Assembly: GCF_006345805.1 (NCBI RefSeq)
Contig: NC_043012.1
Coordinates: forward strand, 57,846,001 to 57,910,000
Length of the DNA stretch: 64,000 nt
From: Octopus sinensis
Taxonomy: Eukaryota
Reading direction: 5' to 3'
Position 1 is the first letter of the stretch. The number at the start of each line of letters is the position of its first letter. The notes below the pieces were generated by a model. That model had not been told where the DNA came from. It did not search any database and saw nothing but the letters and a program-made list of their open reading frames with translations. Of the stretch, positions 1 to 64,000 are shown one piece after another. The translations under genes were made by a program, and so were the position numbers.

Positions 1-316
1 TATCCATCTCTTTTGTCGAACCGCTTGGTAACGGGGACGTAAACACACCAACATCGGTTGACAAGCGATGGTAGTGGGACAAACATAGACACACAAACAT
101 ATGCATACACACATACACACAAACGCACACACACTAATACACACATATATACGACAAGTTTCTTTCAGTTTTCTTCTACCAACTCCACTCACATGGCTTT
201 GGTCGGCTCGAGGCTACAGTAGAGGCTACTTTCCCAAGATGCAACGCAGTGGGACTGAATCCGGAACTTTGACGTTGGGAAGCAAGCTACTTAACACACA
301 ACCACTCCTGCGCCTA
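1..316 (-). mobile_element. tRNA-derived SINE (family C/B): head + internal microsatellite + body, cut by the window edge
   Basis: Minus strand head at 316-152 reads aggcgcaggagtggttgtgtg..ccggattcagtccc..cttgggaaag (A/B-box-like). A CA-rich tract follows, then the body (cgcttgtcaaccgatgttggtgtgtttacgtccccgt). The same layout recurs at 35601-35995 and 57422-57810. Confidence 0.8.
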
Positions 317-324
317 TATATATA

Positions 325-392
<68 letters not shown>

Positions 393-571
393 TTGATGTA
401 TGTATAATATATATATATATATATATATGTACATACATGATTATATGTACAGTAATGCCTCGCCATACTTCTGCGCCTATATATGTGTGTGTATGTATGT
501 ATATCTTTCTCTTTCTCTCTCTCTCTCTATATATATATATACATATGTATATATATATATATGTATATATG

Positions 572-617
<46 letters not shown>

Positions 618-632
618 TACATATAATTTATT

Positions 633-664
<32 letters not shown>

Positions 665-667
665 ATA

Positions 668-698
<31 letters not shown>

Positions 699-1620
699 GT
701 ACACGAGCCCTCAGTAATGATGGAGTTATTTTTGAAAATGCTACTCGATGAAAGTTTGTAATTAGAGGATGAGCAAATAATTAAAAATATCAAAATAAAT
801 GAAAATAAGAACCTCATATTTATCCCTCCCAAAATAATCTACATGTATGATTCACTGTAGAAATTAATGCAGAACTGTATTTCCTCTTTAGACATGAGGA
901 GGCACTAACACGACTTGTCTTTCTGAATTTTCAATATGTTATTTCAAAATATTCTGACTCTAACCCTAACCCAGATCAGGTTATTTCCCAGCGCACACTA
1001 GAGGTACTGCGGTAGACCATATGCTAAAAGTACCATCAACATTTCTGATGGCTGTTGCGATGCTGGACGGATTATCTGAATTTATGAGACAATGAACTTT
1101 TGAATTCAAAAAATGAACAGCACTACTCCAGCAAGTAAACCGAGACTAAGACCAAATTATTATTGGTCTTAGTGAGAAAGAAATTGAAATCAAGCTTAAG
1201 TGTAATTGTTCTGTCGGATGGCTGCAACTTACCGCAGAAGAAATGTTGGAGCTGCAAAAATGACGAAGCGAATCTCTTATGAATGTTGCGATGTACTGCA
1301 AAACAACAAAAATTTATGATTATTAAAACATTAATTAAGCATTAAGAAAGCAGAATGATCTTTTTAATGAAAAGTCAGAAAGAAAAATTAAATAGACACA
1401 CTGCCGCAATGAGAAAGCAGAAACGGTGTTGGTTAATTTAGAAAACTTCAAATTGTTTCATCAAGCAACAGGTGACAAAAACGGGGAGAAAAAGGAGAGA
1501 AACAGAATGATTTAGAAAACAAAACTTATAGAGATGAACAAATTCAACAACTTCAAACGGAAAAAACATTACTCGACAAAAAAGTATATGTACAAAGATA
1601 TATAAAGAATACAGTAATAT

Positions 1621-2006
1621 CGGAAGCACTCCGTCGGTTACGACGATGAGGGTTCCGGTTGATCCGAATCAACGGAACAGCTTGCTCGTGAAATTAACGT
1701 GTAAGTGGCTGAGCACTCCACAGACACGTGCACCCTTAACGTAGTTCTCGGGGATATTCAGCGTGACACAGAGAGTGACAAGGCCGGCCCCTTGAAATAC
1801 AGGTACAACAGAAACAGGAAGTAAGAGTGAGAGAAAGTTGTGGTGAAAGAGTACAGCAAGGATCAGCACCATCCCCTGCCGGAGCCTCGTGGAGCTTTTA
1901 GGTGTTTTCGCTCAATAAACACTCACAACGCCCGGTCTGGGAATCGAAACCGCGATCCTATGACCGCGAGTCCACTGTCCTAACCACTGGGCCATTGGGC
2001 CTCCAC
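1621..2006 (-). mobile_element. Full-length 386-bp tRNA-derived SINE with 11-bp TSD
   Basis: Minus strand starts gtggaggcccaatggcccagtgg (A box) and has ggtttcgattccc (B box). Stem-loops lie near the 3' end. The direct repeat tacagtaatat is at 1610-1620 and 2007-2017. Confidence 0.9.
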
Positions 2007-3016
2007 TACAGTAATATGGATGTTGTATGAATAAAGGAGACCAAGTGGGCTATACCTGTTTTTGATTTATAAATTGTTCGATAAAAATCTGAGGCTGTTT
2101 CTCTGAGTATTTCTAATTATAAGGAAGAAATGTAAATGTACTTAGTTTCGTTAAAAACATTAGCGTCACTGAATGTGTGCGTGTACTTACATATATACAC
2201 CCTCATCTCATAGGTACGTATATATGAATGTATAGGTGTTCATATATATATGTATGTTTGTATGTATGTATGTATGTATGTATGTGTGTATGTATGTATA
2301 TGTGTGTGTGTATATATATATGCATATGCATATACGTCCATACACACACATATGTAGGCACATAGAAATATTCATACACACACAGACTCACACATATGTG
2401 TACGTGTGTGTGTATGTATATATATATATTATATATATATATATATATACACATAAACATATATATATATATACACACACATGCGCACATTACAAATACC
2501 CATGCACATACCCTCTCACTCTTATACATTCACACACACACAACACACACACACGCACACATACCAACACGCATATATGTATAAATTATATACTTACATA
2601 CATTATAAACGACAACCTTTTAAAAAAACGTTAAATGGCCAAAATAATCAAGAATACCCATCAAAAAATTAAACCCTTTTGGGAGATGATAAGTATCATT
2701 TTGAAAATATAATTTAGTTTTAAGAAGGGAACATTGTTCTCTTGTTCTTCACATCCCTACATCTTTTCCCCATTTCTCTTCACATTAGTGCAATTCTATA
2801 TATTAACGGCATCAACTAACTAATCCTCAATTTCCTTAAGACCTCTTCAACGCACATCTGCTGCTCATCAACATTTATCAGAAGTATGTCTCTATTTCTC
2901 TTTCTTTCTCTCTCTCTCTCTCTCTCTCTTCCTCTCTCGCCCTGCTTTCAGTTCTGCCATACATGTTTAGTCTCTTCAGTACTTAAATCTACTCACAATT
3001 ATTCACTTGTTATGCG

Positions 3017-3049
<33 letters not shown>

Positions 3050-3119
3050 CACACACACACACACGCATACATATATTTATATGTATGAACGTATATACAT
3101 ATATACATATATATATGTG

Positions 3120-3155
<36 letters not shown>

Positions 3156-3277
3156 TATATACATACATATATATATATATATGTATGGATATATATGTAT
3201 ATATATATATATGTATATAATATATATAAGCACATATATATATATATATACACGTATATATATAAACATATATATAC

Positions 3278-3322
<45 letters not shown>

Positions 3323-3329
3323 GTTTATA

Positions 3330-3377
<48 letters not shown>

Positions 3378-3636
3378 GTATATATATATATATATATATA
3401 CATACACACATATAATATATAATTTCGTCTTGCTTGCTGTTTACGTACATATGTATGTACTTAAGTAACTTACATGCATATTTTTTTATACGTCTGTACT
3501 GACGTGTATGTGCGTGTCTGTATGTCTGTCTCTGTGCGTGTGTGGTAACAAGACGCAGATGAGCGTCCACACAGTACATCTTAATTCCTTTAATCGAGGC
3601 AGTTACAACTTTCACTACTTAGTGAGAGTGATCAAG

Positions 3637-3681
<45 letters not shown>

Positions 3682-3975
3682 AATGTGTGTGTGTGAGAGA
3701 GGGAGAAAGTAAGACGAGGGTGTGAGAAGAGAGAGAGAGAGGGCGTTCACTCATCTGGAAAGTCGACGAAAATACAGACCAAGCACTTAGTGTCTGAAGA
3801 ACGCAACATCTTTGGCAAACCGTTTCTTGTACGTTGTAGAGGAAATAGACTTTTAATGAACATATCAGATTGAAGAGACTTAAAAAAACGGATATATCTA
3901 TTTATATATCTCTTCTCTCTGTCTCCCTATCTCTGTTTGCCAGTTTCTGTTTCTCTCTCTCTTTCTCTGTTTTTC

Positions 3976-4068
<93 letters not shown>

Positions 4069-4238
4069 GTTTATGTTAGTGTCGTTCTTTTGTGTGTGTG
4101 TTTTTACATACATACATACATACATACATGCATACATACATACATACATGCATACATACATACATACATACATACATGCGTACATACATACATACATACA
4201 TAATACATAATACACATACATACATACTTACATGTAGC

Positions 4239-4273
<35 letters not shown>

Positions 4274-4295
4274 TATTATATATATATATATATAT

Positions 4296-4329
<34 letters not shown>

Positions 4330-5366
4330 GATATATATTATATATAATATATATATACACACGACACCACACACACATACACGTACAATCATAGACGTAT
4401 ATAGGCACACATATATGCTCACACACGCAAACACACACACACAAACACGCATATATACATACATATATAAATGTAAACATACACACACAGATATATATAG
4501 GTTTCGTTTTTTATTTGTTTTGCAAGATTCTTTATGTGAGTTCGTGTGTTGAAGAATATTCTGTTGCGTCTGGGGAGAGTGATTTTCTTTTCTGCCTTAA
4601 CACACTCACCGGTACAACTTACGGTGAGTGTTTTAAATTATAGGCACAAAAGAAATGACTCTCTCCAGACCACAACAGATTTATACTATACATATATAGA
4701 TATACTAATATATATAATATATATATATATATAATATAATTAGAAGATAGAAATGAATGAGGTACTCAGAAAATCGGATGGTTTATATTTACAGATATTT
4801 ATTTGTATATACATTTTTTATACATCATATAAATTTAGATCATGTATTAGCGCTTCTCCCATTCTAGTGGGGTTTCATATCAAACTAAGGTCCTGTGGGA
4901 AAAGTTTTGACCATTTTATAGTGGTATTGAGTTTGTAGTGGAGGAATATAAGACCGTACAAGAGGGTGATGGATGAGGAGAAAGTGAGAGAGAGAGAGAG
5001 CATGTGTGTATGTGTGTGTGTGTGTGTGTGTGTGCGTGCGTGTGTGTGTGTGTTTTTGTAGTTGGAATGAGTGCTAAAGAAACAGAGGGGAAGGGAACTC
5101 ATCCATCACCCTCTTGTACTGTCTTATATTCCTCCCCACCACTACAAACTCAGTACCACTATAAAATGGTCAAACCTTTTCCCACAGGAACTTAGTTTGA
5201 TTTGAAAACCCCACTAGAATGGGAGAAAGCGCTAATACATGATCTAAGTTATATGATGTATAAAAAATGTAATATACAAATAAATATCTGTAAATATAAA
5301 ACCATCCGATTTTCTGAGTACCTCATTTCTTCTAATATAAAATACCTGTACATCATCTCCAAACCT

Positions 5367-5407
<41 letters not shown>

Positions 5408-6247
5408 TGTATATATATATATATAATTAAATGCACGCACATGTTTATATATATTTACACATGGACACACATAAATATGTATGAACACACACATGCGATA
5501 GTGCTGGATCATGTGATATGACCAGTTCCAGCCACTGCCGTATAAATACATGACAAATTAAAAAAGAATGAAAAGAAAGAAGAAAGGAGATGCCTTCCGG
5601 TATTCATGTTCGCCCATCGATAATCAGTGAAGACTAAGACTTCGTTCGCGCAACCAATCAGAAAGCCCAAAGAATCATATCTGCTCTTGTTTACACGATA
5701 TCGTCTTTATCACTATTGTTTCGAAAGTAGCGGTATTTCATTCTCATAAAATGTACAATCCGTGAATTAAGTTCGTTGATCTGGCTTTAAAATTTTACCA
5801 GTTGACAACGCCATACTTGAACACTTGAGACAGTCACCTATGTATGTGAGAAGACAGAAAGCTACAACTGTTTCCGGTCTTATTTCACATTCTGGAAACC
5901 CTGAAATTACGAAAGAGACGGAACTTCTTTATTGCAGATGTTGAAATAACGCAACCACCATAACAAAACGATTTCGCCCTTAGTTGGTGGCCTATAAATT
6001 ATATACAAGGCTGACTTAAACGCTAGACACAGACGTTAGACTAGCCTAAGTGTTTTGTTATTATGAGAAAGACCAGGGGGCATATGATATGGTATGATCA
6101 CAACTAGAGTAATTTCGATCTTATGCCTCCTTCAGCAATGCTGATCTGAGGCTTAACATCAACAGGAATAAATCATAATGTAATCCAAGGTACACAGGGC
6201 CTTTGAAAAAAGACGGTATGGTTATGGCTGGAATATTTTTGGTCATA

Positions 6248-6302
<55 letters not shown>

Positions 6303-6402
6303 TATATATGGTGTGTGTGTGTATGTGTGTGTGTGTGTGTGTTGTATGTGTGTGTGTGTGTGTTTGTGTGTGGTGTGTGTGTGTATGTGCGTGCGTGTGT
6401 GT

Positions 6403-6608
6403 GTGTCTGTATTTGTCTTCCCACCATCATCGCTTGACAACGGCTGTTGGTGTGTGTCCGTCACCATAACTTAGCAGTTCGTCAAAGAGACCGATAGACT
6501 AAGTACTAGGCTTACAAAAAATAACACCTAGGGTCAATTTCTTCAAAAACCCTTCAAAGTATTACTCCGGCATGGCCGCAGTCAAATGGCTGAACCAAAT
6601 ATAAAAGA
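6403..6608 (+). mobile_element. SINE family C/B body
   Basis: cgcttgacaacggctgttggtgtg..gagaccgatagactaagtactaggcttac..gcatggccgcagtcaaatg matches the other copies and follows a (TG)n tract. Confidence 0.75.
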
Positions 6609-7181
6609 ATATATATATATATATATATAACGTGATTTCATACAGTTTCAATTCTTTCACACGCCATTAACCAGCCCGCGGGTATAATATAATAAATGAA
6701 CGTTTTCTACGGAACCGCGCATTGGGACTGAACTTAAAAACAACGCCATTACGAAGTAAGCGCCTTAACCACACAGCCATACTTCCACCTTAAAGGCATG
6801 GTTGTACATTTTCCTTTCGTGACAAGACACTTCGATGAACACTTCAAAATACGACATTAATTATATGAAAACACTAATTCACTGATGATATCTGTTCGTA
6901 TCAGAAGTGATATATTTAATTCGGACTCTAGTCCTTATTCTAGAGGCTATGAGTTCGTTCTGAGTTCAAATCTAAATAGAATTGGTGTCACCTTTCATCT
7001 GTAGAAATCAATAAAATATATACAGTAAATATTCTGGCAATGATTCAGTATATAATATATGGATTCCTTACAGATTTGTGGCCTTGTGCCAATGTAACAA
7101 TTCGATACATCCAATAATGACCATTTCTCTGAACTATGTAAACTGTAATCTTAGACAGTGAGCCTCACATACATACATACC

Positions 7182-7250
<69 letters not shown>

Positions 7251-7691
7251 AAGTATATATATATGTAAATATTTGTGGGTGTATATATATTTGTGTGTGT
7301 ATATTATATATATTATATATATATTTATAGATATCTTATATATATTATCGTTATATATATGGGTGTGTTTGTGCTTATGCGTGTGAGTGTATGTGAGTAT
7401 GTGTGTGTATGTGTGTATGCACACACACACACACATATATACATATTAGATATCTAATGTGTTGAGACTTATATAATATGTGCGCTATGGCAGATTGGTT
7501 GAGGTGTTGACTTCATAATCGAAAGGTAACCTGTTCGATATCGCCTCGGAGAGGCCCATGTCTTTAAAATGGATTGGCGGAAACCATACTCATGCCTGTC
7601 GGGGCAGATTGTTTAGGTAATTGAAAAGATCCACTGATTCTACTTGCAAATGGTGTTAGGAATACACATAATTTTGGAATAATCTTTTTAT

Positions 7692-7945
7692 TTGGATCGT
7701 TCAGAGTCAAAATGCCATCCTGCCACTGTTTTCAATGTCATCCACTATGCAGAACTACTGTCCTGGAAGAAAATGAACCATGGCTCTGAAAACGGGATAA
7801 TCTGATGGTGTAAGTTCTGGACAATAGATAGAGTGAGGCATTGACAGTTCAAAGGCAGTTCTTGGGTCTTCCACTTCCTTTAGTTCTTTTGCCGCTGTTT
7901 TTGCACATAGTCCATTTTTATACTGGTACTGCAAAATGTGTTTAG
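7692..7945 (-). pseudogene. Highly decayed mariner transposase remnant, probably internally deleted
   Basis: Minus translation includes PHSIYCPELTPSDYPVFRAMVHFLPGQ*, resembling the mariner PHPPYSPDLAPSDYHLF motif. It is joined to [20 protein letters not shown], which resembles an N-terminal HTH. No TIR pair found. Confidence 0.5.
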
Positions 7946-8087
7946 CATAGTTATCTTCCCTTTAAGGTTACTACATCCTGATCTAAAAGTTCATCTGGTA
8001 GTCAGTCTTCTGCGGAATGGGGTCATGGAATCTAACATATATATATTTGTCTTTGATAGGTTTTCAGTTCTATCTATCTACTATCTA

Positions 8088-8146
<59 letters not shown>

Positions 8147-8182
8147 CTATCTTTCTACATGTATGTATTCACAACGCATATT

Positions 8183-8267
<85 letters not shown>

Positions 8268-8302
8268 ATATATATATATATGTATGTATATATATATATA
8301 TG

Positions 8303-8351
<49 letters not shown>

Positions 8352-8810
8352 TATAATTATATATATATATAATATATATATATATATGTATGTATGTATG
8401 TATCTATGTGTAAATCGAATTATTAGTTCATTTAGCATGATTACTGACAACAAGACAATTTCTGGGTTACAGTTCTTAAATTTCAAAACTCTCTCAATAT
8501 ATAAACATTCCGTTTCTCTACCTTATTTATCTAATGTCTATAATTTTGAAACATTACCTACCTTTGTTGTTAAAATTATTGGAAATATCCGTTATTCAAG
8601 TTAGATCTAGATTATTACCTATTGCTTTGTGATCTTGTATGCAAACATACGACCATACATACACAAACATGCAGACACACACAGAGACATATTCACACAC
8701 ACATACACGCACACATACACATATACACACATGCACACACATCGATACATACGTATATATATCTATCTGTCAGTCTGTTTGTGTGTCATTCTATCTCTTT
8801 ATCTATCAGT

Positions 8811-8875
<65 letters not shown>

Positions 8876-8952
8876 GGTCTGTCTGTTTGTCTATCGATCT
8901 ACCAACCTTTACATTACATACATGTATATAACAAACACACGAACGCATATGC

Positions 8953-8990
<38 letters not shown>

Positions 8991-9036
8991 ATACATATGT
9001 ATGTATGTATATATGTATATATACATATATATATAT

Positions 9037-9099
<63 letters not shown>

Positions 9100-9545
9100 T
9101 CATATAGATATAAATGTATATATCTCTCTGTATATCTATCTATCGCTCTGCTTTTCTATGTGTATATATTCATAAGTATATGTGTGTGTGTGTGTATGCA
9201 TATAATATATATATATATATACTCAACTATGTATACACATATGTATGACTGTCATATTTGCCATGGTTATTACTGATTATTCCACTAATTAATATGGTTC
9301 TAATGGTTCTAACAATGAGAAACTCTAGGTGCTCGCATAGCAGAAACTGACACAACATATATTAACGCCCTTAGGCTACGCAATCTGAATCAGTCTGGAT
9401 CCTCTATAATTAGAGAGTCAGATTAAAACACGATCAATACAATACTGTATATATGTATATGTATGTATGTATGTCTGCATATATAGTATGATATGTATAT
9501 ATAAATATATATATATTATATAATGATATATATAATATGTATATC

Positions 9546-9601
<56 letters not shown>

Positions 9602-9715
9602 CATATATACATACATATATATATATACATATATACATATATACATACATATATACTACATATATACATATATCTATATATATATACATATATATATGTA
9701 TGAATATATATATAT

Positions 9716-9768
<53 letters not shown>

Positions 9769-9968
9769 GCATGCGCGAATATATACATATTTGTATGTGT
9801 GTATAAATATAGACAGATAGCCAACTTTAAAAGACAAGGAAATAATACATATAGCTCTCTGCATCTCTCTCTCTCTCTGTCTTTTTCTCTCTCCCTCTCT
9901 CTCGATATACATATATATTTATACATATATTTCCATGCACAATATGTTTGTGTAAATGCCTACAATCT

Positions 9969-10008
<40 letters not shown>

Positions 10009-10512
10009 AACATACACAGCCCCGCCCACACATTTACATATATCTATATTAGCATGTGTTGGTGTTTACACATACAAAAGTGAAATACGTGTATTCACAT
10101 TCAACCACGCGCGCACGCACCCACATGCACAAACACACACACACATGCACACACATATGAACCCGGGCATCCATTTATAAGAGAGAAATATACCATGAAA
10201 ATGGTACTCTTTACTGGGCAAATTTTGGGATTTGTCGTGTTATTTTTAGAAATGAAATATAATTATCAGGTAAATATAAAGCCAACACGCCGACGTAAAT
10301 ATTTTGGATATATTCACAGAGTGACTGGAATTCGCTTGTTCCCCGATTATTAGCATATTCCGAAAATGAAGTTTTAAGTGACAATATACAACCATCTTTT
10401 TGCATGTATATATATATATATATATATATATTATGCATATGGTGTGTGTGTATCCATGTATGCATATGTATAATGTGTATATATATAAATAATGATGATG
10501 ATATTGATGATG

Positions 10513-10580
<68 letters not shown>

Positions 10581-10639
10581 GATAATATATTTACGAGTAT
10601 TTATTTTGAATATTTACTCATTCTTATACATACATGATA

Positions 10640-10875
10640 TATCATCCCTACTTTCTCCTCCCGTCTGACCATTTTGTCGGAGTCAGACGCCATGATAGAT
10701 CGTTAGCCACTACACAATTTTTTTCTCTCCTTGTTTTTTCTGTGTACCTTTCTGTAGAAGAGCGTAGGCTCGAAACGTAAAAGACTTTTTCTATTCCTGA
10801 GCGCTATACTAATACATCTGTTTGTTTTGTACACCACCTGTCTTCGTCTTTTGTTTTTTTCGTAAACTTTCCCTA
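10640..10875 (+). mobile_element. Penelope-like terminal (pLTR-type) fragment abutting (TA)n
   Basis: Contains a minimal HHR-like motif (10748-10783) and an 8-bp hairpin cgtctgac/gtcagacg (10662-10689). Ends in a pyrimidine-rich tail running into (TA)n. Confidence 0.5.
10748..10783 (+). ncRNA. Minimal type I hammerhead-like motif with variant core CUGUAGA
   Basis: cttt-CTGTAGA-A-gagc(gtag)gctc-GAAA-cg-TA-aaag. Stem I is cttt/aaag, stem II is a perfect 4 bp, and stem III is palindromic ACGU. The core has A6->U. Confidence 0.55.
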
Positions 10876-10931
10876 TATACATATATATATATACATATAT
10901 ATATATATATTATATATATATAATATATAAC

Positions 10932-10962
<31 letters not shown>

Positions 10963-11640
10963 CACCACACACACACACAAATATATATATAATATTATAT
11001 ATATATATATATATTATTATATATGTGTGTGTGTGTGTGTGTGTGTGGTGTGTATACAAATATGGGACAACAAAACATCCAGATAGAGTATACAAACAAA
11101 ACAAGGCCGAGTCATTCGAATTTTTCTTTCCTCAGTCGAGTTCCAGATTATCTTTGCAATTTCAGCTGATTGTACTCGAGATTGCCAGGAATGTATGTAT
11201 ATGTATGCAGTCATACATGCACACACAGACACACAGAGACTCATACTCTGAGATATAGTTGTACATATATCTCTATATATAATTTAATGAGTAGAAGTGT
11301 TATATGTGAACTAATTCATGTTTCGTGGTCGGAGAGTGCTGTGATTGAACAGACTTGCATAACGTATCCTGCATGATATACAGCATTCGTTCAGTCTCAA
11401 TTATTCTGGCAACTCTGTGTGAGAAAATTTGAAAAAAGAGGGGAAATTAACGGAGAATATTTTAATGGAAAGGGGTGGGAGAAATTTTATGTCCATCTTA
11501 TCTGTTAAATGAAGAATATCATAAATGTTGACATCTCACATCTAAGAAACAAAAATGATAATAAATAAATAGGAACAAAACTAAAAAACACTGCTACTAG
11601 TGAGATGTTTTACACCCACACACCCACACACATCTATCTA

Positions 11641-12923
11641 TTAGGTTGTCAAGAAAGTTCCTCCGGTTTTTAACCTTTAAATTCAGATGCACATATTCGG
11701 CCCAAACAAAACTTTATTAATCGAAATGATCACCATCAGAATCAACACACTTTTGCCAACGCGAATCAAGTTTATTTATGCTAGTATCGTAAAAATCCTG
11801 CGTTCTGGTGGTGATGAAGTCGTTGAAGGCGTGTTTGGCATCATCTTGGTTTTTGAAGCATTTCTCACGCTGGAAGTTGTCGAGATGCTTGAAAGAGTGG
11901 TAGTCGGTAGGCGAGAGGTCTGGTGAGTATGGCGGATGAGGCAGTGTTTCGTAGCCCAATTCGTTCAACTTCTTCAGGGTCAGTTATACGACGTGCGGCC
12001 GAGCGTTGTTGTGGAGACGAATTGGTCCTTTTCTATTGACCAATGCTGGCGGTTGTTGTCGGAGTTTCTTATGCATTTCATCTTATGCATTTGCTGACAG
12101 TACTTCTCTGTTGCAATGGTTTTGCATGGATTCAAAAAACTGTGATGGATGAGACCGGCCACAGACCACCAAACAGTCACCATTACCTTCTGTTGGTGCA
12201 ACTTTGGCTTCAGGAAGTACCGTGGAGCTTCGTCAGCGTCCAACCACTGAGCCAAGCGTCGCTGGTTGTCTTTAAGAATCCACTTTTCATCGCGAGTCAC
12301 ATGCGTTCATGTTGCGTAAAAGAAGGGAAGATAACACTTCAAAACGGCGTTTTTTTCTTTTTTTTTTGGTTGTCGTTCAATTCGTGTGGCACCCATTTCT
12401 GAAGTATTTTTGTTTTTCCAATCTCTTTCAAGTGGTTGGAAATTGTCGTATACGTTACGTGTAATTCAGAAGTAAGCTCTCGAACAGTTGTGCGTGGATT
12501 GGCCTCGACTAAGGCTCCTAGTTAATCGTTATCAACATCCGATGGTCGACCACTACGCCTTTCCTATTCAAGACTCTCGTCACCGCTACGAAATTTCTTG
12601 AACCACCATTGTGCTGTACATTCATTAGTTGTTCCTGGGCCAAACGCATCGTTGATATCGCGAGATGTTTCAGCAGCTTTTCGGCCTAGCTTGAACTGTA
12701 ATAAGAAAATTGTACGAATTTGCTTTTAGTACATGTTGTATTCAATATTCCGGAAAAAATGACCTAATTATTCAAAAATAAGAAGAGTAACAGGATTAGA
12801 TAAAGCAAAAAACGGGTTTTAAAATGATATATAAAGTCAAAGTATTTTAACAAATATTAATTTGAAAATACATCATTTAAAACCAAAATTTAAAATTCCA
12901 CAAGAACTTTCTTGACAACCTAA
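11641..12923 (-). mobile_element. Complete 1283-bp mariner (cecropia/Hsmar1-like) DNA transposon
   Basis: Perfect 20-bp TIRs ttaggttgtcaagaaagttc at 11641-11660 and (reverse complement) 12904-12923. TA at 11639-11640 and 12924-12925. Transposase remnant inside. Confidence 0.95.
11717..12734 (-). pseudogene. Mariner DD34D transposase pseudogene
   Basis: Translates to KQIRTIFLLQFKLGRKAAETSRDINDAFGPGTTNECTAQWWFKKFRSGDESLE*, TRDEKWIL, HQQKVMVTVWWS, HNNARPH, HPPYSPDLSPTDYH and RWQKCVDSDGDHFD. Several stops, and the second catalytic D is changed to N. Confidence 0.93.
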
Positions 12924-12935
12924 TATATATAATGC

Positions 12936-13035
<100 letters not shown>

Positions 13036-13753
13036 TTCCCCCCTCTCTCTCTCCCTCTATCTCTCTATCTATTTCCCCCTCTCTCTCTCCCTCTATCTCT
13101 CTATCTATTTCCCCCTCTCTCTCTCCCTCTATCTCTCTATCTCTCTCTGTATATATATATATATACACACACACATATCACGTATATATACAGGTAGAAT
13201 AATATACGTATATTGAGCTGAGACTAGCCGTCATTTTTTCGAAGACTATATACAATGTTCCGTATGCTTAAATCCTTAAAAGATATTAGATTTTCGAAGT
13301 CAATTCGGCACCCATTTTTTGCACATACAGTGTAATCATATACAGGCTTTTTTCCAATGGTTCCTGATGTGTTTAGTATCAAACAAATTGAGTGACTAAT
13401 CTCTCCCGCTGATGATAACAACACACACAAACACACATACACACACACACGCACATGTTAGCACTCCAGTGGTTTGAGTACAAACAGAGCAGAGCCCTGG
13501 CGTGACAAGACACTAACCATAAATCCCAACGTCGGTGCCTTCCATTATATCAGTTCTTCCCGCCGATAACAGGTCTGTATTTAACTACATGACTCCTGTC
13601 TTTATTTAAGTATTACAAAACCATTTTTAAACCAGATTGAAAATAACGGATGTATTTATAATTCACTCAAGTTAAGTGCAGATTGCTTTGTGTCGTAACC
13701 TTAAAAAGAAATGATTTCACCATTTTTAACAATATTTAAATTACAAGTAATAA

Positions 13754-13833
<80 letters not shown>

Positions 13834-14778
13834 TAATAATAATAATAATTTTCAAGCGAACCTTTTAATTTGTCTGTAAAAAATTGCTATAGAATTGTTT
13901 AACTGATTATTGGAATGTTTAACATAATATGATTTATTCCCCCATGGAGGAAAAAAAAGAGAGAGAGGGAGAAAAAAATGTCAGAAGAAGATGCTTTAGG
14001 AGAAATTAATTTTAAAATAATCTTTTGAAACGATGCTCTAACATATGAAACAATATTTTAAATAGAAAAAAAGAAATATAAAAACAAATGAAATTTGAAA
14101 TAAAAAAAAAAATTTCAAAAATATTACAAATATGCACAACTGAAAGTAACGTTTCATTTTTCAATTATAAGATCATGTAACACTGAAATATTAAAGTATA
14201 AATATTTTTCTCTTCAGCGCTGGAAATAAAACGATTTGATGTTTCAAAGTTGCGAGTTTCTAAATATAAATTCTTATTCCTTTTTCGTGTTCTTTTTTTT
14301 AAAGTTTTTCTTTTTAATGTCGGAAATGTTTAATGAAGAAGAAAAAGATAAAGAAGAATAAGAATAGAAGAGGAATAAGAAAAAAAAAAAAAACAGTGAA
14401 AGAAATGGAAGAATTTTTGTATTTTATTTTTAGTGAAATTTTATCCCTGACCATTAGCATAGTCGTTCTTCAACGAATGTAATTCTAATATAAAAGCTTT
14501 TCAATTCTCGCTACAATCTTTTTTTTGATAAAAATTTATTTTTCTAAAACAGATTCTCCGTTTCCAGTAATATATTTTCCCGGGGTTACTTGTTTCAAGT
14601 TATATTTAATTCCTCTCTCAAAGGGTGTCAAGTTAGTTAAGATGGTAAACCATGAAGACGTGAAACTAATTGCCTTTCGCTTGCACACTTTAATTTTCTG
14701 TCTTACTTGTTCTGACACGAAATGCTTCTGGGATCACATTTACCATTTTTTTCTTTCTAAGGCTGAGCTATATATAAC

Positions 14779-14925
14779 GTAGGTGACAAGCTGGTAGAAT
14801 CGTTAAAACGTCGGACAAAATATACTTAGCGGTATTTCTTCCAGTGTTTTGCGTACTGAGTTCAAACACATCTGAGGTCAACATGCCCTTCATCCTTTCG
14901 GGGTTGATAAATTAAAGTACCAGTC
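14779..14925 (+). mobile_element. SINE family A (diverged)
   Basis: gctggtagaatcgtt..cttagcggtatttc..ctgagttcaaac..catcctttcggggttgataaattaaagtacc. Confidence 0.75.
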
Positions 14926-16279
14926 ACTTTAGAGACGTAAAATACTTTAACAACAACAACAACAACACAAAACAACAGTAACTGACTCCCTACAAAGCTC
15001 AAGTGACTCCCACAGCCCAACACAGTTTCTATATCTAGGACGGTGCTGTCACTACGCATTCGAACCCCACGAATCGCATTGGACAAAAAGCCGTAACACT
15101 AATTTGACAAAACCAGTGCACACCCCCACACTCCACAAGGTATCCCTCCGACCCTTTGTCTCCTTCCTCTGTCCTTTCTACAGTTACTAAAATGGCTTCC
15201 TCTATTTTGAGCTGGTTGTCTCGTACCACCTCTACTGAAACACTCGTGCACCACTCATCACTCTTTCCTTCGTCAATTATATTAGATCCTCAAGGTAAGC
15301 CCTTAAAAAACAGCTTCTCTTAGTCCTTCAGCACCCTACTGCCGTACATCCTCTACCTAAAAATATTTTTCCTGTAGCCGTCAATTTTCGGCTCGTCAAG
15401 AGGAAGATTAGCCGCCTCAGTCTCTCCAGTTTTAGAGGATTCGAGAAGGCTTACGTACAGCCTCTTTTTCAAACTCAAAATAAATTATTGTGACTACCCA
15501 TTCAATGATGGATTAAGGAAAATGGATTAAGGGAGTTTATGCTTAACCCAATGAATGCGAAATTCTATAATTAACTCTATTTTCTAGTCGATAATGATTT
15601 TTGATTTAGGCACACTGCCAGTAATTTTGCTAGGAGAGGAAGTAGTTGATGTGATACCATTGGACCCAATATATGACTGGTACTTTATTTTATAACCCAA
15701 GAATAAAAATGGCATATCAGCCTTGATATAGATTTTGAACACGGAATGTGAAGAGCCGGAAAGAATGTCGCAAAGCATTTTTTCGGACGTTATAATGATT
15801 CTACCTGACGTCTAACTCGTTTCTTTAAAAATAATAAAATTACTAAGTTTTATAGAATAATATGGTACAGATATTGAGATGGGTATGAAAAAAACCGGGT
15901 CATTGTAATAAACGGAACCATGTGACTTTTAAGCATATGAAAATAATCGGAGGTAAGAAATTTCAAGTTTACCTCGGCGGGTTTTGAACACAGAGATCCA
16001 AGTGACATAACCAAATTCAGCCGGGGATTTTGTCCAAAGCTCCACCAATATTATGTATTATTATTCCCGTTTGACCCCTTAACATATCCCGCATATTTTC
16101 GTTCAGAGATGTCTAGTAAATATATATTTGAAAGAAAATATACGTTCATTGTACTCTGAGGTATCTACCACTTATTTCTAACCCCAAATACTTCGTTCAT
16201 GATGTTATTCCCGTTTTCTGTTATTAACTATCAGTAATTATCATTTCTATCAGTAACCTTATAATAAATCATGACTGAT

Positions 16280-16487
16280 AAGGCAGCGAGGTGGCAGAAA
16301 TTTTAGCAAGCCGGGCGAAATGTTTAGCGGTATTTCATTTGTCTTTACGTTCTATTCCGCGGAGGTCGACTTTGCCTTTCATCCTTTCGGGGTCGATAAA
16401 TTAAGTACTAGTTGCATACTGGGGTCGATCTAATCGACTGGTCCCCTCCCCAAACATTTCGGGCCTTGTGCCTAGAGTAGAAAAGAA
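16280..16487 (+). mobile_element. SINE family A, full length
   Basis: aaggcagcgaggtggcagaa head, gtcgactttgcctttcatcctttcggggtcgataaattaag body, ggccttgtgcctagagtagaaaag tail. Confidence 0.85.
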
Positions 16488-16629
16488 TAAATCATAACTC
16501 ATCCAAAATAGTTTGCGTACTTATACTTCCTTATATACAAATTCAAAAGAAAGTATATTTTTTTTGCATGGAAATTGAAAAAAAAAATGTGCATGTTAAG
16601 AGGTTAGGGTGTTAAGTAGATAGACTCGT

Positions 16630-16815
16630 TACCGCGCCGGAATAAATGGTTAGTTGCATTTCGACCGTCTTTATGTTCTGAGTTCAAATTCCACCGAGGT
16701 CAGCATTGCTTTTAATTTTTTCGGGGGTCGATAGAATAACAGAATTGGAGTCGATGTAATCGACTTAGCCCCTCCGGAAAATTGCTGACCTCTTGTCAGA
16801 AATTGAAACCAATCA
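16630..16815 (+). mobile_element. SINE family A (diverged)
   Basis: gttctgagttcaaattccaccgaggtc B-box region and gtcgatgtaatcgact motif. Confidence 0.7.
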
Positions 16816-16945
16816 TATCGGAGAACTTGTGTCCGTAATCCAAGGGCGCAAAACATAGTGCAAGCGTTCTAACCTAACTGTATGCCTGTATGCTATGAAG
16901 TCCATGTAATGTTCATCAGACAAACATGTAGCTAGTAGGCTATAT

Positions 16946-16989
<44 letters not shown>

Positions 16990-17244
16990 TTTTCGAAATT
17001 TATTCTCTTATGAGGTTTTCCACGCTAATCTACCTGACAACTTCTTGTTAAGTTTTCCTTATTAGTAGTTGTCCTTAATTGCTAAATTTTTATTCCGAAA
17101 AAACTTTTCCTCTCCCGAAATGCAATTCGTAAAAATATGCCATTTACGGATGTATATATGTAAACTCACCCATGTGCTTCGTTGATGTTGATCAGTTAGC
17201 TGATCGGCTTAAGCGGGACAGGGTCGTTTATTTATGATACATTC

Positions 17245-17292
17245 AGGCCTGCTGATGAATACGTAAGTATGAAATCACTGTGATACAGGTCT
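17245..17292 (+). ncRNA. Type I hammerhead ribozyme, copy 1
   Basis: aggcctg-CTGATGA-atac(gtaa)gtat-GAAA-tcac-t-gtga-T-A-caggtct. Complete core, 7-bp stem I (one G.U), 4-bp stem II with GNRA loop, palindromic stem III. AUA cleavage predicted after 17285. Confidence 0.9.
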
Positions 17293-17718
17293 TATTTTTT
17301 TCAATGTCTTATTTTGAAAAATTGCATTCGGTGTGATTAGTAATATTTTTGGTAGAAATGACTAATTGGTCCCTCTTAGCGTGTGGCATGTATGTATAAC
17401 GCTCTCTGGCATGTATGTATAATGCCCTCTATATATAATTAATATGTTCAATAAGAAATAATTATTTTCGAAATTTTTCTCTTATGAGGTTTTCACGCTA
17501 TCTACCTGACAATTTCTTGTTAAGTTTTCCTTATTAAGTAGTTGTCCTTAATTGCTAATTTTTATTCCGAAAAAACTTTTCCTCTCCCGAAATGCAATTC
17601 GTAAAAATATGCCATTTACAGGATGTAATATATGTAAACTCACCCATGTGCTTCGTTGATGTTGATCAGTTAGCTGATCGGCTTAAGCGGGACAGGGTCG
17701 TTTATTTATGATACATTC

Positions 17719-17766
17719 AGGCCTGCTGATGAATACGTAAGTATGAAATCACTGTGATACAGGTCT
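17719..17766 (+). ncRNA. Type I hammerhead ribozyme, copy 2
   Basis: 48/48 nt identical to 17245-17292. Cleavage predicted after 17759. Confidence 0.9.
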
Positions 17767-19069
17767 ATATTTTTTAAATGTCTTATTTTGAAAAATTGCA
17801 TTCGGTGGGATTAGTAATATTTTTGGTAGAAATGACTAATTGTCCCTCTTAGCGTGTGGCATGTATGTATAACGCTCTCTGGCATGTATGTATAATGCCC
17901 TCTATATATAAATATATATATATATATATATCTCAATATGTAGACAAAATGCATGTGAGTGTGACACCCAAGCAAAGATCGGCGCAGTGAAGGATCCACA
18001 CTCCACTGCCGTTGGTTTTCTTCTGTCTCCTATAACATTGCTGATAATCTGGATTTTGAGAATAAAAAATGAGCTTTCAACACCTGACAAATTACGTACT
18101 GCGAAACACTGAAGCTAAACATTACAAATTTATATAATAAATAAATAACTATTATGTAATCATGGTGGTGATTTTCCGAAACTCGGGTATTTTCCATTTA
18201 TCATCGAATACCTTATCTATTTTTTCTATGTCGTCAACGCTCTAATGCACACACACATACACACTCATAATACATACACAAACACATACATACATACATA
18301 TATGTATGTATACATACATATACATACACACATTCATACATGCATACATACATGTATATACATACACATACATGCATACATACAAAAGTAGTATTGATAC
18401 CAAAATCAATCATTATGTCCAACTTAAAGTTGATGCACTATTAGAAAATCGAATAGAGAGGTAGTCTTTCTGGAGATTCTCTAGTGTAGATACCCATTGC
18501 TTGAATGTCCAGGTATATATCGTAGAGGACTAAAATCGTCTGCAATAGTTGCCGGAACTACAAGATCACCTGATTTCTGCATACTGTGTTTCCTCAGTAG
18601 CAAATACTAGGACACCGCATGGCAGTTAAATCTGCGATATAATCAGCGATTACTGCAACATTAGGCATTCTGACAACACATACACATTGAGTTCGATATA
18701 AAGATTGCTTTCCTGTATTAATATTCCTTCTGTTGCTAATCTATTCTTATAAATAAGCCTGCTGTTATTTAGCGATATCAGTGTCTGAAACAAATAACGC
18801 AGATATTTTATATACAGTTGGCAGTGAGATTTGGCTAGTATACAGTCATCGGTCATGTAGCACTGACGAAATACTGTATTTTGAAAACAAGTGGTTTAGT
18901 AGTTCTGGCACCTATCTCAAAGGTTTCACGTCTAATACGAGATATTCGTGCCTATCTACGCACCGTGCGTCTGCATGAGAGGAAATCTCAGGGCAAAAGA
19001 CGCAGTATTCGGCGTTCAAAAACATTACATCCACGTTAAGTAGAATATATAATATATATATATATATAG

Positions 19070-19120
<51 letters not shown>

Positions 19121-19404
19121 ATATATACATGTGCGTGTGTGGTGTATGTACAAATGCATATAACTACACCCAAACACGCACACATATATAAATATATTTA
19201 TATACTTTGACGCATATATTTAACGTTTCTACGATTTTCCCGATCAGTTTCCCAGCTATCGATTTCCCTGAGCCAAACCATTCAGTGGATTTATGGGTTA
19301 GACAGATTAACCGACGGACAAGCTTTCTTTTGATGTTTAGTTAAGGGCACATAATAATAATGATGATGATGATGATAATAATAATAATGATAATAATAAT
19401 ACTA

Positions 19405-19449
<45 letters not shown>

Positions 19450-19464
19450 TGATGATGATGATGA

Positions 19465-19497
<33 letters not shown>

Positions 19498-19865
19498 AAT
19501 AATAATAATAATAATTATAACTATTATTATTGTTGTTATTATTGTTATCATTATTATTATTATGCAGCTGCTGCTGCTACTACTACCATTACCACTACTA
19601 CTACAAATAACGATAATTATGATAATAACTGCAATGATAATAGTAATAATAAAAATAATGATAATAACACATTATTGAAATTAGTAATAGTATGAAAAAT
19701 ATTTTAAAATTACCAGTCTTTGGTCTACAATTACGCCATTAAACACCTCATCTTCTAGATATTAGTCATATTAAAAGTTACCATATATATGTATATATAT
19801 AGATATATATATATATATATATATATAGATATAATATATATGCGCATATACATAATATATATAAT

Positions 19866-19901
<36 letters not shown>

Positions 19902-19980
19902 ATATATGTATGTATATATATATATATGCTTGTATCAAGATATATACATAAACATATCTATATATATATGCATATATATT

Positions 19981-21000
19981 GTGTCTATCTGTTTCGTCTC
20001 TCTATGTGTTCGACGTCTTTTTGGTGTCCTGTACACATATATGCGTGTATATGTACATGTAGAGGTAGGTACGTAAATATATGTTTATATATATGCATAT
20101 GTTCTATTTTATTACATATTATACGACTAAACGCAACGCACCCTAATAAGAAGTAAGATTGTTCTGTTTATCAAGTTAGCCTTGATATTGACTCTCACGC
20201 GACTCTGCATCTTTCTTTCTTTCTCTCCTTTCCCTTTTTCGTCTTTTTTTTTTTTTCCCTCACTTAACTTGTCTCTTACTCTCTCTCTCATTCTTCATTC
20301 TCTCTCCTCCCTTCATCACACACCATTCTTCATGGTCTCCTCGCACCATTCCCCTTCTCTCTCTCTCTTCCTCTTGCTCCTCCCCCCCCCATTCCCGCCG
20401 TCCATCTGCGACGATACTTCCGTCGTAACTGCTATCCTGTCTTTTCTCGCCCGCCTTGTAAGGCTACTGGTCGACATATTTTCTCTCTCTCTCGTCGTCC
20501 ACGATAATCCAGGTTTGCAATACTTTTTTTCGTCTGGCGTTAACAGCCCTTCTTATCTTGTTCTCCCTGTCCTGTCTCTCACTGTTATATACTTATTTTC
20601 CATGTTTATATATATATTTTTTACTGTTTATATGTTTGTACTGTCGTTACCGTCTTGCTTTTTTTTTTTACCCCTCTGCGAAAAGATCTCAGAATTTTAA
20701 TTGATTTGCTTTTCGCGGGAAAGGAATTTTTCTTTCTTCGAGTATACGTCTCGCTTTTTATCCTTCGAAACGTTTAGTAGATGAAACCTTAGCGACTGAA
20801 GAAGGGGATTTTTCGTTGTGCTTATTGTCCTGTTCTCTCCTCTCTTTTTTTTGCTTGTCTTGTTCCTTGGTTTGTGTCTATGTGGTTCGTCTCTCTATGT
20901 GTTCGACGTCTTTGGTGGTCCTGTACACATATATGCGTGTATATGTACATGTAGAGGTAGGTACGTACATATATGTTTATATATATGCATATGTCTATTT
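19981..21000 (+). mobile_element. Partial-tandem repeat structure (two ~125-bp direct repeats), Penelope-like terminus candidate
   Basis: gtgtctat..ttcgtctctctatgtgttcgacgtc..gtacacatatatgcgtgtatatgtacatgtagaggtaggtacgta occurs at 19981-20110 and 20874-21000, with (TA)-rich tracts outside. An HHR-like motif lies inside. Confidence 0.55.
20746..20809 (+). ncRNA. Candidate non-circularly permuted hammerhead ribozyme
   Basis: acgT-C-tcgct-tttt-atccttc-GAAA-cgt-(17 nt)-agcga-CTGAAGA-A-ggggat. All core residues and three helices are present, with the strand order rearranged. Confidence 0.5.
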
Positions 21001-21010
21001 TTTTTTTTAT

Positions 21011-21046
<36 letters not shown>

Positions 21047-21204
21047 CACATATACGTATGTGTACATGTACACACAACACACACAGATATAATATATATA
21101 CATACATGCATATATATACATATATATAAAAATATACCTATATATATATACATGTATATATATATATATATATAGCCTATAAATAATTATATATATACTC
21201 TATG

Positions 21205-21237
<33 letters not shown>

Positions 21238-21482
21238 TATATATATTTGCTTCAATTCACTTTTGAAGATGGAGACATTTACATAAATGATGTTTAGTGC
21301 GTTTAAATCGTTCAAAAGTCAAAAGAGGTTTCAGAACATAAAAAAAACCCAACTATATTTCATACAACAGAAGTATCAGCAGTAAGTTTAAAAAGCATTT
21401 CTTGCAACGGTTTTATACGTGATTCTGACACGCTTAAAAAAAAAAGCACGAAAATACAGATAAGTTATTTTACGTATAGGTT

Positions 21483-21700
21483 AAGGCGACGAGCTGGCAG
21501 AATCGTTAGCACGCTGGACGGAATACTTGGCGGTATTTTGCACGTCGCTACGTTCTGAGTTCAAATTCAGCCGAGGTCGATTTAGTCTTTCATCATTTTT
21601 GGGGTCGATATTTCACTTACCAGTTGCGTATTGGGGGTCGATGTAATCGACTGTCCCCCTCCTCCAAGACTTGGGGCCTTGTGCCTAGAGTAGAAAGGAT
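21483..21700 (+). mobile_element. SINE family A, full length
   Basis: aaggcgacgagctggcagaatcgttag..gttctgagttcaaattc..ccttgtgcctagagtagaaagg. Confidence 0.85.
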
Positions 21701-21907
21701 TGATTCTACGTACGTGTTAAAAAGAAGATATGGTAGGATATCTTATGCATCTTCATAATCATGAACAAAATAGCTACAGAAAAGGGGCCTTGGAAATAGT
21801 GCCAAAGGTTATGAAACAACGACGCAGACAGAGCCAACTATATATATCATATATATATATATATATACCCATACATACACGCATTCATGTGCTCACAGAC
21901 ATGTGGG

Positions 21908-21950
<43 letters not shown>

Positions 21951-21982
21951 AGTAGTCAAAAGTTAAAACATAGTCTGGTGTG

Positions 21983-22096
21983 AACGCTTTTTATTATGGT
22001 ATTTTAACAAAATTAGCGCTTTCATACATAATGTACTCAGATTCCAAATTTATGAAAGCGCTAAGTTTGTTAAAATACCATAATAAAAAAAACGTT
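21983..22096. repeat. ~44-bp-arm inverted repeat (hairpin) with 24-nt spacer
   Basis: aacgctttttattatggtattttaacaaaattagcgctttcata (21983-22026) pairs with tatgaaagcgctaagtttgttaaaataccataataaaaaaacgtt (22051-22096), with 2-3 differences. Confidence 0.9.
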
Positions 22097-22163
22097 AAAA
22101 GCAAAATGTTTTAACTATATACAACTGTTATACTATTCTGTACCTTCACACAAATTAGAAATA

Positions 22164-22195
<32 letters not shown>

Positions 22196-22271
22196 CTGTA
22201 TGTATGTGTATGTATGTAAATGTATGAATATGCATATATATATATTAAGTATATATATATATATATATTAT

Positions 22272-22303
<32 letters not shown>

Positions 22304-22437
22304 ATATATATACATTATGTATATTATATATGTATATATATAATTTATGTGTATTTTATGTTTACGCATATATATATGTATGTGTATATATATATATATG
22401 TATGTATGTGTGTATATATAATGTATGTATGTATGTA

Positions 22438-22471
<34 letters not shown>

Positions 22472-22476
<5 letters not shown>

Positions 22477-23423
22477 ATACGATATAGTGTATATTTAAAC
22501 ACATAAGGAATCCACTTAAAGGGAATTCAACACGCTAGAAAGAACAGCTAGGTTCTGTAAACCACAAAAATAACGGATAAAATTCGACAGGAATAAATTT
22601 GGAAATGAAAAGCATTTACCATCTAGTACCCTGGACCAATTGTTTCTGATCATCTTTTAGCGAGTCAAGGGGAACTCACAAGGTCTGATTTTCTGTAGCA
22701 AGGTCCAACTTAGGGTTAAACATATCCAACACGAGACAAACAAGGCTACTACGCAGACGCAGTCCTTCGCTGGCTACAATGAAAAACCGCCAACTTTTAA
22801 TCGAAAATTATCCAAAAACTTACAGTATTTAATCATGTCAAAGGGAAATGGAATTTAATTAAAATTAAAACATTCAAACAAAATTTACATTTCCAGTGGT
22901 CTAACGTGCAAAAACAAATAGTCAAGAAGACTATATATTAGTTATACAATATAGTGCATATTTATACACATAAGGAATCCACTTAAAGGCAATTCAACAC
23001 GCTAGAAAGAACAGCTAGGTTCTGTAAACCACAAAATTAACGGATAAAATTCGACAGGAATAAATTTGGAAATGAAAAAGTTGGCGGTTTTTCATTGTAG
23101 CCAGCGAAGGACTGCGTCTGCGCAATAAAGTTTGAAAAGTTAGTTCGTATAAACGTCCAGGGTACTAGATGGTAAATGTTTTTCATTTCCAAATTTATTC
23201 CTGTCGAATTTTATCCGTTATTTTTGTGGTTTACAGAACCTAGGTGTTCTTTCTAGCGTGTTGAATTCCCTTTAAGTGGATTCCTTATGTGTTTAATATA
23301 CACTATATCGTATGACTAATACATAGTCTTCTTGACTATTTGTTTTTTGCACGTTAGACCACTGGAAATGTAATTTTGATTGAATGTTTTAATTTTAATT
23401 GAATTCCATTTCCCTTTGACATA
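22472..23423. repeat. Nested direct/inverted repeat mosaic between (TA)n tracts
   Basis: Blocks: A 22472-22636, B 22752-22798, C 22835-22938, A' 22939-23077, B-rc 23078-23122, A-rc 23155-23318, C-rc 23319-23423. Confidence 0.9.
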
Positions 23424-23842
23424 TATATATATATATATATATAATAATATATATATATATATATATTATATATATAATATATATATTAATCTATAAATAT
23501 ATGTTTATCTGTATATATACGCAAATACACACATATAGACATCTGTATGTATGTGTGTATGCATGTATGTATAATTTGCAAAGAAGTTGCTGATACAAGT
23601 CGGCCCTCTGGATACTAACCAGCTCATGGGGGTCATTTAAGATAGAATACGGACCGTTTCGGAGCCTTCTTCTCATGGAACTATTGCTCAACAGACCTCG
23701 CAGTAACATTTTATCTCAAAGAATCTTAGGTGTTAAAATCAGTAGTAGTAGTAGTAGTAGTAGTAGTATGAAGAAGAAGAAGAAGAAGAAGAAGAAGAAG
23801 AAGAAGAAGAAGAAGAAGAAGAAGAAGAAGAAGAAGAAGAAG

Positions 23843-23874
<32 letters not shown>

Positions 23875-23927
23875 TGACGAGCCGGTGGTGACTCCACTAT
23901 TCCCTTTTAAATATATGCAGTATTTAA

Positions 23928-24158
23928 ATATTTTTTATTGCCCACAGGGGACTAAACATAGAGGGGACAAACAAGGACAGACAAAGGGATTAAGTCGATT
24001 AATCAACCCCAGTACGTAACTGGTACTTATTTAATCGACCCCGAAAGGATGAAAGGCAAAGTCGACCTCGGCGGAATTTGAACTCAGAACGTAGCGGCAG
24101 ACGAAATACCGCTGAGCATTTCGCCCGGCATGCTAACGATTCTGCCAGCTTGCAGCCC
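23928..24158 (-). mobile_element. SINE family A with alternative (A2) tail
   Basis: Reverse complement of the family A head and body, followed by the cttaatccctttgtctgtccttgtttgtcccctc..gtgggcaataaaa tail. Confidence 0.85.
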
Positions 24159-24643
24159 TAGATTCCTGGTTTCATGATACCCCATCTTTTTCCTTCCATC
24201 TACATACATACATACATACATACATGCATGCATACATACATAGACACACTCACACACACAGACACACAAGCTGTATATATGTATATATGTCATTTGAATG
24301 TATATGGCGTCACATTTTATTTTCATGGGTTTAGTTATATCTGTACAGATTATTGTACGTAGGGACAAATTTTGCTTTCCTTCTTATAATATTCTCTCCT
24401 GTGGATGGGCGCGTATATTGCCCAACCTTATTTGAAATACTAGAATTTCATGTTTCATGTTATATTTTTAATACAACCTCTGGATTTTTATTTTTCCCAT
24501 TTTCTGTATTTTCCTTTTTTTTATTTTTAATATATAGAACGGAGGATGGTCACACCGATTTAAACTAAACTAAACAAAAATACTTTTCATTTTTTCTTCA
24601 TGACTAAATTCATCCCCCAGGAAACCTGGGGTTGTTGTTGTTG

Positions 24644-24674
<31 letters not shown>

Positions 24675-24741
24675 ATTATTATTATTATTATTATTGCTGT
24701 TGTTGTTGTTATTATAATCACCACCATCATCATCATCATCA

Positions 24742-24814
<73 letters not shown>

Positions 24815-24876
24815 GTTATTATTATTTTAATTTTTATTATTACTATTACTATTATTATAATGTTTATTGTTGTTGC

Positions 24877-24935
<59 letters not shown>

Positions 24936-25764
24936 TGTGTTATCGTTGTTGTTATGCATTTTTTTGCTTTAGAATATTGTTACTTATTTCTTAATAGAGG
25001 GCTATTTCTTGTAGATAAGATTACAAGTATTTCGTTCGGCTGCTGCTTTTTTGGGGTGATGAAAGTCGGAGTAGAAGCAGCTGTGATGTAGTTACGATAT
25101 ACAGATGTTTCGTTAATTACACTGTTCAATTCAGCTAAAAAGAAAGAAACAAATGTAACAAAAAATAACCTAAAAATTAGGAGAAATTTTCACATTAAGC
25201 TGACATATTCTCGGAGTTACTGATTGACAATATAGTCAACATTGCATGTAAATTACGTTGTGAAAAACGATAATGAGGTTTGTTGAACTAGCAAGAGGTA
25301 TTGTATTCATATGCGAAATTGCATTATTTTGGGATAAATGTAGGACCCATTGCTATGCCATCTAGTTGAAGGAATTTGTAAATTTTCGAGTAGCTTGGAA
25401 TACACAAGTCTGTCTAAGAATTATTTATGGTTTGGAGATGAATGACTGGTGAAGTAGTTCGGAAACCCGAGCTTATAAATACACCTTCGAGGTTCAAACC
25501 GGACACGACCGACCCACACATAGAGAAAGAGAGAAATAGAGAGAATGAGGCAGAGAGGGAAAGAAGGAGGGAGTGAAGACGAAAAGAAGAGAGAGAGAGA
25601 AAGGGAGAGAGTGAGGCAGAGAGAGAAAGTACGCGAATGTACAACTATATAAACGCATATACACAGACCAATTTCTCCTTTTTAATTCAAACGGTTTTAC
25701 TCAATTCAAATTTAAGCGGCATGAAAGGGTTGCACGAATGTGTATATAAAATGAGCAAAAAACA

Positions 25765-25900
25765 CTTAGCGGTTCGGCAAAAGAGACCGATAGAATAAGT
25801 ACTGGGCTTACAAAAGAATAAGTCCCGGGGTCGAGTTGCTCGATTAAAGGCGGTGCTCCAGCATGGCCGCAGTCAAATGACTGAAACGAGTAAAAGAGTA
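25765..25900 (+). mobile_element. SINE family C/B body fragment
   Basis: cttagcggttcggcaaaagagaccgatagaataagtactgggcttacaaaagaataagtccc..gcatggccgcagtcaaatgactgaaac. Confidence 0.8.
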
Positions 25901-26344
25901 AAAAACAACAAAAAAAGCCCTTTTTCTTAAGGGCAATTTTTTTTTACTTATTTTCACTTTTCATAAGTATAAAAGCTACAATAATTTTTAGCCTCTCGCA
26001 CAATAAAATCTAAAATCTCATTATCGAAACGTGCCGAAAACCTATTCACCTTCCTTTGAATCTGGCGTGAGCATAAATTCATTTGAGATTTTCACATTCC
26101 AACATTGTTATCGGCAAACGAATGCACGAGTGGAGAATAATCGGTGCTCTTTTTCCATGCAGAGCTAATACAAGCATCAGTTTCTTCTGTGCTATCTACA
26201 TCATCGTCATTATCGTCATCCCCATCATCATCATCATCATCATCATCAGCATTATCATCATCATTATCATCATCATCATCATCATTATCATCATCATTAT
26301 CATCATCATCATCATCGTCGTCGTCGTCATCATCTGCCTCATTT

Positions 26345-27006
26345 GTTGATACAAGTCAACTTCCCTCCCTTCATTGCTGTATAAATATTCCATTTTCTCC
26401 CACCAATAAGAAGAACTGGGGTTGTTCATTTGTGGGTTGCAGGGAACCAAAGAGGACGTCGTCGTAAATTCATGTTTATCTGTCTTCTTAGATGCACCAA
26501 ACGATGTCATTTGCAGAGTAGCATTGTCTGATATTGTTCAGAAAATCCTTTGACTGGATGTAAGTGCCTTCTAAAAGATCCATAAGAGGTTGAGAAGGAA
26601 GCGGTAGTGCTGGCGATGTTACCTGACCGCCTGGGCAGCACATACCATTTGTTTCATTTGAAAATTTTAAAGAGCCCTACTGAAACTACAATTTGTGTTT
26701 AGCACACCAATTTCGACAGAGTTATTATTTTTATATGAATGGGATGGATCATATCTGAAAACAACTTCAGGGGTTGTGAAGAACGAATTTGTACATATTC
26801 TGTTTCTGAGAGCTATTCTATTGGATCTCTGTCTAATTATTAAAACATTGATTAATAATCCAGCATTAAGTGCTGCAACATGCATTTGCTGATCTTGAGA
26901 AAAACTAATCTCGCTTCTCTCTTCAGACTCTCGCCTGCGGTTTTCTACAATCCTCCTTGCTTTATACTTCGTTTCTGGAGAGATTAGGTCTTTTCTTTGG
27001 TGGTAT
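26345..27006 (-). pseudogene. Helitron RepHel N-terminal coding remnant
   Basis: Frameshifted translation: IPPKKRPNLSR..KARRIVENRRRESEE..FRYDPSHSYKNNNSVEIGVLNTNCSFSRAL-KFSNETNGMCCPGGQVTSPALPLPSQPLMDLLEGTYIQSKDFLNNIRQ..QMTSFGA..NEQPQF. This matches the Helitron CCxxGxV..FLxNIRxYN..QMTSFG region. Confidence 0.85.
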
Positions 27007-27568
27007 GTTTTTTTTCCAATACTCTAAACAAAAATTATGAATATAGAAAGAAATTATTAATTAATCCCTATATTTGTAAGCAGTTTTATCCGTAAAAATT
27101 TATTTGAAGGGAGCAGAAACTGAAAGAGAAAGCGAAAAGGATAAAGAAAGTGAAAGATGTATGTACGTCTATATGAAATGAACGTGTATGTGTGTGTGTG
27201 TGTGTGGTAGGGGTGTGTGTCTGTGTGTGTGTGTGCATGCGTTCGTGTGTATGAGAGAGAAAGAGAGATAGAGTGAGTGAGTGAGTGAGTCAAGCAGTGT
27301 GTCGTGATGATTGATGTCTTTTAAGGTACACACATATAGAAAATGTGACGTCATTGTATAAAATAGTTACGATAGTTGATTTGTGGAAAAGATTATAATG
27401 TTAAATTTTTGAAATGCAAATATGTGAATGGAAATTATGTTTAATTTGTAGCGGAAATAGTACTGAATATTTTTATACCCAACACGGCAAAATCTGTAAC
27501 TCAGTTTTGGAATACATAAGAAATATTTATATATATATATGTATGTATATATATATACATACATACAT

Positions 27569-27621
<53 letters not shown>

Positions 27622-27716
27622 GTAAAAGTAATGTGTGACAATTATTCGGTAATCGAGGTGGAAATCCACGCCGCCATCTCTTCAGTTATCCGGCCATAAT
27701 ATATGTATGTATGTAG

Positions 27717-27758
<42 letters not shown>

Positions 27759-28682
27759 TATAGGACAGACAATCTTTCAAACTGAAAGTATTATCTCACA
27801 TAACAATAGAGTCCTAATACTGGAATAGTGTAAGAGATAAGAGATTGCTCTGGGCACGCATTAGTCAAGATGTTGGAAATTTCCACTGCATGGACCTTGG
27901 CTTTTGTATTTGACGCCTGTTGCTTTAAGTATTTTATTTCGATTTTATGTATATCTGCATGTATATATGTGTGTATGAGACCTCTATATGGTAGCTAGAC
28001 CTGGTAGAAATAGCAGCCAAATCTCCCTCAAAACACCCTACTGCCTTAATCCGACAATTTTGCCTATTATGTAGTTTGAATGAGAAACTGCAACTAAAGA
28101 TTAATATTATTAGTCCCAAAATTTTACGCGTTTTAATAGCAATCAATTTGTTTCTTCTTTTTGCTTAATTAAAATGGTTGCCTTTTCGTCGTAGTCTTTT
28201 ATGTTAGCTGTAAACATAGAGAGGGTTAACTTGGACGGTGTTAAGTAGAAGCGATGTTTGCTGATTGTATGTGGCGGTTACTTTTGGTCGTTTCTTCTCA
28301 ATAAGGATAATTGATTGATAACGAATCTTAACACAAAATATATACAACTTCAAATGGAATCGGACATCATAAGAGAGACATAGAGAGGAAAGAAGAGATT
28401 CAGCATAGCAACGGTTTTGGCTGACTGTCATCCTGCACACTCCTTGTTGCTAGCGAAATGGTATTGCCGGCTGTCTGAGCGAAACAAACAGGACAAAAAA
28501 GATTACAAAAATAGCGATTCTGATTTTGAAACTTACAATTTAAAAAATCTATTTAAATTACGGAATGCCCTACTCTCTCATGTATCTATGTCTAAATACA
28601 GCGCGATCGGATATACAATACTCGAGTTATAAGCGCACAATCACAGACAGAATGGAATTTTATATACTTGATAATAATAATG

Positions 28683-28723
<41 letters not shown>

Positions 28724-28751
28724 TATTATTATTATTATTATTATTATCATT

Positions 28752-28801
<50 letters not shown>

Positions 28802-28987
28802 TATTATTATTATTATTATTATAATTATTATCATTATTTTAGTTTCTTTGTCAATTTTTTTTACACATCCTGTGACCTCTTCAACAACTATCGTCTCACG
28901 TGTCTCCTCTTGTTCTGCTTCTTCCATCTGGATGTGTGACGAAAGAGCTTTGACAAAGAAACTAAACTAATACTAATAACCATAAAA

Positions 28988-29357
28988 AAAATACTCAGAG
29001 AGCGCAAACCTTCGCTATGGCAACACCAACGTCCTCTCAACGATTAGCCGGAGACGATTTTTAAAATGAGAATATCTGAAATAAACTCAACTGCTCTCAC
29101 TAACGAGAATACTAAAAATGAACCCTATCGCTCTCAAAATTAAGTAAAAAAAAACAGGCGGGAAAAATAATCCAGAATCCTTGTCCAGTACCGGATCGAT
29201 CCCAAAATCTAATCAGTTCGTGCCAATCTCAAGGCCACACAGCCCTGGAAGTTTCATCCAAATCCATCCAGCGGTTCCTGAGATATCTTGTCGACAGATA
29301 AACAAACAAACAAACACGACTGAAAGTAGTACCTCTGCCTTCGCTGAGGCGGATGTA
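28988..29357. mobile_element. Helentron-associated (HINE/DINE-1-like) non-autonomous element
   Basis: The left subterminal motif aaaccttcgctatggc resembles the terminal hairpin tacctctgcct-tcgctg-aggcggatgta (29330-29357). An (AAAC)n tract precedes the hairpin, and both flanks are A-rich. Confidence 0.6.
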
Positions 29358-29673
29358 AAAAAGCTGGAATGAAGACCAAATATATTCGGAGACGTGTTTA
29401 ATTGGCAAAGTTTGACCCCACCCTAACTGGAACCTACATGACGTAACAATATCTGTTTCAATACACGATTTTGTATCATGAATTTTGCAGAAGAAATACA
29501 GAAGCCTAATCTTTCAGAATTCCTATTTTTCTACTCAAATGTGTAGGTTTGAACTAGGCAAAATGTTAACAAAAGAAACCTAGCTGTTTCTTGCAAGACA
29601 TACATTCAAATCAAAGCTTTTCATGGATCCTTTAAATAATACTATGAGTCTCTAAATTTTCATTTCCTTAGCG

Positions 29674-30014
29674 TTATATGGACGCTCAAAGGTCATACAA
29701 ACCCCGGTTGAGAAACACTTTAAATTCTAAAGTGTTTCTCGTTAGCATACGGGACGAGTAACAAGTTTTATTTTTGCATTCCGTTGCGGTTTAATTCCCT
29801 CTCTACCGAATCTATTTTCAACAACGGACTCCTTAAAATTTTATATGAACGCCGAAGGGTTATATGAACGCTCAAAGGTCATACAAACCCCGGTTGAGAA
29901 ACACTTTAAATTCTAAAGCGTTTCTCGTTAGCATACGGGACGAGTAACAAATTTTATTTTTGTATTTAGTTGCGGTTTAATCCTCTTTCTACTCAATCTA
30001 TTTTCAACAACGGA
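29674..30014 (+). repeat. Tandem duplication (155-bp units, 186-bp period), each with a 13-bp hairpin
   Basis: Copies at 29674-29828 and 29860-30014. Hairpin gagaaacacttta-aattc-taaagtgtttctc at 29710-29740. Confidence 0.9.
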
Positions 30015-30269
30015 GAGGTTAATGTAACCGAAGCCCACCCTGCTTATCTTTGGAATTATAAAAGACTCTTCGTTGACTAATGATTACTCTGCAGAGGAAT
30101 TTGAAGCATTTCTATTCTGTTGCCATATTTTGACATAATACCGATGGCTTTTTCTTTTAAATTCATAGATATTAATTGATGACTAACAGATGGTTAGGAA
30201 AGAAATGCAGTTTTAATTCAGAGAATAATTTTAGTTGCTAAATACACACAATTATGTACGTTCTCACAT

Positions 30270-30569
30270 TCGCGCCCTCCACCACAAACACTGCCTCACC
30301 GCAGCCGCCGCCGTCGCCGCCATAGATACCACTACAAGCACCATAAACAGCAGCACCACCACTACCACCAGAACCTCCACAACCACAACAACCACTACAA
30401 CTACCACCACCACCACCACAATCAACAATAACAATGCCGCCGCCGTCGCCACTACCGCTATCAAAACCATCGACATCATCACCAACAACACCACCACCAC
30501 CACCACCTCTACCACACATGCCACTGCCACCGACACTGCCGGCATGAGCAAGATAGCTAACACCCCCCA

Positions 30570-30600
<31 letters not shown>

Positions 30601-31326
30601 ATCACCACCACCTCCACCTCCACCGCCGCCGCCACCACCACCTCCATTACGGCACCCATCACTACCATAATCGCTAATAGCACTATTAATATGAACACCA
30701 CCACCGCAGCACCACCACCAATACCACCAGAAACACTACAACGACCATCATCGCTAAAACCACAACCACCACCTCCGATACTACCACCAAAATCACCACC
30801 ACAACCGCCATCATCATCATCATCATCATCATCAATAGCACCCCCACTAGAACCCCCCCCCCAAAAGAAACCCCATGTAACTTTATAATAATTGTCATTA
30901 TCCTCTCGTCCTCTCCACCTCTCCTCCCTCCTCTTCTTCATCGTCATCATCATGGACATCCCCAAGCAGCCTTACAATCATCAACAACACCAACGCCACG
31001 ACGGTCCTCCTCCACCACCTCTTTCTCCACATTATCATCATTATCATCATCATCATCATCATCACTCTCAGGGGCAGCAGCAGCAGCAGCAGCCTCGTCG
31101 ACATTAACATCGTTGTTGGCACATCATCAACATCATTATCACGATCATTTTCTCCCCCCCCCCACAGCGCCATAACAACTAAAATGCCTTCAACTTTCTG
31201 TCACGAACAATCATTATTATACATTTTCTCTTTCTAAAGTCACCATCGTCATCATCATCATCATCATCATCATCATCACCATCTTCATGATGATGATGAT
31301 CATCATCATCGTCATCGACATCGTCG

Positions 31327-31365
<39 letters not shown>

Positions 31366-31639
31366 CATCATCATCATCATCATCATCATCACCATCATCA
31401 CCACCACACCATCATCATCATCATCATCTCATCATCACCATCATCATCATCACCCATCATCTCATCATCATCATCACCATCTTCATGATGATGATCATCA
31501 TCATCATCGTCATCGACATCGTCGTCATCATCATATCATCATCATCATCATTCATCATCCCATCATCATCATCATCATCCTCATCATCATCACCCTCTTC
31601 ATGATGATTGATCATCTCATCATCGTCATCGACATCGCG

Positions 31640-31675
<36 letters not shown>

Positions 31676-31829
31676 CCCATATCACATCATCATCATCATC
31701 ATCATCACCATCTTCATGATGATGATCATCATCATCATCGTCATCGACATCGTCGTCATCATCATCATCATCATCATCATCATCACCATCACCATCATCA
31801 TCAACATCATCATCACCATCATCATCATC

Positions 31830-31861
<32 letters not shown>

Positions 31862-31936
31862 CATCATCATCGTAGTTGCCATTCTTGTCGCCACCATCAT
31901 CATCATAATGATAATCATTATCATCATCATCATCGT

Positions 31937-31967
<31 letters not shown>

Positions 31968-32600
31968 AGGAGCAGTTGTGATTATCTTTACCCTCATTAT
32001 CATAATAATTATGTCACCACCACTACCATCATCATCATTATCATCCCCACCAACCGCCACCACCACCACCACCACCACCACCTCTTCTATCGTCGTCATC
32101 ATTATCATCATTGTTATCATCGTAACCGTCATATTATCTTTACCACCGTTGTCTTCTTCTTCGTCGTCGTCGTTGTCATTACCATCATCATCACCATCAT
32201 CGTAATCGTAATCAGTAACATCATCATCATCATCATCATCATTATCATCATCACCGTCATCATCACCATCATCATAGTCTTAATCATCATCGTCGTCGTC
32301 ATCATCGTCGTCGTCATCATCCCATCATCATCATCATCATCACCATCATTATCATCATCACCGTCATTATCACCATCATCATCGTCGTCGTCATCATCCC
32401 ATCATCATCATCATCATCACCATCATTATCATCATCACCGTCATTATCACCATCATCATCGTCGTCGTCATCATCACCATCATCATAGTCGTAATCATCA
32501 TCGTCGTCGTCATCATCATATCGTCGTCGTCGTCATCGCCATCGCCATCTCCGTAGTCGTCGTAATCCCCGTCGTCCTCACCATCGATCTGTGTCTCTGC
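30270..32600. repeat. Cryptic trinucleotide low-complexity region (ACC/GCC, then CAT/CGT)
   Basis: Degenerate (ACC)n/(GCC)n runs to about 31100, then a long (CAT)n array with recurring variant blocks. Confidence 0.95.
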
Positions 32601-33654
32601 AAGTCTCTCCTTCTTGCTTCGGTTACTTCATTGGACCTGCAATAATAAACACAAATATCAGCTGAGATTCCACCAAGTCACTTCATATTCAGTCACGAGT
32701 TTCCCTCTTTTCGCCAGTAATCACCCCCACCCCCACCACTACCACATGCGCGCGCGCGAACACACACACACATATACACTCATACACACATATACGTACA
32801 GTCATACATACACATATACACATAAACGTATATGCATACATACACACACATATACACTCATACACACATATACGTACAGTCATACATACACATATATACA
32901 TAAACGTATATGCATACATACACACACAAATATTTACAGTCAGTGCGCACATAGATGCGGATACGTACACATCGCTCATACACACGCATACCGACATACA
33001 TACATACTTACATACACACATACATACATACATGTACACACATACAGGCATAGACATATGCATATAAACACACATACACATCCTCACCTAAGCACGTACA
33101 CATTTTCGCACACACACACTCATACACATAAACACACACCCACTCACACATACAGGCATATACACGCATACCCATATACTTACACACACGCACACTCACA
33201 CACGTCGCTATACATACATAAGCAGCATTAGCACCGACATAGGTCGATACACACACGTACACATACACGCAGTCACCACATACCCACATTTACACAAATG
33301 CACACACAAGAAAACTTACAAAATACAACTCTCACTCATACACACACACATACACGCACACACAGACACACACACACACACACACACACATACATCCATT
33401 CACAAAAGCGATATTTTCTAAGCGATTTTATACTCTGACTGAAAAGTTTTTTTGGTTTTATCTTCATCGTTAATTATATACAGTGACATAGTTTATAATT
33501 ACGAAGTTGTACTAATGAGATTTGAAGTTCGTTGACTAATTTATAATTTACGGGTAATTCATTTCCGTGTTCCTATTTGAGATCTTTCAGCACTATATCT
33601 TGGCAGGTTAGGTTAGCGGTTACGTAACGTTGGGGCTCCTACTCGCTACTCGAT

Positions 33655-34242
33655 CTGGCAGAAACATTAGTTGCGTACTGGGGTCGATCTAATCGACTGG
33701 CACCCATACCAAAATTTTGAGCCTTGAGCCTCGAGTAGAAAAGAATATTTATAGATCTAAGGGCAGTGAGCTGGCAGAAACGTTAGTACGCCGGACGAAA
33801 TGTTTAGCGGTATTTCGTCTGCCGCTATGTTCTGAGTTCAAATTCCGCCGAGGTCGACTTTGCCTTTCGTCCTTTCGGGTCGATTAAAAAAGTACCAGTT
33901 ACGCACTGGGGTCGATATAATCGACTTAATCCGTTTGCCTGTCCTTGTTTGCCCTCTCTGTCTTGGGTAGTAAAGAAATAGGTATTTCGTCTGCCGTTAC
34001 GTTCTGAGTACAAATTCCGCCGAGGTCGACTTTGCCTTTCATCCTTTCGGGGTCGATAAATTAAGTACCAGTTTCGTCCTGGGTCGATTTAATCGACTGT
34101 TCCTCCTCCCCCCAAATTTCGAGCCTTGAGCCTCGAGTAAAAAAGAATATATTCTTTGTAGAAAGGCGGCGAGCTGGCATAAACGTTAGCAAGCCGGGCG
34201 AAATGCCTAACGGTTTTTCGTCTGTCTTTAAGATCTGAGTTC

Positions 34243-34243
<1 letters not shown>
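33655..34243 (+). mobile_element. Cluster of family A SINEs including a composite 1.5-mer (33760-34147)
   Basis: Head, body and A2 tail, then gtaaagaaata|ggtatttcgtctgcc restarts the body and ends in the A1 tail. An internally deleted copy lies upstream and a truncated head downstream. Confidence 0.85.
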
Positions 34244-34294
<51 letters not shown>

Positions 34295-34386
34295 TATAAT
34301 AATGATAATAATAATAATAATGATAATAAATAATAATATAATAATAATAATAATGATAATAATAATAATAATGATAATAATAATAA

Positions 34387-34421
<35 letters not shown>

Positions 34422-34505
34422 ATAATGATAATAATAATAATAATAATGATAATAATAATAATAATGATAATAAATAATAATAATAATAATAATAATAATA
34501 TAATG

Positions 34506-34538
<33 letters not shown>

Positions 34539-34540
34539 GT

Positions 34541-34574
<34 letters not shown>

Positions 34575-34578
34575 AATG

Positions 34579-34639
<61 letters not shown>

Positions 34640-34662
34640 TAATAATAATAATAATAATAAAT

Positions 34663-35214
34663 GTCCTGATGCAGTACCAGACAGTGGCTCTCGTTGATCC
34701 TGATCTTAACTGATTGGAAGTGTTATCATGTACAATGTTTTGTCTTGGTATAAAAGATGGGCTACAGCAAATATTCTGCTCAATACTACAGATTTGCTTG
34801 TCAGTTGTTTGACCTTAACCAGTTGAGCATGTCCCTTTGTGGCTGATGATATGTGCATCTCTGATCACAAGCAGAAGTAGTGGGGGAGCATCATAGCCAT
34901 GTGCTGAGAGGGATTCTTTGGGGTTTGAATAATTCACCTTTCGAAACAGGGGTGTTTCGTTCAACATACTTACTTAATCCTTATTCTGGGACCTTTTGAA
35001 TGGGATGAGCTACTCGACCAGAAGAAATTTCTAACTGGGCCCCACCTGCAAGGTCATGTGCTGTTTATCTTGATATGAGATCACCATGTTGCGCACATAT
35101 GGTTGTGATGCATGTGCCTGGTGTACCCTTATCAGATGGGTGGTCATGATGGGTATACTGGGCTTCGTATATTTTACCCGTGTCACTTTGATGGCATGCA
35201 CTGCGCTCTCACTC
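34663..35214 (+). mobile_element. ~550-bp non-coding interspersed repeat (family E) embedded in (AAT)n
   Basis: gtcctgatgcagtacc..gttatcatgtacaatg..ctgcgctctcactc(aat)n. Homologous to 42952-43477 (-) and 50849-51344 (+). Confidence 0.85.
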
Positions 35215-35252
<38 letters not shown>

Positions 35253-35600
35253 TGATGATGATGATAATATTAATAATAATGTTTCCAAAATTTGCCACAA
35301 GGGCAGCAGATTTGGGAGAGGGGATGAGTCAGTTATATCAACATCAGTGTTTACTGATCATCTTTCATACTCTTTTTGTCTGTCCGATTTGATTCACACT
35401 CTTTGGTGCGATTCGAAACCTCAACAAACACGCCTATTTATTCAAAATGTCGAGCAATGGAGGTGAATCTCGAACTTTATGATTTCAATGCTAGCTTTTA
35501 ACTGAACAGCCATGAGGTTAACAACTGAAAAAAAGGTACTTTCCTATCATCGGGAGTCAGTTATCTATTTGTAATAGGATTACTCTTCTACTCTTTTACC

Positions 35601-35748
35601 TTTTTATTTGTTTCAGTAAGACCCCAGGACTTATTCTTTGTAAGCCTAGTACTTATTCTATCGGTCTCTTTTCCCGAACCGCTCAGTTACGGGGACGTAA
35701 ATACACTAGCATCGGTTGTCGAGCGATGTTGGGGCTGGGGGAGGATAA

Positions 35749-35780
<32 letters not shown>

Positions 35781-35795
35781 ACACATACACACACA

Positions 35796-35863
<68 letters not shown>

Positions 35864-35995
35864 GACGGGCTTCATTCAGTTTCTGTCTGCCAAATCCACT
35901 CACAAGGCTTTGGTCGGCCCAAGGCTATAGTAGAAGACACTGAACCTGGAACCATGTGGTTCGTAAGCAAGCTATTTACCACACAGCCACTCCTG
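35601..35995 (-). mobile_element. SINE family C/B with internal (TA)n(TG)n
   Basis: Head caggagtggctgtgtgg..ggttccaggttca at 35995-35862, then the microsatellite, then the body at 35745-35601. Confidence 0.8.
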
Positions 35996-37601
35996 TAAAC
36001 AAACTACTATATTCGTGGGGAAGGTGTAATAGTTGATCGAAGGTCGTTCGGATTAGCTAACACTACTTTATGAAGAAGGAAAGCCGCAAAGAACTGGGCG
36101 ATTATTTCCGTCTGTGATATGTAATAATAAAACACATTTATCTTTTACTCCCATCATGCATATATATTAATATCTAGTGTAAAATCTCTAAGCTATCTGT
36201 ATTTAATCTTCAGGATGAAACAGCTGGATGAAGGTTAAAATTTAGTTGAAATTTAATCTCCAAAGAAATGTTAGATCGTGTTTTTGAGAAGCGTTGCACT
36301 TGATGAATGTACAATGTGCTAGCCTCGGCTAAGTGTCACAAACGTTTACCATACAGCCCAGCCCGTTAACCATTTGCCTGCCCTAAATATTTTCGAATAC
36401 TTTTTTCCCTAATGTCCATGTTTGTTTTCAGGTTCTTAAAGCAAATCAAATGCAAAGGATCTCCGTCGGCTTCCGCGACGAGTGTTCCAATTGTTTGACA
36501 AACGAAACAGCTTACTCTTTGATTCAATATGTCCACAACTGAGTATTCTACAGTTAGCTGTAACCGAGAATAAATTCCCAAGAAGAAACAACGAGTCAGT
36601 GTATAACATAGTCATACAGTCTGATAGAGCAGAGAATAAAGTCGGTCTCAGATTGGAGACTCTTGAATATTCAGAATACCATGCACTCCATTAAATATAC
36701 CAATGGGACAACTGTTGGTGTTAAACTGGGTGATGAGATCCATCATCGAAGAACATTATGCCTCCTTTTACTAAATCTACATAGTTTCCACTCTATAGAA
36801 TCCTTCTCTAATTATTCTGGTCAACTTGATCATATACCTAATGTGCTGTGCTTTGGGTCGAACTAGACCTCAATATTTAAAAAAACACACAATAATGTAC
36901 TAAAATTGTGCTTATGACGAAGATGGGTTTGTCTCGCTATAATATACAGTGTTTCGTATAGTATGGCTTTAACACCCTGCATATATGATCCGTACATTTT
37001 AGAGCCTGTTACGTACATATTTGATATACGTGTCGTGTACACGTTGATCATGTGGAATTAAGATATTAGCTTGGAATCAAATGCCGCTGAAGTTAATTAA
37101 TATAGTGTGTTCAGCGAGGACCGTGAGAAAACATTGTGGGGTGTTTGTAATAGGAACTGACTGATGCAGGATCAGAACGAGAATATGGAGTGAAGTAATT
37201 AAAGTATAAATAAGAGAGACATTTATAGACAGTCTGCTGACAACTTTGGTTCAACAGAGTTACCGTTTAATCTATCCTAACATGAAACACGAGATGTTGA
37301 TAATAAATTAGTTTCAACAGCTTCAGAAACAAATTACTATTAGCAGCACTCCAATTATATGTTTAACTAAACGCTAAATTATCACATTTCGACATATGAT
37401 AAATTGCTATATATAATGCATATATTTCATCACCACCATGTTTACATTGCATGCCCTCATATCTACATATATATTATATATATATTTAATAGCTCTATAT
37501 GCTTCTGTAATCGCATTACACTTATGACTTCATAATTAATGTTATACGTGCATAGACATTCGCACGTATCTGCATGCACAAACTATATGTATACTCTAGA
37601 T

Positions 37602-37912
37602 CAGGGGCCGGTGAACTGGCGTAAATTACCCCAAGTGGGGTAAAAATGAAATTCTTGGGGGTAATGAGGACTCATTAGACGTAAGTAAAATTACAAAAAA
37701 ACATGTTCCTTGTTACGAAAAACACTTTTTCTTCTGGCGTCACTGCATCTGTCCAATGTAATGAATATTGAATTAGACTCATATAAATAGATTCAATAAA
37801 CCTTTTGAATTCAAAGAATCTATGCTTTTCTTCCTTTCAAATCAAGGGGGTAACGTAAGCGTAAATAAATATGTTTTGAGGGTAATTGGTTAAAAAAGTT
37901 TCCTGACCCCTG
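37602..37912. mobile_element. hAT (Charlie-like) MITE, 311 bp
   Basis: TIR caggggccggtgaact versus caggggtcaggaaact (12/16). 8-bp TSD ctctagat (37594-37601) and ctctaaat (37913-37920), fitting the NTCTAGAN preference. Confidence 0.85.
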
Positions 37913-38018
37913 CTCTAAATGTATATAATATTTATTAAATACACATGTTCATCCATCCATCCATCCATCCATCCATACATACATACATATATGCATACAT
38001 ATGCAAGCTATACATGTA

Positions 38019-38895
38019 CAAGGTGCGTTCGAAAGTATCCGACTTTGTTTTTTGTGTTTTCGACAAAACTAATGTCGCATGAGCAAACTCCTTTGGATGG
38101 AAGATAGCGTCATCCTTCCTGCGCACGTGCGAAAATATTCATGCCCATAAGCCGCGTTAATTCCCAGCGGTTGCGCCTAAAGTAAGGCATGTAGTGTTCG
38201 CGTTTGGATTTTTGTTTTCACCGAACGAGCAGAGATATTTCATCAAATCTTGTCAAGAACTTAGTGATACTCCAGCTGGCACCATCCAAAAAACTCAGCA
38301 GTTCTTTGGCGATGATGTCACAAGCAAAACACAGATGAAGGAGTGGTAAAACCGCTTCAAACATGGCCGCACCTTAGTGTTGAGCGAGGCACGTTCAGGG
38401 AAGCCAGCGACAAGTCGTAAGGAGGAGCCGATTGAGAAGGTTCAACGGATGCTCGTAGAAGACTGTCGTGTAACAATCCAAAAAATTGCTCACGATGTGG
38501 GAATAAGAACAGGATTTGCGCATTAAATTTTAGCAGAGGATTTGTGCATGCGGAGAGTGTCGGCGAAATTCGTCCCTAGGGTACTGGCGGAGCAGCAGAA
38601 GGAACCCCGCTTGGAAATCGCTCAGGACATGCTGGACTGCGCAAACCACAATCTCATGAAGACAAGTATCACTTCTGATGAGACATGGGTTTAGGGTATT
38701 TGCTTGATGTGTTGGGTCATCTGCATGAAAATGAAACTCCAACGAGCATGCAGTACATGTCTGTACTCAAGGCACACCAGACGGAAACTGAAGCGGCCTT
38801 CCGGCGCAAAAATTTTCGTGCGTGCGCAGGAAAGGTGGAATCACCTTCCACCCAAAGGATTTTGCTCCCGCGGCGTTATTTTTGGCTGGAAAAAA
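38019..38895 (+). mobile_element. Defective mariner (irritans-like) with long inverted arms
   Basis: TA + caaggtgcgttcgaaagtatccgact left end. 38060-38222 is inverted-similar to about 38725-38890. The 5' half of a transposase lies between. Confidence 0.8.
38224..38694 (+). pseudogene. Mariner transposase N-terminal half (HTH to first catalytic D)
   Basis: One frame with 2 internal stops: NEQRYFIKSCQEL..EW*NRFKHGR..RSGKPATSR..EDLCMRRVSAKFVPRVL..ITSDETWV*. Confidence 0.88.
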
Positions 38896-39100
38896 TACAG
38901 AGGGAGGGAAAAGAGAGAGACAGGATATGATAGAAAGATGCCTTGTTTATGGAGTCTGAGAAGAATCAAATGCAAACTTAACTCCGGCGAGAATTGAACC
39001 TACGGTACTGAGATGGAGAAGACATACCACTAGGCATTCTATCCAGCGCTCTAACGGCTCTGCAAATGAGCCACATATGTATGTATGTATGTATATGTAG

Positions 39101-39208
<108 letters not shown>

Positions 39209-39383
39209 CGTGGTGTGTGTGTGTACATATATGGATATATATATATATATATATATACATATATATATACATACACACATTCATACACATATATGTGCGT
39301 GTATATATATATGTATGTATGTATATAATTTGATTTGCCTATCTGTCTGTTTGTCTTTCTTTCTTTCTTTCTCTCTCTGTATG

Positions 39384-39414
<31 letters not shown>

Positions 39415-40127
39415 ATATTTATATATATAACGATTCGCTATAACACGCTGTCGTAAATACCGTATATAATGTGACAAGTTATGCCGTTTACGCATACCTT
39501 ATCTCAGTGTTTACAAATATACCTGAATAACAATAACAGTAGTAATAGAAGCAACAACAACAACAACAACAACACCAATAATAATAATAACAACAATAGT
39601 ACTACCAAGTACCGATATCTGCCGTACGTACCTATACTATATATCTTTTAAATTCACGCCTACATATTTAATGCACTTACATATGAATTTATAATATTTA
39701 CATACGATATATTATCTCCGTATTATGTGTGGTTGTCGTCACATACGTTATGAACACTTCGACTACATAGGAGTATGGCTCCATTGTATTCAAGTACTGC
39801 AATTGTAGTAAGCTATGTTTTATTCAACCTACACTACGGATCATAATAGTGAAAGCAAATGAAACGTAAATGGTCGTCCGTCGGTTTCGGCAGCGATGAG
39901 TCTACCAATTATCTGATCAGTTGTAGGGAGATTATGTTAATGATTGGATGTGGTTCTTTGTACTCTATCTATTCGGCACGTTTGATCGGATATTCAACCT
40001 GTTTTGGCGAGAGCACGTTTTGGCACTAGAAGCACAAACACGCACACACGCACGTGCATAGCCTTACAGAGATCTACATGAATAGAGAAAGTAACAGAGA
40101 ACGAGATAGGGAGAAACATTATATATA

Positions 40128-40565
40128 ATTGATTATATCAATCCCAGCGCTCAATTGGTACTTAATTTATCGACCCTGAAAGGATGAAAGCAAAGTCGAC
40201 CTCGGTGGAATTTGAACTCAGAACATAAAGGCGGACGAACGACGCTAATCATTTCCCCCAGCGTGTTAACGATTCTGCCAGCTCGCCGCCTTAATAATAA
40301 TGGTTCAACAGTTTTGGTACAAAGCCAGTAAATACAGGGAAAGAGTTAAGTCGATTACATTGATCCTAGTACTCAACTGTTACTTGTCTTATCGACCACG
40401 ATTTGGTCCGTCTTCACGTCCTGAGTTCAAATTCCACCGTGGTCGATTTTGCCTTTCAACCTTTCGCGGTCGATAAATTAAGTACCAGTTGCATAGTGGG
40501 ATCGATCTAATCGACTGGCCCGTTACCCCAAAATTTAGAGCCTTGTGCCTTTAGTACAAAGGATT
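40128..40565. mobile_element. Family A SINE pieces: 40128-40292 (-), partial tail 40300-40400 (-), 40400-40565 (+)
   Basis: Recognisable B-box, gtcgac and ccttgtgcct motifs on both strands. Confidence 0.75.
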
Positions 40566-40578
40566 ATTATTATTATTA

Positions 40579-40627
<49 letters not shown>

Positions 40628-40631
<4 letters not shown>

Positions 40632-40697
40632 TCACTGCTTGGAATCGAACTCGGAATCTTGAGGTTACTAGCCCAGCTCTTAACCACTACGCCATAT
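40628..40697 (-). mobile_element. Isolated tRNA-derived SINE head ending in GACCTG-(AAT)n
   Basis: Minus strand reads atatggcgtagtggttaagagc (A box)..gagttcgattcc (B box)..cagtgacctgaataataat. Confidence 0.75.
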
Positions 40698-40736
40698 AAT
40701 AATAATAATAGTAATAATAATAATAATAATAATAAT

Positions 40737-40767
<31 letters not shown>

Positions 40768-40786
40768 CAACAACAACAACAACAGC

Positions 40787-40826
<40 letters not shown>

Positions 40827-40881
40827 CAACAACAACGACAGCAACAACAACAACAACAACAACAATAATAATAATAATAAT

Positions 40882-41035
40882 AACGTCGAAAAATACCTTA
40901 GAAATGACAACCCAGGTTCGAAATTTCCCCCAAGACACCTGATGAAGTTCGAGAGTATATAAGCCGAAACGTTGTGTTATCAACAAACAAGATGAGGACA
41001 AATATCCGTCGAATGTAAATAATGTAAATAATGTC
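40882..41035 (+). mobile_element. Penelope-type terminal module with minimal hammerhead (about 40934-40978)
   Basis: gacac-CTGATGA-A-(stem II diverged)-GAAA-cg-TT-gtgtt. Same family as 57933-58110 (-) and 58190-58337 (+). Confidence 0.7.
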
Positions 41036-41076
41036 CACCAGATTTCATAGAATTTACTCTTTCCCTTACATAAATG

Positions 41077-41107
<31 letters not shown>

Positions 41108-41527
41108 GTGTGCTTGTGTAACATGATGCGCTGCAAAAAGTAACCCGCTTGCTAGAATCCGTAACCAAAACCCCCTTCAAGCCATAGCCTTACGTTTTAA
41201 ACACGGAAAAGACACATTAGCTATTATTGTCCTACATACGCATAAAATAAAGTGATAGTTACAGCCGGAACCTTTCTTATCATTAGTTTCTCGCATCAGT
41301 TCAGCAACAAATCGTCTCGTTTCTGATAACTATAAAAATGAGAGCTGGAAATAACCATAAATGATTCAGAAATGTACGACTTATATAAATACAGACTTCT
41401 TTTGATCAGACATTATGTTAAAGTTATGCTCCGAAAGATGTTAATGACTCTCTTAAACATATTCCTCCTCTGCCTATGTACAACAGCACTTCAGTACTTT
41501 TGGTTATTATTATCATCATCATCCTCA

Positions 41528-41607
<80 letters not shown>

Positions 41608-41659
41608 TTATTATCATCATCATTATTATTACTGTTAGTTATTATAAATATTTGATATT

Positions 41660-41876
41660 CGCTGGGCGAGCCAGCTGGGTCGCTACTATGGCGGACAAAA
41701 TGCTTAGCGCCATTTGGTCCGATTTTACGTTCTGAGTTCAAATTCCACCGTGGTCGATTTGCCTTTCAATCTTTCGCGGTCGATAAATTAAGTACCAGTT
41801 GCATAGTGGGGTCGATCTAATCGACTGGCCCCCTCCCCCAATATTTCGGGCCTTGTGCCTTTAGTCGAAAGAATAT
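41660..41876 (+). mobile_element. SINE family A ending in (ATT)n
   Basis: Body and tail motifs, followed by a long (ATT)n. Confidence 0.8.
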
Positions 41877-41883
41877 TATTATT

Positions 41884-42013
<130 letters not shown>

Positions 42014-42351
42014 TATCTATGTTTGCCTTTTGCTTTATGTCTGTACAAGTTGGCTCCAAGTTTCACCCAGAGACCTCAAGAGACAACAGGTTGGAAGTTC
42101 TGTGCCATATATTTAGGGGTTTTTTTTTGGTGTTGTACTAGTAAATGTCTAATACATAAAAAAAAAAATAAATAAATAAATTTAAAGAAAGTTTGTTTTA
42201 AAGCTTGGGATTACAGAGAGAGTATTTTGCGATTACATAGAGAGTATATTATTATTATTATTATTATTATTACTTTTTTTTCTTCTTTCAAATTTGCTTC
42301 CATTTCTTGCCGAGTGTCTTCCCGACTCCTAGGGCAAAGAAACTCATAGTA

Positions 42352-42418
<67 letters not shown>

Positions 42419-42852
42419 TTCAATAGCATTTACTTTCGGTTTTATTTCCATTTCTTGCAGATTGTTCATTCACAGAGTCATGTGATAGAGAGAAAAGGAA
42501 AGACAGAGAGAAAAAGGGAAAAAAATAAGAAAATATGTTTCTTTATTAGCCACACAGGGCTGAACACGAAAAGTAAACGAATAAAATAAAGATGAGGGCG
42601 GGGGGGGGTAAAGAAAATTCACAGCGACAATGCTCTTCTCAATACGTGTGACGTCACAGTCAAAACAATCCTTTGCACTTCCTGTATTGATGGTAAGCCA
42701 GGGATCATTCTTCTTCTTATTATCATTATCATTATCATTATTATTATCATCCAGGGATCATTGTTAAATAATTCTCAGTTCCGTTTTCGATCATTGCAAG
42801 CGCTTCTACAATACTGGTATTGTAACCAGGCCTTGTGCCTAGAGTAGAAAAG

Positions 42853-42895
<43 letters not shown>

Positions 42896-42951
42896 TATTA
42901 TTATTATTATTATTATATTATTATTATATTATTATTATCATTATTATTATT

Positions 42952-43477
42952 GAATGAGAGAGCAGAGCATGCTATCAAAGTAACACTAGGGTTATACGAA
43001 GCCCAGTATACACATCATGACTACCTGTCTGATAAGGGTACACTAGGCACATGCATCACAACCATTATGTGCGCGACATGGTGATCTCATATCAAGATAA
43101 ACAGCGCATGACCTCGCAGGTGGGGCCCAGTTAGAGTTTTCTTCTGGTCGAGTAACCCATTCCGCTCAAAAGGTCCCTGAATAAGGATTGTTTAAGGATG
43201 TTGAACAAAACACCAATGTTTCCAGATGTGAATTATTCAAACCCCAAAGAATCCATCTCAACACATGGCTATGATTCTCCCTCACTACTTATGCTCGTGA
43301 TCAGAGATGCACATATCGTCAGGTACTAAAGGACATGCTCAACTGATTATGGTCAAACAACTGACAAGCAAATCTGTGGTATTAAGCAGAATATTTGCTG
43401 TAGCACATCTTTTATACCAAGGCATAACAATGTACATGATAACAATTCCAATCAGTTAAGATCAGAAGCCACGAGAG
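42952..43477 (-). mobile_element. Family E repeat copy
   Basis: Reverse complement of 34690-35214, flanked by (ATT)n and (GTA)n. Confidence 0.85.
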
Positions 43478-43485
43478 TAGTAGTT

Positions 43486-43547
<62 letters not shown>

Positions 43548-43548
<1 letters not shown>

Positions 43549-43742
43549 AGGCGGTAACCTGGCAGAATTGTTAGCGCACCGGGCAAAATACTTAGCGGCA
43601 TTTCGTCCGTCCTTACGTTCTGAGTTCAAACTCCACCGGGGTCGACTATGCAATTCATCATAAATACTAGTTGAGTACTGGGGTCGATGTAATCGACTAC
43701 TCTCCCCCAAATTTTAGGCCTTGTGCTTATAATAGAAAGGAT
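43548..43742 (+). mobile_element. SINE family A ending in (ATT)n
   Basis: aaggcggtaacctggcagaattgttag..gttctgagttcaaac..ggccttgtgcttataatagaaagg(att)n. Confidence 0.8.
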
Positions 43743-43787
43743 TATTATTATTATTATTATTATTTATTATTATTATTATATTATTAA

Positions 43788-43949
<162 letters not shown>

Positions 43950-43978
43950 TATATTATTATTTATTATTATTATTATTA

Positions 43979-44148
<170 letters not shown>

Positions 44149-44183
44149 TATTATCATTATATTATTATTATTATTTTATTATT

Positions 44184-44215
<32 letters not shown>

Positions 44216-44282
44216 GATTATTATTATTATTTTATATTATTATTATTAATATTATATTATTATTATTATTATATTATTATTA

Positions 44283-44319
<37 letters not shown>

Positions 44320-45053
44320 ATTATTATTATTATTATTATTATTTTATTATTATTATTGTTCGGTGAGTGAGCCGAAAAAATGCATAACGGCATGTCTTCC
44401 GATTCTTTACATTCAGAGTTCAAAACCAACCGACTTACACATTCTCCTAAAGATTGCTGGCCTTGTGTCAAAATTAGAAAGACCACAGTGATTTCGCTGA
44501 ATTATTATTTCGCGTGTCGAAAAAAATGCTTAGCGGCATTTCTTCCGCATCCTTATATTCTGAGAACGAATTCCAGCTTTGTAAGCTCTAGTTTTCATTC
44601 TTCTGGTGGTGGTGGTGGTGGGGGGGGTCGATAAAATAAAGTAGCAGTCGAGTACTGGGGTCGCTGTAACCGACCTGCATTCTCCTCTTGTAAATATTGG
44701 CCTTGTACTAAAATGTGAAACCATTATTTTTGCTACAAAACGGAAAGAAACATTAAACGCATTCAAGTATTTCTTCGTGGCCTTTAACAAATTAACTTCA
44801 AATCTAGGTGGGATTAAGTTTGATTATTATCCTTGAAGAGGGAACTTAATATACTGCCGATCAAGTCCTGGGGTTACTTTAAGTCTTTATACTCTTCCTT
44901 TACCGAAATGCTTCGACCTTGTGCTAATATCGGAATCCATTGTTGGTGAGCTGGCAGAATCGTTTGAGCGTCAGAAATAAGTTTTGAGGTTTTTCTTCCG
45001 CTGTGTACGTCCTGTACTTACACACACACACGCATGCATGCACGCATACACAC

Positions 45054-45169
<116 letters not shown>

Positions 45170-45728
45170 TGACATCTTGGGTAAGTGTCTTCTACTATGG
45201 CCTCGGGCCGACCAAGGCTTGTGAGTGAATTTGGTAGACGGAAACTCAAGAATCCCGTTGTATATATATATATATATATATAATATATATATATATATAT
45301 ACACATACGTAAATGCATGTGTTCGCTTTCTCTTGTAAGGAATATGGATGACACAATGACTTCGACTAGTCACAAGGCCTCAAATTTGGTGGAGAGGTGT
45401 AGTACTGGTGCTTTATTTTATAGAACTCCAAAAGGATGACAGGCAAAATCGATCTATGTTGAATTTAATCATTGAACGTAAAATTGGTGAAAACACCGCT
45501 ATGGTCGCTTGCACGATAAGTGACCGATTGTGCAGCCGGGTGGACCTGGTTGTTATACAAAGGCTAGGATAAAATGGAATCGAAACGAGAGAACTGCAAT
45601 GGAATGCTATTACGGAAGCTAGCCTTGCAAAATAGGATACCGTAGAATAATGTTTAAAATTTGGACATATATAAGAATATCTCGAAACGAAACTAAATGA
45701 GATAAAAATCATTTTAACTATAAATACA

Positions 45729-46460
45729 TGGGCCCTGCCCGTATTGAGTTACTCTGCTCTCTTTCTAAAATGGACAAATGTTGAGCTACAGAATTTGGGT
45801 AGAAGAACTAGAAAGCTGCTCACGATGCACAACTCTCTCCACCCTAAAATGATACTGACCGATTCTGCCTACCAAGAAAGAAAAGTGGCAGAGGATTGCT
45901 AAATATAGAAGACCTTGGAGAATATTGCGTTACTGGGCCTGAAAATTTATGTTGTGCAGAGTAAAGAAAGAAAACTATCGGGAGTCCAAAATACCGATAA
46001 AGTAACCGAAGCTGTTGGAGAAATGAAAATGAAAAGGTAGAACAGTCCAGCAAGCAACTGAAAGAAATGGAACTACATGGCCAATTCGAAGTGAAGATCA
46101 CTTGATCTCGTTGACGAACGGGAATTTGAAACGAGAGACAGAAAAGCCAATTGTAGCAGCTCAAGAACAAGCTCTTAGGATAAACCTGATAAAGCAAAGA
46201 TAGACCAAACTAAGTCAGATAGCAAATGTAGAATCAACAGGAAAGGAGACGAAAGTATTATACACGTTTTTAGCGAGTGCAGTATACTAGCAAAAAAAGT
46301 ATATAAACGCTGACTGTCTGGTCAGAAGATTGCACGGGGATGTTAGCTGTGTGTGGTTTCGAAACAAGAAAAAAATGGTAAGAACACGAAGCAGAGGCTG
46401 TAATAGAAAATGAAAATTACAAGATCTTGTGGGATTTTCCCGTAAAGACTAACCATAGAA
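45729..46460 (+). pseudogene. Decayed fragment of a second R4/Dong-like RLE retrotransposon
   Basis: WALPVLSYS..WTNVELQNLGRRTRKLLTMHNSLHPK..RGLLNIED; LHGQF; AAQEQAL; DSKCRI..ESIIHVFSECSILAKK; VIENENYKILWDF. Confidence 0.8.
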
Positions 46461-46509
46461 GATGAGGATGATGATGATGATGATGATGATAATAATAGTA
46501 ATAATAATG

Positions 46510-46544
<35 letters not shown>

Positions 46545-46549
<5 letters not shown>

Positions 46550-46768
46550 TATTGGTTTCAAAATTTTCCACAAGGGCAGCAGTTTTGAGGGAAGGGATGA
46601 GTCGATTATCTCGACATCAGTGTTTAATTGGTACTTATTTTATCGACCTCGAAAGAATGGAATCAAAGTCGACCTCGACGGAATTTGAACGCAGAACGTA
46701 CCAACGGGCGAAATATCGCTAAACGTTTCGTCCAGCGTGCTAACGATTCTGCCACCTCGCCGCCTTTA
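46545..46768 (-). mobile_element. SINE family A
   Basis: Reverse-complement head (gctaacgattctgccacctcgccgcctt) and body. Confidence 0.8.
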
Positions 46769-46816
46769 ATAATAATAATAATTATAATAATCATGATAAT
46801 AATAATAATAATAATG

Positions 46817-46876
<60 letters not shown>

Positions 46877-49800
46877 GAACACCGGGGGACTTTTAAGATG
46901 TAAGAAGGAAAATTCAGAGCTCCGAAACCTATCCACAAACATCGAAAACAAGGACATCCTATGGAGCCAAAGTTTTACTAACAAAGAATTGGACTGTATC
47001 CGAGTAAGTAATACTAATTGAAATTTATTACTATTTTCGAAACGAAATGATGTATTTTGACTCGATATCATCTCCACCTCTAACGCAACACATGTAAACA
47101 TACGTGAAACATCACGACCATCCCCGACTCCAAACACCATGTACAAAGGAACTACGAAGAAATTAAATGCCACCGATACTATTCAACCCAAGAATAACAA
47201 TCGAGCGGTACGTACATTAAACCTACAACAAAAAATGTACGAAAAACTACACGTGCGAAATAATGTGACAACAGAAATAAACGGACCGGTACCCTACGAA
47301 AATGACGACCGTCAAAATAATGGGCGGACGTTGTACCTCATGTCCCGCAAATAAAACCCAAAAGACGTAAATGGACACGTGAGGAATACATTTCTATCTT
47401 ACACGCATACTTCACAGCAGTACTCTACCCAAAAATAAAAATACAACACATACATATAAAATATGGAAGGAAAATAATAGAGATATAGACTTGGATACAG
47501 CAATGAACCCTAATAAATTAGCTAACGTACGAAGATACATTCCCAACACAAAAAATATCAGAAATAGAAATAGAACACCTAAAAGAAAACATACACCAGG
47601 AAAATGTAGATAGAAGCCACACAATAATGCTCAATAATATAAACACTGAAACTGTAAAACACGAAGACAAACGCAACATTCCCAACAAACACGATGTAAA
47701 CAACGAAGGGGAGCCTAATGATTATGATAATATAAAAATAAAATAATCAAAGAACTGAAAACCACAGAGCTCAAAATGGACCACCGACCATACCTCCCAA
47801 GAATCAAAATAAACGAAATAACAACACCTATTATAACAGCATAAACCTAGCCGTCACTGAACTGATAGCCACTGAATCAAAAAAAGTGATATCACTGAGC
47901 TAAATAACCTAATATACGCAGCAGCCACTGCAGCCACAAAAGAAGCTGGATACTCACCCAAACCCGCCCAGACAGGAGTACCACCACCCAAACAAACCCC
48001 GTGGATAAATAACATCCAAAGCAAAATAAAAAAAATTAGAAAAGACCTGTCGATTCTTAATGAAATCAGCAAAAAATCAACGCTACTGAGCAACAAAAAG
48101 AGAACAAAAATACTCCGCAAATATAACATCACAGAGAAAGATTTGCCTGAAATAAAAGAAAAGCTGAAGCAAGATATCCTTGCCAAAGCACAAAGGATCC
48201 GCCGGTACAAGAAACGCCAACGCTTCTTTCAAGAAAACAAAAAGTTCAACTCCAACCCCAAAAAGTTCTACCAAGAACTTAGCAAAAATAAAATAGAAGT
48301 CACTGCAGCACCAACGGCAGAAGAATTGGAAGAATTCTGGAAAGAAATATGGTCGGCGAACGAACCACCAAAAAAAAAGGAGTATCAAAATAACAAACTC
48401 GGCATCTGAACAACTTTGGACCCCCATAACAACTGAAGAGGTCACCCAGGCACTGCAAAAACTAAGCAACTGGAAGGCACCTGGGCATGACAAGATCCCC
48501 AACTTCTGGTTGAAATATCTAACAGGAATGCACAAAAAGCTGGCTGAAAACTTTAACAACGTACTAGCAGAGCCAGAGACAATGCCTGAATGGCTCACGA
48601 AGGGGAAAACCATCTTAATTCCCAAATCAAATGAAACAGAAAAACCAGAAAACTACAGACCAATAACCTGCCTCCCTACTATGTTCAAGGCATTTACTGC
48701 AGTGATATCACAAAGGCTGAACAAGCACCTGGACGAAAACAAACTGTTCCCAGAAGAACAGAAAGGATGCCGCAAAGGCTCATATGGCTGTAAAGATCAA
48801 CTAATGATTAATAAAGCCATAACTGAAGACAGCCACAGAAAGAAGAAAGGCCTCAGTATGGCCTGGATTGACTACAAAAAGGCGTTTGATAGCATCCCCC
48901 ACACATGGATCCTCGAAACACTAGCCATTAACAAAGTAGCACCAACAATCATAAAATTCATAGAGCACTCTATGAATAAATGGCAAACAGTCCTACACCT
49001 CCAAACAAAAGAGGGACTCATGAAAACCAAAGACATCCCCATTAGAAGAGGAATATTCCAGGGAGACACGCTCTCTCCACTCCTTTTCTGCTTGGCACTG
49101 TCACCTCTATCTGATATGCTAAATAGAACTGGATGCGGATATAAATGTTACGGCAAAACGATCAGCCACCTTTTATATATGGATGACCTAAAACTATACG
49201 CTGCAAATGACAAACAGCTGGAAACACTATTAAAGACAGTTCATGGATTTACCAAAGAAATAGATATGAAATTTGGATTAGAAAAATGCGCCAAAGTAAC
49301 CATGAAAAGAGGAAAAACTAGTTAAGAGTAACAACATCACACTAGATAAAACCAATGAAATAAAAGAATTAGACCAAAGCCAAACTTACAAATACTTAGG
49401 AATCCATGAACTAGATAAGACACAACACACACAAATGAAAGAGAAAATAAAAAAAGAATATTATAGACGAGTTAGATCAATACTAAACACAGAGCTCAAT
49501 GCCAAAAACAAGATAATAGGTATCAACACTTTAGCTGTCCCAGTTATAAGTTACAGCTACAATATCCTTAACTGGACACGAAATGAACTGACCAAAATAG
49601 ATAGGAAAACAAGAAAAATAATGACAGGATCTAGGATGCATCACCCAAAATCTGACATAGAAGACTATATATACAACGTATAGAAGGTGGTAGAGGCCTT
49701 ATACAGCTGGAAAACTACTATAAAATAACCACCATAGGACTGCAAAAATATCTACTTCAGAAGGAAGGAAAACTGATCCAGATAGCGGCAAAACACGAGC

Positions 49801-50848
49801 AAAACAAAAAACTGTTCTCAGTATTTAAGGAAGCTGACAAATACAAACAAGAAATCATACCACCTAATAAACATGAAGAAGAAGAAGATGAAGAAACAAC
49901 AAAAGCTATAAAACAAATGAAATCCAAACTAAAAATAGAACAGCAACGAACCATGATAAAACGATGGCAAGAAAAGCCCCTTCATGGTAAATACTGGACT
50001 AAACTAAACGCAAAAGAAAGAGACAAAGAAAAATCCCAGCAATGGTTGAGAAGCTCAGGACTCAAAGCAGAAACAGAGGGATTTTTAATTGCAGCACAAG
50101 ACCAAAGCCTCCCCACCAGAAATTACCAAAAACATGTAATGAAAAGAAAAATTACAAGTAACTGCAGAATATGTGGAGATGGACAAGAAACAATAAATCA
50201 TATTATCTCAAGCTGCCCAGTCCTGGCTAAGAAGGAATATATTCACAGACATGACAGAGTTGGAACCTACATACATTGGAAGCTATGCCAACATTATGGA
50301 ATAACAACAGAAAAAAGATGTATAGGCACACACCAGAAAAGGTCACAGAAAACGAGAAAGCAACCATACTCTGGGATATGCCGATACACACAGATAGAGA
50401 AATTAAGGCCAACAGACCAGATATAGTTGTCAGAGACCATGAAGAAAAAAAAATGCTTTCTAATTGATGTATCAATACCGGCTGATGACAACGTGTCTCT
50501 AAAAGAAATGGAGAAACTCTCAAAATACAAAGACCTGGAAATAGAGGTAACTAGAATGTGGAATCTGAAAACAGAAACAATTCCTATCATAGTAGGTGCA
50601 TTAGGCATGATAAAAAAATATTCAGACAAATACATAACAAAAACACCAGGACTTACAAACACATATAACATACAGAAAATTGCACTACTAGGCACTGCAC
50701 ACATCCTACGCAGAACACTTTCCATACAATAACCATCAGAGCATCACAACAAATCACAGCACATACCCAAGGCACACAGAGCTGCGCTCGGTAGTGAAGT
50801 GAAAGCACGCTATAAAAACAAAAATAAAACTCCTGAATAATAATAATA
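46877..50848 (+). mobile_element. R4/Dong-clade non-LTR retrotransposon (RT + CCHC + restriction-like endonuclease) inserted in (TAA)n
   Basis: Begins after (AAT)n at 46876 and ends with a ~100-bp 3' UTR + gaataataataata. Single long ORF remnant. Dong elements are known to target TAA repeats. Confidence 0.92.
47770..50732 (+). pseudogene. Frameshifted RT-RLE polyprotein of the R4/Dong element
   Basis: RT motifs NYRPITCL, WIDYKKAFDS, GIFQGDTLSP and YMDD. Zn knuckle CRICGDGQETINHIISSC. Endonuclease RPDIVV..LIDVSIP..KLSKY. About 6 frameshifts. Confidence 0.92.
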
Positions 50849-51344
50849 GTGTTATCATGTACATTGTTTTGTCTTGGTATAAAAAATGGGCTACAGCAAA
50901 TATTCTGCTCAATACCACAGATTTGCTTGTCAGTTGTTTGACCGTAACCAGTTGAGCTTGTCCCTTAATGGCTGACGATATGTGCATCTCTGATCACAAG
51001 CAGAAGTAGTGAGGGAGCATCATAGCCATGTGTTGAGGGGATTATTTGGGGTTTGAATAATTCACCTCTGGAAACATGGGTGGTTCGTTCAACATCCTTA
51101 AACAACACTTATTCAGGGAGCTTTTGAGCGGGATGGGTTACTCGACAAGAAGAAAATTCTAACTGGGCCCCACCTGCAAGATCATGCGCTGTTTATCTTG
51201 GTATTAGATCACCATGTTGCGCGCATATAGTTGTGATGCATGTGCCTGGTGTACCTTTATCAGACGGGTAGTCATGATGGGTATACTGGGCTTCATATAA
51301 TTTACCCCAGTGTTACTTTGATGGAATGCACTGCTCTCTCACTC

Positions 51345-51410
<66 letters not shown>

Positions 51411-51488
51411 GGTAGTCATGATGAGCATATTGGGCTACGTATATTTTACCCCAGTTTCACTTTAATGATATGCACTGTTCTTTCACTC
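50849..51488 (+). mobile_element. 5'-truncated family E copy (50849-51344) plus a duplicated 3' end (51411-51488)
   Basis: Homology to 34715-35214. Both pieces end ..cactc followed by AAT repeats. Confidence 0.85.
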
Positions 51489-53505
51489 AATGATAATAAT
51501 AATAATGCCTTGCTTTTTTTTTCCCCAAGAGACTCCGAGGCAGACAGAGAGGAAAAAAACTAGCGATGTAAGCAACAGCTTTAGGCTTTGTAAACTGGTA
51601 TAGAAATCCCAGTAAACATCAATAACCTTACCTTAACCGCAGTAGATTACACATGAACAACAACGTAGAAATAAAAACAAATAAAATGACTCTACTATCG
51701 CTTGATTTAAACTTGTGTCTTCGGGCCTTTGAAATTCCAATAAGTTGTCTAAATTATATTTCTAATTTCATTTTTGCGTCTACTTTTATTCATTTTCTAA
51801 ACATACTGATTATTTATTCATTTATTTATTTATTTATCTATTTATTTATTTATTTATATATTACTTTGTTTGTTTATCGTAAATTAGTTTTGTTTCTTAG
51901 TAATTATTTTCGCTTTCTATACATCAAACATTATAATCTAGAAATTCGTTTTGTGAATCAATGTAAAAGTTCTTTCTTTCTCTCTCTCATTCTCTCTGCT
52001 TCTCTTTGTCTCTTTTCCTTCTTTCTCTCATGCATAATCACACATCCACACACCCATACACTAGCTCTTTTGTGTGTACGTGTGTGTATGTGCGTGAGTG
52101 TGTGTGGCTATATGCAGAGAAATGTACATTGATTTCATATACATCTATATCTACATATGCCCTCCGCCCATATATATATATATATATATATTTTTATATA
52201 CATATATATATACATATATAAATATATATATTTATATACATATTTATATATGAGTGTGTGTGCATGTGTATAATCTTAATATATATACGTGTATGTGTTC
52301 GCGCTCATACTTATATATACATACACATGCATATATATATATATATATATGTGTGTGTGTATATATAAGTATAGATATATATGTATATACTTATTTACAC
52401 ACACACATACATATGCATACTTATATTTATATAACGTATATCTATATATACATTAAATATGTATATATACGTGCGTGTGTGAGCGCGCGCGTGTGTATGT
52501 CTGTATGCACACCCACACAAACACACACACTGGTAATTGTTAAAAATATTAAAAAGAAAAGAGACAAAGAATCTATTCTGAAGTAGTTTATTTATCATTA
52601 TAGTTTTACATCTGAAATTAGAAATAAAAATAAAAGGAAAAAGAGACAAAAACAATAAAAAAACCGATCGTATTTTCTTCTTTTCTTTCCTCTTTTTTTT
52701 GCGCTGGGTCACTTAAGATGAAAGCAGTACAACTGAAGAGAGGCTATTGTCTGATATTTTTAGTTTACGAAGATAAATGAAAATATTGAGAATAAAATAT
52801 CAGAATAAATAAAACAAAATAAAACGAGAAAAAAAAAATCGAAAAAAATTTGTATATAACAGCTGTCTTGGAATTCGCACTGCCTGCTCAACCTTGAAAA
52901 CATGATAAAATGAAATAAAAATAAAATCTAATGATATTTCTATAATTATGGAGGCTGTTCTTTAAAAATAACATATTGACACTATTGTCTTCTGTGCTTT
53001 TGAAGAAGCTGTTCCTTTTGGCAACATTTCAAGAATACATTTTTATTTTGTCTTTTAAGATGGATTCATTGTTTATCTTGAGACTTATAAAAAAGATAAA
53101 TGAATAAATAAATGAGACATGGTAAGATAAAATAGGGTAAATTAAATGGGGCAAGTTTCTTATTTCGTTCTTATATTACGTTCTATTTTTTTGCCGTTGT
53201 TACTACAGTCGATGTAGCATTTACCCTTGCGATATATTTTAGTTGAGGAAATCTTAAGGATTAATGTCAAAGAAGAGATTATTCTGTTCTGTTTTTTTTA
53301 TTATTTTGTTAATGGAACCCTCAGAAAGGGTAACATGAAACACCCTTTTCCACGCCTTTCAAGAATGAGAGAGGTTATTTTCGAGCAGAAGATCGAACCC
53401 CAAATCTTTTAACATGGAGAATTCTGTTAAAGACACCCAGCGAACAAGAAATGATGATAAAATGGGAGAGAACTGCAACTATCACCACAATGGTTTTTAG
53501 ATAAA

Positions 53506-53901
53506 CTAGCAGTATCGCCCGGCTTTGCTCGAGCTCGTTTTCTTTTCGACCCTTTAGAATTGGAATTTTTGAAAAGTAAAAATTTTGCATTATGTAGCTT
53601 GTTATTCTCTTTAAGTGAACATTTTTCTGGGTGAAATACACCGAAAAATGGCGACACAGCAGTAAAAAAATCGTAAAAAATAGGGGTTTTCATAAAAAAA
53701 GTATCTTTTTGATGTAAATAATTTTCAGTGTTAACATGGTCCGATTTGATTTTTTTCTTTTACGGAAGGAAGAGTAAGCCTTCTTCTATCTTACTCTCAA
53801 TTTTGGTCAACTTGCACCGCAGGGTCTCGGAGAAGACAGTGTTAGTTGAAGGCTACCAAACCTGCCATACACAGACAACTTCAGCTTTATATATAGAGAG
53901 A
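53506..53901 (-). mobile_element. Non-autonomous Helitron, 396 bp
   Basis: Minus strand 5' TC at 53901-53900 preceded by A. 3' hairpin gctcg-agcaaagc-cgggc, then atactgCTAG followed by T (53505). Canonical A|TC...CTAG|T. Confidence 0.82.
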
Positions 53902-54282
53902 TATCCGCCAGAATTTCGTCTTATTCTTAACTCTTTCTTAAGCTGTCGTCCTAAATTACAATTTTCCAACACTTCGGCTACTGACCTTAATCTATCTGTG
54001 ACGCAAGTAACATCTATGTGTGATGTAAGCAACATCTGACTAATCTTTAAGAATATTTGGCTGTAAAATATATTCCAGAGCTGACTGCTCTGTGTACAGT
54101 TAGTTACGTGAGAGGCGACTTGCGATATAATATTAAATTACTAAGATTTCTTTAAGAGTCACGAGAAATTTTTATTTTTAAAAAACTGTGCAGTCATTGT
54201 GAAAACTGTAGAAAACTGCTTTGGATATTTGCGTTTCACTAAAATATAATCCCTATAACATATATTTTGAAACGTTTACATC

Positions 54283-54611
54283 GATGGCTCAGTTGTTAGA
54301 ACGCCGGGCTCACACTCATGAGGTACTGAGTTCGATTCCCGGACCGGGATGTATGTTGGCCTCTTGAGCGAGACACTTTATTTGTCTCTGTTCGGTCCTC
54401 TGTAGAAATGAGTTGCAATGTCACTGGCGCCAAGCTATATCTGCCTTTCCCTTATATAACATCAGTGTCGTGTAGAGGAGAGACTGGTATGCATGGGTGA
54501 CTGTTGATCTTCCATAAACAACCTTGTCTTAACTTGTGCCTCGGATGGGAACTTTCTAGATTCAATCCCTTGGTCATTCGTGACCAAAGGAGGTCTTTAC
54601 TCCCTTTTTTT
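54283..54611 (+). mobile_element. tRNA-derived SINE with 3' UUCG stem-loop
   Basis: A box tggctcagttg, B box gagttcgattccc, and ttggtca-ttcg-tgaccaa hairpin near a T-rich end. Confidence 0.8.
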
Positions 54612-54801
54612 ATATCGACTACCTACACAGCAGGTATTTGCAATACAGATCATATTCTAGAAATATTACAGTTCTAAATCTCTCAGAGAGATTTATACAG
54701 CAGCATCACAATAAAGTGATGGTATGTTGCCAACTTAATGTGGCAGTCCCATGAAAGGGAAGAATGCTACTGCTATTTAGCCCTAGGAAGCACCGTTTCC
54801 A

Positions 54802-54888
54802 GTTGACCATGACATATTTTCTGTGTCCTTATGTGTTTATCTCCCCTCTTTCAAAACACAAAGACACAGAAATTGTGTCATGGCCAAC
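54802..54888. repeat. ~36-bp-arm imperfect hairpin
   Basis: gttgaccatgacatattttctgtgtccttatgtgttt pairs with aaacacaaagacacagaaattgtgtcatggccaac across a 15-nt loop. Confidence 0.8.
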
Positions 54889-56794
54889 ATACCATCAGAT
54901 CATATTCTGCTTTGAATGTTGATTGAAAGTATTATTGCATTTGTTATCGACGACCTATGCGTCGCATGCTTGGATGTTACATAGCAAACAGACCAAGAGG
55001 GAAACAAACGAGAAATATCTGCCACAGACGATATCACCAAAAAAAAAAAGTCAGGAACATGAAAACCTTAATCAAAGACAAGGCTACATTTCCTAATGTG
55101 GAACGTATATTGGTACAATGAAACATGTGCTGGTACGGACGTGTCTGAAAAATACAGACAATTCTGTTACTTGCTAGAGTCTTTTCGCGAGCTATGCCGT
55201 TCATAAGTTTCGGAGATCACAATCTTTCGCTGAACGAGAAGCTGCTTCGTTGCAGCTTCCAAAACTCACTAATTTTGAAGAGGAACGGAAGGGATAAACC
55301 AATTTCATGGATCCCAGTACTCACATATTTCAACGACCCCGGAAGGATGGAATCAAAGCTGACTTCGATCGCATTTGAATTTCAAAACGTAAAAAGCCAG
55401 AAGAAATGCTACTAAGCCTTTTGACACGTTTATTAGCGATTCCTGTCAGTCCACAGACTTTCACGTTAGGATAGTGGTACAATAAATCAGGCTGTGCCTC
55501 AGCTAAGATGTGGTTAAACGATATGTTTAAACATGCTTTGAGGAGAACATTGATATCTACAAGTGTTCATAGTAACCCAGGATAGAAAAGCCATATAGAA
55601 AATCAGTCCACTAACGATAATACGAGATGAGACTCCCAATATGGGCTGTCATCGTTGATATCGACTGAAAGTCTGAGGTAATGATGTGATATTTGTTATC
55701 GACTACAGACTGGAGAAAGATAAATGCACACCTCACAGGGTAATAAATGAATAAATATTGTAATGTATTTATTTCGATGTTCTCTCATTTCAGCTAATTT
55801 ACCTTCCAACCTAATTGTAAAACATATAATTTTCAAAATTTGCGACTTGCCACCGAGAAACGATGCAATTCCATCAATATCTCTATTGAATGCCTGGCTA
55901 CGAAGATATGGATGGACGCAACAACTACTCATTTCTCATTTGTTATTCCTAGAATCCATTGATAGTCAGGTTACTGTAGAGAGCAGGTTGACATTATTAT
56001 TGCACGTCTTGTAGCTATGTAACTAAAATCACATGACAATGACGTGCCCATATATAGGCATGTCATAGTGTATGAATAAAATAGACATTTTGATACATGT
56101 TAATATATATTGATATATTCTAGGGTATAAATTTGTCTTAATTTCGCTCATTTCTTCCCCTCTTACGCAAACACATATACACATTCTCTCTCTCTCTCCA
56201 TCTATCTTTCTATCTCTGTCTCCCTCTTTGCTTGTTCGTCCGAATGACGTTTCCGTTTTCGTGCTTGTTCCTCTTAATTTTTAGGGTTATAATAATTGGC
56301 CATTTTTGTCATAGCTTAGACGACTAATTCCATTAATGAGGTGAAGCTTACAGTTCAACTGACAAGTAAAATGAATTGAATCGAAGATAATAAGTGGTTG
56401 GACATTCGTTATTTTGGCGGCGGAATTATCAAGAACGTATAAAATGCACGAAGCATGAATTATAATCAGTCAACAGATATATTTTTCAATGATTTGAGTG
56501 GCATATTTATATCGCCATCCATGTTCATATACCAGAGGGATTGATTAGTCACATGAAAGCCGAGTTTCATGAAATATATGTTTTTGTGGCGTTGTATTTA
56601 ATCGATTTTCCCATGGAACAAACTTGTATAAATCTCTTCTACCCATGCATAAAGTCAGCCCAGGCCTTGCTGATAAAACTGGGTAGAGGAAAGCCTGTTA
56701 GGAACACATTAGAAGGACTACGTATATCTGTAACTGAACTCTCGAGCCATGTCAAAACTGGCACGTTTATTATCCTAGAATATTATATAGCGGG

Positions 56795-57160
56795 TAAGGC
56801 TGCCAGTTGGCAGTATCGTTAGCGCGCCGGATAAAAATATCTTGAGGCATTTATACCGGTCCTCGTTCTGAGGTCAAACTCCACAGGCGTTTTTTTTTTT
56901 TACCTTTTGATTTTCACCCTTTCAGGGTCGATAAAATGTCATTGTGTCAAAACTTGAAGCCGATATTTTATGGACAGAGATGAAGTCAGCCAGCTGGCAG
57001 AATCATTAGCGCGTCGGACAAAAGTTTTTAGCGGCATTTCTTCTTGCTCTTTGCAATTTGATTTCGAATACTGTCGAGATCGACTCAATATTCTATCCTT
57101 TGAGAGTTGATAAAAATAAATACTAGAGTCATTGCAATACCCTCAGTCAATAACCTTCTG
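56795..57160 (+). mobile_element. Two diverged family A SINEs
   Basis: gttggcagtatcgttagcgcgccgg and gctggcagaatcattagcgcgtcgg heads with body remnants. Confidence 0.7.
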
Positions 57161-57204
57161 CCGAAATTTAAAACAATTATAAGGACGAGAATACAAGATA
57201 GACA

Positions 57205-57810
57205 CCGGCGTAGGTGTGTAGTGAGAAGATTGCTTCCCAACCACATGGTTCTGGTTTCAGTCCCACTACGTGGCACCTTGGTCAAACGGCTTCTACTGAC
57301 TATATGTTTGGTCCGAGGAAAGTCATGTGAATTGATTTGATAGAGAGGAAACTGAAAGAATCCCGTTATACACACACATATATATACGTACATACATACA
57401 TATATATATATATATAAAACCCTTTTACTATTTTACCTGTTTCAGTCATGTGACTGTGGCCATGCTGGAGCACCGCCTTTTGTCGTGGAAATCGAACACA
57501 GGACTTATTCTATCGGTCTGTCTTGCCGAACCTCTAAGTTACGGGGGTCTTAAACACACCAGCATCGGTTGTTAAGCGATGTTTGGGCGACAAACACAGA
57601 CGCACAAAATATAAACACACACACACACACACATATGTATACATATATATACATATATATACGACGGGCTTCTTTCAGTTTCCGTCTATCAAATCCACTC
57701 ACAAGCATTTGGTCAGCCCGAGGCTATAGTAGAACACACTTACCCAAGGTGCCATGCAGTAGAACTGAACCTGGAACCATGTGGTTCGTAAGCAAGCTAC
57801 GTACCACATA
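57205..57810. mobile_element. Family C/B SINEs: head (+) 57205-57370 and full copy (-) 57422-57810
   Basis: cagtcccactacgtggcaccttgg head, and ccatgctggagcaccgcc..catcggttg body with a CA/TA tract. Confidence 0.75.
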
Positions 57811-57932
57811 TCCACTAACTTATTTCTTTATTCTTTCACTTGTTTCAGTCACTTCACAGCAGCCATGCTGGAGCAGCGCCTTAAAGATTTTTAGTCAAAG
57901 AAATCGACACCAGGACTTATTCTTTGTAATAC

Positions 57933-58128
57933 AGTTCTATATTTAAGATATGAGGAATTATATATATTATTTACATTATTTCCATTTGACGGATATGTGT
58001 CCTCATCTTGTTTGTTGTTAACAGAACCTTTCGGCTGATACACCCTCCAGCCTTCATCAGTGCCTTGGGGAAATTTCGAAACTGGGTTCTCATTCCTGAG
58101 GTAATTTTCGACCTGAATAATAATAATA

Positions 58129-58160
<32 letters not shown>

Positions 58161-58337
58161 AATAATAATAATAATAACAACAACTACAACAACATGAAAA
58201 AATACCTTAGGAATGAGAACCCAGGTTCGAAATTTGCCCAAGACACCTGATGAAGGGTGGAGGGTATATCAGCCGAAACGTTGAGTTAACAACAAACAAG
58301 ATAAGGACAGATATCCGTCAAATATAAATAATCTAAA
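57933..58337. mobile_element. Inverted pair of hammerhead-bearing Penelope-type modules around an (AAT)/(GAT) tract, inserted in a SINE body with 16-bp TSD
   Basis: TSD ttattctttgtaatac at 57917-57932 and 58338-58353. HHR motifs at 58020-58064 (-) and 58242-58287 (+). The host SINE body continues on both sides. Confidence 0.85.
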
Positions 58338-58441
58338 TTATTCTTTGTAATACTAGTACTTATTCTCTCGGTCTCTTTTGCCGAACCGCTAAGTCATGCG
58401 GACATAAAGAGACCAACATCGGTTGTTTTTCTGTAAATTCC

Positions 58442-58484
<43 letters not shown>

Positions 58485-58499
58485 CTTGCATGCTTATGT

Positions 58500-58700
58500 G
58501 CGTGTGTTTTCTACAACATCGTTTGACAACCGGTGTTAGTGTGTTTGCCTTCCCTTAAAAGTGTGTCGGCAGAAGATTCCGATAGGATGAGTACCAGGCT
58601 TAAGAAGAAACTAAATACTCTGGTCGTTTCATTCTGCTAAAAGTTCTTCAAGGCGGTGCTCTAGCATGGCCGCAAACTGATGACTGAAAGAGGTAGAAGA
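58500..58700 (+). mobile_element. Diverged family C/B SINE body
   Basis: catcgtttgacaaccggtgttagtgtgttt..aaggcggtgctctagcatggccgca. Confidence 0.7.
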
Positions 58701-59110
58701 TACGCGATAAGATAACATGCCAGTAGTTGGCATATTTTGGTCTGAGATTGGTTCAACGAACTCTTCAGGTTTGAAGCCAGTTTAAAAAAAAAAAAGAAAA
58801 GAACATGGAGGAAATTTCAGAAGCTTGTTTCATTCAACCCACATCAGAATGACAGGAGAAGGCGATAACCAACGAAAACAACAACAACAACAACAACAAC
58901 AACAATAATAATAATGATAATCAGAAAAGCAAATAATTGGACGAAGAATATAATTATTTCCCGTTATAATCGCCACTATTCCAGGGAGAGACAAGATAAA
59001 CAATGGCTTTAAAAAGGAGAAAAAAAATCTCGCTGCGTGGTGGAAGTATCTTGAAAACCTTCCAGAATTCCTGCCAAATTTGCAACAGATACCGAAAATG
59101 CATGTGTGTA

Positions 59111-59144
<34 letters not shown>

Positions 59145-59160
59145 TGTGTGTGTATGTGTG

Positions 59161-59204
<44 letters not shown>

Positions 59205-59302
59205 TACGAATGTATGCATTTATTATTATCATTCTTCTTCTTCTTCTTATTCTTCTTCTTCTTCTTCTTATTATTATTATTATTATCATTATTATTAATA
59301 TG

Positions 59303-59344
<42 letters not shown>

Positions 59345-60065
59345 GTTGTTGTTGTTGTTATTGCGTTAGTCCAACATTAACTTTATAAGATTCGATATAC
59401 TCGAAAAATGTATTCTTTATCCCCTCATCCGAAAGATCGCGGATATTGTATCCCGTTATTCCGGTTTGCCTCACGCATCGCTCCATGCGTTCGTTTCCCC
59501 TTTAAATTCGGCTAATTGGAGGTGGGGGAATCTCCTCCAAGCAGTTAATGTGGCTTCACACTCCAGTCTCTCTGGAAAACAGCTAAATGAGACATTTCTA
59601 TTAAAGTATGATATTTCAAACACCATCAGCTACATACAGACAAATTCGTGCCAAGTAGGGAGTCTCTATGTGGTAGCTAGATCTACTAAAAATAACAGCT
59701 ATGTCTGAAATAAAATGTTCGGAGGATAATGGTCGTTTTGACCGGTTTGGCATCTTCCTTAGACCTTAAAAATGTTTTACTTAACATAGTCAAGACCATG
59801 CTAGAATATCGCCATCATATCTGTTATCCATTCTCCTGGTGACGACTAAAATATAATACAGCATTGTAATAGGCCATTTTACTGAACAACAAGACATCGC
59901 TCGCAAATGAATATGATTTGTAAGGTGCTATGCTTTCGGTAATTGTTTCAAACACCTATGTATTTAGGCGCTATTATAAACACACACTTTACTAAATCCA
60001 TATTAACGTTTGGCTGTCTTGGAAACTGTGCAATTTCTAGTTTTATTATACATGAACCCAATGAA

Positions 60066-62400
60066 GGGGGTGAGCTGGCAGAATCGTTAGCACGCTGGAT
60101 GAAATACTTAGCTGTATATCGCTCGTCTTTATGTTCTGAGTTCAAATTCCGCCGAGGTCGACTTTACCTTTCTTCCTTTCGGGAGGGGGGGATCGATAAA
60201 ATAAGTACCTATTTCTTTATTACCAACAAGGGGCTAAACACAGAGGGGACAAACAAGGACAGACATAGGTATTAAGTCGATTACATCGACCCCAGTGCGT
60301 AACTGGTACTTAATTTATCGACCCCAAAAGGATGAAAGGCAAAGTCGACCTCGGCGGAATTTGAACTCACAACGTAACTCAGACGAAATACCGATAAGCA
60401 TTTCGCCCGGCGTGCTAACGTTTCTACCAGCTCGCCGCCTTTGTACCAGTTACGCGCTGGGTCGATGTGATCGACTTAATCCATTTGTATGTCCTTGTTT
60501 ATACTCTCTATGTTTAGCCCCTTGTGGGCAATAAAGAAATACGAATCGTTAAGGCGGCGAGCTGGCAGAAACTTTAGCACGCCGGGCGAAATGTCTAGCG
60601 GTATTTCGTCTGTCTTTACGTTCTGAGTTCCAATTCCGCCGAGATCGACTTTGCCTTTCATCCTTTCGGGGTCGATAAATTAAGTACCAGTTACGCACTG
60701 GGGTCGATGTAATTAACTTAATCCGTTTGTGTGTCCTTATTTGCTCTCTCTGTGTTTAGCTCCTTGTGGGTAGTAAAGAAATAGGTATTTCGCTTGTCTT
60801 TACGATCTGAGTTCAAATTTCGCCGAGGTCGACTTTACCTTTCTTCCTTTCAGGTTTCTAGAAAATAAGTACCAGTTATGCACTGGGATCGATGTAATCG
60901 ACTTAGCTCCCTCCCTACAAATTTCAGGCCTTGTGCCTATAGTAGAAAGCATTATACATGAACACAGGGCGATGTGTTGGTATCATCGTTACAGCACTTG
61001 ACAAAATACTTAACCGCATTCCTTCTGGCCTTACGTTCTGAGTTCAAACGCCGCTAGGGTCGACTTTACCTTCCATTCATTTCAGGGTTGATAAAATATG
61101 TACCAGTCAAACACTTGAGCTGATTTAACCGAATTACCTTTCACCCGTATTTCGGGTCTTGTGCTTATAGTAGAAAGAATCATACAGTAGCCGAAGGCGG
61201 TGAGCAAGTGGAATCGTAAGACCATCGGGCGATTGCTTTGTAGTATTTGTTCAGATTCTTTACGTTCCGTGTTCAAATCCTACTGACGTCAACTTTGCCT
61301 TTTATAATTTCGGAGTCGATAAAATAAAGTACAGTCTAATATTAGGTATGATGTATTGACTAATCACATCCCTCTAAAATTTTTGGCTTTTCGTCAAAAT
61401 TTTGATCACCTGGACATTGCTTCTTTACCTGTGTCGCGTAAATACTTTAGGGTTTCTTGCCCTGTCAAAATTTCATCTGTACCATTTAAAGATAGTCAAT
61501 AAACAGACTCGTTTTTCCTTTAATTTTCCCTCGTAACGAGCCATAACAATGCCGTGAAGTATTTTGTTTGGCTCGGTTACGTTATTCTGCCAGCTGGTCA
61601 CCTTAGATTTCCTTTTAATTTTGGCACAAGGCTAGCGATTTTAGGAAAAGGGTTGAGTACACCAGCAACGGTGTTTAATTGGTACTTATTTTCTCAACAC
61701 AGCGAGGTTTGAGTTCCGAACGTAGGAAACTTGAAAAATGCTGCAAAAAATTTTGTGCGACGCACCAACGAGATTCTGCCTGATCTCTGCTTTTAACAAT
61801 AAATCAAAAAGATGTGTTTTGATAGTGCATGGTAATTTCGTCACCATTCAAAATAATCTTTTCTATCTAGGCACAAGGCCCGAAATTTTAGGGGAGGGGT
61901 TCTGTCGATTAGATCGACCCCTGTACGCAACTGGTACTTAATTACCAGCCCCGAGAGGATGAAAAGCAAAGTCGACCTCGGCGGAATTTGAACTCAGAAC
62001 GTAAAGACAGACAAAATACCTGTTTCTTTATTACCCACAAGGGGCTAAACAGAGGGGACAAACAATGACACTCAAACGGATTAAGTCGATTACATCGACC
62101 CCAGTGCGTAACTGGTACTTAATTTATCAACCCCAAAAGGATGAAAGGCAAAGTCGACCTCGGCGGAATTTGAACTCAGAGCGTAACGGCAGACGAAATA
62201 CGGCTACGCATTTCGCCCGGCGTTCTAACGGTTCTGCCAGCTCGCCGCCTTATGAGAAATAGATAATCCTTTGTACTATAGGCGCAAGGCCTGAAATTGG
62301 GAGGGAGGGTGCCAGTCGATTTGAGCGACTCCAGTACGTTATTGGTACTTAATTTATCGACCCCGAAAGGTAAAGTCGACCTCGTCGGAATCTGAACTCA
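60066..62400. mobile_element. Dense cluster of about 10 family A SINE units in both orientations
   Basis: Approximate units: 60066-60200 (+), 60205-60440 (-), 60440-60540 (+), 60550-60955 (+, 1.5-mer), 60965-61185 (+), 61192-61400 (+), 61850-62250 (-, 1.5-mer), 62265-62400 (-). Confidence 0.85.
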
Positions 62401-62422
62401 TTTTCTAATACAAGTAATGGCT

Positions 62423-62457
<35 letters not shown>

Positions 62458-62699
62458 CCGTAAAATATTTTTATGCTTTAATATTCATGAATAATTCACT
62501 GGTTTGTAGTGATACTTTCGTATCTTATGCATTAAGCAAGGATTAGAGAAAGATAAACATCATTATGTGTAATAATATAGCCTTAATATTCATAACGTAA
62601 AGTCATCCTGATTTATTTCGGATTTATTTGTTCATACGATATTCTCTAATTATGAGAGCTACTATTATACATGTCAAGAAAATCTTCTGCTATGGTGAT

Positions 62700-63060
62700 G
62701 GTATCGTTGTTTGACAACCAGTGCTGGTTTGTTTACGGCGTAGTCATTTAACGGCACCTTGGGCGAGAATCTTCTATAGCCCCGAAGTAACCAATAGCTT
62801 GTGAGGAAATTTGGTAGAGGGGAAATTGTGCGCAAGGCCATCGCGTGTATTTATGCGCGCCCGAGTGCGCGTATACGTTTCTGTATGTGTGTGTGTGCAC
62901 GTGTGTATATGTGTGTGTGTATGTCTATGTGAGTCTTTGTGTTTGTGCTTGTCCCTGACTGCCGCTTAGCAACCATTCTTGTTTTTTTTTACGTCATCGT
63001 AACTTCTTTTTGTGTTCGACAGACTTAAAACTACCAGACTTCGAATAATTATTGCGCTCA
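62700..63060 (+). mobile_element. Diverged family C/B SINE pieces around (TG)n
   Basis: ggcaccttgggcgag..atttggtagaggggaaa head remnant and body remnants. Confidence 0.6.
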
Positions 63061-63677
63061 ATTTCTTCGACTGAATTCTTGAAAGCCGTATAAAAAGTTA
63101 GAGTATATATACATATCAATGTCAGCATTATCATCTTTGGTTTCTCTTATTCTTAGGTCATGATCTGGAAATATATTTTCAGATTTAAGCACAGATTACT
63201 CCCTCATGCTATGCATCGAAGACATCTTTTTTGTGAACATCCACCTGAGTCTCTTACACACAACGTTACCTAACGCATGCTTCGTCTTATTTTCGTAAGA
63301 CGGTAGGATGAAATACAAGGTAGATTTGGCTACTATTTCCAGCATATCAGAAAATGCGCATGAAGGCTCTTACATAACGCTTTGAGGCGGGAAATGTGTT
63401 TAGTAGATTTGAAATTTTCCGATAAGTTGGCTTAAATTGCAAGAAAGCAAAATTGATCATTAATATCTTCAAACGAAACACAGGATCAATTTATTATAAC
63501 TTGCAGCTAAGGAAAGCAAAATTGAGAATTCCACAGATAAAAGAAGCCTCACTCGTGACCACTCATTGATTTCATATAAGCTGACACAGCACTCTGTAAA
63601 TCTAGGTTTCTGGACTCTTCAACGATCACCAGATATTATTACATGTGCTAACTGGATATTATTACATCATCTCAAAA

Positions 63678-64000
63678 ACGGCGAGCTGGCAGAATCATTA
63701 GCATGCCAAGTAAAATACTTAGCGGTATTTCGTCTGCCGCCACGTTCTGAGTTCAAATTCTGCCGAGGTCGACTTTGCCTGTCATACTTTCGGGGTCGAT
63801 TAAATAAGTACCATTTACGCACTGGGGTCGATATAATCGACTTAATCCGTTTGTCTGTCCTTGTTTGTACCCTCTGTGTGTAGCCCCTTGTGGGCAGTAA
63901 AGAAATAGGTATTTCGTCTGCCGCTACGTTCTGAGTTCAAATTCCGCTGAGGTCAACTTTCCCTTTCATCCTTTCGGGGTCGATTAAATAAGTACCAATT
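63678..64000 (+). mobile_element. Family A composite SINE (1.5-mer), running off the window
   Basis: Head, body and A2 tail, then the gtaaagaaata|ggtatttcgtctgcc junction and a second body. Confidence 0.85.

What the first reader, a model, noticed from the sequence alone, without database searches (positions are those of the whole stretch)
16985..17910. Tandem twin hammerhead ribozymes 474 nt apart: candidate cephalopod retrozyme / self-cleaving circRNA unit
Seen: two identical 48-nt type I HHRs (17245-17292, 17719-17766) with the complete CUGAUGA/GAAA/UH core. Stem I is 7 bp, stem II is 4 bp with a GUAA loop, and stem III is palindromic (AUCAC-U-GUGAU). In both copies stem I extends through a U-rich internal loop into acatt/aatgt, the geometry type I HHRs use to dock on loop II. 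A 9-bp hairpin (17187-17208) lies just upstream. The ~135 bp around the ribozyme are invariant between copies while the flanks differ. The array is non-coding and bounded by (TA)n. Known: tandem HHR repeats (newt satellite 2, Schistosoma SMalpha, metazoan non-LTR retrozymes, Penelope pLTRs) are transcribed as multimers, self-cleave to monomers and can circularise. Inference: a read-through transcript would release a 474-nt monomer (17286-17759) able to circularise and be retrotransposed in trans. I know of no description of this family in cephalopods but cannot search.
Basis: partly seen in the sequence, partly recalled or inferred. Interest (0 to 1): 0.9.

Follow-up and report, generated by a model that had tools for sequence, protein, structure and literature searches.

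The report
Tandem hammerhead ribozyme repeat (retrozyme-like)
Two head-to-tail copies of a 474-base non-coding repeat each carry a complete hammerhead self-cleaving RNA motif, which fits a known class of animal mobile elements (non-LTR retrozymes) that spread through small circular RNAs; it is probably a new member of that class, and nothing has been tested at the RNA level.

Summary
There are two direct tandem units: 16986-17459 and 17460-~17915. They are 97% identical over the whole unit. Each carries the same 48-nt type I hammerhead (17245-17292, 17719-17766) with a full CUGAUGA / GAAA / UH core. Helix I is 7 bp, helix II is 4 bp with a GUAA loop, and helix III is palindromic.

A structural descriptor finds only these two sites in the window. 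It finds almost nothing in 300 shuffles. The predicted 474-nt product (17286-17759) is non-coding, 33% GC and strongly self-paired (z about -5.5). The hammerhead strand folds better than its complement. Helix III is too weak alone (-0.2 kcal/mol) but strong between two copies (-10.1), as in newt and axolotl dimer-dependent hammerheads.

These features match the published working definition of metazoan non-LTR retrozymes.

Weak points:
- No Rfam hammerhead model matches.
- A model built from four published retrozyme hammerheads scores only 12.9 bits.
- Only one locus is available, so covariation, copy number and expression cannot be assessed.
- The cephalopod origin could not be verified.
- The (TA)n flanks are not diagnostic here.

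No Penelope ORF is nearby.

Verdict: new member of a known kind, moderate interest.

The parts
16941..16985 (.). Left flanking (TA)n microsatellite; possible insertion target.
   Evidence: TRF, period 2, 23 copies. Sequence upstream of it is not homologous to the unit.
16986..17459 (+). Repeat unit 1 (474 nt, GC 0.335).
   Evidence: Alignment of the two units, 97% column identity. blastn of the unit against the window finds only the two units. GC.
17460..17915 (+). Repeat unit 2 (~456 nt). It lacks the last ~20 nt of unit 1 and merges into (TA)n at the unit's own internal TATATATAA tract.
   Evidence: The right flank beyond (TA)n shows no significant homology to the unit junction (alignment score 17 against a null of 15 +/- 2.3).
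17245..17292 (+). Hammerhead ribozyme motif, copy 1 (type I). Helix I is 17245-17251 with 17286-17292. The core CUGAUGA is 17252-17258. Helix II is 17259-17270 (AUAC-GUAA-GUAU). GAAA is 17271-17274. Helix III is 17274-17284. H17 is A17285. Predicted cleavage is between 17285 and 17286.
   Evidence: Sequence, descriptor scan, energy of the hammerhead fold -9.3 kcal/mol.
17719..17766 (+). Hammerhead ribozyme motif, copy 2, identical to copy 1. Predicted cleavage is between 17759 and 17760.
17239..17307 (+). Extended helix I of copy 1. ACAUU (17239-17243) can pair with AAUGU (17303-17307) across an asymmetric internal loop (C17244 against 17293-17302, U-rich). The same arrangement occurs at 17713-17781 in copy 2.
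   Evidence: Sequence. This pairing is not chosen in the MFE fold of the whole monomer. Four of the 16 inter-copy differences lie in the loop.
17187..17208 (+). 9-bp hairpin with a UUAG loop at the tip of a long imperfect stem upstream of the hammerhead. The copy 2 equivalent is 17661-17682.
   Evidence: Two of its pairs are G-U, so it is specific to the plus strand.
17286..17759 (+). Predicted unit-length RNA released by the two cleavages (474 nt, GC 0.331).
   Evidence: Linear MFE -122.2 kcal/mol, z -5.53. Circular MFE -115.5, z -5.7, 65% paired. The minus strand gives only z -3.44. There are 19 G-U pairs on plus and 9 on minus.
17384..17430 (+). Internal 23-nt tandem duplication (TGGCATGTATGTATAACGCCCTC x2) within unit 1. 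The same feature is at 17857-17903 in unit 2. It forms a long hairpin in the fold.
   Evidence: TRF, fold.
17903..17931 (.). Right flanking (TA)n microsatellite.
   Evidence: TRF.

Best explanation
This is a genomic copy, about 1.96 units long, of a non-autonomous hammerhead-bearing retroelement of the metazoan non-LTR retrozyme kind.

Proposed mechanism:
1. Read-through transcription of the plus strand yields an RNA with two hammerheads 474 nt apart.
2. Helix III is too weak on its own. The two ribozymes, or two transcripts, therefore most likely pair through their palindromic helix III (AUCACUGUGAU) into a double hammerhead. Each then cleaves after A17285 and A17759.
3. The released 474-nt RNA carries a 5'-OH and a 2',3'-cyclic phosphate. 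Helix I holds its ends together, and a host tRNA ligase (RtcB type) can seal them into a highly self-paired circle. The single hammerhead in that circle is largely inactive.
4. A Penelope-like element's reverse transcriptase and endonuclease, acting in trans, copies the circle or a multimer. This gives tandem DNA copies inserted at a (TA)n tract.
5. The right end of the array sits exactly at the unit's internal UAUAUAUAA tract. That fits priming of reverse transcription by microhomology with the nicked (TA)n target.

Shown here: the motif, the tandem arrangement, the lack of coding capacity, the predicted folding, and the absence of an adjacent Penelope ORF.
Inferred: transcription, cleavage, circularisation, the enzyme that mobilises it, and the priming mechanism.
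For: - Core and helices: there is a complete catalytic core (CUGAUGA / GAAAU / AUA, which meets the CUGANGA / GAAAY / RUH filter used in PMC7229834) with three helices and an open helix I.
- Chance: these are the only two descriptor hits in 64 kb, against 1 comparable hit in 300 shuffles.
- Arrangement: one hammerhead sits in each unit of a head-to-tail repeat. This is the working definition of an active non-LTR retrozyme in 10.64898/2026.07.22.740005.
- Unit size: 474 nt lies within the reported 51-972 bp range and just above the 150-450 bp of PMC7229834.
- Composition and coding: GC is 0.33, below the <50% criterion; the longest ORF wholly inside the units is 39 aa, and the only longer one (62 aa, minus strand) runs out into the right flank.
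- Folding: the monomer gives z -5.5 linear and -5.7 circular, and the hammerhead strand folds better than its complement.
- Helix III: it is palindromic, -0.2 kcal/mol alone and -10.1 between two molecules. Published coral, mussel and axolotl retrozyme hammerheads have the same feature, as does the 'canonical metazoan type I' description in PMC4209133.
- Architecture: helix II of 4 bp and helix I of 6-7 bp is the canonical type, not the minimal Penelope type.
- Context: no RT or GIY-YIG ORF was found within about 5 kb. The only RT among ORFs of at least 110 aa in the window is a LINE.
- Independent model: a covariance model built only from four published retrozyme hammerheads ranks these two sites first in the window.
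- Target preference: (TA)n is a documented preferred target of some Penelope-like clades (PMC8557442).
Against: - No Rfam hammerhead family matches at gathering score, nor at E <= 10 even on a 91-nt slice.
- The model built from published retrozyme hammerheads gives only 12.9 bits, E = 0.25.
- Pair 10.1-11.1 is A-U and helix II is three A-U pairs plus one C-G. From my own knowledge G10.1-C11.1 is the usual pair, so activity may be low.
- An alternative fold that pairs UGAU of the core with AUCA of helix III is 2.8 kcal/mol more stable than the hammerhead fold.
- Only two units at one locus are available. There is no covariation, no copy-number evidence and no RNA evidence.
- No other copy was found in any searchable collection.
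- The folding z-score is not unique in this microsatellite-rich window: 3 of 24 random 474-nt segments reach z <= -5.5.
- The (TA)n flanks are non-specific here, with 75 such tracts in 64 kb.
- Loop 1 differs between the copies.
Confidence: 0.6

Rival explanations
1. It is the remnant of a Penelope-like element rather than a separate non-autonomous family. Two severely 5'-truncated copies inserted as a partial tandem would leave only the terminal repeat (pLTR) regions, each with its hammerhead.
For: - Penelope-like elements carry type I hammerheads in their pLTRs, insert as partial tandems and favour microsatellites, including (TA)n (PMC4209133; PMC8557442).
- Retrozyme consensus sequences in Xenopus are related to pLTRs, so the boundary between the two categories is thin.
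- About 20 nt is present at the internal junction but absent from the end of the array. This loosely recalls the one-sided 'tail' of Penelope insertions.
- A second repeat family in the window looks like a decayed minimal Penelope-type hammerhead.
Against: - Metazoan pLTR hammerheads are the minimal type: no helix III, long helix II with a 5' bulge, and helix I of 4-5 bp. This one is the canonical type.
- No RT or GIY-YIG remnant was detected within about 5 kb, nor as any ORF of at least 110 aa in the window.
- The hammerhead spacing is 474 nt, not about 3 kb.
Confidence: 0.2
2. It is a local tandem duplication, for example by unequal exchange or slippage between TA-rich tracts. The duplicated sequence happens to contain a hammerhead-like motif or a long-dead one. 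There is no present RNA function and no family.
For: - Only two units exist in the window, and none could be found elsewhere.
- The Rfam models do not recognise the motif.
- The window is saturated with (TA)n tracts that could mediate duplication.
- By my extrapolation, a multi-gigabase genome is expected to hold on the order of one chance motif of this quality.
- The identical run around the ribozyme is only marginally significant (p = 0.045).
Against: - A perfect core, three helices, a helix I extension and a palindromic helix III of the kind seen in validated retrozymes all occur together.
- Folding is asymmetric between strands and favours the hammerhead strand.
- The inter-unit junction is unique sequence, not a pure (TA)n tract.
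Confidence: 0.13
3. It is an assembly artefact: one real unit was written twice, for example from collapsed or duplicated haplotypes or from mis-joined long reads at a microsatellite.
For: - Ten of the 16 differences between units are single-base indels, several of them in homopolymer or A/T-rich runs. That error type is typical of uncorrected long reads.
- The array is bounded by microsatellites, which are hard to assemble.
Against: - The window has no N gaps.
- The two units also differ by substitutions and have different ends.
- The junction contains about 20 nt that is missing from the array's end, which a simple duplicate would not produce.
Confidence: 0.05

Closest known systems
Metazoan non-LTR retrozymes (Cervera & de la Pena 2020, PMC7229834), e.g. 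the Mytilus galloprovincialis 350-390 nt and Acropora millepora 220-240 nt repeats
   Same: - A type I hammerhead sits in each unit of a head-to-tail repeat, from dimers upward.
- The unit has low GC and no ORF, LTR, PBS or PPT.
- The monomer is highly self-paired.
- Helix II is 4 bp, helix I is 6-7 bp with an internal loop and an extension, and helix III is short and palindromic (one search gives the reference sequences).
   Different: - There is no detectable sequence similarity beyond the catalytic core (12.9 bits to a model of four reference hammerheads).
- The unit is somewhat longer (474 nt).
- Pair 10.1-11.1 is A-U and helix II is AU-rich.
- Only a dimer at one locus is known, with no expression data.
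- The host is claimed to be a cephalopod but this is unverified. I found no paper describing retrozymes in cephalopods.
Newt satellite 2 and axolotl retrozymes (dimer-dependent type I hammerheads)
   Same: Helix III is unstable as a hairpin but palindromic. Two ribozymes can therefore form a double hammerhead. Cleavage is then favoured in multimeric transcripts and suppressed in the monomer (PMC4209133; PMC7229834; here).
   Different: Helix III here has 4-5 potential pairs per arm with a central U-U, longer than the 1-2 bp of the amphibian motifs. Some monomeric activity is therefore conceivable. The amphibian families have 10^4-10^5 copies.
pDo500 satellite of Dolichopoda cave crickets (PMC2837043)
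   Same: It is a tandem repeat carrying a hammerhead in each unit; by my recollection the monomer is roughly 500 bp and the transcripts self-cleave. I saw only this paper's title and the start of its abstract, which say that the family has a catalytic hammerhead.
   Different: That one is a long satellite array conserved across a genus. Here there are only two units embedded in dispersed-repeat DNA.
Penelope-like element pLTR hammerheads (Cervera & de la Pena 2014, PMC4209133)
   Same: Both are type I hammerheads in direct repeats of a retroelement, associated with microsatellite targets. Penelope elements are the probable source of the enzymes that would mobilise this unit.
   Different: The pLTR motifs of animals are minimal: no helix III, helix II of 6-8 bp with a bulged 5' nucleotide, and helix I of 4-5 bp. 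They flank a roughly 3-kb RT / GIY-YIG ORF. Neither feature applies to the 17.2 kb motif.

Membership tests
Hammerhead ribozyme, type I | Conserved catalytic core: C3 U4 G5 A6 N7 G8 A9, G12 A13 A14, the A15.1-U16.1 pair, and H17 at the cleavage site. | tested here: met
   CUGAUGA (17252-17258), GAA (17271-17273), A17274 paired with U17284, and H17 = A17285. The second copy is identical.
Hammerhead ribozyme, type I | Three helices around the core, with helix I open (5' and 3' ends in helix I). | tested here: met
   Helix I is 7 bp including one G-U. Helix II is 4 bp with a GUAA loop. Helix III is up to 4 bp with a CUG loop. The hammerhead fold is -9.3 kcal/mol, although a competing fold is -12.1.
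Hammerhead ribozyme, type I | Match to the curated covariance models (Rfam hammerhead families). | tested here: not met
   There was no hammerhead hit at gathering score on the window. There was none at E <= 10 on 16900-18000 or on 17225-17315.
Hammerhead ribozyme, type I | Significant match to a model built from experimentally validated retrozyme hammerheads. | tested here: inconclusive
   Model R1 was built from coral, mussel and two axolotl sequences. It ranks the two sites first in the window, but at 12.9 bits and E = 0.25.
Hammerhead ribozyme, type I | Site-specific self-cleavage. | not testable with these tools
   This needs in vitro transcription of monomer and dimer constructs.
Metazoan non-LTR retrozyme | A type I hammerhead in every unit of a head-to-tail tandem repeat (dimer or more). 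| tested here: met
   Two units, each with the motif, 474 nt apart.
Metazoan non-LTR retrozyme | A short non-coding unit (150-450 bp in PMC7229834; 51-972 bp in the 2026 preprint) with low GC and no LTR, PBS or PPT. | tested here: met
   The unit is 474 nt with GC 0.335. The longest ORF wholly inside the units is 39 aa; a 62-aa ORF on the minus strand overlaps the 3' end of unit 2 and runs into the right flank. It is slightly above the first size range and inside the second.
Metazoan non-LTR retrozyme | The monomer RNA is predicted to be stable and highly self-paired. | tested here: met
   z is -5.5 linear and -5.7 circular, with 65% of bases paired. Caveat: 3 of 24 background segments of the window reach the same z.
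Metazoan non-LTR retrozyme | A multi-copy family dispersed in the genome. | not testable with these tools
   No further copy exists in the window. The source genome is not in any searchable collection.
Metazoan non-LTR retrozyme | Expressed as unit-length linear and circular RNA. | not testable with these tools
   No transcriptome access.
Metazoan non-LTR retrozyme | Co-occurrence with autonomous Penelope-like elements in the same genome. | tested here: inconclusive
   There is no Penelope ORF in the window. A decayed repeat family does exist whose consensus forms a minimal Penelope-type hammerhead. Octopus genomes do hold recently active Penelope families (PMC13282606), but the host is unverified.
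Penelope-like element pLTR | Direct repeats flanking an RT / GIY-YIG ORF. | tested here: not met
   The units abut each other. No RT or GIY-YIG domain was found in fragments within about 5 kb. The only RT in the window is a LINE at 48510-49325.
Penelope-like element pLTR | Minimal hammerhead architecture in animals: no helix III, long helix II with a 5' bulge, short helix I. | tested here: not met
   The 17.2 kb motif has helix II of 4 bp without a bulge, helix I of 7 bp, and a helix III (against the description).

The most novel reading that the evidence does not exclude
This is the first sighting of an active retrozyme family in cephalopods. The 474-nt unit would be multi-copy and transcribed, and would accumulate as an abundant circular RNA in octopus tissues. 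Penelope-like enzymes would copy it back into (TA)n microsatellites, with priming on the element's own internal (UA)n tract. That would explain why the array ends exactly at that tract.
Probability: 0.3. Interest if true: 0.5.

Novelty: new member of a known kind. Interest (0 to 1): 0.35.

Why it matters
If confirmed, it would extend ribozyme-made circular RNAs to a lineage where I found no published description. That lineage is studied for its unusual RNA biology and its repeat-rich genome. It would also give a compact natural cassette (two hammerheads 474 nt apart) for making circular RNA. The junctions offer a concrete, testable idea: Penelope-type machinery may prime on (UA)n microhomology at (TA)n targets. 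It would not change the general picture, because tandem hammerhead repeats that make circular RNA are already established from cnidarians to amphibians, including bivalve molluscs.

Tried and rejected
- Rfam at gathering score and at permissive E-values gave no hammerhead match. It returned only microsatellite-driven mir-297-like hits and snoRNA-like noise, which I dismissed.
- A model built from four published retrozyme hammerheads ranked the sites first but without significance.
- I looked for further copies in several ways, all negative:
  - blastn within the window;
  - exact-protein look-ups of two small ORFs of the unit;
  - pattern scans of metagenome, viral and prokaryotic collections.
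- I tried to identify the host. The LINE RT's best relatives are only 58% identical and unnamed. A SINE-derived ORF has no relatives at all. The cephalopod claim therefore stays unverified.
- I tested whether the array extends into the flanks. It does not.
- I tested whether the (TA)n flanks are informative. They are not, with 75 such tracts in the window.
- I considered a Pol III SINE-like element such as Schistosoma SM-alpha and rejected it. There are no tRNA-like genes. The unit also has many T4-T7 runs, including T7 directly after the hammerhead, which would terminate Pol III.
- I first read the other CTGATGA...GAAA hits (40939, 58029, 58247) as chance matches in a SINE. I re-read them as a separate decayed repeat family with a minimal hammerhead-like consensus.
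- Six-frame Pfam scanning by DNA reference failed because of stop codons. I replaced it with stop-free fragments.
Full report
**What is there**

Between two (TA)n microsatellites (16941-16985 and 17903-17931) lie two head-to-tail copies of a 474-nt sequence. Unit 1 is 16986-17459 and unit 2 is 17460 to about 17915. The units are 97% identical over their whole length. They show 16 differences, ten of them single-base indels. The unit occurs nowhere else in the 64-kb window. The sequences outside the (TA)n tracts are not homologous to it. Unit 2 stops about 20 nt short of unit 1's end, exactly where the unit's own TATATATAA tract merges with the flanking (TA)n. GC is 0.335. The longest ORF wholly inside the units is 39 aa; a 62-aa ORF on the minus strand (17811-17999) overlaps the 3' end of unit 2 and runs into the right flank.

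**The hammerhead**

Each unit carries the same 48-mer (17245-17292 and 17719-17766):

AGGCCUG / CUGAUGA / AUAC-GUAA-GUAU / GAA / AUCACUGUGAU / A | CAGGUCU

- All conserved core positions are present: C3-A9, G12-A14, the A15.1-U16.1 pair, and H17 = A.
- The motif passes the CUGANGA / GAAAY / RUH filter used by the group that defined retrozymes.
- Helix I is 7 bp and open, which makes it type I.
- Helix II is 4 bp with a GNRA-type loop.
It is at most AUCA/UGAU with a CUG loop.

My descriptor scan finds exactly these two sites on both strands of the window. In 300 dinucleotide-preserving shuffles it found one motif with helix I >= 5 bp and none as good. The motif is therefore not a chance product at the scale of this window. 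By my extrapolation, a multi-gigabase genome could still hold about one chance motif of this quality, so the tandem context matters.

**Negative and weak tests**

- No Rfam hammerhead family matches. This holds at gathering score and at E <= 10 on a 91-nt slice.
- I built a covariance model from four experimentally validated retrozyme hammerheads: coral, mussel and two axolotl sequences taken from the supplement of PMC7229834. It ranks the two sites first in the window, but at only 12.9 bits and E = 0.25.
- Likely reasons are the A-U pair at 10.1-11.1, the AU-rich helix II and the longer helix III.
- From my own knowledge, G10.1-C11.1 is the usual pair, so activity may be reduced.
- A competing fold that pairs UGAU of the core with AUCA of helix III is 2.8 kcal/mol more stable than the hammerhead fold.

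**Dimer dependence**

Helix III alone is worth -0.2 kcal/mol. Its sequence is nearly palindromic. Two copies can form a 5+5 bp intermolecular helix with a central U-U, worth -10.1 kcal/mol. Cofolding two 48-mers gives -31.1 kcal/mol against 2 x -12.1 for separate molecules.

This is the arrangement described for 'canonical' metazoan type I hammerheads: helix I of 6 bp, helix II of 4 bp, and a short palindromic helix III. It is also described for newt and axolotl motifs that cleave efficiently only as dimers (PMC4209133; PMC7229834). The coral, mussel and axolotl reference sequences show the same palindromic helix III.

**The predicted product**

Cleavage after A17285 and A17759 releases 17286-17759, which is 474 nt.

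- The linear fold is -122.2 kcal/mol against -94.1 +/- 5.1 for shuffles (z -5.5).
- The circular fold is -115.5 kcal/mol (z -5.7), with 65% of bases paired.
- The complement reaches only z -3.4.
- The plus-strand fold uses 19 G-U pairs against 9 on the minus strand. This includes two in the 9-bp hairpin 17187-17208.

The strand that carries the hammerhead is therefore the structured one. This window is full of palindromic microsatellites, however, and 3 of 24 random 474-nt segments reach the same z. The folding evidence is supportive but not decisive.

- The 'invariant 135 bp' is a 139-nt identical run (17154-17292). That is only marginally longer than expected from 16 random differences (p = 0.045).
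- Four of the 16 differences fall in the 10-nt U-rich loop 1. This speaks against a conserved docking surface there.
- The ACAUU/AAUGU extension exists in both copies, but the MFE fold of the monomer does not choose it.
- The (TA)n flanks are uninformative by themselves, since there are 75 perfect (TA)>=8 tracts in the window. (TA)n is nonetheless a documented target of some Penelope-like clades (PMC8557442).

**Context**

- No Penelope-type RT or GIY-YIG domain was found in stop-free fragments within about 5 kb.
- Among ORFs of at least 110 aa in the window, the only RT is a LINE (RVT_1 plus zf-RVT, 48510-50426).
- The window also holds a mariner pseudogene, many copies of a SINE-like repeat, and a second repeat family whose consensus resembles a minimal Penelope-type hammerhead.

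**What it is**

The features match the published working definition of a metazoan non-LTR retrozyme:

- a type I hammerhead in each unit of a tandem repeat, from dimers upward;
- a short, AT-rich, non-coding unit;
- a self-paired monomer;
- canonical rather than minimal ribozyme architecture.

The 2026 preprint argues that such elements are non-autonomous derivatives of Penelope-like elements. The main rival, a truncated Penelope tandem, therefore differs from the best explanation mostly in degree. I put 0.6 on the retrozyme reading, 0.2 on a Penelope pLTR remnant, about 0.13 on a functionless local duplication with a fossil or chance motif, and 0.05 on an assembly artefact.

**Mechanism, with status of each step**

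1. Read-through transcription of the plus strand. Inferred. Pol III is unlikely, because T4-T7 runs occur throughout the unit, including directly after the hammerhead.
2. Double-hammerhead formation and cleavage at both sites. Inferred from the energies and by analogy with known dimer-dependent motifs.
3. Helix I holds the ends together, and a host RtcB-type ligase seals them. Inferred from PMC7229834.
4. Reverse transcription of the circle or multimer by Penelope enzymes at a nicked (TA)n, giving slightly less than two units. Inferred. The array's right end at the internal UAUAUAUAA tract fits microhomology priming.

**Host and novelty**

I could not verify the cephalopod origin.

- The LINE RT's best relatives are 58% identical and unnamed.
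- A SINE-derived ORF has no relatives at all.
- The composition (35% GC), the microsatellite load and the SINE density are compatible with an octopus genome but are not diagnostic.
- No paper in the library combines retrozymes with cephalopod terms.
- Octopus genomes are reported to carry recently active Penelope families (PMC13282606), so a partner element would be available.

Tandem hammerhead repeats are already known in many phyla, including bivalves. This is best rated a new member of a known kind, with moderate interest (0.35), pending a genome-wide copy search and RNA evidence.

Noticed in passing
window 40889-41032 (+), 58190-58345 (+), 57966-58108 (-): A second repeat family of about 145 bp, 88% identical among three copies. 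Its consensus forms a minimal hammerhead-like motif: GACAC-CUGAUGA-A-GGCUG...CAGCC-GAAA-CGU-U|GUGUU. Helix I is 5 bp, there is a bulged A before helix II, and helix III is only the palindrome ACGU. This is the architecture described for Penelope-like element hammerheads. Two copies lie head to head around an (AAT)n(GAT)n microsatellite, and the third follows (AAT)n(AAC)n. No single copy passes the descriptor, since each has a broken helix or core. In addition, one consensus base had no majority among the three copies, and I chose the base that restores a pair (in the single-copy display the core pattern start for the first copy is 40939).
   Followed up: partly
window 11720-12725 (-): A mariner (Mos1-type) transposase pseudogene split over several frames. 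Pfam gives Transposase_1 at E = 1.8e-22 and HTH_48 at E = 8e-16. A possible further fragment lies at 7758-7961 (-).
   Followed up: partly
window ~46000-50500 (+): A decayed LINE. An RT domain ORF lies at 48510-49325 (RVT_1, E = 8e-32), followed by a zf-RVT ORF at 49917-50426. AT skew is strongly positive over 46-50 kb. The best database relatives are only 58% identical.
   Followed up: partly
window, more than 20 sites, e.g. 16280-16408, 16622-16725, 21483-21598, 24022-24150, 59901-60300, 63817-63914: A very abundant SINE-like repeat, 72-96% identical among copies. Two fragments lie just upstream of the hammerhead array. ARAGORN finds no tRNA-like gene in the window. An ORF derived from the repeat has no relatives in the protein collection.
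   Followed up: partly
window 30000-34000: A block with higher GC (0.42-0.45) and extreme negative GC skew (-0.39 to -0.59). It is made of trinucleotide-type repeats that give long low-complexity ORFs (His-, Thr-, Ile- and Pro-rich) on both strands. I did not determine whether any of it is a real exon.
   Followed up: no
window 17884-17946: Weak mir-297 and other microRNA-family matches (27 bits against a gathering score of 90). They lie on the (TA)n tract at the right end of the array and are microsatellite artefacts.
   Followed up: yes
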